A stretch of DNA of 64,000 nucleotides, taken from positions 512,001-576,000 of the forward strand of contig CAWFGE010000008.1 in NCBI GenBank assembly GCA_963815195.1, read 5' to 3'. This DNA is from an uncultured Planctomycetaceae bacterium. GTDB lineage: Bacteria > Planctomycetota > Planctomycetia > Planctomycetales > Planctomycetaceae. The notes below the pieces were generated by a model that ran no database searches, was not told where the DNA came from, and saw nothing but the letters and a program-made list of their open reading frames with translations. This document shows positions 1 to 64,000 of the stretch, piece after piece; position 1 is the stretch's first letter, and each line of letters begins with the position of its first letter. Both the position numbers and the translations under genes were made by a program.

Positions 1-1
1 C

Positions 2-217
2 CAGCCGCTCAAAATGTGGATCGAAGGCGAACCGATGTTCGAAGGCTTTCCCGGTGCGTTTAAGGCCCACAAAGCCATCCGGGTGCGAGGGCGGATCCAG
101 CGTCCCAAGGATGTGGTGGAAGAGATGCTCAAGGACGGGGGCGGCGACGCCGAGGAAAACCCCCAGGCCGGCGGCCCAGCACGCCCCGGCCCCAATCCCA
201 CCAAACAAGTCAACTGA
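2..217 (+). CDS. 3' end of an unidentified gene entering from the left edge
   Basis: Frame is open from base 2 (QPLKMWIEGEP...) to TGA at 215-217; no recognisable motif. Confidence 0.5.
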   Translation, partial: QPLKMWIEGEPMFEGFPGAFKAHKAIRVRGRIQRPKDVVEEMLKDGGGDAEENPQAGGPARPGPNPTKQVN

Positions 218-297
218 AAATCCCGGCGGGATGAAACGTAAAACAGGGAAGCGGGATGAACTCGGCCTTTCTCCCGCGGATATTCCGCTCTCACTTC

Positions 298-326
298 TTG
301 ACGCGATTCCAAATCCGGGTTAGAAA
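298..326 (+). promoter_or_regulatory. putative sigma70 promoter for infC
   Basis: TTGACG (298-303), 17 nt spacer, TAGAAA (321-326), upstream of infC. Confidence 0.35.
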
Positions 327-482
327 TATGTTGGAATATCGTCATAATTAAAAACACAGCCGAATCCACTCGACAGGCTTTATTGGTCTCGTGCCACAGA
401 CTCCGGCCTATCGGCAAAGCGGTTTTGTCGTCCGGGGGACTGAAGGCGAGCGGTCCATTTCTTTCCTTTTTTGAGATTGAGG

Positions 483-1010
483 ATGCCACCAGCGACGGAA
501 AACACACATCGTGTCAACGACCAGATTCGAATTACGCCCATTCGGGTTGTCGATCAAGACGGGGAGATGCTGGGGATCATTCCCACGGCGGAAGCCCTGA
601 AGACGGCCGCGGAGGCGGGCATGGACCTTGTGGAAGTCGCTCCCAACGAGCGGCCCCCGGTTTGCCGGATCATGGACTATGGGAAGTTCAAATACGAGCA
701 AACCAAGAAGAAAAAGGACGCGCAGAAGACGCATCAGGTCCAGGTCAAGGAAATTCGCTTGCGTCCGAAAACGGGGGACCATGACATCGAGTTCAAAGTC
801 AAGCGGGCTCGCTCGTTTTTGGACCAGAAGGACAAGGTCAAGATCAACGTGATTTTCCGCGGCCGGGAAAACGCCCACCACAACCGCGGGCGGGAAATGC
901 TGGAAGAGATCATCCAATCTTTGGAAGATGTGGCCAAGGTCGAAAAAGCCCCGGGCATGGAGAGCGGGCGGACGATGAGCGTGATCCTCGCCCCCCGGGT
1001 CACGAAATAA
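483..1010 (+). CDS. infC: translation initiation factor IF-3
   Basis: RVNDQIR..., [50 protein letters not shown] motifs; lies before rpmI-rplT; exact start uncertain. Confidence 0.97.
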
Positions 1011-1242
1011 CCGCGGTCCCAACCCGTCCCGGTCTCGCCTGCCACCCGTTTTGCCGGTCCGGAGGCCAAAACTTTTGGGAAAGTCGGAGAATTTCGCAAA
1101 ACTCTCTGGCTCCTGCGGTGGAAAATGTGGCGCTCGCTCCACCTATAATGCTTCCCTTTCCGGCCGGGATTGAATACCGAAGCCAACACACCGGCGGCAT
1201 CATGCCGCCGTGGATCGATTAGACCCTCAAGTGGCCAGAACC

Positions 1243-1443
1243 ATGCCCAAGCAGAAAACCCACAAAGGAATGAAAAAGCGGTTCAAAGTGACCGCTTCCG
1301 GGAAAATCAAACACCGCAAGGCATTTCGCGGCCATAAGTTAAGCCACAAATCCGGCAAGCGGAAGCGGGGGCTGCGGCAAGACGGCGTCGCGACCGGGGC
1401 CGACGCGAAAACCATCCGGGACGCCCTGCTGCCCGGCCTGTAA
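1243..1443 (+). CDS. rpmI: 50S ribosomal protein L35
   Basis: [24 protein letters not shown] signature; sits between infC and rplT. Confidence 0.97.
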
Positions 1444-1499
1444 AAACCGCCGAGGCCTGTTTTCTTTATTCAACGCCAACAAACGAACGAGTTTCCGTA

Positions 1500-1865
1500 A
1501 TGAGAGTCAAGTCCGGCAAATCGCGTTTGAGGTCGAAAAAACGCTTGTTCAAGGAAGCCAAGGGCAACCGCGGCGGCCGTGGCAAGCTCCTGCGAACCGT
1601 GAAGGAAACCGTGGTCCGCGCGCGGGCGTTCGCCTATCGCGACCGCCGCAACCGCAAACGGGAATTCCGCCGGCTGTGGATTACCCGGCTCTCGGCGGCC
1701 TGCCGGATGCATGGCCTCCAGTATTCCGAGTTCATCAACGGGCTGAACCTCGCGAACATCGACCTGAACCGCAAATCGCTGAGCGAATTGGCGATTTCCG
1801 ACCCTGCCGTGTTCAGGGAAGTCGTGGAACTCGTCAAATCCGCGCTCCAGTCCAAAGCCGCCTGA
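1500..1865 (+). CDS. rplT: 50S ribosomal protein L20
   Basis: [37 protein letters not shown] motifs. Confidence 0.98.
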
Positions 1866-1900
1866 CGGCAGCCTGGCTTTGTTCCATTCACGATCCACCC

Positions 1901-1929
1901 AGCACCCGGTTTCTCAGAAGCCGGGTGTT
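1901..1929 (+). terminator. stem-loop after rplT (terminator or short palindromic repeat)
   Basis: AGCACCCGGTTTCT/AGAAGCCGGGTGTT inverted repeat followed by T-rich sequence. Confidence 0.45.
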
Positions 1930-1976
1930 GATGTTTGTAAGAAATCTTTATCTTAATCCTGCGTAAGCCTGAAAAA

Positions 1977-2109
1977 TGAGCGGCACGGCGCTAGCCGCCG
2001 GTCTGCGTAAGTGGGCGTGGTCTCTACTCGACCAACATCCGCGCAACGTGCCGGTCTGCGTAAGTGGGCTTGGTCTCTACTCGACCGGCGGCTAGCGCCG
2101 TGCCGCTCA
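1977..2109. repeat. composite REP-like element: 27-bp inverted arms enclosing a 37-bp direct repeat
   Basis: TGAGCGGCACGGCGCTAGCCGCCGGTC (1977-2003) is the perfect reverse complement of 2083-2109; 1997-2033 and 2050-2086 differ at one base. Confidence 0.9.
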
Positions 2110-2166
2110 CATCAATCCCACTTATGGGACAGTCTCTAAGATTTAAGCGTAAGAAGAGATTCTCCT

Positions 2167-3183
2167 ATGGACCCTTTGACGGCATTTACGGAATACGAAG
2201 ACGCTTCGATCAAAGCCATCGCCGCGGCCGATTCTCAAGAGGCGTTGGAGCAAGTCCGCGTGGAGTTCTTGGGGCAGAAAAAAGGCCAACTCCGCGAGCT
2301 GCAAACGCTGATCGGCAAAGCGGACAAGGAACAGCGTCCCGTTTTGGGGAAGAAGTTCAACGAAGTCAAGGAACGGGTGAATGCCGCGTTCGACCAGCGG
2401 AAGCAGGAACTGGAAAAACCGCAAGCTGACGTGGCGGGCTTCGATGTTACGCTGCCGGGGCAAGCTTATGAGCAGGGACGCCGGCATCCGCTGACGCAGA
2501 CCATCGACGAGTTCAAGGACCTGATGGGCCGGTTCGGGTTCACGGTGGCCGAGGGTCCGGAGATCGAAGACGAGCGGCACAATTTCGTGGCCCTCAATAT
2601 CCCCGAAGAGCACCCGGCCCGCGATCCGCTCGACAACTTCTATCTCGCCACGGCTCAGACCGCAGCGGGAAAAAAGGGCAGCCAAGGCCCGGTGCTGCTC
2701 CGCAGCCAGACTTCCACGGTGCAAATCCGCGTGATGGAAACGACCAAGCCGCCGATCCGCATTGTCTCCGTCGGCCGGGTTTACCGCCCCGACACGATCG
2801 ACCGCACGCACTCCTGCATGTTCCATCAAATGGAAGGCCTGATGATCGGCGAGCGCGTGACGATGGCCCAACTCAAAACCATCTTGAGCATGTTCGCCCA
2901 CACGTATCTGGGCGAGGATGTCAACGTGCGGTTTCGGCCGTCGTTCTTCCCCTTCACCGAGCCTTCGGTCGAAGTCGATATGAGTTGGGGCGGCGGCTGG
3001 ATGGAGATCGGCGGCGCGGGCATGGTCGATCCGCACGTGCTCCGGGCGGTGGGCTACGATCCGGACGAAGTCAGCGGGTTTGCGTTCGGGCTGGGCATCG
3101 AGCGGTTCTGCATGCGCCGCCATCACATCGAAGACATCCGCCGGTTCTACGAAAACGACGTCCGCTTTCTGCGGCAGTTTTGA
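2167..3183 (+). CDS. pheS: phenylalanine--tRNA ligase alpha subunit
   Basis: [48 protein letters not shown] motifs. Confidence 0.98.
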
Positions 3184-3295
3184 TCCGCGTCGCAAACTCA
3201 TGGATTCGATCGCGAGATCGCGCAGGTCGAACGGTTGGATTATCGTCCAAAATTGCCGCCGTCGGGAAAAAATTGATGGGAATTTGTCAAGGCGA

Positions 3296-3304
3296 TGGTA
3301 TAAT
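3296..3304 (+). promoter_or_regulatory. extended -10 element upstream of the DUF1559 gene
   Basis: TGGTATAAT in an AT-rich intergenic stretch. Confidence 0.35.
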
Positions 3305-3529
3305 CTCTCCAAACCTCAATTTTTCTTAAATTCCGCGTAACCATTTGGGAACCCGGGCGTTTAATAGACCGAGTCGCGGTCCGCGCGCGGGAAGTCGTTG
3401 AGCGCGCCGCCGATCTCTCGCTCTCCCCCGATGTTTACACTCCCCGCGGGCCTGACGCCCAACCCCCCGCCCAAATTTTTTGGGCGACGCTTTTCACCCA
3501 TCATTCTTCACCCCAAGGATTGCCTCCAC

Positions 3530-4441
3530 ATGACCTCCAAGAAGCGCGGATTTACCCTCATCGAGCTGCTCGTCGTGATTGCGATTATCGCGATTTTGAT
3601 CGCCCTTTTGCTTCCCGCCGTGCAGCAGGCCCGCGAAGCGGCCCGCCGGTCCACGTGCAAAAACAACATGAAACAGTTGGGCATCGCCCTGCATAACTAT
3701 CACGATACGCACGGCCTGTTTCCCTCCGGCGGACTGTCCGCCGGAAACCAGTTGAGCTGGTGCGCCATGATCCTTCCCGAAGCCGATCAGGCCCCCTTGT
3801 ACAAACAGTTCAACTTCAGCACGCAAACCTACACCTCGTTCAACGCGATGGGATTGACCCGCATTCCGGTGTTTCTCTGCCCCAGCGCCATCGGCTCCAA
3901 TGAATTGACGACCAACAGCGGCGAATACTCCGGCGGCACGCCGACCTACACGACCCACTACTACGGCGTGATGGGACCCACCGGACCGATGCCCAACTCG
4001 AACCCGGTCGTCAACTACGGCGAATACACCGGCCAGCCCGGGCACGGCGACTACGGAACGACCGGACTCTTGTTCCGCAACAGCAACACCGGCATCCGCG
4101 ACATCACCGATGGGGCCTCCAACACCTTCCTGCTCGGCGAAAGCTCCTTCGGCAAAGACGCCCAGGGCAACACCAACACGGGCTATCGAATTTGGACCCG
4201 CGGGGCCTCCGGCAGCGCGATGGGCAGTTGCAAGAACATCCAATACAACATCAACTACCAGGCCTACACGTCGGCCAACTTCAACGATGTGAGCTTCGGC
4301 AGCAACCACACCGGCGGATGCCAGTTCGTGATCGGAGACGGATCCGTGCGGTTTGTCTCCGAAAACATCAACTTCAGCGTCTATCAGGGCACCGGCAGCC
4401 GGAACGGCGGCGAAGTCCAAACCGTCACCTCCTCCAACTAA
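3530..4441 (+). CDS. DUF1559 family prepilin-type N-terminal cleavage/methylation protein
   Basis: RGFTLIELLVVIAIIAILIALLLPAVQQAREAARR, NNMKQLGIALHNYHD, ITDGASNT, C-terminal H-x9-DG (HTGGCQFVIGDGSVRF). Confidence 0.95.
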   Translation: MTSKKRGFTLIELLVVIAIIAILIALLLPAVQQAREAARRSTCKNNMKQLGIALHNYHDTHGLFPSGGLSAGNQLSWCAMILPEADQAPLYKQFNFSTQTYTSFNAMGLTRIPVFLCPSAIGSNELTTNSGEYSGGTPTYTTHYYGVMGPTGPMPNSNPVVNYGEYTGQPGHGDYGTTGLLFRNSNTGIRDITDGASNTFLLGESSFGKDAQGNTNTGYRIWTRGASGSAMGSCKNIQYNINYQAYTSANFNDVSFGSNHTGGCQFVIGDGSVRFVSENINFSVYQGTGSRNGGEVQTVTSSN

Positions 4442-4478
4442 CCCATACGGGTTTCCCTTTCGCAAACCTAACCATCGG

Positions 4479-4511
4479 CACGGGCGGATCGCGAATCCGC
4501 CCGTGTTTTTT
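4479..4511 (+). terminator. Rho-independent terminator
   Basis: CACGGGCGGAT-loop-ATCCGCCCGTG followed by T6. Confidence 0.85.
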
Positions 4512-4795
4512 CACGCAGTGCGAAGCGGAACGCGGCGGACGGATTTTCGTGCTCGGCGATTTTCTTGTGTAACCCATTAACAATTCCCGATCTTTTGGTT
4601 ACAATTCTATGAGGGTCTTTCCCTAGATCCTCCGATTTTGGATACAACCCCTTTCTAAAAAACTCCCGCAAACTTCGCCTTCCCGTCAACGTTCGGATAA
4701 TTCCGCCTTCGATGGGAAGCCAGGGCCAGCCGGCGAGGAGTGGCTTTCACTCCTCCTCACCAGATCGATCCTCAATTTCCAGCGAGTTTTCGCCG

Positions 4796-6625
4796 ATGCC
4801 AAACGAGCAGAATGCATCCAGTTCTGGAGTTTTGGAGAATGGCGAGGTTCCGCCGGTTCCTCCCAAGCCCAAACCGCGAAAAAAAACCACGCCGGCCGAG
4901 TCAACCGCTCCCGTACCGCCCAAGGCCGTTGCCCCGAGGCCCGTACTGCCCAAGGCCGTTGCCCCGAGGCCCGTACCGCCCAAGGCCGTTGCCCCCAAGC
5001 CCGTCGCCCCCAAGCCCGTCGCCAAAAAGCAGGATCCGGCCGCTCCACAGGCGGCGGCTGCACCGCCCGCCGCGAAAGCCTCGGAAGCCATTCCGCCCAA
5101 GCCGGGTTTCGTCAAGCCCGCCGCGGAGCCGGCGAAACCCAAACCGGCCGCTGCCCAATCCACACCGCAGGACGAAGACGACGAGGAGGAACGCGGCGGC
5201 CGGGCCACGGCACCAGGTTGGCGGCAAATGCTCGTGGTGTATTCGGTCAGCATGATTCTGCACGTGGCCGTCTTGGCGATTCTGGGCTTGATCATCCTGC
5301 CCGCCGAGGTCCGCGAAGAGATCTTGAGCGTGATGGTCAAGACGGACAAAGTCATCGACACGCAGCCGCTCGAGGAGCCGATCGAGCAGCCCCAAGTCTT
5401 GGAAGACATGACTGTGGAGGATGCGCCGATGGACACCGAGTCGCTCGTCGATAACGATGTCGACAAGGATTCCAATTTCGAATTGAACATCAACGATTTT
5501 GAGATGTCCCTCAAGCCGGACACGACCGACGGCGCAGCGCCGCCGGTCACGATCAGTTCGATTTCCCAGGGGCGAAGCGGGGCGACGCGGGACGCCTTGA
5601 ACAAACAACGCGGAGGCAATGCCGAGAGCGATGCCGCGGTGGGCTTCGCGCTCCAGTGGCTGGCGTCGGTCCAGCGCCGCGACGGCAGTTGGGACTTTAA
5701 CGATGTGGGCAAATCCTCGGGCGAGGGGCAACTGTCCTGTCCCACCGGCGCGACCGGGCTCGCGCTGTTGGCCTTTCTCGGGGCCGGGCATACGCACATG
5801 AAAGACGGCCACTATAAGGACACGGTCAACCGCGGGCTGTTCTATATGGTGAACTCGGGAATCCGCCAGCCCGCCGGTTTGGATTTTCGCGGCCGAAGCC
5901 CCGGCAACGAAGGCATGTACGTGCAGGCGATCTGCGCGACCGCGCTCGCGGAGGCCTATGGGATGACCGAGGACCGCCGGCTCAAGCCTTATGCTCAGGC
6001 GGCCACCGAGTTCATCGTCCGCGCCCAGCACTCGGAAGGCGGCTGGCGGTACAAACCCAATACCGCGGGCGACACGTCGGTCGTGGGCTGGCAGGTCATG
6101 GCCTTAAAGAGCGCGTATCATGCGAAAGTTCCCATCCCCCGCACGGTCGGGATGGGCGTGAACAAGTTCCTCGACGATGTCTCCAATAAAGACAAATCCC
6201 AATACAGCTACATGCCGGGACAGGGGCCGAAGGCCTCTACAACGTCCATTGGCCTGTTGTGCCGAATGTACATGGGCTGGAAAGCCAACAACCCCGCGCT
6301 CGTGGAAGGCGTGAAGTACCTGGCCAAGGTCGGGCCGTCCAAAGGCGATATCTATTACGACTATTATGCCAGCCAGGTCATGATCCAATTCACCGGGGCC
6401 CGCGGCGAACTCTGGACAAAGTGGAACACGGTGATGCGGGATTGGCTGGTCCAGACGCAGAAGAAAGCCGGCCCCGAAAAAGGCAGTTGGGACGTGATCG
6501 AAAAAGGCCACAAAGGCGACCGCGGGGGCCGGCTCTACACAACCTGCCTGGCGGTGATGACGCTGGAAATCTACTACCGCGTCCTGCCGCTCTACCAACG
6601 CGCCGCGGTGGAAGCCGAGTTTTAG
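4796..6625 (+). CDS. membrane-anchored prenyltransferase/squalene-oxidase-repeat (alpha/alpha toroid) protein
   Basis: Pro/Ala/Lys-rich N-terminus, one TM helix (SMILHVAVLAILGLIIL), then WLASVQRRDGSW, ATGLALLAFLGAG, AQHSEGGWRY, GDTSVVGWQVMALKSA, GGRLYTT. Confidence 0.85.
   Translation: MPNEQNASSSGVLENGEVPPVPPKPKPRKKTTPAESTAPVPPKAVAPRPVLPKAVAPRPVPPKAVAPKPVAPKPVAKKQDPAAPQAAAAPPAAKASEAIPPKPGFVKPAAEPAKPKPAAAQSTPQDEDDEEERGGRATAPGWRQMLVVYSVSMILHVAVLAILGLIILPAEVREEILSVMVKTDKVIDTQPLEEPIEQPQVLEDMTVEDAPMDTESLVDNDVDKDSNFELNINDFEMSLKPDTTDGAAPPVTISSISQGRSGATRDALNKQRGGNAESDAAVGFALQWLASVQRRDGSWDFNDVGKSSGEGQLSCPTGATGLALLAFLGAGHTHMKDGHYKDTVNRGLFYMVNSGIRQPAGLDFRGRSPGNEGMYVQAICATALAEAYGMTEDRRLKPYAQAATEFIVRAQHSEGGWRYKPNTAGDTSVVGWQVMALKSAYHAKVPIPRTVGMGVNKFLDDVSNKDKSQYSYMPGQGPKASTTSIGLLCRMYMGWKANNPALVEGVKYLAKVGPSKGDIYYDYYASQVMIQFTGARGELWTKWNTVMRDWLVQTQKKAGPEKGSWDVIEKGHKGDRGGRLYTTCLAVMTLEIYYRVLPLYQRAAVEAEF
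4910..5023 (+). repeat. intragenic tandem repeat (3 x 30 bp plus 15-bp units) encoding PV(P/L)PKAVAPR / PKPVA
   Basis: cccgtac(c/t)gcccaaggccgttgccccgagg repeated in frame. Confidence 0.85.
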
Positions 6626-6659
6626 ATCGGCGTGCCCAATTCTGCGCGTTTTCCGGGGC

Positions 6660-6812
6660 AAATCCGAAGCACGAAATCCGAATCAAATCCCAAAACCCGA
6701 ATGTCCCAAACAAATCCCCGGCATTGATAAGTCACACCTGTCTCGCGGGGTTTTGAAATTCGAGCTTCGGTCATTGGGGTTTGTTTCGGATTTCGAGATT
6801 CGGATTTCGAAG
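6660..6812. repeat. inverted cluster of degenerate heptamer repeats (AAATCCG / CGGATTT)
   Basis: aaatccgaagcacgaaatccgaatcaaatccc... mirrored by ...tttgtttcggatttcgagattcggatttcg. Confidence 0.65.
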
Positions 6813-6949
6813 TCTCCGGCGTGAATCGCCCCCCAAATTGAATTGGTCGGTGATCCTTGGTCGCTTGAATTCGCACGGCCGTCTCGGAAACGTTAGAATG
6901 CCTTCGCGAGTTGACTTTCCTCAGCAACAACGGACCAAGGACAAAACCG

Positions 6950-8365
6950 ATGCCCAGCCGACTCCGGTACGATGCGACGGCCGCCAAGAAACTCATCCCG
7001 TCGGAGCACTTTGAGGAACTGGAGCCCGAGCTGCTCGGAGCGCGGGACGAGATGTTCGAGGATGTGGGGCTCTGGGAATCAAACGGGGAGATCCCGGCCC
7101 ACAAACAGCCCCTGGATGCGGGCTTCATTCCGCTGCCCGCGAAGATGCTCGAAAGCCGATCCGAAGGGCTGCTCAAGAATATCCAAACCACCGCCGGTCG
7201 GCTCCGCGAGGAACTGGGCAGCGTGGTGTCGCTCGGCATCGGCGGCTCGTACATGGGGGCGCGGGCGCTGTTTGAAGCGCTGTGTCACCCCTATCACAAC
7301 GAACTCCCCGCCGAGGTCCGCGCCCGGCATACGGGCGGGAACGCAGTGCCCCGGATTTACTTTGAAGGCAACAACCTCGACACCGACGCGATGCAGGGGC
7401 TGTTGGACCTTCTCGAATGCCAATCGCAGTCTAAGCCCGGGCAGGACGGGCGGTGGGGGATTGTCGTCATCAGCAAGTCCGGCGGAACGTTAGAGACCGC
7501 GGCGGCGTTTCGCGTGTTCCGCAAAGCCTTGGAAGACCGCTACGGAGCCGACTCCGAAGACGCCCGCAAGTACATCGTCCCCGTGACCGGCGAAACGGGG
7601 AAACTTCGCAATCTTTCAATTGCCCAAGGTTACCCCGACGTGTTCCCCATTCCCGACGGCGTGGGCGGAAGGTTTTCGGTGTTCTCCGCGGTCGGACTCT
7701 TGCCCGCGGCGATTTTGGGTTTGGACGTGGAAGGGCTGCTCGAAGGCGCGGCCGACATGACCGAGCACTGCCGGTCCGCTCCGCTCGGCGAGAATCCCGT
7801 CCTGGATTACGTCGCCGTCTGCCACCTCTTGGAGGAAGAGCATGGCATGAAGACGCGGATTCTCTCGACCTGGGGATCGCGATTGGAGGCGTTGGGTCTG
7901 TGGTACGATCAACTCCTCGCCGAGAGCCTGGGCAAAGAAGAGCAAGGGGCGTTGCCTTTGACCGTCGTCAATACCCGCGACCTGCACAGCCGGGGCCAGC
8001 AGCACCAAGAAGGGACCCGCGACAAGCTCATCACGAACCTCTGGGTGGTGGAGCCTAGCGCGACGCCCATTTCGCTCCCCGAGTTCGCGGGCGATGAAGA
8101 CCAGCTCAACCGGCACGCGGGAAAAACGGTTCCGCAAATGCTCAAGGCGGCCTTTCAAGGCACGAACCAGGCCTACGCCGACGTCCACCGTCCCACCGCC
8201 GATTTGATCCTGCCCCAACTCGACGCATACGCCATCGGCCAGACGCTGCAAATGCTGATGCTGGCCACCGTCGTCGAAGGCCGGCTCATCGGCATCAATC
8301 CCTACGGCCAACCGGGCGTCGAAGCCTACAAAAAAAACATGACCGCAATCCTCTCGGGCGAATGA
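6950..8365 (+). CDS. pgi: glucose-6-phosphate isomerase
   Basis: LGIGGSYMGAR, VISKSGGTLET, VGGRFSV, QLLAESLGK, DLHSRGQ, NPYGQPGVEAYK. Confidence 0.95.
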   Translation: MPSRLRYDATAAKKLIPSEHFEELEPELLGARDEMFEDVGLWESNGEIPAHKQPLDAGFIPLPAKMLESRSEGLLKNIQTTAGRLREELGSVVSLGIGGSYMGARALFEALCHPYHNELPAEVRARHTGGNAVPRIYFEGNNLDTDAMQGLLDLLECQSQSKPGQDGRWGIVVISKSGGTLETAAAFRVFRKALEDRYGADSEDARKYIVPVTGETGKLRNLSIAQGYPDVFPIPDGVGGRFSVFSAVGLLPAAILGLDVEGLLEGAADMTEHCRSAPLGENPVLDYVAVCHLLEEEHGMKTRILSTWGSRLEALGLWYDQLLAESLGKEEQGALPLTVVNTRDLHSRGQQHQEGTRDKLITNLWVVEPSATPISLPEFAGDEDQLNRHAGKTVPQMLKAAFQGTNQAYADVHRPTADLILPQLDAYAIGQTLQMLMLATVVEGRLIGINPYGQPGVEAYKKNMTAILSGE

Positions 8366-8415
8366 ACAACAGCCGCCACATAGAGGTGGCTGACACCTCC
8401 CGCTTGCCTGGCCTA

Positions 8416-9345
8416 TCAAAGCAGATCGCGGAGGTGGAAATGGTGCGGGCCGAGTTTGCCGCCGTAGTTGCCGGCGGTGATGAGAGACAGTTCCCCCTGT
8501 TCGCAAGCCGCGTGGAGGCCGGCGCGCATGGCGTCTTGGACCGCGGTTTCGGACAGGCCATCGATGACGATTTCATAGACCGCCTGGGCGTCCGGCGGGA
8601 TGGCGGTTTTCGTGAGCGGGCGGATCGTGGGGCAGTAGGCGTCGTTCGTGCTGGCTTTGAGGGCTTTGTATTTCGACCCGACTTTGCTGCCGCTGCGCAC
8701 GATCCCGCCGGGGAACGGCAGGATGATGTCCCTCAATTTTCGGATCGCGGCCACGGCGGATTCGGCCGCCTGAAGCGCCGCCTCCGGCGATCGGCCGCAG
8801 AGGATCAGGTTTCCGCCCGCGACGCCTTTGACGGTTCCAAAGCGGTCTTCGCAGACGAACTCGCCGTCCATCACCGGCAATCGCCAAAACCGTCTCGCGC
8901 CGAGTTTCTTGGAGATTTGAAACCCGTCGCCGAAGAACCGCAGCCGCCCGCCCACGGGGATTTGCTTTTCGCGCGGGCAATCTTCGAGGCCGTTGTAGCA
9001 CGCGGTCGTCGGGCAGGTTAGAACGCATTGCCCCACGCGGTTCGCGACGGCTTCGGCCAGCTTGTCCCGGCTGAAGGCGAACACGAGCACAGAGACCCCG
9101 GGCCGGCCGTCGGGCGTTTCCTCCGGGGAGACCGACCTTTCCACCGCGGCTTCGACATCGCAGGCGATCACGCTGGTGGAGAATCCACAGAACTCGCCGG
9201 CGGCGATCCGCGCCCAGTGCTCGGAAGCCGCCGTGATCAACAGCCGCGTTCCCACAATCGGAAACGCTTCGGCAAACGTATCGCGGACGGGGACCCCGTT
9301 GAGTTCAAGGAGCGGGGCTTCCGCGGTGGAGGACGAATCGATCAA
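8416..9345 (-). CDS. fhcD: formylmethanofuran--tetrahydromethanopterin N-formyltransferase (Ftr/FhcD)
   Basis: DTFAEAF, TSVIACDVEA, TPDGRPG, RVGQCVLTCPTTACYNG, PFPGGIVRSGSKVGSKY, VYEIVIDG, AGNYGGKLG. Confidence 0.95.
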   Translation of the reverse strand: MIDSSSTAEAPLLELNGVPVRDTFAEAFPIVGTRLLITAASEHWARIAAGEFCGFSTSVIACDVEAAVERSVSPEETPDGRPGVSVLVFAFSRDKLAEAVANRVGQCVLTCPTTACYNGLEDCPREKQIPVGGRLRFFGDGFQISKKLGARRFWRLPVMDGEFVCEDRFGTVKGVAGGNLILCGRSPEAALQAAESAVAAIRKLRDIILPFPGGIVRSGSKVGSKYKALKASTNDAYCPTIRPLTKTAIPPDAQAVYEIVIDGLSETAVQDAMRAGLHAACEQGELSLITAGNYGGKLGPHHFHLRDLL

Positions 9346-9374
9346 GGGAGCATCCGTGAGTTCAAACGGGGCGT

Positions 9375-9447
9375 GATCAGCCGGAACGCGCTCGCGTCCG
9401 GTTGTCGCAAGGAACCGGGGCGGACCGGTGCCCCCCTGCGGCTAATC
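9375..9447. repeat. REP-like doublet, family B
   Basis: gatcagccggaacgcgctcgcgtccggtt ... aaccggggcggaccggtgcccccctgcggctaatc; related copies at 11845, 15197 and 51150. Confidence 0.8.
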
Positions 9448-9470
9448 AATGCGATATGAAACACCGCTTA

Positions 9471-10097
9471 TTATGAGGTCTTGGATTTCCCCGTCAACAC
9501 ATTCATGTGGATCAGATGCGGGACGCTCTTGGCGTCCATTTTTTTCATGATTTTGGCGCGGTGGGCTTCGATCGTTTTGAAGGACACGCCCAATTCGCCG
9601 GCGATTTCCTTGCTCGACATCCCCGCCACGACAAAATCCATCACCTCGGCTTCGCGCTTGGTGAGCGATTCCAACCGCTCGGTGATTTCCTTATTATTGG
9701 CCCGCGTCTGCCGGAGTTTGCGGTCGAGCTCGAGCGCCTCTTGAATGTGGTCGAGCAGGATCTGATCGCAGACCGGCTTTTCGATGAAGTCGAGCGCCCC
9801 CGCCTTGATGGCCCGCACCGCCATCGGGACTTCGCCGTAGGCCGTCACGATGATGATCGGGATATCGATGTCGTGCTTGCGGAGATGGTCCTGGAGATCG
9901 AGGCCGCTCATGCCGGGCATGCGGACGTCGAGCACGACGCAGCCGGGCCGGTCCGGATCGTAATGGTCCAAAAAGGCCTGCGCGGACTCGTAAGTCTCCA
10001 CGCGCAGATCGACGGATTCGATCAGCCAGCGGAGCGACTTTCGCATCGCCCGGTCGTCGTCGACCACGAAAACGGTCGGTTCCTGTTCAGGATTCAT
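9471..10097 (-). CDS. FixJ/LuxR-type response regulator
   Basis: VFVVDDD, LDVRMPGMSG, A.DFIEKP receiver motifs; LTKREAEV...SSKEIA...KTIEAHRAKIMKK HTH. Confidence 0.93.
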   Translation of the reverse strand: MNPEQEPTVFVVDDDRAMRKSLRWLIESVDLRVETYESAQAFLDHYDPDRPGCVVLDVRMPGMSGLDLQDHLRKHDIDIPIIIVTAYGEVPMAVRAIKAGALDFIEKPVCDQILLDHIQEALELDRKLRQTRANNKEITERLESLTKREAEVMDFVVAGMSSKEIAGELGVSFKTIEAHRAKIMKKMDAKSVPHLIHMNVLTGKSKTS

Positions 10098-11777
10098 GTG
10101 ATCGGCTCGCGAGGCATCGGGGAAGATTGAAACGGAACGTGGCACCGGATCCAGCATTTTGCAGGCCCTCCAAACGGCCGCCGTGCGACTCGATAATAGA
10201 ACGGCTGACAGGCAGCCCCATGCCCAGGCGCTTTTCCTGGGTCGTAAAAAACGGTTCAAAAATTCGTTCCTCGAATCCCGGCGTCAGACCCCGCCCGCAA
10301 TCGGTGACGGACACCATGATGTCCTTCGAAGTGGGGGCGTCCACCTGGATCAAGATTTGCCGGCAAGGCTTCGATTCGGAATCGGCCTCCCGCGACTCGG
10401 TCTTGTCGTGCTCGAGCGGCTTCATGGCGTCCACGGCGTTCAGCAGCAAATACACCAGCACCTGTTCGATTTGCAGCGGGTCTCCGTAAACCCGGGGCGA
10501 TTTGATCTTCATATCGAGCCGAACGCTCAAATCGTGCGAGCGGACTTCGGGATCCGTCAGCCGGATCGCGTCGATAATCACATCGGTGAGGTCGGTTTCG
10601 CTTTGGTGGAGTTCGCGTTTTTGCAAGAAGCCCCGCAGCGTGCGGATGTAATCGCTGGCCCGGTTGCACTGCTCGACAATGTCTTGTTGGGCTTCGAGAA
10701 GTTGGCCGGTTGTCACGTCGTCGGCCTTCAACCGCCGGATGCACCCGTGGGCGTAATTGGAGATCGCCGCGAGCGGGTTGTTGAGATAATGGGCCATGAT
10801 CGCGAGCATCTCGGCCATTGTCGCCGCCCGCGAAAGTTGTTCGAGTTCCCGTTCGCGCTTGCGTTCCAAATCTTCCATCGCGGGAGCTGCGTGACATCCC
10901 GGGCGATGACCATCACGGAAACCACTTCCTCCGCGGGCTTAAACGGTCCCAGCCGGCAGGCGTAAACCCGCCGCTTGCCGTCCGGGTCTTCGGAGTCGAC
11001 TTCGAGCTCCACGGTTTCGCCGGTTTCAAACGCCTGTTTCAGAGAGCGTTCGATGTCCGCGTTTCGATCCGGATCGACAAAGTCGTAAATGTTCGCCCCC
11101 ACCACGTCCTCCCAGTTCAACGGAGGAATCGTGCGGTTGATGAACAGAATCGTCCCGTCCCGCACCACGGACAGCACGTAATCCGGCAAATAGGTCAGCA
11201 GCGATCGGAACGGTCCGTTGGGCTCGTGGATGAGATCCCACGCGGCCGGGATGGCCGGCTTTCCGAACGGGGCCTCCTCCAAGGGCGGATTTTGAGCCGG
11301 CCCGCCGTCGGCCGAAGCCCCCGCCACCAACACCACGCCCCGCACGCCGACCAGGTCGCGCTCGGGATTCCACAGCGGCGTGAAATGGCAGTCCACGACG
11401 TGCCGATGGATGGAGAGGCGCTTCGAGAACGTTTCGCCCCGCAAAGCCCGCTCCAAAGCCTGCCGCATTTCCGGGGCGTCCCCAAATACGTCCAGAACCG
11501 ATTGCCCGTAGATTTCCCCGGCCGCAAGGCCCAGAAGGTCCACGCCCGAGCCCTGGAACTGCGTGATCTTCCCTTCCCGGTTGACGGTCCAGACCACGGC
11601 GGGAATCACCGAGAGCGCATACTCCAACTGCTCCCGGCTGGGCGATGCCAGCTCCCAGTGTTTGCGCTCCTCTTCCAGCGAAGCGTTCCGCCGGTCGAGT
11701 TCCTTCCGCGCGCGGCGCAAATCCGCTTTGAGGGACTCGATCTTCTCCTCAAGCTGTCTGACGTCGGGATCCGCCAT
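10087..11777 (-). CDS. PAS-PAS sensor histidine kinase (FixL-like), split by one frameshift near 10880
   Basis: ORF 10728-11777 has two PAS domains ending IARDVTQ; ORF 10087-10878 has the H-box (MAHYLNNPL), QIEQVLVYLLLNA, D.G.G, IFEPFFTT, GMGL; overlaps the regulator start. Confidence 0.88.
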
Positions 11778-11844
11778 GTCTTGGTTTCACTGAAAAGAGG
11801 AAGTGTTGCTGTTCGGCAATAATCCGCCCGACTTAAGAACCAAC

Positions 11845-11929
11845 GATCCGCCGGAACGCGCTCGCGTCCGGTTGTTGCGATGAACCGGGGCGGTGCCCCC
11901 CTGCGGGCGGTGCCCCCCTGCGGCGAATC
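11845..11929. repeat. REP-like doublet, family B, with internal 17-bp duplication
   Basis: gatccgccggaacgcgctcgcgtccggtt ... aaccgg(ggcggtgcccccctgcg)x2 gcgaatc. Confidence 0.8.
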
Positions 11930-11934
11930 GACCC

Positions 11935-12996
11935 TCACTTCTTCGAAAGCGTCTCTGCGATTTTTTCCAGCTTCAAGTCGCGGGCCAGATCCAATGCCGT
12001 CTTTCCGTCCTTGTTTTTTTTATTCCGATCCGGCTGCGATTTCAATAACTCTTCCACAATATCCAAATGATCCGTCGCCACCGCCAGGTGTAATGGTGTA
12101 TCCTGATTCTTGGTTTGGGCGTTGATGTCGGCCCCTTGCTCTAACAGGAACGCCACCATTTTGGAGTGACCGTGGGCGGCGGCGAGGTGCAGCGGGGTTT
12201 CGCCTTCCTTGGTCGCGGCTTTTAGATTCGCCTTGTTTTCCAGGAGCAGCTTGAGCACATCCAACGCCCCCTGCCGGGCCGCGATGTGAATGGGCGCCTC
12301 GTCCTTCGGCTGGGCGTTCACGTCGGCTTTGTGCTCGATCAGCATTTTGGCGATCTCGAGCTGATTGTTGTAAGCCGCCATATGGAGCGCCGTGTGCCCA
12401 TTCGCGTCGGCCAGTTTGGCGTCGGCTTTGTGATCGAGCAAGATTTTCGCGATGGTCTTCGATCCATTGAATGCCGCCCAGTGCAGCGGGGTCTGGTCCA
12501 GGTCGGACCGGGCATCGATCGGGGCCTTGTGGTTTAAGAGGGCCGTCACAATCTTGGGATCGTTCGCCTCGACCGCGTGATGCAGCGGCGTGTACTTCTT
12601 GGCGTCCAAAGCCTTCACGTCCGCCTTGGCGTTCAACAACATCGTCACAATCTCGCCGTGGGCTTCGGTGCAGGCCAGATGCAGCGGGGTGTAATTGTTT
12701 TTCGACTTGGGATCGACCGTGGCTTTGTTCTTGAGCAGAAACTCGGCGATCTCCTTCTGATTCAAGAGGGCCGCATAATGCAGCGGGCGGAGTCCGCTTT
12801 CGTCGGCCGCTTCGATCAATTTGGGATCGGATTCGACCAGCTTTTTGATCGCCGGCAGCTTGCCTTCCGCGACCGCCTCGTGAATCTCCCCCGCTCGAAG
12901 AGTGGCCGCCATTTGCCAGCCCGCCAGGAGCATCGCCCACAAACACAACCGCCGGCATCGGCCACGCGGGAAAACGGATAGCGAGCAAATCTTCAT
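11935..12996 (-). CDS. exported ankyrin-repeat protein (about 9 repeats)
   Basis: Recurrent TPLH.A...G...I...LL...AD.NA units at 33-aa spacing after a signal-peptide-like N-terminus. Confidence 0.93.
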   Translation of the reverse strand: MKICSLSVFPRGRCRRLCLWAMLLAGWQMAATLRAGEIHEAVAEGKLPAIKKLVESDPKLIEAADESGLRPLHYAALLNQKEIAEFLLKNKATVDPKSKNNYTPLHLACTEAHGEIVTMLLNAKADVKALDAKKYTPLHHAVEANDPKIVTALLNHKAPIDARSDLDQTPLHWAAFNGSKTIAKILLDHKADAKLADANGHTALHMAAYNNQLEIAKMLIEHKADVNAQPKDEAPIHIAARQGALDVLKLLLENKANLKAATKEGETPLHLAAAHGHSKMVAFLLEQGADINAQTKNQDTPLHLAVATDHLDIVEELLKSQPDRNKKNKDGKTALDLARDLKLEKIAETLSKK

Positions 12997-13324
12997 CAAA
13001 ACAACTCTCGCAAGAGACCCGGCCGGAATGGAAATCGAGGGCGTACAGGCTCTCGAACCCTATCACGATACCCGGTTGTTCGGCCCGATACCAATAGTGG
13101 TCATTCATAGCGTATGACATTTTTACCAAGGGTTAGAAGATTTGTCGATCGAAAAGTTCCGCAAAAACCCGGGCCGTTTGCCGGTTTTCCCGGAGATGCC
13201 TGGCTGAGCAATCATCGTGAGTGCACCCGCGGGCGGGGGTTTCGGTTCTTTTCCCGCGCGGGTTTGATATGATGGGCGGGAACGTTGATGCAGTCTGGAT
13301 GACGACTTTCCAACAGGTGCGATA

Positions 13325-15163
13325 ATGCAGCGAACGGCGATTGGAATCTGTCTTCTCGCATTGGCCTTGATTTGGGGCACACGCAAACCCCAAGCCCAGG
13401 AACCCGGATCGAAATCCGATCCTCAATCGGCAACGTCTCCCAACCAGGAACCGGACCGCTCGCCGGTGGATGTCGCCCTCTCGCCGGGGGGTGCCTGGCT
13501 CGTGACGGCCAACCAAACAGCCGGCAGCGTTTCGCTCGTCGATGTTGCCGAGCAAAAAGTTCTCGACGAAATCTCCGTGGGCGAGCATCCGGCGTTTATC
13601 ACGCTTTGCCCGGACGGGCGGACCGTGTTGGTCAGCTGCGAATATGCCGGGACAGTCGCGGTGCTGATGGTGGACGGGGGAAAGCTCAAACTCCTGGGCG
13701 AGATCGCGGTGGGTTTCCAGCCTTGCGGGATTGCCGTCGCTCCCAAGGGAACCACCGCATTCGTCGGTCTGGTCGCGACGGGAGAAGTCGCCGAGGTGGA
13801 TTGGAAGACCCTAAAAGTTCTGAGGCGGTTTGAGGCGGGGCATTGGCCGCGGTATCTCACGTTGTCTCCGGACGGCAAACGCCTGGCGGTGGGCCTCGCC
13901 GGGGAATCGCGGGTGGTCGTGCTCGATGCCGAGACGGGAAAGGAACTGCACGAGAACCGTTTGATCGGCGGGATCAATTTCGGGCACATGCAGTCCTCGG
14001 CCGACGGCAAGTTTGCCTACATGCCCTGGATGGTTTACCGCAGCAATCCGATCACCGAGCGGAACATTCGCCTGGGCTGGGTGCTCGCCAGCCGGATTGC
14101 CCGCGTGCGGATGGACGAAGAAGCGTACCGCGAAGCGATCTCGCTCGATGTCCCCCGCGAAGCCATCGCGGACCCGCACGGACTCGCGATCAGCCGGGAT
14201 GAAAAACGCCTGGTCGTTTCCGCGGCCGGGACGCACGAACTCTTGATTTACGGTTTGCCGGATTTGCCGTTCGTCGGCGTGGGCGGGCCGGGCGATTTGA
14301 TCGACCGCCGGCTGTTGAGCAACCGCGACATGTTTTACCGGTTGCCGCTCAAAGGGCGGCCGATGGGTTTGGAGATGGCCGCCGACAGCCGGACCGTCTA
14401 TGTCGCCAACTCGCTCCGCAACTCGGTGCAGGTGGTCGATATTGATGAAGGCACGATCGAGGGCGAAATCTTCCTGGGCGGTTCCCAAACGCCCGCGCTG
14501 GCCCGGCGGGGCGAGGAGATTTTTTATGACGGGGGCCGCAGCTTGGATCAGTGGTATAGTTGCCACACGTGCCATCAAGACGGCGGCACCAACGGCCGGC
14601 CGATGGACACGATGAACGACGGCAGCCGAATGACGTTCAAAACTGTGCTGCCGCTTTACAATGTGCATCACACCAAGCCCTGGACCTGGCACGGCTGGCA
14701 GGAGGATCTCCATAACGCGATGCATAAATCCATGACCTCCACCATGCTCGGCCGAAGCCCCAACGAAGAAGACACCAAAGCTTTGTTGGCGTATTTGGAC
14801 AGCCTGAAACTGCCGCCCAATCCCTTCCGCATGCCCGATGGTTCCTTGACCGCCGCGGCTGCTCGCGGGAAGCAGGTTTTCGAGAGCCGCAAAGCCGGCT
14901 GCGCGAATTGCCACAGCGGTCCCTACTTCACCGACGGCAAAATCCACGATGTGGGGCTGGGTTCGCCGGACGACCAGTATCAAGGCTATAACACGCCTTC
15001 GCTGTTGGGCGTGTATCGGCGGGTGCGGCTCCTGCACCACGGCCGCGCCAAATCGTTGGAAGATCTGCTCACGGACCTTCACGCCCCGGGCAAAGTCGCC
15101 GGCGAAAGCGATCTTTCCGCCGAGGAACTCAAGGATTTGATCGCCTATTTGAAATCCTTGTGA
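13325..15163 (+). CDS. exported YVTN-type beta-propeller fused to a di-haem cytochrome c (peroxidase/MauG-like) domain
   Basis: Signal peptide; repeats such as SVSLVD..., ISVGEHP, IAVGFQP, VYVANS; two CxxCH motifs (CHTCH, CANCH); YNTPSLLGV...LLHHGRA. Confidence 0.85.
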   Translation: MQRTAIGICLLALALIWGTRKPQAQEPGSKSDPQSATSPNQEPDRSPVDVALSPGGAWLVTANQTAGSVSLVDVAEQKVLDEISVGEHPAFITLCPDGRTVLVSCEYAGTVAVLMVDGGKLKLLGEIAVGFQPCGIAVAPKGTTAFVGLVATGEVAEVDWKTLKVLRRFEAGHWPRYLTLSPDGKRLAVGLAGESRVVVLDAETGKELHENRLIGGINFGHMQSSADGKFAYMPWMVYRSNPITERNIRLGWVLASRIARVRMDEEAYREAISLDVPREAIADPHGLAISRDEKRLVVSAAGTHELLIYGLPDLPFVGVGGPGDLIDRRLLSNRDMFYRLPLKGRPMGLEMAADSRTVYVANSLRNSVQVVDIDEGTIEGEIFLGGSQTPALARRGEEIFYDGGRSLDQWYSCHTCHQDGGTNGRPMDTMNDGSRMTFKTVLPLYNVHHTKPWTWHGWQEDLHNAMHKSMTSTMLGRSPNEEDTKALLAYLDSLKLPPNPFRMPDGSLTAAAARGKQVFESRKAGCANCHSGPYFTDGKIHDVGLGSPDDQYQGYNTPSLLGVYRRVRLLHHGRAKSLEDLLTDLHAPGKVAGESDLSAEELKDLIAYLKSL

Positions 15164-15196
15164 CGGCTCCACGGGCGACTTGGCGATTGCAGCAGG

Positions 15197-15272
15197 AACC
15201 GGGCTAGCGCCCTGCGGCTAATAAATGCAACAACCAATTCGAACATCCGCCGGAACGCGCGAGCGTCCGGTT
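15197..15272. repeat. REP-like doublet, family B (arms in reverse order)
   Basis: aaccgggctagcgccctgcggctaat ... atccgccggaacgcgcgagcgtccggtt. Confidence 0.75.
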
Positions 15273-15359
15273 TCACAGAATCAAATTGCCCCGCCGGAGC
15301 GCGCGGGTTTATGATGGATTGTTCCCGGCGTCACCTGAACCCTCTCCGAAACAAAGTCC

Positions 15360-17429
15360 ATGAGCCAATCCGCCGACTCGCCTTCTTCCAAGGAGTTCGA
15401 TTCCGCTCGCAACGAGGAAAACGAGCGGGAAGGTTTGAGCAGCGCCGACCTGCCTTCCGAAGCGGCCCGGCGGATCGACGATCTCTGTGATCGATTCGAA
15501 GCCGCCTGGCGGAGCGATGCCTCGGTGCCGCCGGTCATCGAAGACTTTTGGTCGCTGGCTTGGGAAACCGGCTTATCCAAAACCGAGATGCCGGTGCTGT
15601 TGAAAGAGCTGGTGATCCTCGATTTGAAATACAAGCAGCACGCGGGCCTCTCGGACACCGTGAACCTGGAAGCCTATTTCACGCGGTTCCCCGGCTGCCG
15701 GCCTTGGATTGCCGAGGCATTCCAAATCGCGGGCTTCGAGGTCCCGGCGAGTTTTGTCTCGTCGGTCAGCCAGGAAACGTCCCGCGTGCCGATGGAGACT
15801 TCTTCGGGGTTCAACCTGGTCTCCGAGGGGATGCTTAATGACGTTCGCGCTGCGCAACTCAAAACGACGATCCACGAATTGTCCCTGCAATTGGGCGATT
15901 ACGAAATCCAAGAGCAACTGGGCCAAGGCGGGATGGGCGTGGTGTACCGGGCGTTCGATCCCGTGATGCACCGCACCGTGGCCATCAAGGTGCTGACGGA
16001 AGACCGCACGGGCAGCAAAGAAGCGGTCGAGCGGTTTCGCCGGGAGATCCGCTTGCTCGCCGGTTTGAGCCACGAGAACATCGTCCGCGCCTTCCATGCG
16101 AAAGTCGATCCCGCCACCAACACGCATTACCTCGTAATGGAGCATGTCGAGGGGGTCGATCTGGATGCCCTGGTCCGGCGGCTGGGGCGGCTGTCGATTC
16201 CCGATGCGTGCGAACTCGTCCGCCAGGCCGCCGTCGGCTTGCAGCACGCCCACGAGACCGACCTGATCCACCGGGACATCAAGCCGTCCAATCTGATGCT
16301 CACGTCGCGGGGGCAGGTGAAGGTCCTGGATTTGGGCCTGGCGAGGCTGCGGAGCGCCAATGAAGCCGGCGATCTCGAGCGGCTGACCAATCCGGGCCAG
16401 GTGATGGGCACGGTGCATTTCATGGCCCCGGAACAAGCCACGGAAACGCGGGCCGTGGATATTCGCGCGGATATCTACAGCCTGGGCTGCACGTTGTATA
16501 AGTTTCTCACCGGCGAAACGCCTTACGGAAACGACGAGGGTGCCACGCCGTTGCTGATCATCATGCAGCACGCCAAGGAGGAATTTCCCCGCGTCACGAA
16601 ACGGCGTCCCGAAGTGCCCGCGGGACTGGTGCGCGTGCTTGCGAAAATGGTCGCCAAGTCCCCGGACGACCGACCGAGCACGCCGGCCAAAGTCGCGGCC
16701 CAATTAAAACCCTTGTGCCGGGGCAGCAACCTTCCGGCATTGTTTGAAGCCTACGAAACCGGCACGCTCCCCCCGTCGGTTCCAACGGCGTCGCCGCGAA
16801 AATGGCTTCGGCGGACGTTCGTTGGGGCGCTCTTGATCGCGGGTTTGGGCATTGCCGGCAGCGTCTTTCTGCCTCGGCCGACGCCCGCCGATCCGTCCGT
16901 CGACCTGCTCGCCCTGATCGATGTGAACCGCGATGCCGTCCGGGGCGATTGGGAAAAGGCCGATGGCCTTCTGAAATCCCCGGCGAAACTTCCGCGCGCC
17001 TGCCTGCGGCTGCCCAAAACGCTGCCTGCGGAGTTTCGCTTGGAAATCACGGCGGATCGCAAAGACGGCGTCGACCTGATGTTCGTCAATCGCAGCCGGG
17101 AAACCCCGTTCGCTTTGCGGTTGTCGCAAAAGGCGGTCCCCAAAGCAGATGTCGTCGCCGCCGCGGAAGACGAAGGCCCCGTTCTGCAAAGGCCCTGGGA
17201 CGTCGAAAACCTCTACAATCCGAAGCCCCAGACGTTCGTGTTTCTGGTTCGGAGTGACAAACTGCGGATCGAACGCGACGGAAAGCTGCTCGCCGAGCGG
17301 TCGAACGATCCGCCGCTCCCGGCAAATCTTGACGGCATCCCGAACCGCTTGGGCTTTTATCTGGTGACGGACAGAAGCCAATACGAGTTCCCGCGAATCC
17401 GCCTGCTCCCGCTTGCCGCGGAAGAATAA
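15360..17429 (+). CDS. membrane Ser/Thr protein kinase (Hanks type)
   Basis: LGQGGMGVVY, VAIK, HRDIKPSN, KVLDLGLA, GTVHFMAPEQ, DIYSLG; TM helix near aa 487-505; N-terminal RIDDLCDRFEAAWR motif. Confidence 0.95.
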   Translation: MSQSADSPSSKEFDSARNEENEREGLSSADLPSEAARRIDDLCDRFEAAWRSDASVPPVIEDFWSLAWETGLSKTEMPVLLKELVILDLKYKQHAGLSDTVNLEAYFTRFPGCRPWIAEAFQIAGFEVPASFVSSVSQETSRVPMETSSGFNLVSEGMLNDVRAAQLKTTIHELSLQLGDYEIQEQLGQGGMGVVYRAFDPVMHRTVAIKVLTEDRTGSKEAVERFRREIRLLAGLSHENIVRAFHAKVDPATNTHYLVMEHVEGVDLDALVRRLGRLSIPDACELVRQAAVGLQHAHETDLIHRDIKPSNLMLTSRGQVKVLDLGLARLRSANEAGDLERLTNPGQVMGTVHFMAPEQATETRAVDIRADIYSLGCTLYKFLTGETPYGNDEGATPLLIIMQHAKEEFPRVTKRRPEVPAGLVRVLAKMVAKSPDDRPSTPAKVAAQLKPLCRGSNLPALFEAYETGTLPPSVPTASPRKWLRRTFVGALLIAGLGIAGSVFLPRPTPADPSVDLLALIDVNRDAVRGDWEKADGLLKSPAKLPRACLRLPKTLPAEFRLEITADRKDGVDLMFVNRSRETPFALRLSQKAVPKADVVAAAEDEGPVLQRPWDVENLYNPKPQTFVFLVRSDKLRIERDGKLLAERSNDPPLPANLDGIPNRLGFYLVTDRSQYEFPRIRLLPLAAEE

Positions 17430-17456
17430 ATCGGCGCTTTGCAAGTCGGCAGGACC

Positions 17457-17537
17457 TGGGTGCCACGCTCCTGAGCGCAGCGAAGGGCGTGGCAATCGCC
17501 TAGACCACGCCCTTCGTTCCTCAGGGCATGCCACCCA
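17457..17537. repeat. long imperfect palindrome between convergent genes (REP-like or bidirectional terminator)
   Basis: tgggtgccacgctcctgag..cgaagggcgtgg / ccacgcccttcg..ctcagggcatgccaccca. Confidence 0.7.
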
Positions 17538-17558
17538 AAACTTTCGGCTGAGGAATGA

Positions 17559-20036
17559 TTATCGGCGGAGCGCGGGTTCCACCAGCAATTGCCCTCGGGG
17601 AGAAAGCTCCACCGTCACCGCGCCGTCATCGGATGTCGAGAGCAGCCGAGCCGAGGAACCATAAACCTTTTTGAGTTCCGCCATTCGCCCGGGCACGTGT
17701 CCGCCGGCGACGACCACGACGGCGGGATTCGCCCAATCGGACAGCTCCCGCGTGTTCGCCGTCCGGCTGCCGTGGTGCGGGGCCTGCATAATGTCGATCG
17801 AGCCGGTTTCGCTCGCCATCAGGTCATCCAGGCCTTCGCGTTCGACATCGCCCATCAACAACAAACTCCGCCCGGCGTGCGTGAAGCGAACCACGAGGCT
17901 GTTCGCGTTGCTGTGGGCATACACCGTCCGCGGGTCGGGATGCAGGACTTCCACGCGGACCGATGGATCGAACGCCAACCGGTCCTCCTTGCCGATGGTG
18001 CGGATGGGGATCTTCTCCCGCACCAACCGCTCGACCAGATACGGCACGACGGCTTGCGGGGATTTGAGCAGCGGCTGCGCCAGGAACACCTGGGCGACGG
18101 GAACTTCCTCGGCGAGCCGGGGTATCGCATTGACGTGATCCAGATCGCCGTGCGAAACCGCGATGGCATCCAGGCGCGTGATGCCGCGCTCCCAGAGGGC
18201 GCTTCGGACCACGCGAAACGCCCGCTCGCCGTCGTCCAACGCTCCTGCATCGAACAGCAGCGTCTTTCCATTGGGAAACTCCACCAGAATCGCCGAGCCA
18301 TGCCCCACCGAAAGAAACGTGCACCGTAAACCCGGCGGAGCGTCCGGGACCGTGGCAACGCCCAGACCCCAGGCCGTCCAGCCCAAGATGGCGACCGCCC
18401 CCCCAAACCGCGGCCGCGAGATCCTGGGCCCCCAATAATACAGCCCCGCGAGCAGCGAATAATAACCGAAGAGCCACCAGCCCGGCGGACCGGCGACGTA
18501 CAAATGCCCCAACCGCACGCCCGCGCCCCACTCCACGAGATGCAAAAACAGCGTAAGCCCCCAATCCAAAGGAACCGCAAACACGGCCGCGGCCGCCGGC
18601 ATTATCCAACCCAAGAGCAGCGTGATATACCCCCACCACAACAGCCCGACCACCAGCGGGATCAACACGATGTTGAGCAGAAACCCGATGGGCGAGATCA
18701 GATGAAACTCCGCCGCGATCAAAGGCCCCGTCAACAGCCAGATCCCGAGCATCACGGCCCAGGACTTCCACAGAACCCCCCAGAGGCGCTTCGCGAATTG
18801 AACCAGCCGATTCTCCAATTCGGATTCATCCGGAGCCAACTTGGGGCGGCGCGGGGCCGGAAACCAGCGTGCGGCGACGAGGATTCCCATCACCGCCAGA
18901 AACGACAGTTGAGTGCCGACGTCGAACAGGTTCGTCGGATTCCAGCCGAGAATCACCAACGCCGCGATCGCCAGGATATTGTGCGGATGCGATTGCTTAT
19001 CGGCGAGCCGACCCAGTCCGGCGATCGCGAGCAGCACCGCCGCCCGCACGATGGGAGGCCGGCCGCCCGAGATGACCGCCAACCCCAAAACCGCGAGTAA
19101 CATAAGCAGCGTGGCCTTCGTTGCCGAGACATTGAGCAGCCGGCAAATCAGCCACACCAGGCCTGCGAGGATCCCCACGTGGAGCCCCGACAAAGCCAAA
19201 ACGTGCATCATGCCGCTTTCGGCAAACGCCGTCCGTAGATCTTCCGGCAAAGAAGATCGGCTGCCCATGAGCAGCGCCCGAGCGACTTGGGCGTTTCGCG
19301 GGTGAAGCGAGGCATTCAAAACTCGCTCGCCGCGCATGCGGAACTCATCCACCCGCCGGCTCAGGCTGCCTTCCGCGTCCTGCGAAATCCGCGTGACGGC
19401 CGCGGGATCGCCCACGCGAAGAATGCACTCGATGCGATCGTGCTTGAGATAATTCCCAAAGTCGTAGTCCCCGGGATTCGCCGGCGGCGAGGGTTTCGAC
19501 GCCCAGCCAAACACCTCGACGGCATCGGCCACGCGGAGCTTTGAAACACGGCCGCTCACGCGCACCTGAACTTGCCCGCGAACCGGAACGAACCGCGGCC
19601 CGTCTTTCAGCGATTCAGAGCGGAGTGTCAGAATCGTCGTATCGGTTGCGGGAAAGGCGGAGCGGAACGGTGTCTCGCTTTTGACTCTCAGCATCGGCGG
19701 CTCGGCGATCGTTCCTCGCAGCCGAACCAGCCGGGATTCCTCGCTGACGAACCGGGAAATGTCATCGACCGACGACAGCGACCAGAACGCATGATGCCGA
19801 ATTCCGCCCAGGCAAAGCCAGCACCCGCACAAAGTCGCGGCGACGATCTTCAGCCGGCGCTCTTTCGCCCCCCAAACCGCGACCGCCGCGCAAACCACGC
19901 TGGCGAAAACCCAACTCCACCAAGTAAACCGTCCCACGAAGCGATCGAGCACAATCCCCGCCGCAAAACTCACTGCCACCGGCACAGCGGGTTGCCGAAC
20001 TCGCATCAGGGAAATGTCGGCCGGTGAGGAAAACAT
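17559..20036 (-). CDS. comEC: ComEC/Rec2 DNA-uptake channel with C-terminal metallo-beta-lactamase domain
   Basis: PANPGDYDF, HVLALSGLHVG, GTQLSFLAV, LSVGHGSA, SHGDLDH, N.NSLV, GDVE, PHHGS. Confidence 0.93.
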   Translation of the reverse strand: MFSSPADISLMRVRQPAVPVAVSFAAGIVLDRFVGRFTWWSWVFASVVCAAVAVWGAKERRLKIVAATLCGCWLCLGGIRHHAFWSLSSVDDISRFVSEESRLVRLRGTIAEPPMLRVKSETPFRSAFPATDTTILTLRSESLKDGPRFVPVRGQVQVRVSGRVSKLRVADAVEVFGWASKPSPPANPGDYDFGNYLKHDRIECILRVGDPAAVTRISQDAEGSLSRRVDEFRMRGERVLNASLHPRNAQVARALLMGSRSSLPEDLRTAFAESGMMHVLALSGLHVGILAGLVWLICRLLNVSATKATLLMLLAVLGLAVISGGRPPIVRAAVLLAIAGLGRLADKQSHPHNILAIAALVILGWNPTNLFDVGTQLSFLAVMGILVAARWFPAPRRPKLAPDESELENRLVQFAKRLWGVLWKSWAVMLGIWLLTGPLIAAEFHLISPIGFLLNIVLIPLVVGLLWWGYITLLLGWIMPAAAAVFAVPLDWGLTLFLHLVEWGAGVRLGHLYVAGPPGWWLFGYYSLLAGLYYWGPRISRPRFGGAVAILGWTAWGLGVATVPDAPPGLRCTFLSVGHGSAILVEFPNGKTLLFDAGALDDGERAFRVVRSALWERGITRLDAIAVSHGDLDHVNAIPRLAEEVPVAQVFLAQPLLKSPQAVVPYLVERLVREKIPIRTIGKEDRLAFDPSVRVEVLHPDPRTVYAHSNANSLVVRFTHAGRSLLLMGDVEREGLDDLMASETGSIDIMQAPHHGSRTANTRELSDWANPAVVVVAGGHVPGRMAELKKVYGSSARLLSTSDDGAVTVELSPRGQLLVEPALRR

Positions 20037-20050
20037 GGCGCGGCAGCCAT

Positions 20051-20208
20051 CCCTCGTTCCCAAGCTCCCGCTTGGAAACGGACTCTAAGAAACTCCGCTT
20101 CGCAACGCGTTCATAAACCAATCAACCCGGTGAGGCTCCGTCGTCACCGATTGGAGATCGAGTCGCCCGACGCTTCACACGTTGCCGGGCAGAGCTTGGG
20201 AACAAGGG
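20051..20208. repeat. MITE/REP-like element with imperfect ~29-bp terminal inverted repeats
   Basis: ccctcgttcccaagctcccgcttggaaacg (20051-20080) versus cgttgccgggcagagcttgggaacaaggg (20180-20208). Confidence 0.65.
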
Positions 20209-20242
20209 GAAACTGAATTTTGGATTGCGTGGTCGATAACTC

Positions 20243-21609
20243 TTACAATCGCAGGCCGCGGAGTTGGCCGGTGCTGTCGCCGATGAAGGGGGCCGGGGCG
20301 CCCAGCCGGCGAGCATCGACAGGAACAGGTTGCACATCGGGGTTTCTTCTTCGTAGCGGACGTGCCGGCCGGGATCGATCGTGCCGCCGCCGCGGCCGGC
20401 CAAGCAGCATGGGCAGGTTTTCGTTGTTGTGGCGGTTGCCGTCGCTGAGGCCGCTGCCGTAGCACGATCATGCAGTTGTCGAGCAGCGTGCCTTCGCCTT
20501 CGCTGATCGGATTTGAGCCTCCGCAGCAGGTACGCGAACTGGCTGACGTGGAAGCGGTTGATCTGGCGGATCTTGGCGTGCTTTTGCGGATCGTCGCCGT
20601 GGTGCGACAGATCGTGATGCCCGTCCGAAACGCCGATGTTCCGATAACTGCGGTTGCTGCCGGCGTTGGCGAACATGAACGTGGCGATGCGGGTGGAATC
20701 GGTCTGGAACGCCAGCACCAGCATGTCGCTCATCAGCTTGCAGATGCTCGGCATATTCGCGGGGAATGCCCGCGGGCAGCGGATAGTCGATCTCCGGGGA
20801 AACGGCCGGTTCGGCCTCGGCCGCGCTCGAGCCGCTGTTCGATCTCGCGGACGCCGGTCAGGTATTCATCGAGCTTGCGGTTGTCGTTGCCGCCGAGTTT
20901 GCGTTTGCAGCTTGCTGCGCGTCCTCGGCGACGAAGTCGAGAATGCTCTTCTTGCAGGGCCTGCCGGCGGGCGAGGCTGCGCGTCGGCTTCGCGGCGAAT
21001 TGCCGGTCGAGAACAGCCGCTCGAACACGGCCCGGGGATCGGTTTCCTTGCCCATCGGCGAGGCTTCCGACGGCCCAGGAGATGTTCGACGAATAGGCGC
21101 AGCTATAGCCCGAATCGCAGTTGCCCGCGCCGCGGCCGCGCTCGCAGCCGAGTTCCAGCGAAGCGAACCGCGTGGCCTTGCCGATGGCCTGGGCGGCGAA
21201 CTGGTCGACGGAAATCCCCGAGCGGATGTTCGATCCCGACGTTTTCCGCGGCTGGGCACCGGTGAGGAACACCGAGGCGCTGCGGGCATGGTCGCCGGGG
21301 CCGTCGCCGTTGGCCCGGCCTTTGTCGTGCGTCAGGCCGCTGAGCACCGCGATGTCTTCCTGCACCTCGGCCAGGGGTTCCAGAATGTAAGGCAACTCAA
21401 AGCCGAAGCCTTCGGTGGCGGGCGTCCAGTCCGGCAGGTGCACGCCGTTGGGAACGAAGAGAAACGCCATCCGCTTGGGCGGGGTTGCGGTTATTCACAG
21501 TCCCGGCGACCGCGCGCCACGGCCGGCGAGCGATTCCAGCCACGGCAAGCCCAGCGAGATTCCCAGACCTTTGAGTGCGACCGGCGGGACAGCGATAAGG
21601 CCCTGGCAT
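20243..21609 (-). CDS. DUF1552 family protein, broken by several indels
   Basis: Fragments: LGLPWLES, RMAFLFVPNGV, GPGDHAR, ISVDQ, CDSGYSCAYSSNISW, KLDEYLTGVREIEQR, LAFQTDSTRIATFM, HHDLSHH, PMCNLFLSML. Confidence 0.85.
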
Positions 21610-21611
21610 GA

Positions 21612-23510
21612 TTAGTCTCCTTTGGCTTCTCGGAGTCGGAAGGGATCGCTGAGCACGATGGACGTGACAAGCGCACTGAACCGATAATCCTCTGTTGCTA
21701 GATTATCGACAATTTCATTCACCGCACAACGGTCGAACGGACTGCAATTCCCGGCCCAGGGCATAGGTCAGCAGCTTGCGGGCCAGGCAGTCGGCAGAAG
21801 GCGTCTCGCTTCTGATCCACCAGAATCTTGACCATCTCGGCGGCACCGCGGAAGTCTTTTCCGCCGGGGAGCGTTCCGGAGGAGTCGATCTCGAACCGGC
21901 CGTCTTTGTCCCGCCAGGCCCCGGTGACGTCGAAGTTCTCCAGCCCGAAGCCCAGCGCATCCATCTTGCGATGGCAGACCGCGCAGGATTCGTTGGCCCG
22001 GTGCTGCTCCATGCGTTCCCGCAAGCGAACCGAGGGTCTCGGCGTCTTCGCTCAGTTCCTGCACGCCCGCGGGCGGCGGGGGCGGCGGCTCGTCGAGAAT
22101 GTTTTCCAGAATCCATTTGCCCCGTTTCACCGGCGAGGTCCGCGTGGGGTTCGAGGTGATCAGCAGAATGCTGGCGTGGGTGAGCACGCCCCGCCGCTCG
22201 GCCGGCAGCTTCACCCGGCGGAAGTCGTCGCCTGCAATGCCTGTGATGCCGTAATGCTTCGCCAGGCGTTCGTTCAAGAAGCTGTAATCCGCTTTCAAGA
22301 ACTCCAGGACGCTCCGGTCACTTTGGACGACATCTTCGAAAAAGAGTTCCGTCTCCCGCCGCATCGCCGAGCGAAGGGCCGGGTCGAAATTCGGGAACTG
22401 CTCCGCGGCCGGCGTGACCGTCGCGACGCTCCGCAGTTGCAGCCATTGCCCGGCGAAGTTTTTGGTGAGGGCGACGGCTTTGGGATCCCCCAGCATCCGC
22501 CGCGTTTGGGCTTTGAGAACTTCGGGATCGTGGAGTTTCTGTGCCTTCGCGAGCCGGAACAATTCCGCATCGGGCATGCTGCTCCAGAGGAAATACGACA
22601 GCCGGGACGCGAGTTCGTAATCGTCCAGTTCGCGGATGCGGTCGGCATCGTCCGGCGGAGGATCCTTTTCCACGCGAAACAGAAAACGCGGCGACACGAG
22701 AATCGCCGTCATCACCCCTTGGAAGGCTTCTTCGGTCGAGCCGCCCGCTTGCCGGGTTTGCTCCGCGAGCTTCACGAACCGCTCGGCCTCATCTTGAGTC
22801 AGCGGCCGGCGAAACGCCCGCGCCCCAAAGTCTTCGATGTTTCGCTTCAAGGCGTCGGCTTCGCTCAGCTTTTCGCCGGGAACGTGGATCATCACCTTCT
22901 TGCGGGCCGCTTCATCCTCGAAGACTCTCTCGACAATCGTCTGGGCCGCGGCGAAATATTTTTCGATTAATAGCGGCGGCAAGGAAAGCACGTCGCCGAT
23001 GTTGTCGAACCCGCCGCCCACATCATCGGACGGAAACCCCGCCGCGAGCTTGAGGTCGAGCCCCACCAGATCCCGGACGGTGTTGTTGTACTCAGGCCGG
23101 TTCAGCCGGCGGATCGTCACGCGGCCGGGATGGCGATCTTTGCTGCAATCGTAGCGGCCTTGCTCGGCTTTGAGGGCCGCGATGACTTTCTGAAGCTCGG
23201 CTTCGGCAGGCTTGGGCGAATCCTCCGGCGGCATCTGGCGTTCCGTCAGCATCCGCAGGACTTTTTCCCAGACCTCATAATCGGTCTGGACATTGGAGGA
23301 TTTCTGATATTTTTCGAGGGCCAAGCCCGATTCCGGCTCCTTCAGACCGTGGCAGTCGTAGCAGTGCTTCTTCAAAAACGGCACCACATCCTGCACAAAT
23401 GACGACTCCGCCACAGGCTGGAGCGGCGGCGGCTCCGCCGGGGCTTCTTGTGCGCAAAGCACTGTGCCCCAAAGGGTTACGAAAGACAACCAACGAAAAA
23501 TCGGTCGCAA
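21612..23510 (-). CDS. DUF1592/DUF1588-type (PSD) protein with planctomycete cytochrome c domain, frameshifted near the 3' end
   Basis: CYDCH, RRLNRPEYNNTVRDL, ELASRLSYFLWSSMPD, NFAGQWL, RTSPVKRGKWIL, CAVCH..MD.LGFGLENFD; GGAGG before the TTG start; paired with DUF1552. Confidence 0.9.
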
Positions 23511-23629
23511 ATTGGCCTCCCAAGTCTCCTCATCTGATTCGCAGTCGGCGAAGCGTATTGTTATTTAACCCTTATTCCATCAAAAAGTTTCGATGTTCGG
23601 AAGACTTTTCGCGGGCCGGGCTCGTATTT

Positions 23630-26600
23630 TTAAGGACTCGTTTGCAGCCGGCGGCGCTGGGATCGGCGGCGGGCTCGCCAGGCGGCTTTGCGGAAATCGT
23701 CCTCCTCGTTTTCGTTCTTGCCGATGGAGGCGAGCAGGTCCTCGGCCGGTTCTTGTCCCAGCCGGGCCAGGGCTTCGATGGCTCCCAGCCGGGCCGCTTC
23801 CGGCAGGTTCGGGTTCTGGGCGATGGTTTTGAGGTGCTCCAAATCCTCGGCGGCGATCAGCACCGGCAGGGCCACGCCTTGATAGTGCACATTCTCGGCC
23901 GCCGAATGCACCGCGGGCGTGATGTCCACACCCTCGGCCAGCGCCAGGCGTTCCAGGCTCACGCGGTCGGACAGCAGTTTCCCGGAGACGGCGGCCGCGC
24001 GTTTGGCGTCCTGCTCGGCGAGCACCTGGGCCGCCGCGGCGCGGACTTCCGGATCGTGCCCGACCGCGGCGGATTCCAACACCTCCAGGATCGCCTTGTT
24101 CGCCTTTTGCCGGGCGAGGGCGCGGATCGCCTCCAGGCGGATGGGGCGGAAGTAGAAGTCGTCGGCATGGGCGGCCGCGGCCTTGATGAGTTCGTCCCCA
24201 GCGGCGCCCAACCGGCCGGCGGCCCACATCAGTCGGCACAGGCACGGCGTCAGGCTTTCCACCGGATGGTCGCCCCAATAAGGTTTCTGTTCCCGGCGGC
24301 GGTCATCCCATCTCTCCCGCCAAACGCGAATGGCGGCCGCGACTTTTTCGCCGTGCGATTTCGCCTCGGACCCGGCCCGACCCAGAACGTGGGCGGACAA
24401 ATCCACCACGCCTTCCTGCCGGCCGCCGATCGCCTCGGCCGCTTCGTCGACGGGCAGCGTTTCCCGTTTCAAGAGAGCCGACGCGAGCGGCTCCTGGTAA
24501 TCGCTTTTGACGTGCGGAAAAATCTCCATAATCCGGCTCGGCTCGCCCTCCGCGCACACGCGGTCGAGCAGGCGCTGTTGGGCGGCGTCAAAGATCCAAA
24601 ACTCCGCATTCTGCAGCACCGCGTAGTTCGGCTCCAGCGAATCCGGCCCGAACAGCCGCCTCGCCGCGTGCAATGCTTCGTCCAAGACGCCATCGTCCTC
24701 GCGAAGCAGCTTCAAGACCAGATCGCGTGTTGCCGGGTCGTCGTTTTCCGCGAGCAGTTTGACCGCCGTCTCTCGAAACATAAAGGAAGGGTCGTCTGCC
24801 TTCTGGCGGATCAACTTCCAGCCCGTGGGCGTATCGAACCACCTTAAACCCCGCAGGGCCGATTCCGCGAGACCGCCGGTCTTCTTCGCGAGACGCTCGA
24901 GGAGCTTGAAAATTTCCTCGGCCTTGTCGGATTGACCCAAATGCCCCAGGGCCTCGGCGGCTGTCTCCTGCGAGCGCATGCTCGTCTTCGCCCGCGAGCC
25001 TGAGGAGCACATCGAGGGCCCGCTCGTCCGCGAGTTCCCCCAACGCCAACACCGCCCGCTGCCGGAGCGTGACCTCTTCCATCAAATCCACCGCGGAGAG
25101 CAAAATGCTGAGGCCTTCCTTGCGGCCCGCTTTTGCGAGCGCCTCGGCCGCCAGGAACTTCGTGTGCGGATCGCGATGTTCGAGGGCCTTCAAAAGCGGT
25201 TCCGCAGAGCCGCCGCGGTGCTTCAATCGCCAGCCGAGGGCTTCCACGGCATCGCGGCGCAGGCTGTCGTCCGAATGCGCCGCGACCACGGCGAGCACGG
25301 GATCCACCTCCCGTCCCCGCGACCAGCGAGCCTGCTCCAACGAGAATTTCAGCGTGTTCGTCTCGCCGAGCTCCAAGAGTTTTTCCATGAGCCGCGCGAG
25401 CACATCATCGCGGCGGGGATGCTGTTTTTGCTCCCAAGCGGGATCGATGAGTTCCTCCCCTTCCGCAGGCTCTCGCAGCATCCAACCCCGCATGGCATCC
25501 CAGATCGTCAGATGCATGGTTTCCATGTTGGGCTGATCGTAGCCGGTGATGGTCCAGACGGCCTCGTGGCACGCGGTCCGCAGTTTGGATTGCTCCATCA
25601 TCTTGAGCAATCGGCCGGCGGTTTCCTCCTGCCGAAATCGCCCCGCGGCTTTGATGAGTTCCGCGGCCGGGGCTTCGCCCGCCGGGTCGTTTTCCACGCG
25701 GTCCAACAGAGCCTTCGGCGTGCGGGGATCGCCCAAGGTTTCGAACGCCCCCACAATCGCCGCCGTGGGCGTTTCCTGGAGAAGCTCCACAAGCGCCTCG
25801 AAAGCGGCGGCATCTTTCTTGCGGGCCAGTTCGATCGCGGCGGCTTTGCGGACCGGACGATACCGCGAATCCAACGCGGCCGCAAGTTGTTTCTGGGCCT
25901 TCGCCGATCGGGTCTTCGCGTCTTTGTCGGCGGGCTCGGGCTGGTAATCCGCGGAGAGCCAGTTCACGGCTTGCAGGCGGAGTTTGTCCCAAGCGGCTTC
26001 CAAGGCGCGGCCTGCGATCTCCACGGGGTCGTGCTTCTCGCGAAGAATCTGCGCCGCCTCGCGGGCCAGGTTGTCCGTGCGGCCGAGCATCACCTCTTCG
26101 AGCACCTTGCGGCCCGCGGCGGGCGTGGCGCCTTCGGTGATGAGATTCAGCCCCTTCACCCCCAAGTCGGTGTGGCCGGTTTCGATCGCCTCCGCGCCCA
26201 ACTCTTCGGCCGGCACTCCTAAAGCGCGGAGTTGATCGAACGCCTGAAACCGCACCGCCTGATTCGGATCGCCCAAAGCCTGCACCTGCACCGGGACCGC
26301 TGAGGCTCGGAACGACGTTTGTTCCTCGGCCAACGCTTGCAGCCGGCGAAGCGCGGTTTGCCGGATGCGAATGTTTTGAGCCTGCGAACCGCCCGCCTCG
26401 CGGACCAATCCGACATACGTGCCAAACGCGAGTTCGCTGAGCTCCGCCTGGGTGACGGCGATCTTCGGGAGCTTGTGCTTCTTGGAAACGCCCAGGGCCG
26501 TTTGCAGTTCCTCGGCGAAGCGTTTTTCAAAAACCGACCAGGCCAGGTCCCACGCGTGCTGTTTGTCTTCTTTGAACAGCGGCAACATCGGCACCGCGCG

Positions 26601-29600
26601 GGCCTGTAAAAATTGCGGCCCGAAGCACAACACGTCGGCCAGTATCGAAATCGTGTCTTCACCGATCGTCCACGCGGCTTCGTCGCCTTTGTCGTTAATG
26701 GTGTGGACGAGAAACTCGGCGAAGGCCTGGGGATCCGGAAAATGCTCCAAGGCCCGGGCTGCGATCAACCGCACGCGCGGATGCCGGGACGACAGGCCCG
26801 CCAAACACCCGCCGGGCGTGCCGGCGTGCTTCTTCCAATCGCCGGCGAGCAAAATCACCAGGGCGGACATCCGCAGGCTCTCATCGTCTGCATCCAAAAA
26901 GGACACGATGCGGTCTTTTCCCGCTTCGCCCAAGGTGACCGCGGCCGCGAGTTGGGCGATTTCCGAAAGCACCTTGGCCCCCTCTGGGGAAAACAGCAGC
27001 GACGCTCCCAACCCATCGCCGCAGTAGGCCAAACCCAAAGCGGCCTGGTATCGGACTTCGGCATCGGCGTGCTGCAATCGCGGCTTGAGGGCCCCCAGGA
27101 GCGCGGGTGACGCCATCCCCGCCAGCGCCTCCGCCGCGGCCTGGCGAACGGTGGAGTGACTGCTTTCCAGGTGCGGACCGACGGCATCGAACGCCGCGGG
27201 ATCGCCCAGTTCGCCGAGCGCCTTGAGCGCTTCCTGCACGACCAACACCCAGGCACGGATTTTTCTTTGTCTTTGTCGACGGGTTCGGGTTCGCTGACAA
27301 GATCCAACAACGGCTTGAGAGCCGCCTTGTCACCCATCCGAGCCCGCGCCCCGGCCGCCCGCAACCTGACATCGATGTAGGGGCTTTCCAACGCCTGAGA
27401 CAGCGCCTGTTCCGCATCCGCATGGACGAGGGCTTCGAGGGCTGCCTGCCGGACGTTCAAATCCGGATCGCTGAGCGCGGGCAACAACTCGGCCTGGGCT
27501 TTCTTGGTGCGTTTTTTCACCAGGTCCTTCACCCCCGCGAGGCGGATGTCGGGATATTGCGATTCCAAAGCCTCCGTCAGCGGCCCGAGGTCGCTGGCCT
27601 TGGCTTTCTTCACCGCGAAGTCGAAGGCTTCTTTTCGAAGGGTCGGATCGGGGTCGTTATACAGCTCGAAGACGAGTTCCTCGGCCCAGGCGGATTTGAT
27701 CTGGGCCATGACTTCCGTGAGCACTTCCCGCCGCACGTCCGCGTGGATGCTCTTCAAAATGAACCGCAGCGTCTCCCCGCCGCCGCCCGCGACTTTCTGA
27801 TTGAGGCAGGCTTTGAACGCCTCGCTCCGCACCGCGGGAAACGAATCGTTGAGCGCCCGCACCAACGGCTCGGCTGATGGATCGTCCTCGCTTCGGGGCG
27901 GATGCTTGCGGACGGCCGCGATCAACTCCTGCAAACCGCGCCGGCGGACATCTTCGTAAGCGGCGTTCAATCCCGCCTCGGCCGCTTCGAGCGGCTGTTT
28001 TTCATAAAGCTTCGCGAGCGCCGTGAACGCAGCGTCGCGGACTTCGCCCGCATCATCGTTCAAAAGCGTCCGCAAACGATCCGCGGCCCGCGGGTCATTC
28101 AAGTCGGCGAGTGCTCGGCATACCTCCACGCGGGCCTTGGGCTCTTTCTCCCGGCTGAGTTGCAAAAGCAGCCCGAACGCCCGCGGATCGCCCAAGAGCG
28201 CCAAACACCGCCCGCCGAGCAAGCACGTATCCAACACCCGGCTGGCCATCGCTTCCAACAGCGGCTCGTAATCGTCGGGCGAAAGATTCAGCTTCTTGAT
28301 CGTCGTCTTGGGCAACTCGGCGTCCTTGTCATCCGCCTTTGACTTCTTACCCTTGGCGGTTGTGGTGTCCTCCTCTTCCAGCGTAAAGGTTTCCAATTCG
28401 TAAAGCTGCCGGTGCAATTCCGGATCGCGGGCGCGGAGGGCTTCGACGAGCTTGTCCCGCGTGAACAGCGAGACCAAAAAAGCGGCCCGGCGGACGTCGG
28501 CGTTCTGATCTTCCCCGAGCCGCCGCAATGCCGATTGGACGCGCGGCAAATCGAGCAGCTTCCGCTGAAACAGCCGCACGAGCGCCAACCGCCTGAGGTC
28601 CGCGTGTTTGGTCTTCAGTCCGATCAACTCCGCCTCCGGCGAGGTTTTCGCATGGACGGCTTCCAGGCTCAAGAGCGCGGCCCGGCGGACTTCGCGCGTC
28701 GGCCGATTCAGGGCATTCTCCAGGCGGGACAGGGCCCGGTCGTCTTTTTTGGCGAGTTGTTCAAGGGCCGACACCGCTTCGCAGCCGATGTCCGGCTTGT
28801 CCGCGTCGAGCGCCAAATCGAGCGGACGCAGGTCGCCTGCCTCGCTGAGCTTCAAAAGCCCCGCAAGCGCGGTCCGGCGGACCGCTTCATCGTTGTGCTT
28901 GAGGTTGTCTTCCAGAATCTTGACCGCGCGGGGATGGCCGGATTCCGCGACCAGGGACGCGGCCAACTGCCGGACCGCGTGGTCGGCATCCTGGCCGATT
29001 TGCCGGGCCATGATCTCCATCGATTTGGTGTCGGCGTAGCCCGCGAGTTCCTTGAGCGCTGCTTCGCGGCGGGCGGTTTGCGGCTCTGCCAGTTCATGCT
29101 CCGCCCGGGCGTAGGCGTCGAACACTTTCGCCGACACATCGCCGATCTTCCCCGCGGCATCCAGGAGGAAAAACCGGAGCGTGTTGTCATCGCAAGCCGC
29201 GATAAGATGCGGCCGGGAATGAATGGAGACGATCCCGAGATCGACAACACTCCCGACGCCGTCTTTGGTGGTCGCGGGACGCGCGGCTCCCGCGCGGGTC
29301 CAGCTTTTGAGCGTGCGGTCGCCGCTCCCGGTGATGAAGCGCTCCCCGGGCGCGAGCACCATGCTCGTCACCGGCTCGGCGTGATTGTTGCCCCGGCCGC
29401 GGTCTTCGGGCTCCAATGTGCCCCGCGCGTGCGTCAATAACAGCTTTTGATCCGCCCCCGCGGAGAAGAAGCGGAGTTCCTCCGGTTCGAATAGAATCGC
29501 CCGCACCGCGGCTTCGTGGAGCTTGTCCGATTCACTCAACAGGAACCCGGGTTTGTCCTCGCACTCAAACACGAACACCAACCCCTTCGCCGTGCCTGCG

Positions 29601-30061
29601 ACGAGCCATTCGCCCGTGGGGTCGGCGGCGAGTTTGCTTCCGTTTTCGGGAAGCTCCAGCGTTTCGAGGATTTTTCCATCCTTGCGGGAGAGAATCGAAA
29701 TCACCGCGTCCGTCAGCACCGCGATGCGATCTTCCGATAGCAAGGCAAGCGAAGTGATCGCGGACGAAAACGCCTCGCCCACGGCGGCGGGTTTCTTGCC
29801 TTGGGGCGCAGTGCGGTAAAGCTGCCCCGCGCCGCCGCCGATCCATAACGTCGGTTGATTCTTGGCATCCGTTTCGATCGTCAAACATAACCCGCCCGCG
29901 GGCAGCGGTTGCTCGTCGAGCGCAAAATTCTCCACGTTCAACGTGTAAACGGCGGCGGGCTGTTGATCGGGATGCAGCGTCACGAAAAATGCGAAGGTCT
30001 CGTGCCCGGCCAAGGCTTTGATGTCGCCTCGGTACGTCAAATATTTTTCGCTCAGCGGCAT
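23630..30061 (-). CDS. giant (~2,140 aa) WD40 beta-propeller + HEAT-repeat protein, split by indels near 27260 and 24970
   Basis: Three overlapping ORFs in register. N-terminal WD-like repeats (HEAAVRAILF..FFSAGADQKL, FITGSGDRTLKSW), then many VR..A..AL HEAT units; GGAG before ATG 30061. Confidence 0.85.
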
Positions 30062-30286
30062 GGGGAACTCCGGACGAAGAACGGAACGAACGTCCGAACA
30101 CATCTCAACAAACCGGCTTTCCGCCCGCAAGTGTCTCGCGGCGTCTTTCCAAATCGCTTCTTGAATTCCCCAGAGGGCCGGGTACAATCGCTCGTTGGAA
30201 TTCTACACATTTTTACAGAATCCATTGCCCCCAACACTCGTTGCAGCGGCGATTTTCTCCCCCCATCCTCCTGTTGGAGATTCCTC

Positions 30287-30730
30287 ATGGGTTTGTTCGA
30301 CAATTTCTTCGGAACGCAAAAAGAGAGCCAGGAAATGGCGGTCCAAGAGGCCTTCGCGGGCATTCTCCTCGCCGCGGCGGCGGCGGACGGACACATCGCC
30401 GATGAAGAAGCCGAAGGCCTGTGGTCCACGCTTTCCCGGATGCGAATGTTCGAATCCTGGAGCGGGCAACAATTCAGCCACATGATGGACCGCCTCGTGA
30501 AAATCCTGAAACGCCACGACGTGGACGGACTCTTGGATCGCTGCGTCAACAGTCTCCCCAACAAGTTGCACGAAACCGCCTTCGCCAACGCCTGCGACAT
30601 CGTTCTCGCCGACGGCGTGGTCGAAGAGGACGAGGAAGAGTTTCTCGAAAAACTCCAGCGGCGGCTCGATGTCAGCGGCGACGAGGCCCTGACCATCGTG
30701 GAAGTCATGATCATCAAGAACAAAGGCTGA
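30287..30730 (+). CDS. TerB-family (tellurite-resistance-like) protein, copy 1
   Basis: EAFAGILLAAAAADGHIADEE ... VLADGVVEEDEEEFLEKL ... IKNKG; GGAG RBS. Confidence 0.85.
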   Translation: MGLFDNFFGTQKESQEMAVQEAFAGILLAAAAADGHIADEEAEGLWSTLSRMRMFESWSGQQFSHMMDRLVKILKRHDVDGLLDRCVNSLPNKLHETAFANACDIVLADGVVEEDEEEFLEKLQRRLDVSGDEALTIVEVMIIKNKG

Positions 30731-30813
30731 TCTCGAGCCGGCGGATGCCGCCCGGCGGTTTTCACCGTTGGTTGCGAGAGGAAATCGATGCGAACTCAGG
30801 ATTTTCAGTGAGC

Positions 30814-30846
30814 GGAGAAGATAGAAGATAGAGGATGGAGGATAGA
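30814..30846. repeat. heptamer tandem repeat (GAAGATA/GAGGATG)
   Basis: gagaagatagaagatagaggatggaggataga between the two terB-like genes. Confidence 0.6.
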
Positions 30847-30918
30847 CCGCGTTGACGGCCGCTCGATTTTTGTCTCAACAATTCACATCATTTCACATCA
30901 TTCGCGAGGACTCGTGCT

Positions 30919-31362
30919 ATGGGGCTCTTTGAAAATGCCTTTGACGGAATGAGCGGGGACAAAACCCTTACCACGCAGGAAGCCTTCGCCGGCGTGCTGC
31001 TCGCGGCCAGCGCCTGCGACGGGCACATCTCGAACGAAGAAGCCCAGGGCTTGGGCATTATCGCGCTTCGCATGAAAATGTTCCAAGGTTACGACGGCTC
31101 GAAATTCAGCAAGATGATGGACAAGCTCCTGGGCGTGCTCAAACGCGACGGCGTGGAGACGCTCCTCGAACGGGCCGTCGATTCCCTTCCCGACGACCTG
31201 GGAGAAACCGCCTTCGCCGGGGCCTGCGATCTGACGCTCGCCGATCAAGGCATCGAAGAGGAAGAGAAAGAGTTCCTGCACGAGCTTCGCCTCAAGCTCG
31301 GCATCGACCGCGAACAGGCCCAGAAGATTTTCAAAGTCATGGCCGTCAAAAATCGCGGCTAA
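30919..31362 (+). CDS. TerB-family protein, copy 2
   Basis: EAFAGVLLAASACDGHISNEE ... LADQGIEEEEKEFL ... VKNRG; colinear with copy 1 and the same length (147 aa). Confidence 0.85.
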   Translation: MGLFENAFDGMSGDKTLTTQEAFAGVLLAASACDGHISNEEAQGLGIIALRMKMFQGYDGSKFSKMMDKLLGVLKRDGVETLLERAVDSLPDDLGETAFAGACDLTLADQGIEEEEKEFLHELRLKLGIDREQAQKIFKVMAVKNRG

Positions 31363-31378
31363 AGGGCCTAAGGGTTTG

Positions 31379-31861
31379 ATGCTCGAAAAGATCGTCTCCG
31401 GCGGGCAGACCGGCGTGGACCGGGCGGCTCTCGATGCCGCCCTCGAATGCGGGTTTCCCTTGGGCGGCTGGTGCCCCAAAGACCGCCGGGCGGAAGACGG
31501 CCGGATCGCGAATCGCTATCCCCTCGCCGAAACTCCCAAACGCCGCTACCAAGAGCGCACCCGGTGGAACGTCCGCGACTCCGACGGCACGCTGATTCTC
31601 GCCGCGGGCGACCTCACCGGCGGCACGCTGCTCACCGCCCGGCTCGCGGAGCAATTCCAGAAGCCGTTGTTTCATGTCGATCTTTCCGAGCCGATTCCTG
31701 TGGAGGACCTCCTGGCTCAACTCGCCGCCAAGCAGATTCGCGTGCTCAACATCGCGGGTCCCCGGGAAAGCACCGAACCGGGAGTTTACGCGCGGTCGTT
31801 CGATTTTGTCGCAAGACTGATCCGCGCGGCGAAAGCGAAAACCGCCAAGGCCGGCGGCTAG
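31379..31861 (+). CDS. 'putative molybdenum carrier' / circularly permuted YpsA SLOG family protein
   Basis: KIVSGGQTGVDRAALD, GGWCP..R.AEDG.I, RT.WNVRDSDGTL, LNIAGPRES. Confidence 0.88.
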   Translation: MLEKIVSGGQTGVDRAALDAALECGFPLGGWCPKDRRAEDGRIANRYPLAETPKRRYQERTRWNVRDSDGTLILAAGDLTGGTLLTARLAEQFQKPLFHVDLSEPIPVEDLLAQLAAKQIRVLNIAGPRESTEPGVYARSFDFVARLIRAAKAKTAKAGG

Positions 31862-31875
31862 CGCCGTACCGCTCA
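31851..31875. repeat. solo REP-like arm (family of 1977-2109)
   Basis: ccggcggctagcgccgtaccgctca; contains the TAG stop of the upstream gene. Confidence 0.8.
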
Positions 31876-31879
31876 CAGT

Positions 31880-32227
31880 TCACTCGGCCAGGTTGCGGAC
31901 GAAGCGGTTGTGCTCATCGACCAGAATCACTTTGGGCGAAATGGGCTTGTTGGAAAGCTCGAACCCCATAATCAAAATCTCTTCGCCCGCGCGGATCAAA
32001 TGGGCCGCGGCTCCGTTCATTCCGACGAGGCCCGAATCCGGCTGGCCTTCGATCACATAGGTTTCCAGCCGCGCTCCGGACGTGTTGCTGACCACGAGCA
32101 CCTTTTCGCCGGGCTGGAGGCCGACGCGCTCCATGAGACTCGCATCGATCGTGATGCTACCCACGTAATTCACATCCGCCTGGGTCACGCGGGCTTTATG
32201 GATTTTCGAAGATAAAAACCACTTCAT
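31880..32227 (-). CDS. panD: aspartate 1-decarboxylase
   Basis: SKIHKARVTQADVNYVGSITID (G-S cleavage site), GARLETYVI, NGAAAHL. Confidence 0.96.
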   Translation of the reverse strand: MKWFLSSKIHKARVTQADVNYVGSITIDASLMERVGLQPGEKVLVVSNTSGARLETYVIEGQPDSGLVGMNGAAAHLIRAGEEILIMGFELSNKPISPKVILVDEHNRFVRNLAE

Positions 32228-32410
32228 GTCGGAACTTCTTTATTAGCGCAGTCCTCGTTGCTTCGGCCGAAGGAATCGTAGGCGATTGCGCAAAAAGAAA
32301 AGCGAAAGAGCCGCAGGAGAGTCGCCGCGAGCGTGCAAAGAGAAAGGACCGGCGAAAAGCCAATCGCCTTTTCGCCGGTCCTCGTCGATGTCAATCAATA
32401 ATCATCAAGC

Positions 32411-35400
32411 TTACTGTCGGGCTGCAATGGGTTGGATGACCACACTTAGGGGGTCGGCCCATTGTTTGTACTCGTCGGTGTAGTACAAGTACGATCGGCT
32501 CGCGGGGCCGGTGTATTCGCCGGGGACGGCGGCGACGAGGCTGAGCGGAAGCTCGACCTTCTGGCCCGCCTGCATTTCCCGCCAGTAGAGGACGACTTCG
32601 CGGCCGAGGACTTCGTACGCGGCGATCTTTTCGGACTTGACCAGTTCCTTGAGTTGATCGTGCCGGACTTCCAAGCCGCCGGGAATGCCGATGATCGCCA
32701 CCGGCGTGGGCACGGTCTCGTTCGCCGTGTTTTCGCAGGTGACCTGGGCCTCGGTGACGGCTCCTTCTTTCACGGTTTTGTTGGAGAGGGCGACGTTCAG
32801 CTTCATTTTGCACTCGTCCGACGAAGCCGGCTTTTCGCTGTGGAGGTTCACGGCGAGGGTGTAGGGCATCCGCGAACCGCCGACCATCTTGACGGCGATT
32901 TCGTGTTCGCCCGGCGTCAGGAGTTTCGTGATGTCCGGGAGTTCGATCGCCCCGTTGGTGTCGGTGCCGAAGGGCTTGGGTTCGCCGACGGTCTGGCCGT
33001 CCACGAGCAGTTCGAGTTCGGCCTTTGGCCTTGGGATGGGCTTGGGCTTTGTCGTAGGCGACGATGGCTTTAAGAGCCAGCACCGTCGATTGCGTGTTGC
33101 CGAAGCGCCCGGCTTTGCAGACATCCATCAGATAGCGAATGCCCTTGTCGGCGAAGTCGATGTAATCGATGTCCGACAGCCAGGCGAGCGTGGCGAGCGA
33201 GGTGGTTTCGATCGTCAGAGCTTCGCCGCCGCTGCCCACGATGGAGCCGGTGGCCCCGCTGATCTGGCCGTCAAGCTGTTGCAGTTTGATGAGCCGATCC
33301 ATGAACTGTTTGGCGGCCGCCTTGTCGCCGGCTTGCACCATCACGTTGGCCGCGAGCGCGAGGACGTAGCTGTTTTGCGTCTTGCCGGCGGCGTCGCGGA
33401 CGGCGGCGACTTCTTTCTGCAGGTTCTTTTCACCCGCCGACAGCATCGCCCAAGTGATGTAGGCGTTGGAGATGTCCTGGTCGACGACCCAGGTATGCAG
33501 GGCCCGGCGTTTGCGGTTGAAGTTGCCTTCGCCGTCGCGCTGCTTCAAAAGCCAATCCTGCGTGCGGGCGAGCATGGCGGTATCGACCGGAAAGACCTGG
33601 GCCATATCGGTAAACTCCATCAACCCGTAAGCGGAGAGGGCTTCGTGGCCGGGGTCTTGTCCGAACCATTCGTAGCCATGCTCTTTGCACTCGAACCCGG
33701 TGAGCCGGTTGTAGCCTTTGTCGAGCATTTCATTCGAGCGGCGGATCAGGTCGGGATCGATGCCCGAGTGCGATTGGAAATACTGCTGGGCCATCACGAG
33801 GGGATAAGTCGTGGAACTGGTTTGCTCGAAGCAGCCGTAGGGTTCCTGGATCATGCGCTCGAGCGCGCCGCTGAGGCTCGCCATCGGCGTGGGATAGACC
33901 GCGATCTTGGTTTTCAAGCTGCCGGCCACGATGGTTTGCGGGATCACGACTTTATGCGACTTCTTGTCGTCGCGGTCCAAGGTGCCGCCTTGGGCGATTT
34001 CAACCGGAAAACCTTTGGGTTGGACTTTGAGCTTCCGCGTCACCTGGTCGGCAAACGGCCCCGCGCTCGCGCTTAAGACCACTTCGGTTTCGCCGTTGAT
34101 CTGGCCGACCTTAAGCGGCAGCACGATGCGCACCCGGCCGTCGGGACCGAGTTGGAATTGCTTCTCGCCGACGTTCGAGAGGCCCTCGGCTTTCAGCGTC
34201 AGCTTGCCGTTCGAGAGCGGATCGGTCGTGCTGTTGACGAGGCCCACGGGAAGCTGGATCACATCGTCGGACGTGACTTCCAGCGGCAGTTTGGGTTCGA
34301 GATAGAAGGGTTCGACGGATTCCACTTTCGCCGTGCCTTCGCCCAGAGTGCCGGCTTGATTGAAGGCGTCGGTCATTACGCGGAAGCTGGTGACGGCGTC
34401 GCTCATCGCAAACGCGACCGTGGCTTCGCCGGTTTGGGGATCGGTTTTGACGCCCGCGTTCCAGTAGAGGGTTTCGGTGAAGTCCCGCCGTTCGCCGGCT
34501 TGCCGGCCGGGGCGGAGCTCATGGGCAAATTCCCGCACGACGACCATCGGGGCAATCATCCGTTGCCGGAGCGCCCGCCGGCCGTTCGCAAAACCGCGTC
34601 CAATTCCTTCCCGTTTGGCCTGTTCGTCCAAGCCGAGATCCAAAGCATTCTGGAGTGCCGCTTGCTTTTTCGCTTGCGGTTGGATGTCCCGTCCGCCGGC
34701 GCCCTGCAGTGGCTCAAGGGCATTCCCTTGCGGCTTTTGAGGCAATTCCGGCGGGGCGGCGGCCGCTTCCGCTTGCGGGGCCGCCTGGGCTCGGACGAAA
34801 GGAATTTTGTTGAGGATCGGAACCGCGGCGCCGTCGGCTTTTTCGACCGCCGCAGCCCGAGGAACGGCTTTGAACTTGGCCTCCGCGGGTAGTCCGCCGC
34901 CGCCAAAACCGCCGCGGCCGAACGCGCCAAACCCCAGCATCTCCTCGTTTCGGCTGGGCAGGGTCAAGGCCAACACGGTGCGGGCTTTGTCGCCATGCTT
35001 GGCGAGGAAGTCGGCCGTGTTCATAAACGCGAACCGCCGCCAGCCCTGCGTGCCCAACAGCAAATCCACCGCGAGCGGGGCTTCGGGATTTTTGGGATCG
35101 AGATACACATGGGCGTCGGCGAGGTCTTTGACTTCATCTTCCAACAACACCATCACCGGCAGCCGCGGGGCCTGCTCGCGTTTTTCGATCATCTCCAGGA
35201 CGCTGTCGTCGGTGACGGTCACGCCCACCACGGCGGAAACCGGCTTGCCGTCGGCGTCGGTGGTTTTGATCTTCAATTTCGCCTGCCCGCCGGGGACGTA
35301 GCGGTCCTTGTCGGGAGTGATGGAAACGTTGAGCGACTTCTCGGGCTTGCGGAACACCAGCCGTTCCGCGAGCGGTTTGCCGGCGGCGTCCCAGAGCGTC

Positions 35401-36667
35401 GCCACCAACACGCCCTCGGCTCCTTTGTCTTTCGGATCGAGTTCCACCCGCGCGGTTTGATTGGCTTTGAGATCGACTCGCTTCGAAGCGATTTCCGTTT
35501 CCCGCTGCCGAAGGGTGACTTTGACTTTCCCGGCCTCTGTGCTGCCGACGGTGATCGCGATCGAATCCTTGGCGCCCGTCACATTGTCCACGGACGAAAT
35601 CACGGCCCCTGCCGACTTCACTTCGGGCAACGGGTACGTGGTGCGGATGCCGGCGGGTTCGGTAATCTTCAGCGTGTATTTTTGATTGGCTTCGGGAATG
35701 AAGGCGAACCGGCCCCGGCCTTCGTGCTCGGTGCGGAAGTTCGTGATCGACTTGCCGGCCGCATCCACGATTTCGCCCGCGAGGTCCGCCGGTTTTTTGG
35801 CCGGGGTGAGGGCCGCGAGATACACGCGGTTGGGCAGGCCCGCAACGAGTTCGCCGCCTTCGGGATACATCGTCAGATCAACAGTTTGGAGCAAGATCGG
35901 AATCGTCTTCGCAGCGGTTTCCACGACGCCGCCGTCTTCGATGGCGAACGACAACGTGCCTTCGCCGCGGGTGATTTCTTTCGGAAGATCAAACCGGGCG
36001 GAACAGAGTCCCAGCGCATCGACAACCGATTGGCCTTGGAACACCTGCTTGCCGTCCACGCGGGCCAGCACGGTGACTTTGGCCCCGCTCGGAAAACCGC
36101 CCTCGGCCCGTTCGACTTTCACACTCGCCGCGACCTGGTCGCCGGGACCGTAGCCGTCGCGGACGAATTCGATCTGGCTCTTGAGCCGGGGTGCGCGGTA
36201 GGCGCGGATTTCAAACTTCCGCTTCGCCGCGGGCTGGCCGGTCCAGGGATAACTCACCTCGGCCGTGTATTCGCCCCCGGCCTGGCCTTCGGGCACCGGC
36301 CAGGAGAACCCGACCGTGCTGTCCTGGGAATTGGTCATGCCCTGCGTGATGATGTCGCCCTTGGGCCCTTTGATGGTGATCTGGGCCGCGAGGTTTTGAT
36401 TCTCCTTCAGCGGCGTGTGCTGATGGGCTTCGAGGATGACGCCGCGGATATAGACCTTTTCGCCGCTGCGATAAATGGGCTTTTCCGTGTTGACGTGGGT
36501 CAGATAGCGCTCCGCCCCGCCGAGGACCGCGGGCTCGGCCACGGCTTTTTTCTCCGTTTCGGGAGCCTTCTGCGGCTTGTCCGCCGAAACGACCGAGCGA
36601 ACCGTCCACGCGCCGCCGAGCACAGGGCCGCGACTATCAGTCCGTTTACTGTGCGTCTCTTGATCAT
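32411..36667 (-). CDS. alpha-2-macroglobulin/thioester-containing protein (~1,420 aa), indels near 36615 and 33022
   Basis: TEKPIYRSGE (MG2), FTETLYW, PFYLEPKLP, thioester EPYGCFEQT, GYEWFG, TQSTVLALKA, C-terminal VVLYWREM...ASRSYLYY; hydrophobic N-terminus from ATG 36667. Confidence 0.9.
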
Positions 36668-36803
36668 CGTCCGATCCCCATTCATCTTGGAAGAGAAGGT
36701 GTTCCCACTGACACTGGCCCGGCGCGGAGCCGACCATTGAAGGAAGGGACGCTTCGCCTTCCCCGAGAGTTTCGCAAAACCGGGAAAAAATCTCCGCCCC
36801 GCC

Positions 36804-38069
36804 TTAAAGCAGCACGCGTTCACCGTAGGTTTCGATCAGTTTATCCCGGCTGTAGGGACCGAAAAGATTTCCCCGGAGGTCGAGCCATTCCAGTCGCATC
36901 GGTTCATTCACGAAGGGGCTCACATCGTTGCCGCCCAATCCGCAATGCTCGAGGACGAGCGTTTTCAGTTGCTCCATCAGGGGGGATTTCACGAGCGTGT
37001 CGATGCTGCCTTGGATGTCGTTCGCGCTCAGATCCAGGACTTTCAATCGCTTGAGATACGGCGAGTTGATCAAGTGTTTTATCCCCGCATCGCGGATTTC
37101 GCATTGTGCGAGCCGCAATTCCGTGAGCCGTCCGAAGTTCCCCGCCGACGCCAAAAGCTCGAGCCCCGCATCGCCGATTTCGTTCACCGAGACATCCAGG
37201 GACTGTAAGTCGGTCAAATAGGCCGAGGCGGTCAGAGCGCGGATCCCCTCCAGGTGAAACCGGTTTTCCGCAACGTCGAGCCGGCGGAGCGTCCGCAATC
37301 GCTCCGCGTTGGTCAAAGCCCGCAGGCCGGCGTCGCCGATGTAATTGGCGTTCAGCAGCAGTTCTTTCAACTGGTGGAGGCTGGACGCCTGGGCCAAAGT
37401 CCGGGCATCCACCATCGACAGTTCGGTCTCGCTGAGATCCAAGCGGGTCAACCCGGAGAGATTTGGAAACTGCGCCAACACGCGCATGTTCTGTCCGCTG
37501 ATGACATTCCCGGCCAGGGACAGCGAGCCGATCCGAGCCAGTTGGGGAGAACTCGCCAGGGCTTCCACGCCGGCGGCTCCCAGGTGATTTCGCGAGAGGT
37601 TCAAGGTGTGGACCGTGGAAAACGCGGGTGAATCGAGGAAACGCTGGATGGGCCCCGCGGATTGCCGGGGCATTTTCTGCCAGAGCACGGCGGTGGGAGC
37701 CGGGGCCCACTCGGCGAGGTTTTTGGTGCGGTTGAGAAAATCGGTGCCTTCGAGCAGCATCCGGGCGACGAAGCCCCGCTCGAACCGCACGTCCCGCACG
37801 CCGAGGGGCGACAATTCCTCCAGGCAGCTTTCCCGCCAGAGCCGGGCAAGCTCGGCTTCGTGGGTTTTCAATCGCTCAAAATGTTCCCGCTGCTCCGGGG
37901 AGAGCGGTTCCTGGCGGGCTTCCAGGCGGGCGGTTTCGCATTGGACGCGGATCAACTCCGCCCGCTCATCGCCGATCTCTTCCAGCCAATCCGCGAAAAC
38001 GAGCCGCAGATCGTCATCCTCGGGACGGTTGTGAATCTGCCGCAAGAACTCCTCTTCCTGCTGTCTCAT
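36804..38069 (-). CDS. TIGR02996-domain protein with leucine-rich repeats
   Basis: FLRQIHNRPEDDDLRLVFADWLEE.GDERAELIRVQC, FERGFV, then ~28-aa L..LDL..N.IGDAG..AL repeats. Confidence 0.9.
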   Translation of the reverse strand: MRQQEEEFLRQIHNRPEDDDLRLVFADWLEEIGDERAELIRVQCETARLEARQEPLSPEQREHFERLKTHEAELARLWRESCLEELSPLGVRDVRFERGFVARMLLEGTDFLNRTKNLAEWAPAPTAVLWQKMPRQSAGPIQRFLDSPAFSTVHTLNLSRNHLGAAGVEALASSPQLARIGSLSLAGNVISGQNMRVLAQFPNLSGLTRLDLSETELSMVDARTLAQASSLHQLKELLLNANYIGDAGLRALTNAERLRTLRRLDVAENRFHLEGIRALTASAYLTDLQSLDVSVNEIGDAGLELLASAGNFGRLTELRLAQCEIRDAGIKHLINSPYLKRLKVLDLSANDIQGSIDTLVKSPLMEQLKTLVLEHCGLGGNDVSPFVNEPMRLEWLDLRGNLFGPYSRDKLIETYGERVLL

Positions 38070-38128
38070 AGGTTCCTCGATCGTTCGGTATTCCTTGTCG
38101 ATTCGGCGTTATGCGGCCGAGCGGAATA

Positions 38129-39219
38129 CTACTCCGGGGAAAGGTTTTCTCCCCAGGCCCCACTGATTTCCGTGTGGACCGCCGGCCTTTGATCGTGGGC
38201 CTCGGTGTGATCGTGGCTATGAGTCTGTTCGATCGCCCAGGCGAGAAGGACGCCCAATAACAATGCCACGGACAGCCGGACGCGATTGTGGGAATGCAGC
38301 TCCAACTCCGGCAGCAAATCCCCCAACGAAATGCACAGAAACACGCCCGCGGCGAACGCGAGGGCCGAGCCAATCACCAAATGCTGCTGGCCGGTAAGCC
38401 GATCCACGCCCAACACAAATAGCGCCGCGCCCAGCGGGCACATCAAGGCAAAGCTGACGTTGACGGCGTTCCGCGCACCGGCCGACCAGCCGCCCGCGGC
38501 CATCAGCGAGGTGATGGAGATCGCGTCCAACGGCTTATGCAACAGCACCGCCAGAAACGTCCCGAATCCAAATAACGACAGAAATACCGGTTCCCCCACG
38601 TCCGCCCGCACGCTGGCTCCCAGGGCCAATCCGTCGATCATCGTATGCAGGGCCAATCCCAAAGCCACGCCGATCCAATTCAAATGATGCACCGCGTGCG
38701 AATGCCCGTGGTGACGGTGCCCGTCGTCGTGATCGTGATCGTGATGGGGTTCTGCGTTTTCGGCCAAGGGGTCCGCGGGGCCGTGGTGGTGAAAGTGAAA
38801 CGCCCTCACCAGAAAGAACATCACCAACAGCCCGCCCATCAACCAGCGGCTGGTGAGCGTGGCGGAGGCCGTATATTCCAGCGAGTGCGGCAGCAGATGA
38901 AACACCGCAATCCCCAGCATCAAACCGCCCACGCCGCTGATCAAGGTCTGCATGTTGGTATGGGTCAGTTCCGTCCAACTGGGGATCCATCCGCCCACAA
39001 GAGACGCGGCCACAATTAACCCGCAATAAACGGCGAGCAGCGTCAGAACCCAAGCGTTGCCAACTTCGTCGGCAGCGGGTTCGGTGTGGGAACCGTCTGT
39101 TTCGCTCGCGCCGTCGTGGACGTGCGGATGGTTATGCGCCGATCCGCCGCGAACAGCGGGCCGCCGATGCCGACGGCCGCCAAAAACGCCAAACTCCACA
39201 TCACACGTCGGCCTTGCAT
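38129..39219 (-). CDS. ZIP-family divalent metal transporter with His-rich segments (probable indel near 39140)
   Basis: GGLMLGIAVFHLLPH, HHDHDHDDGHRHHGHSH loop, LHTMIDGLAL, LHKPLD, AGVFLCISLGDLLPE; a signal-like MQGRRVMWSLAFLAAVG start lies in the adjacent frame. Confidence 0.88.
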
Positions 39220-39342
39220 CGACGAATCCAAACGCAAACAGAATCAAGAAGGTAATTGCAATTGGATGATGATAGCAAAACATTCCCAATTTCCTCACGA
39301 GTGCCGGCGCCATTTCTCTGGAAAGGCGCAGAAACCGCCGAA

Positions 39343-39369
39343 GACCGGCGGCTAGCGCCTTGCCGCTCA
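39343..39369. repeat. solo REP-like arm (family of 1977-2109)
   Basis: gaccggcggctagcgccttgccgctca, one mismatch to 2083-2109. Confidence 0.85.
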
Positions 39370-39374
39370 CGTTT

Positions 39375-40619
39375 TCACTCGCCGATGCGATACAGGTGCG
39401 TGAAGGTGCGGAGGATCAAATCGTCCCCGGCGACGGCGGGCGAGGCGTTGATGCCCGCGTCCAGTTGGTTTTCCGCGAGCAGTTCAAACTCCGGCTTGGC
39501 GGCGAGGACGACCGTTTTGCCGGACTTGCTCGAGAAATACACCCGGCCCGATCCACACAAGGGCGACGCCCAGTATTCGCCGTCCAGACGTTTCTGCCAA
39601 TGCAGTTTGCCGGTCTTGGCGTCCAGGCAGCTGACCACGCCGGAGTCGTTCGCCATGAAAAATAAATCCCCGACGATCACCTGCGACGAGCGTTTGGGCA
39701 CGGTCTTGCCGGTCTTCCAGACGATGTGGCTGTCCGTGACATCGCCTTTGCCGTTCGCGCGGACGGCGACGAGCGAAGTCGGGCCGTCGCCCGCGCTCAG
39801 AAACACCATCCCGTCGTAAAACAGCGGCCGGCAGCCGGCGTTCATTCCGCCGTGCCGGACCCGCCAGATTTCTTCGCCGTTTTCGGGATTGTAGGAAATG
39901 GTTTCCATCGCGGCGGGGCTGACGACTTGCGGCTTGCCGTCCACGGTAATCACCTGGGCCGTGGAATAGGCTTTCTTGCGGTCGCCGTTGTCCGTGCCGT
40001 AGTTGATGTTGCGGTCTTTCTTCCAGAGGGTTTTGCCGGTGTGCGTGTCGAGGGCGACGATATATTGGATGTCGATGCCGTCGAAGGCGACGATCAAGCG
40101 GTCCTCAAACAGGATCGGCGACGACGCCGGCCCGCGGAAATGGTCGCAGTGCAAATCCCGCCGGGACCAGAGGATGTCGCCGCTCGCCGTGTCCACGCAA
40201 GCGGTCCCGTAGGTGCCGAAGTGCACGTACAACCGCCCGTCCTCGATCACCGGCGTGCAGGAGGCGTAGCTGTTGGTGGGGTGGCAGAATTCCGGCTCGG
40301 CGTTCTCGAAGATCAAAAGGTCTTTGAGGATCTTGCCCGTGCCCGCGTCGACGCAGAGGGCGGACATCTTTTTGCCGTCCTCGGTCGCGTTGGTGACCCA
40401 AATCCGATCCTTCCAAACGACGGGCGAAGACCAGGCCTTGCCCTCGATCGGGGTCTTCCATTTGACGTTTTTGGTTTCGCTCCAGGAGAGGGGGAGGTGC
40501 TTCGATTCCGAGCAGCCATCGCCCTTCGGCCCGCGAAACTCCGGCCAGATGTCTTCCGCGTGAAGCCCAACCGCCGTCAAAACCGCCGCCATCACAAGCC
40601 AAGTCGTTCGCGTTCGCAT
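39375..40619 (-). CDS. exported PQQ-like (BamB-type) beta-propeller protein
   Basis: WPEFRGP.GDG, W.E..NVKWKT, SSPVV, N.YAS.TP, ASP...LILRT..HLY. Confidence 0.9.
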   Translation of the reverse strand: MRTRTTWLVMAAVLTAVGLHAEDIWPEFRGPKGDGCSESKHLPLSWSETKNVKWKTPIEGKAWSSPVVWKDRIWVTNATEDGKKMSALCVDAGTGKILKDLLIFENAEPEFCHPTNSYASCTPVIEDGRLYVHFGTYGTACVDTASGDILWSRRDLHCDHFRGPASSPILFEDRLIVAFDGIDIQYIVALDTHTGKTLWKKDRNINYGTDNGDRKKAYSTAQVITVDGKPQVVSPAAMETISYNPENGEEIWRVRHGGMNAGCRPLFYDGMVFLSAGDGPTSLVAVRANGKGDVTDSHIVWKTGKTVPKRSSQVIVGDLFFMANDSGVVSCLDAKTGKLHWQKRLDGEYWASPLCGSGRVYFSSKSGKTVVLAAKPEFELLAENQLDAGINASPAVAGDDLILRTFTHLYRIGE

Positions 40620-40902
40620 CGTCGTTAAAGCCTTCGAGAGATTGCCGGAGGAGGATCGTCATTCGATGTTCCGAGCCATCTAGCATACGCCAAACCGATC
40701 GATGACTGCAAATCCGGCGAGAGCACCAATTTCAGTCGTACCAAATTACGGAAAAAGGACCGAAGGCCCGGCGCGATGTCAGCCCAGGGCAACCTCTCGG
40801 CGGACGCTTTGGTTGCGAGGGGGGATCAAAAAGACTATATGGCAGAGGGATTCCAACCTCGAACCGTTCTGCTCCCCCGAAGTTCTGGCAAAGGAGAAAG
40901 CC

Positions 40903-42189
40903 ATGTTTCGAACGATGCCGCTCGCGTTGGTTGTGTTCATGCTGGCCGTGTTGGAGACGGCGAATTGCTCATGTGCAGATGCCCAACCAGCCGATTGGCC
41001 GCAGTTTTTGGGGCCGGAGCGGAATGGGATTTCGCGGGAGACCGGCCTGATCGATGCCTGGCCGAGCGATGGGCCCCGGGAAGTTTGGCGCGTGCCCGGC
41101 GGCGTGGGGATGTCCGGATTCGCCATCGCGGACGGCCGGCTGTATACGATGGTCCAAAAGACCGGCAAGCAATGGGTGATCGCCCGTGACGCGAAAACCG
41201 GCAAATCGATGTGGGAAACCCCGGTCGCGGACGCTTACCGGAACCCCATGGGCAACGGCCCGCGAGCGACGCCTACGGTGACCAAGGATTCCTTATTCGC
41301 CTTCACCGGCGAAGGCAAGCTGTTCGCGCTGAAGACGAGTGACGGCGGCATCTTATGGCATCACGATGTCGTCAAAGAGCACGGGGGCGATCAGCATGCC
41401 GACTATGGCATGGCCTGTTCGCCTATGGTGGCGAACGATTTGGTGATCGTGACCGCCGGTGCTCCGGATGCCACGGTGGTCGCTTACGATGCCAAGACCG
41501 GGAAGCAAAAATGGACCGCCGGTCAAAACGCCCCGGCGGGTTATTCGTCGCCGGCTCTCTTAAAAGTTGGCGGCCGTTCGCAGGTCGTCGTGTTTTACGG
41601 TTCCGCGGCTGAAGGCTTCGATCCCAAAACCGGCGAGTCGCTGTGGAAGTACCCCTATCAAACGAATTACGATTGCAACATCGCCACGCCGATCGCCGTG
41701 GATGGAAACGTGTTTCTCTCCGCGGGCGAGAACCACGGCAGCGTCTTGTTGTCGCTCACACCCAAAGACGCGGATTCTAAAACCGGGCCGTTTACAGTGA
41801 GCGAAGTCTGGCAGTCGCAAGGACCGAAAAGCGTGCTGCGGAACGAATGGCAGACTTCGATTCTTCTCGGAAAGAATCTGTTCGGGTTCGATAACGTCGG
41901 CGGGGCCGGTCCGGTCACGCATTTGACCTGCATCGATGCCAAGACCGGCGAGCGGAAATGGCAGCAGCTTCGGTTTGGCAAAGGCAACATGATCGCCGCC
42001 GACGGCAAGCTGATTTTAAGCACCATGAAAGGCGAACTCGTGCTGCTCGCGGCCAACCCGGAGAAATTTGAAGAGCTCGGCCGCGTGAAGCTCTTGGGCA
42101 TGACCCGCCAGGCCCCCGCGCTCGCCGGCGGTCTGGTCTATCTCCGCGACGACCGCGACATCGTCTGCGTCGATTTGCGGAAGAAATAG
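40903..42189 (+). CDS. exported PQQ-like beta-propeller protein
   Basis: DWPQFLGPERNGIS.ETGL, GPRATPTV, AGYSSP, PALAGGLVYLRD; AAGGAG RBS. Confidence 0.9.
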   Translation: MFRTMPLALVVFMLAVLETANCSCADAQPADWPQFLGPERNGISRETGLIDAWPSDGPREVWRVPGGVGMSGFAIADGRLYTMVQKTGKQWVIARDAKTGKSMWETPVADAYRNPMGNGPRATPTVTKDSLFAFTGEGKLFALKTSDGGILWHHDVVKEHGGDQHADYGMACSPMVANDLVIVTAGAPDATVVAYDAKTGKQKWTAGQNAPAGYSSPALLKVGGRSQVVVFYGSAAEGFDPKTGESLWKYPYQTNYDCNIATPIAVDGNVFLSAGENHGSVLLSLTPKDADSKTGPFTVSEVWQSQGPKSVLRNEWQTSILLGKNLFGFDNVGGAGPVTHLTCIDAKTGERKWQQLRFGKGNMIAADGKLILSTMKGELVLLAANPEKFEELGRVKLLGMTRQAPALAGGLVYLRDDRDIVCVDLRKK

Positions 42190-42214
42190 ACGATGTTCCC
42201 TCATTCCGACAATA

Positions 42215-42266
42215 GCCCGAAGCGCCAGCGAGGGAAGCCGCATTTCCCCTCGCTGGCGCTTCGGGC
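42215..42266. repeat. perfect 20-bp inverted repeat (REP-like)
   Basis: gcccgaagcgccagcgaggg / ccctcgctggcgcttcgggc. Confidence 0.8.
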
Positions 42267-42307
42267 GAGTGAAACCATTCCCAACATCACGGACCAAGGA
42301 CAAACCC

Positions 42308-43411
42308 ATGCCCAGTGATCGCTATGCCAAGCGGCGGGAGACGCTGCTCCGCAAGCTTCGCGAGACGGACTGCGACACGCTCCTCGTCTCCAACGAGAAA
42401 AACGTCAGCTATCTGACGGGGTTTTCCGGGGACTCCAGCACGCTGATTCTGGGGAAGTCGCAGACGATCCTCATCAGCGACACGCGGTACGAAACGCAGA
42501 TCGAAGAAGAATGCCCCGGCTTGGAAACCGTGATCCGCACGAACAAGGAGCCGATGGAGGAGAAAATCGCGGAGGTCCTCAAGAAAGCCAAACTGACGAA
42601 GTTGGGCTTTGAAAGCGATACGCTCACCGTGAATCAATGGGAGAAGCTGAAGGACAAAGCCGACAGCGTGGAATGGATCGCGGTCGCGGGGAAGGTGGAA
42701 GAGCTGCGGCAGATCAAGGATGCCGGGGAGATCGCGGAGACGCGCGAAGCGGTGCGATTTGCGGAGCGGGGGTTTCAAGCGCTCAAGGCGTTGCTCACGG
42801 CGGATGCGACCGAGTTGGAAGTGGCCCACGAGCTGGAGCACAATATGCGCCGGTTCGGAGCGCGGGGGGCATCGTTTCCGCCGATCGTGGCGGTCGGTCC
42901 GCAGTCGGCGCTCCCCCATGCGCGGCCGGGTCGCCGGCGGATTTCGGCCTCCGGATTTTTCCTGGTGGACTGGGGTTCGGAGACGTTTGCGGGCTACAAA
43001 AGTGACTTGACGCGGGTTTTGGTCACAGCTAAGATTCCGCCCAAACTAGAGAAAATATATAGAGTTGTGTTAAAAGCTCAGCAGGAGGCCATCAAAAAAA
43101 TTCGACCGGGAGCCAAGTGTTCCGACATCGACCAGGCGGGCCGGAGCGTGATCGAAGCGGGGGGGTTTGGAAAGAATTTTGGCCACGGATTGGGTCATAG
43201 CCTTGGCCTATCCATCCACGAGTGGCCACGATTTTCCCCGACCGCGGAAGAGGAACTCAAACCCGGAATGATTCTCACGGTGGAGCCGGGGATTTATCTG
43301 CCCGGCTTCGGCGGCGTGCGAATCGAGGATGATGTCCTCGTCACCCGGGACGGCCACGAAGTGCTCTCGTCCGTCCCCAAAGAGTTTGAGGAAGCGATTG
43401 TCCCGCTATAA
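42308..43411 (+). CDS. Xaa-Pro aminopeptidase (M24 family)
   Basis: YLTGFSG, LRQIKD..EI, ALPH, VDWG...YKSDLTR, FGHGLGHSLGL.IHE, TVEPGIY..G.GGVRIEDD. Confidence 0.95.
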   Translation: MPSDRYAKRRETLLRKLRETDCDTLLVSNEKNVSYLTGFSGDSSTLILGKSQTILISDTRYETQIEEECPGLETVIRTNKEPMEEKIAEVLKKAKLTKLGFESDTLTVNQWEKLKDKADSVEWIAVAGKVEELRQIKDAGEIAETREAVRFAERGFQALKALLTADATELEVAHELEHNMRRFGARGASFPPIVAVGPQSALPHARPGRRRISASGFFLVDWGSETFAGYKSDLTRVLVTAKIPPKLEKIYRVVLKAQQEAIKKIRPGAKCSDIDQAGRSVIEAGGFGKNFGHGLGHSLGLSIHEWPRFSPTAEEELKPGMILTVEPGIYLPGFGGVRIEDDVLVTRDGHEVLSSVPKEFEEAIVPL

Positions 43412-43472
43412 CAACTTTTCGCCGACTTTCTTGAGCCAACTTTGACGCAACTCGGCTGGAAGGTGAATCAAT

Positions 43473-43982
43473 ATGTCCGAGGATAAACCCGAAGTCTCCG
43501 ACCCGACCGGAGAAGAGCCCTTCGATTTGGAAAAGCTCCAACACTTGATGGAGCTCATGGAAAAGCACGGCCTCACGGAACTCAGCCTGAAAAACGCGGG
43601 CCAGGTCTGGCGGCTCCGGCGCGGCGGCCACGACGCCGTCCCCATGATGCCCGCACCGAACTATGCTCCGCCGGCTCCACCGCAACCACAACCGGCCGGC
43701 GGCGGAGGAGGCGAACCATCCAAACCCGCGGCCGCCGAAAGCGGGATCGTCATCAAAAGCCCCACGGTCGGCACGTTTTATTCCTCACCGAGCCCCGACG
43801 ATCCGCCGTTCGTCAACGTCGGCTCCAAAGTGCAGTCGGATACGACCGTGTGCATCGTCGAGGCGATGAAAGTCTTCAATCCGATCCCCGCCGAGGTCAG
43901 CGGCACGATCACCGCGGTGCTCGTGAGCAACGGGGATTCCGTGGAGTACGACCAACCCCTGTTCCGGGTCGATCCGGGATAG
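43473..43982 (+). CDS. accB: acetyl-CoA carboxylase biotin carboxyl carrier protein
   Basis: [23 protein letters not shown] biotinylation motif, VEYDQPLF. Confidence 0.97.
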
Positions 43983-44109
43983 TTTTGAAGTCCCAATGAC
44001 CAAGCCCCAATGACCAATGGCGAGCGTGGGGCGTTAGCCGCATGATGGCAGCATTTCCAAGGACTTGTCTCCAAACGCTCGGCTCGACACAGACCCCACC
44101 GGCTAAGTT

Positions 44110-45447
44110 ATGTTCCAGCGGATTTTGGTTGCCAATCGGGGCGAGATTGCCCTTCGTGTGATTCGGGCCTGTCGGGAGATGGGCATCGAGACGGTGGCGG
44201 TGTATAGCACGGCCGACCGGGGGGCTTCGTATCTCGATCTGGCGAACCAGTCCATTTGCATCGGACCGCCGGCGGCGTCCGCCAGCTATCTGGATTTCAA
44301 CAAGATCATCAGTGCCGCCGAAGTGGGCAACGTGCAGGCGATTCATCCCGGCTACGGCTTCCTCGCCGAGAACGCCGACTTCGCCGAGGTCTGCCGGGAC
44401 TGCAACATCGAGTTCATCGGGCCTCCGCATCAGGCGATGGCCCAACTGGGGGATAAAGTCAGCGCCCGGGAAATCGCCCAATCCGCCAACGTGCATCTGG
44501 TGCCGGGCAGCGACGGACTCCTCACCAGCGAAGACCAGGCTTTGAGCGTCGCCCAGAAAATCGGCTATCCCGTCTTGATCAAAGCCACCGCGGGCGGCGG
44601 TGGCAAAGGCATGCGCGTGGCCCGCAACGACATCTCCCTCAAAAACGGCATCAAAGCCGCCGCCCAGGAAGCCGAGAAAGCCTTCAAGAACGCGGGCGTG
44701 TACCTGGAAAAATACATCGAACGGCCCCGGCATGTCGAAGTGCAAATCCTCGCGGACAGCCACGGGCACGCCTTGCATCTTTGGGAACGCGATTGCTCGC
44801 TGCAGCGCAGGCATCAAAAACTCGTCGAGGAAAGCCCCGCTCCGAATCTGCCCCTCGCGGTCCGGCAGGACATCTGCAAAGCCGCCGTGAGGCTGGTCAA
44901 AGCGGCGGGCTACACGAACGCGGGCACGGTGGAGTTTCTCGTCGATCAGGAGCACCGGTTCTACTTCATCGAAGTCAACGCCCGAATTCAGGTGGAGCAC
45001 CCGGTGACGGAGGAAGTCACCGGGCTGGATTTGATCCAACAGCAAATCCGCATCGCCGCGGGCGAGAAGCTCGACCTCAAACAGCGGAGCGTTCCCTGCG
45101 AAGGCTCGTCCATCGAGGTGCGGATCAACGCCGAAGATCCCAAGAACGGCTTTCGCCCCAGCCCCGGCCGAATTACGAAGCTCCAACTGCCGGGCGGTCC
45201 CGGCGTGCGGTTCGATTCCCACGTCCATCAGGATTACGTCATCGGGCCGTATTACGATTCGCTCATCGGCAAACTCATCGTGCATCGCCCTAGCCGCGCA
45301 GCCGCGATCGCCTGCATGCGGCGGGCCCTCGACGAGTTCGTGATCGAAGGCATCCAGACCACGATCCCGCTCCTCCGCGAAATCTTCCGGCACTCGGCCT
45401 TCATCGAAGGCCACGTCGATACCACGTTCATCGAACGCACATGGTAA
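44110..45447 (+). CDS. accC: acetyl-CoA carboxylase biotin carboxylase
   Basis: [61 protein letters not shown]. Confidence 0.98.
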
Positions 45448-45696
45448 TCGCGACACCCGTCTTACTTTGCGTTTGGAGGTATGCGAATAAATCTCGCAAT
45501 TCCTGGGGCTTGAGCTGCTGGCACAGGTTCTCGGGCATTCGTTACACCGTTTCGCCTATTGTGCAGGTAAGCAAGCCGTTGGACCGATCAAAACGAGGCA
45601 GGATTGAACGCATGGGCCAGTTTTGATATTAAAGAAACTGGGAATCATGTTCCTCGTTGCCCGTTTGTCGTCCAACCCTTCCCACGGAGACCGCCC

Positions 45697-47085
45697 ATGC
45701 TCTCGCTTTATGACAATCGGCCCTCTGGTCGCCGGGAGTTTTTGCGGATCGGCGGGCTGGGGTTGGGCGGGTTGTCGCTGGCGGATTTGCTCGCCGCCAA
45801 AGCGAACGCGGCGGCCGGGAACCCCGTGCGGGACAAGTCGGTCATCTTCCTGTTCATGCACGGCGGGCCGAGCCAGACGGAAACCTTCGATCCCAAAATG
45901 ACGGCCCCGTCGGGCGTGCGGAGCGCCACGGGCGAAGTAAAAACCTCGCTGCCGGGCGTGACGTTCGGCGGCACGTTCGAGAAGCTCGCGCCGTTTGCCG
46001 ACCGAATGGCGATCGTGCGGTCGTACGTCACCGGCGACGGCCGGCACGACATCAAACCCATCGTCAGCCAGGCGTCGGCGGATGCCAACTTGGGTTCCCT
46101 CTATTCCCGCATCGTCGGCCAAAACCGGCCCGGCAGCGGGATGCCCACGAACATCGCCCTCTTCCCGCAGGCCGTCGATCCGGCGGCAATGCCCGCGGTC
46201 AAGCAGTTCGGGAATTTTGAGTCGACCGGAGCCGTGGGCGGCGCGTTTGCTCCGTTTGTGCCCGGCAGCGGCGGGACGTTTCAGGAGAACATGAAACTCG
46301 CCATCCCGCTGCCCCGCCTGGACGATCGGCGATTATTGCTTTCCGAGTTGGATCGATTTCGCTCCGCCTCCGATGCCGGCGGCCTCTTGGACGGCATGGA
46401 CCACATCCGCCAGCAGGCGTTCGATACGATTTTGGGCGGCGTGGCGGATGCGTTCGACCTCACGCGGGAAGATCCCAAAACCCTCGCCCGCTACGACACC
46501 GCCCCGCTCATCCAGCCCGAACACATCTCCCAGAAGTGGAACAACTACAAACGCTACCAGGACAACGTGAAGACGCTGGGCAAGCTGCTGCTCTTGGCCC
46601 GGCGGTTGTGCGAAGCGGGCTGCGGATTTGTGACCGTGACGACGAACTTCGTGTGGGACATGCACGCCGACGCCAACAACGCCACGATGGAAGAAGGCAT
46701 GCGGTACGTGGGCCGGCCCTTCGACCACGCGGTCTCGGCGTTTTTGGAGGATGTGGAGAACCGCGGCCTCAGCGACAAGATCCTTTTGGTCTGCTCCGGC
46801 GAAATGGGCCGGACCCCCAAGATCAACAAAAGAGGCGGCCGGGACCATTGGGGCAATCTGGCCCCCTTGATGCTCGCGGGCGGTGGCCTCAACATGGGCC
46901 AAGTGATTGGACAGTCCACACGCGACGTAGCCGAACCCCTCTCGACGCCCTACCGCATCCCCGATCTCATCGCCACCATCATGCACACCCTGTTCGACTT
47001 AGGCGAACTCCGCCTGCAGCGCGGCATCCCGAACGACATCGCCCGCGCGATTACCTCGGGCGAACCGATCCCGGGGTTGGCGTGA
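45697..47085 (+). CDS. DUF1501 family protein
   Basis: RREFLRIGGLGLGGLSL, SVIFLFMHGGPSQTETFDPK, LLARRLCEAG, WDMH, GEMGRTPKIN, GRDHW. Confidence 0.93.
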   Translation: MLSLYDNRPSGRREFLRIGGLGLGGLSLADLLAAKANAAAGNPVRDKSVIFLFMHGGPSQTETFDPKMTAPSGVRSATGEVKTSLPGVTFGGTFEKLAPFADRMAIVRSYVTGDGRHDIKPIVSQASADANLGSLYSRIVGQNRPGSGMPTNIALFPQAVDPAAMPAVKQFGNFESTGAVGGAFAPFVPGSGGTFQENMKLAIPLPRLDDRRLLLSELDRFRSASDAGGLLDGMDHIRQQAFDTILGGVADAFDLTREDPKTLARYDTAPLIQPEHISQKWNNYKRYQDNVKTLGKLLLLARRLCEAGCGFVTVTTNFVWDMHADANNATMEEGMRYVGRPFDHAVSAFLEDVENRGLSDKILLVCSGEMGRTPKINKRGGRDHWGNLAPLMLAGGGLNMGQVIGQSTRDVAEPLSTPYRIPDLIATIMHTLFDLGELRLQRGIPNDIARAITSGEPIPGLA

Positions 47086-47166
47086 TATTCCCAAAGAGCA
47101 AATCGCCTCTGAACCTCTCAATTCTCGCCGCCATCCGGCCTTGGTCAAAGGCGTTTGAAGTTGGTC

Positions 47167-47304
47167 CGCCGGCAGGGTGGCTGGGGTGAAAATTCGCCAT
47201 GAACAAAGAAGCATTTTTCATGGCCCCAGCCCGATCGCCGGCAGGGTGGCTGGGGCGTGAATTCGCCATGAACAAAGAAGCATTTTTCATGGCCCCAGCC
47301 CGAT
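47167..47304. repeat. tandem duplication of a 69-bp palindromic unit
   Basis: 47167-47235 and 47236-47304 are nearly identical; each has GGCTGGGG...CCCCAGCC and GCCATGAA...TTCATGGC. Confidence 0.9.
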
Positions 47305-47435
47305 AGCCTTTTTTTGCGCTTCCTCGAAACGAGCCGGGCGATGGTGTAGCCTATCGGTGTGGGATAAAACCACGACGGCAGAATTGCTCCGTGTTCGTCG
47401 TGTCCTTGTGGTAAAAACATCGAGGAGAAACTTCC

Positions 47436-48353
47436 ATGAAACGTCGCATTTTGGTTTCGAGTTTCATCGCCGTGTGCTTCGGCGTTTCTGCGGGGACGCT
47501 GTTCGCTCAAGATTCCGCGCCGGTGGTGCCGGCGGATGCGGTCGTCAAGAAGCTGGCGGGGGGATTTCAATTCACGGAAGGGCCGGCGTGGGACCGGAAA
47601 CAGACGTTGTATTTTTCGGACATCCCCAACCAGACCATTCACACCTGGTCGGAAGAGAAAGGCGTGGGCGTCTTCAAAAAGATCGAAGGCAGCTCGAACG
47701 GGCTGTGGTTCGATAAAGCCGGCAATTTGTACGCGTGCCAACCCGCGGGACGGGCGGTGGTGCGGTTGTCGCCGAAGGGCGAAGAAACCGTGATCGCCGA
47801 CTCTTACGAAGGCAAGAAGCTGAACTCCCCGAACGATTTGTGGATGACGCCCGACGGCGGGTTGTACTTTACCGATCCGCGCTACGGGCAGATGAACGAC
47901 CTCGAACTCGACGGGTTCTATGTGTATTACGTGCCACCCGCCAAGACCGGCGGCAAGCTGCGGCGGGTTTTGTCCGATCTGAAAAAACCCAACGGCGTGG
48001 TGGGGACGGCCGACGGCAAAAAACTTTACGTGGCCGACCCCGGAGCGCAGACCACCTACGTTTACGACATTGGAGAGGACGGTTCGCTCGCGAATCGCCG
48101 CGTCGCTGCCCCGACGGGGTCCGACGGTTTGACCTTGGACGAGCGAGGCAACCTGTATGTCACGGGCAAAACCATTCGCATCTATTCCCCGGAGGCGAAG
48201 ATCGTCGGCCAAATCGAGTTGCCGGAAGCCGCAGCCAACCTGACCTTCGGCGGGGCCGACGGCAAGACGCTGTTCATTACGGCGAGAACCAGCCTTTACG
48301 CCGTCAAGCTCAACGTCCGCGGCGGAGCGGACCCCTTCGCGAAAGAGAAATAA
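47436..48353 (+). CDS. exported SMP-30/gluconolactonase family protein
   Basis: FQFTEGPAW, LYFSDIP, SNGL, LNSPNDL, YFTDP.YG, PNG, DGLTLDERGNLYV. Confidence 0.93.
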   Translation: MKRRILVSSFIAVCFGVSAGTLFAQDSAPVVPADAVVKKLAGGFQFTEGPAWDRKQTLYFSDIPNQTIHTWSEEKGVGVFKKIEGSSNGLWFDKAGNLYACQPAGRAVVRLSPKGEETVIADSYEGKKLNSPNDLWMTPDGGLYFTDPRYGQMNDLELDGFYVYYVPPAKTGGKLRRVLSDLKKPNGVVGTADGKKLYVADPGAQTTYVYDIGEDGSLANRRVAAPTGSDGLTLDERGNLYVTGKTIRIYSPEAKIVGQIELPEAAANLTFGGADGKTLFITARTSLYAVKLNVRGGADPFAKEK

Positions 48354-48357
48354 ACGG

Positions 48358-49799
48358 CTACGACTTGATCTGGTCGAATGCGGCGAGAGCTGCTTGTCGG
48401 GCCTCGGCGTGATCGACGAGCGGCAACGGGTAGTCTCGTCCGAGGGTGACGCCCGCCTTTTTTAAAACGTCCGCCGGTGCGTCCGAGGGCCGGTGGACCC
48501 AGCGGTCGGGCAGGTCAACGAGTTCGGGAACAAAGCGGCGAACGTACCGGCCTTCGGGGTCGAACTTTTCGCCCTGGGCGACCGGATTGAAAATGCGAAA
48601 GTACGGCGCGGCATCGGCCCCGCAACCGGCGGACCATTGCCAACCCATCGTGTTGTTCGCCAGGTCCGCATCGACCAGCGTGTCCCAAAACCATTTCGCC
48701 CCTTCCTTCCAGTGGAGGCGAAGATCCTTCGTCAAAAACGATGCGACGATCATCCGCACGCGATTGTGCATCCACCCCGTGGCCCACAACTGCCGCATGC
48801 CCGCATCCACAATCGGAAACCCCGTGCGGCCCTTCTGCCAGGCTTGGAGGGCTTTGGGGTCTTCCTGCCAGGGGAAGTTTTTGAACCGCGCATGTAAGGG
48901 CTCATCGCTGGTGGCGGAAAAATGAGAGAGCACATGCTGAGCAAACTCCCGCCAGCCCAGTTCCGAAAGATAGGCCCCGGCGCTCTTCCCGCCAGCGGTT
49001 CGCAGATCGCTTCCCGCGGCGTCCTGCACCATGCGCAGATTTGCCAGGGGCTGATTTCGCCAAAGTGCACATGCGGTGAAAGCTCGGAAGTGCCCCGCTC
49101 GTACGGTTCATCGCGCTTGGTCCGGTAACGGCTCAAGGCCTGATCGAGAAACCGCGCGAGCCGCTGTTTGGCTCCGGCTTCTCCCGGCGTCCAGGTCTCC
49201 CGCAGTCCGCCGGCCCAGTCGATTTCGGGTTCCAACTGAAATGCATCCAGCGCGGCGGACGAGGGCCAGGTCTTCGGAGCGGGCCAGCGCGATGGCGCCG
49301 CGAGCGGCTCGCGCGTCGCGTCGCGGCTTTGACAGTTCTTCCAAAACGGCGTAAAGACTCGGTAAGGACGGCCCTGTTTCGTGGAGATTTCCGCCGGCTC
49401 AAACAACAGGCTGCCGTTCGATGTGTGGACCTCGACACGCTCGCCGAGTTCCCGTTCCAATTTGCGGTCGCGGTTCGCGAGCGCTGGTTCGTAAAGCCGA
49501 TTCCAAAACACCCCGGCAGCGCCGGTTTCTTCGATGAGCGACTTGAGCGCCTCGCCGCTGGGACCGGCACGAAGAATCAATCGCGACTTTCTGCCATGAA
49601 GGCTTCGGCTCAAAGCCTCAAGCGATTGGTGCAACCACCAGCGACTGGCGGAACCGGGCGGCCAGCGGCCGGCTTCTTTGGGAGCAAAAATGAAAACAGG
49701 AATCACCGGCCCGCCCCGCTCCACCGCCGCCCAGAGCGCGGGGTTATCCTCCAAGCGGAGATCTCGCCGAAACCAGACAATCGCAGGTTGGGAGCACAT
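48358..49799 (-). CDS. phrB: deoxyribodipyrimidine photolyase (class I/III CPD type), one indel near 49033
   Basis: IVWFRRDLRLEDNPAL, Y.VFTPFW, TSELSPHVHFGEISP | ELGWREF, GRTGFPIVDAGMRQLWATGWMHNRVRM, GWQW.AG.G.DAAPYFRIFNP. Confidence 0.93.
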
Positions 49800-49881
49800 T
49801 GAATGACGTTTGGTGGCAGTGTTTCAGAATGAGGATCAGCGGAATTTCGTCAAAGGTGGAGGCGGATTAAAACATTCGTGT

Positions 49882-49951
49882 CCCCCTCACCCTAACCCTC
49901 TCCCCCAAGGGGAGAGGGGACAAAACAACGCCCTCCCCCAAGGGCAGAGGG
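49882..49951. repeat. palindromic repeat CCCCTCACCCTAACCCTCTCCC..GGGAGAGGG plus a partial second copy
   Basis: Hairpin ccctctcccc-caa-ggggagaggg; degenerate copy at 49931-49951. Confidence 0.7.
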
Positions 49952-49955
49952 CTTC

Positions 49956-51056
49956 TTAGGGAAGGGCCGAGGGATCGAGAACGACGTGCTTCACGCTCTG
50001 CCTCAGGTAGGTGTAGGTGATGTGGACTTTTCCGTCGGACGTTTGGATGACGGCCGGGTAGGAGAATTCGCCCTTGTCGCGTTCGAGCGTGAGAATCGGC
50101 GTCCAATCGTTGCCGTCGGACGAGACGGCCACGTTGAGCATGTTCCGCCCTGAGGGAAAACCGCCGCCGCGGGTCGTGTGGTTATAAACCAAGAGTTGCC
50201 GGCCGTCGGCAAGCGTCACCGCATCGGTGCCGGCGTTGGGGTTCGGGAGTTCGGTGCTCGTCACTTCGCTCCACGTCCGGCCGTCGTCCTCCGACCGGCT
50301 TTGGGCGATCACGCCTTCCTTGGTTCGGCAAACGATTTGCAGTTTGCCGCCGGGATATTTGAGAATGCTCGGTTGGATGGTGTTGAATTTGGACGCATCG
50401 TTGATGGGGCCGACGACCTCCCAGGTCTTTCCGCCGTCGCGCGAGCGTTCGAAGTGCGCCCGCCAGCCCTGATGCTCGGTGCTGCTGGGGCAGAGGATCG
50501 TGCCGTCGGCGAGTTGGACGGGCTTGTTTTTGACGGGGCCGATCAGGTTGGGATTGCGGCGGCCCAGTTTGGGATCGGTGCCGAGCTTTCGCGGCTTCGT
50601 CCAGGTTTTTCCATTGTCGTTCGAGCTCGTCAACATGCCCCACCATTCGCTCGGGCTCGGGCCGACTTTGTAGAACAACATCAACGGCCCTGTTTTTGGT
50701 TGGAATAGCACGGGGTTCCAACACGGATAGCGCTTTTCGGGCGATTGGACGCCGTTGGCGACTTCCACAGGCTTTGCCCAGCCGCCGGCCTCTTGGCGAG
50801 AAACCCAGATCCCCACATCGGGATTTTTTTCGTGCTTCCCGCCAAACCACGCCGCCACCAGGCCGGCGGGCGTTTCCACGATCGTCGAAGCATGGCATTG
50901 AGGGGTGGGTTTGTCATCGAGCGGAAAGATTAACTCGCCTTGGATGTAACCCTGTTTTCCCGGCTGAGCGACATCGGGGAGTTCCGCCGCAAATACGGAA
51001 TGAAAACCACCCAAGAAAAGCAAAGCCGTCGCGGCAAGCGGTCGAAGGTCGGGCAT
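49956..51056 (-). CDS. exported BNR/Asp-box sialidase-family protein
   Basis: CHASTIVE, PCWNPVLF, Asp-boxes S.DNGKTW, SRDGGKTW, SEDDGRTW, LPNPNAG, FSYPAVIQ. Confidence 0.9.
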   Translation of the reverse strand: MPDLRPLAATALLFLGGFHSVFAAELPDVAQPGKQGYIQGELIFPLDDKPTPQCHASTIVETPAGLVAAWFGGKHEKNPDVGIWVSRQEAGGWAKPVEVANGVQSPEKRYPCWNPVLFQPKTGPLMLFYKVGPSPSEWWGMLTSSNDNGKTWTKPRKLGTDPKLGRRNPNLIGPVKNKPVQLADGTILCPSSTEHQGWRAHFERSRDGGKTWEVVGPINDASKFNTIQPSILKYPGGKLQIVCRTKEGVIAQSRSEDDGRTWSEVTSTELPNPNAGTDAVTLADGRQLLVYNHTTRGGGFPSGRNMLNVAVSSDGNDWTPILTLERDKGEFSYPAVIQTSDGKVHITYTYLRQSVKHVVLDPSALP

Positions 51057-51149
51057 GATGGCATTCGTTGTCGAAGGAAGATTGGAGTGAGAAAGGCATC
51101 TTAATGCAACAAAGCTGCCGGGGACAATCCTCGGCAGCCTTGTGCGATT

Positions 51150-51213
51150 CATCAACCGGGGCGAGCGCCCTGCGGCGAATTCCATCAACCGGGGCGAGCG
51201 CCCTGCGGCTGAT
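51150..51213. repeat. tandem pair of family-B REP-like arms
   Basis: catcaaccggggcgagcgccctgcggc occurs twice with a 33-bp period. Confidence 0.85.
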
Positions 51214-51224
51214 TTTTCGCTCGA

Positions 51225-52679
51225 CTAAACGTTCTTGGGATCGGGGACTTCGAAGCCTTTGCGGTTCGTGTCCTTGAGCAGCACGTTGGCTTCTTCGGCA
51301 TGTTCGCCGATGCAGCGTTCGGTCCTGGGATCGAACGTGAGCCAGGGTCCGACGGTGTACTCGGCTTCGTTTTCGGGAACGCCGACGCCGCCCGCCATGA
51401 CTTCATGAAGCTTCATGAAGTGGTCGTGGGCGTCTTTGTTGTCGCCGAACTTGCCGGCGCTGGCGTTGAAGGGCACCTTCTTGCCGAGGCGGTAGGAGTT
51501 GTTCATCAAATGGCCCAGGACGCAGCCGTAGTGGGCGTCATAGACGTTGCCGTTGGCCATGTTGGGATCGCCCGCCCGCACCGCGGCGATGAAGGCGGCC
51601 CAGTTGCCGCCCGGCGTGACTTTGCCGTTGGGCACTTTGACGGTTTCGCCCTGTTTGCTGCCTTTGGGATAGTATTTGCCGCGAACGATTTTGCCGCCGT
51701 CTTCGAAATAGTATTCGTTTTCGACCTGGCGTTCGTAGCCTTTGTAGTTGACGTTGCGGACGTTGAAGAACACCTGCTGGCCGTTGGGATACTCGGCGAG
51801 TCCGAACATGGTGTTCGGGGTCTCGCCCTGGTCGTTCCATTGGAACCGGCCACCGATCGCCATCGCGCGGACGGGGTGGGTTTGATCTTTGTCGAGCGCC
51901 CAGCGGGCCACGTCGAGTTGGTGCGTGCCCTGGTTGTTGAGGTCGCCGTTGCCGGTCTTCCAGAACCAATGCCAGTTGTAATGCACGTAGTTGCCGTGGT
52001 AATCCTTGATGTCCGCGGGGCCGCGCCACATGTTCCAATCGAGGTTGGCGGGCGGTTCGGAGACGGGCTTAAAGCCGATGCTGCCCCGCGGCTTGCAGCA
52101 GTAGCCGTAGGAGACTTTCAGCTTCCCGAACTTCCCGTCCTGGATGGCTTCGTGGAGGCCGGCGACCTTGGCGTCGCTGCGGGTTTGGGTGCCGTGCTGA
52201 ATGACGACGCCGTATTTCTTCTGGGCTTCGACGGCGACGCGGCCTTCGCCGATGTCGTGGCTCATCGGTTTTTCGACGTAAACGTGCTTGCCGGCTTGGG
52301 CTGCCCAGATGGTGATCAGCGAATGCCAATGGTTCGGCGTGGCGACGGAGATCGCGTCGACGTTCTTGTCGTCGAGGGCCCGGCGGATGTCGTCGATGCC
52401 TTCGGTTTCGTACTTGCCTTCGGTCCGCTTGGTGACGCTGTTCATCGCGCGGCTGAGCACGTTTTTATCCACGTCGCAGAGATAAGCGAGTTCGACGTTC
52501 TCCTGGCCGAGCCAGCCGCCGATGTGGGCTCCGCCGCGGCCGTTTAAGCCTGCGACGGCGATGCGGACGCGGTCGTTGGCGCCTTTGGCCTTTCCGGAAG
52601 CGCGGGTTCCCAGAAGCAGCATGCCTCCCGCGGCGACGGAGGACGTTTGCAAGAAGTGACGGCGAGTGACTCGACTCAT
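51225..52679 (-). CDS. Tat-exported Gfo/Idh/MocA oxidoreductase
   Basis: TRRHFL Tat motif, ANDRVRIAVAGLNGRG, ATPNHWH, AGKHVYVEKP, GDLNNQGTHQLD. Confidence 0.93.
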   Translation of the reverse strand: MSRVTRRHFLQTSSVAAGGMLLLGTRASGKAKGANDRVRIAVAGLNGRGGAHIGGWLGQENVELAYLCDVDKNVLSRAMNSVTKRTEGKYETEGIDDIRRALDDKNVDAISVATPNHWHSLITIWAAQAGKHVYVEKPMSHDIGEGRVAVEAQKKYGVVIQHGTQTRSDAKVAGLHEAIQDGKFGKLKVSYGYCCKPRGSIGFKPVSEPPANLDWNMWRGPADIKDYHGNYVHYNWHWFWKTGNGDLNNQGTHQLDVARWALDKDQTHPVRAMAIGGRFQWNDQGETPNTMFGLAEYPNGQQVFFNVRNVNYKGYERQVENEYYFEDGGKIVRGKYYPKGSKQGETVKVPNGKVTPGGNWAAFIAAVRAGDPNMANGNVYDAHYGCVLGHLMNNSYRLGKKVPFNASAGKFGDNKDAHDHFMKLHEVMAGGVGVPENEAEYTVGPWLTFDPRTERCIGEHAEEANVLLKDTNRKGFEVPDPKNV

Positions 52680-53109
52680 CGCAATTTCTCCATGAAAAAG
52701 TGGAAAAGTTAGGAAAGGGGTAAAAGCTATCTTAAACAGATCGGTGGAATGATTACCACCTTGTCGGGCATTCCCGTGAAATAATCCTGGCCGGGGGACG
52801 TGCCGGAAGTCCAGAAAGTCGGCCGGATCGGGCGAGGGAGGAACGGGATCGGTCCCGCAATCGATGGGCGGAGGATGAGATTCCAGGCAGACGGCGAGCA
52901 ATGCCTATTTGTGTTACGGAGAAAAGCCGCCGAGCGTTGGATTTGTTCTGAAATTCAGTAGTTCCAAAAAAGGCTCAGGAAATTGGTTTGGTTTTCAAGA
53001 GCCGCGCACGAAGTAAGCGGTTTTCAGGGACTAGACAACGCAAGACCGCTTACTTCGTGCGCGGCTCAGGCATTTTTGGAAATACTGAAATTGGCTCGCC
53101 GGGTGCGGT

Positions 53110-56100
53110 TCACTGCGCGGCCGCGTTCGTGGCTTTTTCCGGAAGGCCCCAGAATCGGATCGTGCCGTCGCTGTGGCCGGTGATGATCCAGTGGCCGTCG
53201 GGGGAAAACGTCATGCAATACACTTTCGGATCGTCTTTCTCGATGACCAGAGTGTGCACGACTTTGTAGGACTCTGTGTCCCAGAGTTTGATGGTTTGAT
53301 CCCAACTGGCGGAAACGAGCAGGGAATCATCGACCGAAAATGCGATCGCGCGAATGTCATCGTTATGTTCGCGAAGCCGTCGCCATGTCTCCTGATTTCC
53401 TGGGAATTGACCGTCCCAATATCCGATGCCCCCCAATTGGGTTCCATAGGCCATCCGTTTTTTGGATTGTCCCCCCACGGTAATCGTTTGATGACCCACG
53501 GCCACGCACAACACGGGGCCACCTTGCCCGGTAATGTGGATGACGTTGCCGTTGCCCTTGCGTACGGCGAAGCCGAGTCGGTTGCCGATTGCGGGGGCGG
53601 CCAGAGGCGGTTCCCATCGGCAGAGTTGATTGTCCATTCCGCAAGAGAGTAAGGCTGTGTCGGTAATCCACGCCACGCCTTGGACAGACGTCTTGTGACC
53701 CGTTCCATCGGGAAGGTCACTGTCTGGTTGACCGGTTTGCGCATCCCAGATTTTGATGGAATGATCGGCCGAGGCCGAGGCGAGGTAGTCTCCATTCGGC
53801 GAGAAGGCAATATCGTTAATGGGTTTCGGCTCGGTCTTTTCTCGATTGGGCCGCTTGCCTCGGGGCGCTGCACTCTCGTGGATAACATCCCGCACCACGG
53901 TCCCGCCCGAGCGATTCCAGAATTTGATATGTCCTTTGGCGCTCGCGGTGGCGATGAGTTGGTTGTCCGGGGACATGGCCACGGCTTTGACCGCCTCGAA
54001 ATGCCCCTCCAAATCATCGAGCCGTTTCTTCCCGGTGTCGGCATCCCAAACGCGGGCTTTGTAGTCCGCTCCGCCGGAAACGAATTCCGCGCCGGATGTG
54101 CCAAACGCCAACGACCAGACGGCCCCGTCATGGGCCTTGAAGGATTTCTCTTTCAGTTCCTCGACTTGCTTCGCCGTGTCGCGGGTGATGGCATTCGGGC
54201 GGCGGAAGGGGGCCGGCTCTTCGAGCGGCGGTTGGCCCAGACCCTGGGGATTCAGCAGATCCGGTTTTTCGCCCACGCCCCAAAACTCCAGCGCCCCCCC
54301 GCCCCCGCGGAAACGAGCAGCGTCCCATCCGGCGAAAGGGCCAAATGATTTCCTTGCGTTTCTTTGGCCGGCTTGGGAATGGCCCCGGCACGTGCGGGAA
54401 GGAGGTGAAGTTTCCGGTCCCCGGTCAAGACCAGCATCGATTGACTGTCCGGCGTGAAGATCAGGTCGCTCGCCGGGGAGAGCGCGTGTTCCGAGATTTT
54501 CTGGGCGGACTCGAGATCCCAGACGATGATCTTTCCCGATTCGTAGGCCGCCGCGAGGAATTCGCCGTCGCGGGAAAACTTCAGCCGCGCTACGGCCGAA
54601 GCCTCTGCGGACAGCGACGTTTTGGAACCAGTTGTCAGACTCCAAAGCCAAATCCCGCCCGTGGGCATTCCCAGGGCCACATCATATTTCTCCGATCGGA
54701 GAGGGACCGCGGCCGCGGTGACGTTCGCAGCGGGATTGCGGCCGGCTTGGGCTTTGTCCTCTTGCCGAGTTTCCACGTTCCAGCATTGGAGCTTTCCGGT
54801 CTCCGTCAAGGTGAGGAGCGTCTTTCCGTCCGGCGAGAAATCGCACCAGGCATAGGGAGCCGGGGCCTTCGCCGCAATCGGCCCGAGATTTCCTCCCTTG
54901 GCGATGTCCCAAAGTTGAATCATCCGCCCGCCGTCCGCTGGAGCCGCCAACACGTCCCCGGTCGGCGAAACGGCCAAACCTCGGAGGTTCCATTCCTCGG
55001 CGGGTGCGACGTTGACCACATGATGGAGATCCCCCGTTCGGGATTCCCAGAACCGGAGCGCCGCGTCCCGGCCCAAGGTAACGACATATTTCCCATCGCG
55101 CGAGAAAGCCGCGGCGGTGCAAGCGGCATCGTGGGCGGGGCATTCGATCCATTTCGCAAGACCGGCGGCATTCGTCGCGGACAGCACCCGCGGAGGGCCG
55201 GCGAATTTCCAGTTCGGAACAAGTCCCGCCACATCCACCGCCGGGTTCTCCTTCTCGGACACCTCCCAGACTCGCCCCTGTCCCGAGGCATGAATCACGA
55301 CAATCTGTTTGCGGTCCGAAGTCAAACGAAACGCCACCGGCGGACCGGCATTGACGCTGCCGGAACCGAATCGGCCCGCGTTTGCAGGAGACATCCCGCC
55401 GCCTGGAAAAGGCGACATCGATTGGGGATTGACCATCCCGGCCGCCGGGGCGGTGCGCAGCCGCGCCAGGGGAAACCACGTGTTTGCATCCCAGATGCGC
55501 ACCTCATCGTCCCCGGCGGTCAATAGCAACCCGTTCGGCGCAAACTCCAACGCCTTCGTCGGGCCTTCGTGAGCCTGGAACGAGACCCGTTCCCGGCCAT
55601 CGGAGTCGTAGATGTGGACGCGCTCGTCCGGCATCCCCGCCGCGATCGTTTCGCCGTCGGCCGAGAGCGCAAAACTGGTCAATTCGACCGCGAAAAAGTC
55701 ATAACTTGTCTTCCGCTGAGGAACGGGTGCCGCGTTTGGATCCCCCAAGTCCCAGATTTCCACCGAGCCGTTCAAATGAGACGCGCAGTAACGCCCGCCG
55801 GGGCTGAGCGCCAGGTTCAGACATTCGCCCGCGATTTGAAAGGTTGCGGCTGGTTGGGAAATGTCTTGGAAATTCGTGTGCACTTCCATCTTGCCGCTTT
55901 GCCCCGTCAGAATCAGCCGGCCCGCCATCGGCGAAACCGCCAGCGCCGGGACCAACGGCGGGACAAAGTCTCTTTCCTGGAGGAGCTGCCCGTCCGCGAC
56001 GTTCCACAGCTTCAGTTTTCTTTCGGCGGGAACGAGCGTCAGCAGCGTTTTGCCGTCGGGCGAGAAGCGGGCCGCGTGATCGAAAGCGAGAGTCACGGGC

Positions 56101-57115
56101 AGCGTGTGCAGCGACTGCCCGGAGCGGGCGTCGAAGATCACCGTAGCGTTGTTTTCGCTCGCGGCGAAATGCAAACCGTCGTCTGCGATCACTGCGGCAC
56201 CGATCGGAACGGGCCGAAAGATCGCCGGTTGTTTGGCCGTCCGCGAAAACTCGCGGGTTGCCGCCAACCGTTTGACGTTGCCCACGGAAACCGGTTCCGC
56301 ATTGTTTTGCGGGACGACGGCCGGCGGAGCGGTTTTCGGAGCGGGATCGACGGTCGCGACCGCGACGACCGGTTTGGGGGCCGGCTCCGAGTGGCGGTTC
56401 TCTGTTTTCGCGGAGGCTTGCTGTTCTTCGGGGACGGCTTCCCTTGACGACGGCCAAACGACGATCAACAGTCCGAGTGCCAACACCGCCGGAAGCCCGA
56501 CGATCAGCCCTTTTTGCAGAGGCGACCGGGCCTTCCACCAACTCGGGGGCGTTTCCCAAGGAATCTCGCCGGGCAGAAAACTCGCCGACGAATCCTGGGT
56601 CAAATTGCCGACTCGTTTGACCTTCTGCTTTGGCTTGCGTTGATCGTCCTTCGTCCAGACGGTGGAAGGCGGAGGGAGTTTCCGCTCGCCGGAGTCGGGG
56701 GCTGGCGGCAACGGCGGGAGCTCCGGTCCAGAAGGCTCCTCAACCGGCCGCTCGATTTCCACGGTGGGCACGTTGTTGCCGGCGACGTTGACCGTCGCCT
56801 CCGGCGGCAGCGTCAGCGAAATCTCCGGAGCGTTGTCGGCCGCAAGCCGGCGGTCATAGTCGGCCTTCTTGTCCGGATCGCTCAAACAGACCATCGCGGC
56901 CCCGACTTCCCGTTCGAGGCGCTTGACATCCTCGTAGTTCTCCGCGTTCTGCATCCGCTGGAGCAAATGGTTGCGGTTCATCGCCGCGGTCTTGATGACT
57001 TGAATGTCCTTCTCAAACCGCTCCACGCCCAGAAGCTGATACGCATCCGGCTGCACGACATCCGCGGGAAGCTTCAAATCCGCTGATAAACATTGACCCT
57101 GTCCGATGTTGCCAT
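53110..57115 (-). CDS. J-like domain + Pro-rich linker + TM helix + about three WD40 propellers (~1,335 aa; indels near 57077 and 54297)
   Basis: DAYQLLGV...EVGAAMVCLSDPDKKADYDRRL; TM GLIVGLPAVLALGLLIVVWP; many WD repeats (AHDGAVWSLAF..FVSGGADYKARVWD, LASASADHSIKIWD). Start inferred as MATSDRVNVYQRI(L)KLP by adding one T. Confidence 0.82.
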
Positions 57116-57143
57116 TGGCCCTGCTTTCGTTGATGTCTTTCAA

Positions 57144-59415
57144 TTAGCGCGCGGCGGTGAGGCGGTCGACTTTTTGGCGTTCTTCGTCGACCTGCACTTC
57201 CGAGAGCGACGCTTTGCGTTCGATTTCCGCCCCGATGCGTTTTCCCTGGCAGTCGGCGGCGACTTGAATCCGGCCGTCTTTACTAAATCCGATTTGCAGC
57301 TCGACCGGCGTGCCTTTGGGCAGGTTTCGCGGCAGCGGCCCCAAAACGCACGTGCCCAACTGGTCGCAGCTCGTGCGGTCTTCCGAATCCCCCTCGGTGA
57401 CCCGCACCCGAATCTCTCGCAGATCGCGCCGGGTCGTGCGAAACAACTGCGTGCGCGACGTGGGCAATTCGGAATTGCGAGGGATCATCACCACGTTGAC
57501 GGGCTGCCCGTGCTTGACGGCATACACCCCCACGCCGTGCGAGTTGACCAACTGCAAATCGACGGTTTCCAAATCGTCCTCGGGTTCCTCGTCCTCGCCG
57601 GGCTTGATCTGCTCCACCACGAAGCCCGCGCTGTTCGGGCCGGGCAGCATGCGGGAACCCCCGACGGCTTGTTGAGGTTCGGCGGATCCTTGATGCTCAC
57701 CCGCTCCGCGAATCGCGCCCTGCGTCTCGATCACGCCCGCATAAACCGCCGCCCCAAGCGCGACCACCGTGCTCGGATCGATGTCCGTCCGCGGCGGTTT
57801 GCCGGCGATGCGGGTCAGCATGTTCTTGACCATCGGCATCATCGTGGAACCGCCGACCATCAGCACATCTTCCACGTCGTCCCAGGTCAGCTTCGCATCG
57901 CGGAGGCAGGTCTCGACCGTCAACTCCGTCATCGCCAGCATCGACGCCGTAAGGTCTTCGAACTTGTCCCGCGTGACTTCCACGCGATTCGCGCGGCCGG
58001 CGTGCGTGCAGAGCACCGCGGTTTTTCTGAGCGTGGAAAGCTGTATCTTCGCCTTCCGGCATTCGGCCATCAGGGCTTGCAGCGATTCGGTGGTTTCCTT
58101 GGGGTTCGATCCGTGCTCGGCGGCGAACTCGTCCGCGACGTAATCCACGAGCAGCCTGGTCCCAATCCAGCCCGCCCAATTCGCGGTTGCCGCCGGTGGC
58201 CAATTCCTTCACGCGGTTTTTGCTAACGGCCATCACCGTGACGTCGAACGTCCCGCCGCCCAGGTCATAGACGACGTAGTTCTTCGTGATGGGTTTTCCC
58301 TGGGCGTCGGTGCCTGCAAACGCCGAGTCGCTGTGGAGTCCGTAGGCGATGAGCGCGGCGCTCGGCTCGTTGAGGGTCGCTTCAACTTTCAGGCCGGCGA
58401 TCTCGCCGCATTGCACCGTCGCCGCCCGCCGTTTTTCGTTGAAGAATGCGGGCACGGTGATCACCACGCGGTCGATCGGCCCGACCGCCGGCGTCGCAAA
58501 CTGCACGAGCTTTTTGAGAATCAAGGCGGAAATCGCTTCCGCCGTCAGCATCTGCCCGCCCGCGTTAAACGTCTTGCGTTCCCCCAGCGACCTTTTGACG
58601 AACTGCACGACGTTGTCCGGTTCGGCATAGGCATTGTCGAGCGCGGTCTGCCCGATCAAGGCTTCGCCGTCTTCAAAAAACACCGCCGAGGGCATGATCG
58701 GCCGCTGCAGGTCTTCGGGGTTCGAGACCACTTGCGCTTTGCCTTGATGATCGACATAGGCAATCGCGGAATAGGTCGTCCCCAGGTCGATCCCCACGAT
58801 GGCAAATTTTCGCTTGAGCCCCGGCGAGATCCGCTCCGGCGCGGGGGGAGCGGCGGCCGGTCGCGTCGAAGGCGGCGGCAGAGGCGGTGCGGTCACGCGC
58901 TCTGGTCCGTGGAGTATGGCCGGTTCAATTTCTGCGACCGGCGTGATGCAGATGTTGCCGTCCAATTCCATAAAGTCTTCGATTTCCACGAGTTCGACGA
59001 CCTGCGGAGCACGGCGTTTGATTTCCGCGAAGACCTCGTCGATTCGCGCCCCGGCCACGCATTGCCGTTCCGAAAGCCAGTCCTGGAGGTCCTCATCGGA
59101 GAGGCTGCCATGTTCCGCCTCATACGCGTCGAACTCCGTGCAGATCCGGTCGATCACTGCGCCGTCGTATTGCAGCCAGCGTAGCGGATCGCCCAGGATT
59201 TTGCGGGCCTCCGCGAGCCGGCGGAGATATTCCTTGGCCCGCCGGCGGGCCGACGGGTCGTGATGCTGCTCGCATTGGAAGAAGTATTCCGTCGCCTGGT
59301 CGATCGCCTCCAGCAGCAATTCCCGCCGGGCCTCCAGACGCCGGCAATCGATCAACTCGTAGAAGTCGCGCGGCTCCTCGCCCTCTTTCAGCCATTTTTT
59401 CAGAACAGGCTCCAC
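57144..59415 (-). CDS. atypical Hsp70 with N-terminal J-like domain (~755 aa; one indel near 58150)
   Basis: VGIDLGTTYS, VITVPAFF, NEPSAA, YDLGGGTFDVT, LGGLDWD, VGGST.MP, VALGAA, substrate domain IPRNSELP; N-terminal RDFYELI...LAEARKILGDP...YD; GTG start after AGGA. Confidence 0.88.
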
Positions 59416-59759
59416 GGCTCGACTTTCCTGCAAAAGACCGGGGGCGGCGAATCCACTGGCGGACCCGGCGACGAATGACTTCTCACCAAAGGATTGGGAT
59501 TTGGCGCGATCGCGTTACAGCCCTTCCCTGTTTCCCATCGTTTTTTTCACCGCCCGCCCGACGATACCGAAAAAAACGCGTCTCCCGCGGAGTCGGCGCG
59601 CACTTCTTCCCGCGTGACCGGGGAATCCCCTTTGTGAACAGATCTTAATGGTGGATTCGAGAATAGCGTCAACCCGGCGGAGATGCCAGTAAAATCCGGC
59701 GTTTCCCGCCTGCCATTTTTGTTCAGCATCAATTCCGGTGTTCGTCCGCCCAACAGAAA

Positions 59760-59790
59760 CTCCGCCCCGCAGCGGGGCCGCGGGGCGGAG
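59760..59790 (-). terminator. GC hairpin downstream of the hemerythrin-like gene
   Basis: CTCCGCCCCGC/GCGGGGCGGAG stem, followed by TTTCTGTT on the minus strand. Confidence 0.55.
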
Positions 59791-59823
59791 GAATGAGATT
59801 GAGACGTTTTGCAAAAGCCCGGT

Positions 59824-60276
59824 TCAGTCGCCGCAACCGACGTCGAGCGTAAATGCGCTCTGCATGATCCGGCGTTCATGCCGCAGGTGGGCGGTCCACA
59901 AATTCATCCACTCTTGGAGGTCTTGGCGGATTTCGAGGACCAAAAGCTCGAAGATGTCCGGGTGGTCCATTTGCAATCGCAGCTCGCCGAGCTTTTGGAA
60001 CAGGCTTTCCTTTTCGCTGGCCAAGTCCCCAATCAGCGGGGCCCAGTTGGGAAACTGCTCCAACACCGGCTGGAGATAGCCGCCTTCGGACTTAAGTTCC
60101 ATCTCGCGCGGCAGCGCTTCCAGGAGCGCATCGAGCACCGCTCCAATCCAATGGACGGTTTGCTCGTCCGGTTGGGGTTCTTCGAGGAGATCTCGCAAAT
60201 CTCCCAACAGAATGTATTCCAAGGCCACAAAATCGGCCAAAGAACTGTCGGGTTGTGTGTTTTCGGTAAAGCTCAT
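59824..60276 (-). CDS. hemerythrin-like four-helix protein with degenerate metal ligands
   Basis: EGGYL..V....P, H..HE..I.Q.AF..DVG.GD pattern; AGGAG RBS. Confidence 0.6.
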   Translation of the reverse strand: MSFTENTQPDSSLADFVALEYILLGDLRDLLEEPQPDEQTVHWIGAVLDALLEALPREMELKSEGGYLQPVLEQFPNWAPLIGDLASEKESLFQKLGELRLQMDHPDIFELLVLEIRQDLQEWMNLWTAHLRHERRIMQSAFTLDVGCGD

Positions 60277-60493
60277 GGGGAAAACTCCTTCAGCCCGCAG
60301 AAGCAAAAACCACTCCGTGCGGCGACTTGGCGCAGAAACCGCCCGCCTTCGAAAGTTGGAGAATCCAACTCCAAGGGAGATGTGATGTTGAGTATAGCGA
60401 GACGGGCCTCAAATTGTCAAAATAATTCTGGAATGCGCACGAATAAACGATTTATACATCATTTTTCGACAATGGCTCCCCCGCCTCCGAAGT

Positions 60494-61814
60494 TCAAACG
60501 TCCGGTAGCAGCCACGGGCGGCGGTATTCAGGCCGGCCTCGGAGGGCGTTGCCTTCTTGGTCATCAATGAATGTTTCCGTTTCGGGATCGAGCGTTAATG
60601 TCCGGCCGGTGCGGACGGCGATGTTTCCCGTGTGGCACAGCACCGAGGCGGGATGACCCACCGTCTCCAGATCGCAGGCCGGCTTCTTGCGGGTCTTGAT
60701 GCAGTCCAAGAAGTTCTCGACGTGCGGGCCTTCATCGCTGTCGCCACGGCCTTCTTTGACGAGTTGGTTCTTGGGACCGTAGGCTTTCCAGCCGTTGTTG
60801 CCGAGGAGGATGTAGCCCTTGTCTCCGAACACCGCCGCGCCTTCGGATTCTCCCAGATAAGAATAGGGATTCCAGAATCCGCAACTCGTAGGTCAGGAGT
60901 CGCGGCGTCCGGCTTTCGAACTCGTAGGTGACCTGCATGGTGTCGGGCCATTCCTGCATGTCGTCGAAATACCATTTGCCCCCGGTGGCGGCGATGGTTT
61001 TCGGCAACCCCACCGGCGGCTGGCCCTCGGCTTCGAGCGCGGCATTCAGCGCGGCCATGGCCATGTCCAACCGGTGCACGCCGTCGTTTCCCAGATCGCC
61101 CGTGCCGTAGTCGTAAAACCACCGCCAGCGCCCGTGGAACCGATTTGGATTGAAGGGTCGCAACGGGGCCGGCCCGAGCCACATGTCGTAATCGACTTCC
61201 TTGGGAGGCGTCCCGTCGGGCGGACGGCCAATGCTCCCCTGCCGGCTGCTTTCCCAAGCCTTGGCGACGAGGCATTTTCCGAGGGCCCCCGTGCGAATGT
61301 ATTCCAAGGCCGACTTCAGGCGGTCCGTGCTGCGGTGCTGCGAACCCATCTGCACGATCTTCTGGTGCTTCCGCATCGCCGCGACCATTCGCTGACCCTC
61401 GGCGATGTTGTGGCTGTCGGGTTTTTCCACGTACACGTCCTTGCCGGATTGAATCGCGAGAATCGTGGGGATCGCATGCCAATGGTCCGGAATGCCCACG
61501 ACGAGGGCGTCGAGTTTGGGATCGTCGATCAGCTTGCGAAAGTCCGCTTCCGTTCGCGGAGCATGCCCCTGGCGAGACCGCACGTCTTCGACCGCCTGCG
61601 GCAAACGGCGGGAGTCGAGGTCGGCAATCACCACCACGTCGCAGTGGGGATTGGAAGCGAACGTGCGATTGAGCGCGAGCGCCCGGCCGCCCGCTCCCAC
61701 CACACCCACTTGCACCCGCTCGCTGGCGGGGGCTTTCTCGGCGGCGCCGGCGATCACCGCCGCCATCGTCGTCAACCCGGTCGCGGATGATGCAAGAAAA
61801 TCTCTGCGATCCAT
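60494..61814 (-). CDS. Tat-exported Gfo/Idh/MocA oxidoreductase, one indel near 60876
   Basis: MDRRDFL, VGVVGAGGR, PDHWHA, GKDVYVEKP, GTGDLGNDGVHRLD | HVENFLDCIKTR. Confidence 0.9.
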
Positions 61815-61941
61815 GATTCCCTCCCCTTCGATGAGTGGCGAAATTCCGGCGAAGCCCCATGATGCCAAGTCCGCCCGGAAAAATCGACCGCAAGGCACGA
61901 TTCGCTCCGCTTCGATCGTGCTCCGGTGGGGCGGGCGGGAA

Positions 61942-62841
61942 TTACGAGATCCTGTCAAATTGCCCATCTTCCGAAAAAAAGCCCAAGAGCAGTTCGTTCA
62001 CTCGCCGGCTTTCTTCGTGTTGCACCCAATGCGTGGCCTCGTCGATCAGGACCAGTCGGCCGTCGTCGCACAGGTCGAGGCTCGGCTCCACCATTTCCTT
62101 TCCAAGGAAGCGGTCTTTCGCTCCCCAGATTAAGAGCGTCGGCGTCCGGATGCGAGACGCGTTCGAAGCGGGCATCGGCGAACGCATCATCGCCCGATAC
62201 CAGTGGATCATCGACCGCATCGCTCCTGGTTGCGACCAGGCGCGGCGGTACTGCTCGAAATCCGTTTCGTCAAAAGTTCCGGGCCGGCTGCTGCGCTTTA
62301 AGCCCCGCACCAGCATTCGCCAGTTTCCCAATCCGGCGATTCTCTCGGGCAGCCAGGGAAGTTGGAAACACACGATGTACCAGCTTCGCAGCAACTGGCG
62401 AGGATTGGAGAATAGATGCCGGCGCATGACGTCGGGATGCGGACAGTTGAGAACGACGAGCCGCCGGACGTGATGGGGATAAGCCGCGGCCGTTTGCCAG
62501 GCGACCGCACCGCCCCAATCATGCCCGGCCAAATACGCCTGCTCGACGCCGGCCGCTTCAATCAGCCCGGCGACATCGGCGGCCAGCCGATCCAACCGAT
62601 AGTCCCCGACCGAACGGGGTTTTTCGCTGAGATTGTACCCCCGCTGATCGGGAACCCACACGCGAAACCCGGCTTCGGCCAGTGCCGGGATCTGAGCTTT
62701 CCAACCCGACCAGCATTCGGGAAAACCATGCAGCAGCAGAACCAGCGGCCCGTCGGGAGGCCCGGCCTTCGCCACGTGCAACCGCACGCCGTTGACGGCG
62801 ATTTCCGTGAAGTGCAGCGAATCGAATCGGTGTTGGGGCAT
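61942..62841 (-). CDS. alpha/beta hydrolase (epoxide hydrolase-like)
   Basis: LLHGFPE.W..W, PDQRGYNLS, GHDWGG nucleophile elbow, WG..D, HWVQHE. Confidence 0.93.
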   Translation of the reverse strand: MPQHRFDSLHFTEIAVNGVRLHVAKAGPPDGPLVLLLHGFPECWSGWKAQIPALAEAGFRVWVPDQRGYNLSEKPRSVGDYRLDRLAADVAGLIEAAGVEQAYLAGHDWGGAVAWQTAAAYPHHVRRLVVLNCPHPDVMRRHLFSNPRQLLRSWYIVCFQLPWLPERIAGLGNWRMLVRGLKRSSRPGTFDETDFEQYRRAWSQPGAMRSMIHWYRAMMRSPMPASNASRIRTPTLLIWGAKDRFLGKEMVEPSLDLCDDGRLVLIDEATHWVQHEESRRVNELLLGFFSEDGQFDRIS

Positions 62842-62917
62842 CAAGGCTCATTGTGACGGAATCGCGGCAGCGTGTCACCGTCGAAGGCGCCAATTGCGTC
62901 CATTGCCGGTTGGGTGG

Positions 62918-63048
62918 TCATTGATCGCCGTTGCCGCCGCCGACAGCGCGAGGAACACCCCCCGCCTCGACTTGTTCCTCAACCATCAGTTCCGCCAACT
63001 CCAATAAATGTTCTTCCGCTTCGTGCGAGCTTGTGTTTCGGCGTCCAT
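62918..63048 (-). pseudogene. short truncated gene start, possibly an IS remnant
   Basis: Strong AAGGAAGGAG RBS before ATG 63048; MDAETQAR then, after a shift, HEAEEHLLELAELMVEEQVEAG and an early stop. Confidence 0.3.
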
Positions 63049-63308
63049 GCCCGATCTCCTTCCTTCTGGTAAGATTCACAAGACCAATCACTCCCCGCAG
63101 TTGACCACAAAAACACCGAAAACTCCTATTGACGTTTTTCACCCCACCAATTGAAAAACAAAAGCTGAACTGGTCTCCGGATAGGGTTTCGGCGGCTTTG
63201 AGGCTTTTCGAGACGTGCATTTTTCGCTAGACTTTCTATCAACCCGGTGATACAAACTTTCCAGCCATCAACCCGTAGTAAACGCAAACCCAAGCGCAAA
63301 CAGGGTTT

Positions 63309-63396
63309 GGAGAGATGCCAGAGTGGCCGAATGGGCCGGTCTCGAAAACCGGTGTACCCTTCACGGGTACCGAGGGTTCGAATCCCTCTCTCTCCG
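63309..63396 (+). tRNA. tRNA-Ser(CGA)
   Basis: GGAGAGA/TCTCTCC acceptor stem, CCGGT-CT-CGA-AA-ACCGG anticodon arm, long variable arm GTACCC-TTCAC-GGGTAC, GGTTCGAATCC; G discriminator; CCA not encoded. Confidence 0.97.
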
Positions 63397-63413
63397 CTTT
63401 GACACCCCACGCC

Positions 63414-63452
63414 AATCGACGCCACGAAGGGATAAGTGGCGTCGATTTCTTT
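63414..63452 (+). terminator. hairpin after tRNA-Ser
   Basis: AATCGACGCCAC-10nt-GTGGCGTCGATT then TCTTT. Confidence 0.6.
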
Positions 63453-63628
63453 ACTTATGAAGTCGTCTTCATTCCCTTCGTCCGCTTCAATTGCCTCGGT
63501 CTGTTGGCTTTCGTTACTGCCAACCGCTGCCACCTCTGAGCCATTCAAAGCCAATTCCTGGGCACCAATTTGGGCACCATTTTTCTTGATGATTTTTTGA
63601 CTCTTTGATTTTGGCAAGGGCGGCAATT

Positions 63629-64000
63629 TGTGGTGGACCCCGAAAACTGGACAGCCCAATAAGGTAGAATTTGCGATGTTCATTTGTCGCATTGGGAGGT
63701 TCCGATTATGACCAGGAAGCGTCGAGCTTTGGGGTCCGCGTTCAAAGCCAAGGTGGCGTTGGCGGCGGTCAAAGGGGATAGGACGACGGCTCAGTTGGCG
63801 TCGGAATTTGGCGTCCACACGAGCCAAGTCACGGCTTGGAAAAAGCAGTTGTTGTCGGGAGCCACTGAGTTGTTCACGGATGGCCGACGTAAGCGATCCG
63901 ACGATCAATCGGCCAATGAGCAAGAACTCTATGAACAAATCGGCCGGCTGAAAATGGAAGTCGAGTGGCTCAAAAAAAAGTCGCTGACGCTGGATTAAGC
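63629..64000 (+). mobile_element. IS3-family insertion sequence, left end (runs off the window)
   Basis: TG-starting left IR (TG)TGGTGGACCCCGAAAACTGGACAG, orfA, and A8G slippery site at 63972-63980. Confidence 0.9.
63708..63998 (+). CDS. IS3-family transposase OrfA
   Basis: RKRR....FKAKVALAA......AQLASEFGVH.SQV..WKKQL HTH; LYEQIGRLKMEVEWLKKK; GGAGG RBS. Confidence 0.93.
   Translation: MTRKRRALGSAFKAKVALAAVKGDRTTAQLASEFGVHTSQVTAWKKQLLSGATELFTDGRRKRSDDQSANEQELYEQIGRLKMEVEWLKKKSLTLD

Follow-up and report, generated by a model that had tools for sequence, protein, structure and literature searches.

Two adjoining genes on the minus strand, here called A and B, make up an operon in the window, the 64,000-nucleotide stretch of DNA that was analysed. 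Gene A (57144..59415), delimited by Pfam, intact homologs and read-through length, encodes a pseudo-J-Hsp70 fusion of about 756 residues with one frameshift near 58152. It starts with a GTG at 59415, which aligns with Met1 of the homolog P0001, and stops at 57144. Gene B (53110..57115), delimited by Pfam and the homolog P0008, starts with an ATG at 57115, so that the intergenic gap (57143-57116) measures 28 bp. It encodes a membrane protein of about 1333 residues, with frameshifts near 57078 and 54293. The initial annotation described co-oriented genes about 28 bp apart with no grpE, dnaJ or hrcA nearby; both points hold, and the motifs it quoted for the two N-terminal domains are found in the sequence. 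The grpE and dnaJ genes are remote from the operon, on another contig or at a distance of about 260 kb, and a search of the source genome, which is 95% complete, found no hrcA.

No sigma-70-like promoter was found at the operon, and terminator-like sites occur at chance level (13 against 11.1). A hemerythrin-like gene lies upstream; it was excluded from the system because it is about 400 bp away and is missing at the corresponding locus of the closest relative. No signalling or conflict genes occur in the operon flanks, and no GTPase, GAP1 or effector gene flanks the operon or its four orthologous loci (L007, L029, L030, L075).

The three frameshifts look like assembly errors, given the intact homologs and a set of contigs that correct both breaks in B. 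Intact homologs of A (P0001-5) have 752-785 residues, and the B homolog P0008 has 1337. Contigs from run X1, possibly the source sample, insert a single additional base at both 54293 and 57077, each site covered by one contig at depth 3-4, while A's break and its N-terminal part fall outside contig cover. Pseudogene decay was rejected on the strength of the same homologs and contigs. Further genes in the window are also split.

Domain architecture of A and B

Pfam returned no match on either N-terminal domain among the window's open reading frames, and the homology of both is visible only through family profiles. The first domain of A (59155..59415) has a J fold with an extra N-terminal helix, an acidic helix II and the hairpin tip C-E-Q-H-H-D. 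A profile search against PDB matched solved J domains (E 1.8e-4, 2ej7), the AF2 model has a pLDDT of 92, the top five Foldseek rows are J domains, and VIA gave Z 7.5 with rmsd 2.7 over 77 aligned residues, modest values for a helical domain. The domain is J-like, as had been proposed. The accompanying claim that it has no HPD stands for the exact motif, but a degenerate form, H-H-D (59257..59265), is retained at the hairpin tip. His is kept in 89% and Asp in 61% of the family alignment; H-x-D is kept in 86 of 158 A-type domains of the family, and exact HPD occurs in 8 of the 158. The net charge of the domain is -4. A reversal of charge between J helix II and the acidic patch of Hsp70 was considered and rejected; it fits this domain, but the core pseudo-J domain described below remains basic.

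Behind the J-like domain follow a small helical subdomain with a conserved W-L (59011..59154), its fold putative from sequence and the AF2 model and typical of A's pseudo-J subfamily, and an acidic, Pro-rich linker (58801..59010). The Hsp70 nucleotide-binding domain (NBD; 57738..58800) was identified by PF00012 and residue alignment. A 58-residue acidic insert (57564..57737) leads from it to an altered interdomain linker, VDLQL, and an SBD-beta domain with no helical lid (57144..57563). A is thus an Hsp70 by both domains, and its catalytic residues D8, K70, E171, D194 and T199 are intact. The SBD pocket residues also appear intact. The equivalents of R167 and Q378 are Ala and Tyr. By the criteria of PMC8215388, the GrpE loop and the cleft salt bridges (K55/R56) are absent, lobe IB carries a deletion, and there is no GrpE signature. 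A scores 309 bits, far under the NCBIfam DnaK cut-off of 823. The protein ends 38 residues past the SBD-beta anchor, and a true truncation of the Hsp70, raised earlier as a possibility, was rejected: intact homologs stop at the same place, which makes A natively lid-less, a feature that the initial annotation does not mention.

B begins with a J-fold domain (56832..57115) whose tip, M-Q-N-A, is neither HPD nor H-x-D. Its J-like character and lack of HPD, both suggested by the initial annotation, are confirmed by a profile match to E. coli DnaJ (E 2e-6), by Foldseek, where every listed row is a J-domain entry with probability 1.0, and by VIA on the model of the G419 homolog (Z 9.2, rmsd 4.3, 75 aligned). 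HPD occurs in 1 of 48 B-type rows, and the HPE-type motif of DjlB/C is absent from B. The rest of the protein also has the layout first described: a Pro-rich linker, one transmembrane (TM) helix and about three WD40 propellers. The single TM helix (56454..56510) is predicted from the sole hydrophobic peak in B, with a probable N-in topology. The motif FLPGEIPW (56556..56579) would then be cytoplasmic and juxtamembrane; P-G-E-x-P-W is conserved in all six aligned B homologs. The WD40 region (53113..56300) forms three blocks by Pfam and by colinearity with P0008, and the beta-propellers, predicted from sequence, would be extracytoplasmic. PADLOC gave a WD40-type match for P0008.

The J-like domains of A and B are homologous (98.6%), about 20% identical, and belong to different subfamilies. 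They match the type IV, or pseudo-J, definition of PMC13254874, in which a J domain is still recognisable but HPD is replaced non-conservatively; Pam16 and ARC6 are not among the PDB matches listed for either.

A rare offshoot of a widespread Hsp70 clade

The J-like-Hsp70 fusion does occur elsewhere, in 3 of 3 congeners, in another genus (G709) and in P0061, but it is rare, with four close matches among 398 family genomes. Seven fused proteins and one unfused protein, from G410, form a single clade in the tree (support 100/99), where A is represented by P0001, 77-82% identical to it. When a single protein was searched against 401 phylum genomes, just weak matches appeared beyond the source genome itself; a scan of metagenome contigs found no relative, a scan of genome contigs found one locus (L007), and a later protein search of 8000 candidates added no further fusion. 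The WD40 neighbour is not conserved: the partner slot holds a WD40 protein in G419, two small-domain partners at L007 and an FGS protein in G709. In G418, the closest relative, the A locus has no partner and the search for a close ortholog of B found none; B is therefore not an obligatory partner.

A belongs to a Planctomycete system in which lid-less Hsp70s without R167 and Q378 lie beside pseudo-J genes. All 35 clade members have substitutions at both positions, which all 8 DnaK/HscC-like rows conserve, while D8, K70, R151, E171, D194 and T199 are kept in all 43 rows; by alignment, then, the clade has lost its HPD-contact residues. A pseudo-J gene lies directly behind the clade Hsp70 in 50 of 61 family genomes, and 12 of 16 loci from other families have an Hsp70 no more than 1.5 kb away; in 8 of the 61 genomes no Hsp70 was found near the core pseudo-J gene within the 6-12 kb fetched. 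This core pair, present in the source genome at C20:356903-359679, consists of a lid-less Hsp70 followed by a pseudo-J protein with a cytoplasmic MshEN-like domain; it is unfused and near-universal in the family. A fused domain is missing from most of the clade's Hsp70s, which still have a pseudo-J neighbour; among these is the unfused G410 protein inside the fusion clade. On sequence grounds the A/B pair is a rare offshoot of this Planctomycete-wide system.

The family of A's N-terminal domain is itself largely membrane-bound, with a TM helix in 113 of 134 proteins of at least 220 residues and varied cargo. One relative that adjoins an Hsp70 (L005) has a true HPD in the register of A's H-x-D. 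Paralogs of the domain adjoin a GAP1-N2 operon (PF20013) at seven loci, on contig C15 of the source genome and in G417, G418, G419, G425, G542 and G552; four of these seven loci are from congeners. The G542 locus brings together GAP1-N2, a pseudo-J-TM-WD40 gene, a sister-clade Hsp70, a kinase-FGS gene and a MotA/ExbB gene. Sister-clade Hsp70s adjoin MotA/TolQ/ExbB genes in G410, G425 and G542, and PADLOC gave weak ZorA-like matches for the G410 gene.

Predicted docking and function

A complex of the G419 homologs of A and B was modelled with custom alignments and ligand. It places the B pseudo-J domain on A with a score of 0.73, against 0.00 for the best of three controls, a pass that may partly reflect family likeness since solved J-Hsp70 complexes exist. 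The score mark applied is reached by 116 of 157 solved pairs and 2 of 215 mismatched pairs; at least 85% of contacts are shared between runs, and the partner pLDDT is 83. The model puts B's J-fold domain on the Hsp70 body itself, which amends the recruitment by J-like adaptor domains first envisaged. In the model B binds through its usual helix II/III face to a lobe-IIA helix (DnaK about 310-325), residues about 222-227 and SBD-beta loop L4,5 (about 442-452). The predicted contacts include A506, M507, L510 and T514 in P0002 numbering and A45, M46, T/N49, V71 and G72 of the J domain. This site adjoins the K414-D326/N415-T221 clamp and is not the linker/R167/Q378 site; the fused domain, present in the model at a position that was not reported, may have displaced B from that canonical J site. 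At the modelled interface the enrichment of clade-diagnostic columns is not significant (2 of 19, in 23 of 554 positions). The core pair has Asp:Lys/Arg as its central contact (9/9; 27/30), the fusion pair Leu:Met (8/8; 4/4), a weak hint that comes from two lineages; A's own family, mostly Arg at this contact beside Hsp70s with Leu or Val, does not fit it.

The best explanation, with a probability of roughly one half, is that the pair is a putative dedicated, membrane-recruited Hsp70 module, insulated from DnaK/DnaJ/GrpE, independent of GrpE and served by swappable receptors. The B pseudo-J domain would dock on the lobe-IIA/SBD-beta surface and tether ATP-state A at the inner membrane; docking would gate a fast, GrpE-free Hsp70 cycle on a local client, for which the conserved motif in B's tail and a membrane complex in the vicinity are candidates, under the control of whatever B's propellers bind outside. 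A's fused J-fold domain may have been captured from a related membrane pseudo-J gene, to serve as a built-in regulator or second adaptor. The role would be envelope-linked signalling or complex remodelling, rather than bulk folding. Against this reading, the plant J-like protein CJD1 showed no Hsp70 binding in tests (PMC3196505). Of the dedicated Hsp70 switch at a membrane receptor that was originally proposed, the HPD-less J-fold pairing apart from DnaK/DnaJ/GrpE stands, but not a fixed WD40 partner or a stand-alone novelty; the envelope signalling or conflict role is suggested by the neighbourhoods of relatives, and no such genes flank the operon itself.

A less probable reading makes the pair an accessory arm of a GTPase-centred conflict system, in which pseudo-J adaptors would link a dedicated Hsp70 and a range of sensors (WD40, FGS, TPR, HEAT, kinase) to GAP1-N2/DO-GTPase machinery that acts in trans. 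The seven GAP1-N2-adjacent paralogs, the G542 assemblage and the rapid turnover of the partner slot speak for it, and Kaur 2020 (PMC7159879) reports that about 14% of GAP1-N2 neighbourhoods contain HSP70, GrpE and DnaJ-FNIII. The operon and its orthologous loci are nevertheless free of GTPase, GAP1 and effector genes, PADLOC found no match for A, the divergent J-like domains are unlike the close duplicates typical of EADs, and the near-universal core pair appears more housekeeping-like.

Somewhat less probable again is that A serves as a private chaperone that folds, inserts or translocates large membrane proteins such as B, as HscC with DjlB/DjlC, and does no signalling. The HscC-like lobe IB deletion, absent GrpE loop and apparently intact SBD pocket agree with this, and the MotA/TolQ/ExbB neighbours of sister-clade Hsp70s suggest envelope assembly or transport; but loss of the lid should cut client dwell (PMC8215388), it is the supposed client that carries the J domain, a domain joined to many unrelated ectodomains, and G418 keeps A without B. 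It is unlikely that B tethers A through a heterodimer of their J-like domains while A's H-x-D domain stimulates the ATPase in cis. The homology of the two domains, the retained His and Asp, the L005 relative and the precedents of Pam16-Pam18 and CJD1-ARC6 (PMC13254874, PMC3196505) favour such a scaffold, whereas most clade Hsp70s, including that of G410, have a pseudo-J neighbour and no fused domain, and A has lost the residues contacted by the HPD Asp. That the fusion is in decay or arose by accident and serves no particular function would fit the frameshifts in both genes and its rarity, but is very improbable and largely refuted by intact, conserved homologs, the mended breaks in B and the splitting of other genes in the window.

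The His-Pro-Asp trigger of J domains is supposedly essential, and the operon could reveal how pseudo-J domains work. Here they are accompanied by an Hsp70 that matches them and has diverged along with them, and the model predicts a specific docking site, which makes the question testable with two small soluble proteins. In a bolder and less probable reading, Planctomycetes would couple J domains to a lid-less, GrpE-free Hsp70 clade independently of HPD, through docking on the lobe-IIA/SBD-beta clamp, and would use Hsp70 as a transmembrane signalling switch behind single-pass receptors with swappable ectodomains (WD40, TPR, HEAT, FGS), to which this operon would add a J-Hsp70 fusion with a cis regulator. 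For the study of Hsp70 allostery without a lid, it would help to have a natural J-Hsp70 fusion and an orthogonal J/Hsp70 pair, and the system may be relevant to the unusual biology of the Planctomycete envelope.

Comparison with known systems

No description of the system was found in the literature, although Barriot 2020, on bacterial J-domain proteins and cited in PMC8215388, and the Kaur 2020 source data may list these proteins. With DnaK/DnaJ/GrpE it shares an Hsp70 NBD and SBD-beta with catalytic residues and a J fold; it differs in lacking the helical lid, the VLLLD-type linker, R167, Q378, the K55/R56 bridges, the GrpE loop and HPD. HscC with DjlB/DjlC of E. coli (PMC8215388, PMC13254874) is likewise a specialised Hsp70 without GrpE signature, with a lobe IB deletion and membrane J partners of altered motif (HPE). 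HscC keeps its lid, however; here the lid, R167 and Q378 are lost and the motif is absent (B) or H-x-D (A), with a J fold also fused to the Hsp70. In a tree that does not include E. coli HscC itself, A's clade branches apart from both the DnaK rows and the GrpE-linked, HscC-like rows of local origin.

Type IV, or pseudo-J, proteins (Pam16, DNAJB13, CJD1, ARC6/Ftn2; PMC13254874, PMC3196505) also have an HPD-less J fold, often N-terminal in a membrane protein. Pam16 and CJD1 bind other J-type proteins, and the type has no co-diverged Hsp70 of its own, whereas the pseudo-J genes here accompany Hsp70s of a clade in which the matching contacts are gone. GAP1-N2 DO-GTPase systems (Kaur 2020, PMC7159879) resemble the pair in that Hsp70 and J-type proteins adjoin variable components linked to the membrane. 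Most of those described are from actinobacteria and firmicutes and include GrpE and FNIII; the A/B operon has no GTPase, GAP1, GrpE or FNIII, and the defining DO-GTPase and GAP1 lie instead beside the C15 paralog. The core Planctomycete pair has the same Hsp70 clade, the same pseudo-J superfamily and the same gene order; it is unfused, near-universal and cytoplasmic in its MshEN-like domain, whereas A/B is rare, fused and equipped with a large variable ectodomain.

J folds at the head of both genes

Gene A (GTG at 59415 to 57144) and gene B (ATG at 57115 to 53110) are both minus-strand genes with 28 bp between them. Both begin with a J fold, as the initial annotation had proposed. For A, a 16-row profile of the N-terminal domain matched solved J domains at E values of 1.8e-4 to 5e-4, ranking below a designed helical repeat. 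Its AF2 model (pLDDT 92) returned J domains as the top five rows in Foldseek (E 0.3 to 1, probability 0.85 to 0.99) and in first place in VIA (Z 7.5). For B, a 48-row profile matched E. coli DnaJ at E 2e-6, and at a cut-off of E 0.1 Pfam DnaJ matched 47 of 48 B-type rows, the best of them at 4.8e-6. The B-type fold model, the domain from the homolog in related genome G419 (pLDDT 89), gave J-domain entries in every Foldseek match listed and a VIA Z of 9.2.

Absence of HPD from both domains, also claimed, holds outright for B, whose hairpin tip is M-Q-N-A; the tip of A, H-H-D, is not an exact HPD but retains a degenerate H-x-D. Across the A domain family the motif reads Y-Q-N-H-x-D: of 158 domains, 86 have H-x-D and 8 an exact HPD. 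A's hairpin exceeds that of DnaJ by about one turn, which makes the canonical register of its H-x-D uncertain. The member of this pseudo-J family that adjoins an Hsp70 at locus L005 (G400) is a possible intermediate, having a true HPD where A, in the same register, has H-x-D. Protein P0060 (604 aa) has five pseudo-J domains in tandem.

A lid-less Hsp70 clade and its pseudo-J partners

In a 43-row Hsp70 tree, midpoint rooted with no outgroup and with P0001 (77-82% identical to A) representing A, 35 sequences group apart from four DnaK and four GrpE-linked HscC-like rows (support 100/100). DnaK numbering was assigned by alignment to the genome's own DnaK, with residue labels following PMC8215388 or common usage. 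D8, K70, R151, E171, D194 and T199 are retained in all 43 rows. R167 and Q378, contacts of the HPD aspartate according to PMC8215388, are replaced in 35 of 35 clade rows and retained in all eight others. The clade lacks the K55/R56 cleft bridges and the GrpE loop, so that by the HscA/HscC criteria in that paper its members are predicted to exchange nucleotide quickly without GrpE. The C-terminal end lies at most 46 residues past the SBD-beta anchor in 28 of the 35; the other seven have longer tails. Gene A's Hsp70 is natively lid-less and rewired. Three clade Hsp70s (L076, L077, L080) have C-terminal extensions of 700-850 aa, and two of these sit just downstream of a pseudo-J gene.

The genome (8.9 Mb, 95% complete) has six Hsp70 genes. 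As had been noted, none of grpE, dnaJ or hrcA is nearby: the first two sit either on another contig, C13, or some 260 kb from the operon on C8, and searches of this genome gave no hrcA. A triad of Hsp70, GrpE-like and J-domain genes (C8:303202-306247) has an Hsp70 that retains R167 and Q378. Two further Hsp70s of the R167-less clade (C2:17653-19731, C23:560749-562413) had no adjoining pseudo-J gene detected.

B-type domains are present in all 61 family genomes. Their best match immediately follows a short Hsp70 in 47 genomes among the matches listed and in three more by the surrounding DNA; it stands at a contig end in three, and in eight no Hsp70 was found near it within 6-12 kb of DNA. Phylum-wide, 21 of 151 genomes match the B-type profile at E up to 1e-12, and at 12 of 16 loci in other families an Hsp70, counted regardless of clade, lies within 1.5 kb of a pseudo-J gene; these co-occurrence counts include related genomes and hence are not independent. 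The near-universal form in the family is the core pair, found here at C20:356903-359679 (L040), in which a lid-less Hsp70 is followed by a protein with pseudo-J, MshEN-like and C-terminal hydrophobic regions.

A modelled contact and a proposed mechanism

The intact G419 homologs were modelled as a pair, with A residues 18-769, ATP and Mg, and B's J domain as partner. The pair scored 0.73 against 0.00 for the best control, the runs sharing at least 85% of contacts (partner pLDDT 83). For comparison, 116 of 157 solved pairs but 2 of 215 mismatched ones reach the score mark; these counts hold only roughly here, since own alignments and a ligand were used, and likeness to J-Hsp70 complexes already solved may raise the score. 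The job contained the fused domain, its position unreported. In the model B would dock through helices II and III, on the side that normally faces Hsp70 (DnaJ mapping inferred), on A residues 420-425, 502-517 and 687-697 (DnaK about 222-227, 310-325 and 442-452). This predicted surface adjoins the equivalents of K414-D326 and N415-T221, clamp pairs of DnaK in PMC8215388. Equivalents of the linker, R167 and Q378 do not appear among the named contacts. Of 35 clade members, 30 have Pro in place of K414. Clade-diagnostic columns at the interface number 2 of 19, the interface being 23 of 554 positions, so enrichment is not clear. At the central contact the core pair has Asp:Lys/Arg, the fusion pair Leu:Met (two lineages; A's own family fails to fit).

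From these features we infer, as the likeliest reading and at roughly even odds (about 0.5), that B would use an HPD-independent site to draw A in its ATP state to the inner membrane, and would gate a rapid, lid-free cycle on a nearby client. B's own juxtamembrane P-G-E-x-P-W motif, present in 6 of 6 homologs, is a candidate client; B's ectodomain would set the input, and A's fused J fold may be a cis regulator or second adaptor. That this constitutes a new mode of J-Hsp70 coupling serving transmembrane signalling is a tentative proposal.

Alternative readings, distribution and known systems

A role as accessory of a conflict system is the foremost alternative, if an unlikely one, and a private biogenesis chaperone is slightly less probable again. 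GAP1-N2 operons adjoin paralogs of A's N-domain at seven loci, four within the genus. The closest paralog is the pseudo-J-Pro-TM gene heading such an operon, which includes a Zn-ribbon P-loop gene, at C15:416409-426245 (L039), a layout shared by three congeners. MotA/TolQ/ExbB genes adjoin fusion-clade or sister-clade Hsp70s in G410, G425 and G542; G410 and G542 also have kinase-FGS and pseudo-J-TM-propeller genes there. The operon's flanks within the window hold none of these genes. At L112 (G410), L038 (G425), L036 (G542) and L034 (G581), such Hsp70s lie beside pseudo-J-TM genes, with MotA/TolQ/ExbB in three, genes judged by eye to be ExbD-like coiled coils, and kinase-FGS; these sets are possibly a larger envelope machine. 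A hemerythrin-like gene (59824-60306, minus strand; weak Pfam match) upstream of A recurs in L007 and G419, not G418.

The fusion is found elsewhere: in 3 of 3 congeners, with only four close matches among 398 family genomes, and more distantly in G709 and P0061, which with the close fusions and unfused G410 form one clade of eight (100/99). The WD40 neighbour is not constant. In G419 the slot downstream of A holds J-TM-WD40, in L007 a pair of J-Pro-TM genes with a small domain, and in G709 J-TM-FGS; in G418 it is empty, A directly abutting the oxidoreductase that follows B in the window. Among the best 150 of 870 A-type clusters (E up to 0.001) are 3 Hsp70 fusions, 15 WD40, 9 kinase, 6 TPR, 5 HEAT, 5 Reg_prop and 2 FGE-sulfatase architectures, with a TM helix by hydropathy in 113 of 134 proteins of at least 220 aa. 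P0035, P0046, P0053, P0106 and P0134 have a kinase-like domain upstream of the pseudo-J and a C-terminal TM helix.

The A-type and B-type profiles are homologous (98.6%) at about 20% identity. Tethering of one J-like domain to the other, on the pattern of Pam16/Pam18 or CJD1/ARC6, is improbable. Decay is scarcely credible: the single break in A (near 58152) and two in B (near 57078 and 54293) are read as assembly errors, unbroken homologs of A (n=5, 752-785 aa) and B (n=3, 1337-1669 aa) are colinear with the window pieces, and contigs of sequencing run X1, possibly the source sample, add one base at each B break (one low-depth contig per break), with no covering correction for A's among them. 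Further genes are split elsewhere in the window, an indel-prone assembly: the stretches 48358-49799, 60494-61967 and 63309-63998 hold frame-broken photolyase-like and oxidoreductase genes and, at the end of the window, a tRNA-Ser with a transposase after it. A short palindromic repeat downstream of B (52996-53065) has about 297 blastn matches of at least 25 nt in the genome.

No account of the fusion or the lid-less clade was found in the literature searched, where most subscription papers lay out of reach. Both N-terminal domains fit type IV pseudo-J domains as defined in PMC13254874. HSP70, GrpE and DnaJ-FNIII occur in some actinobacterial and firmicute GAP1-N2 systems, but as far as the available part of Kaur 2020 (PMC7159879) describes them their arrangement differs from that of the operon, which is not one of them. 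A is not a DnaK. HscC with DjlB/DjlC is closest to A and B in its way of working, although the two differ from it in lid and partner motif.
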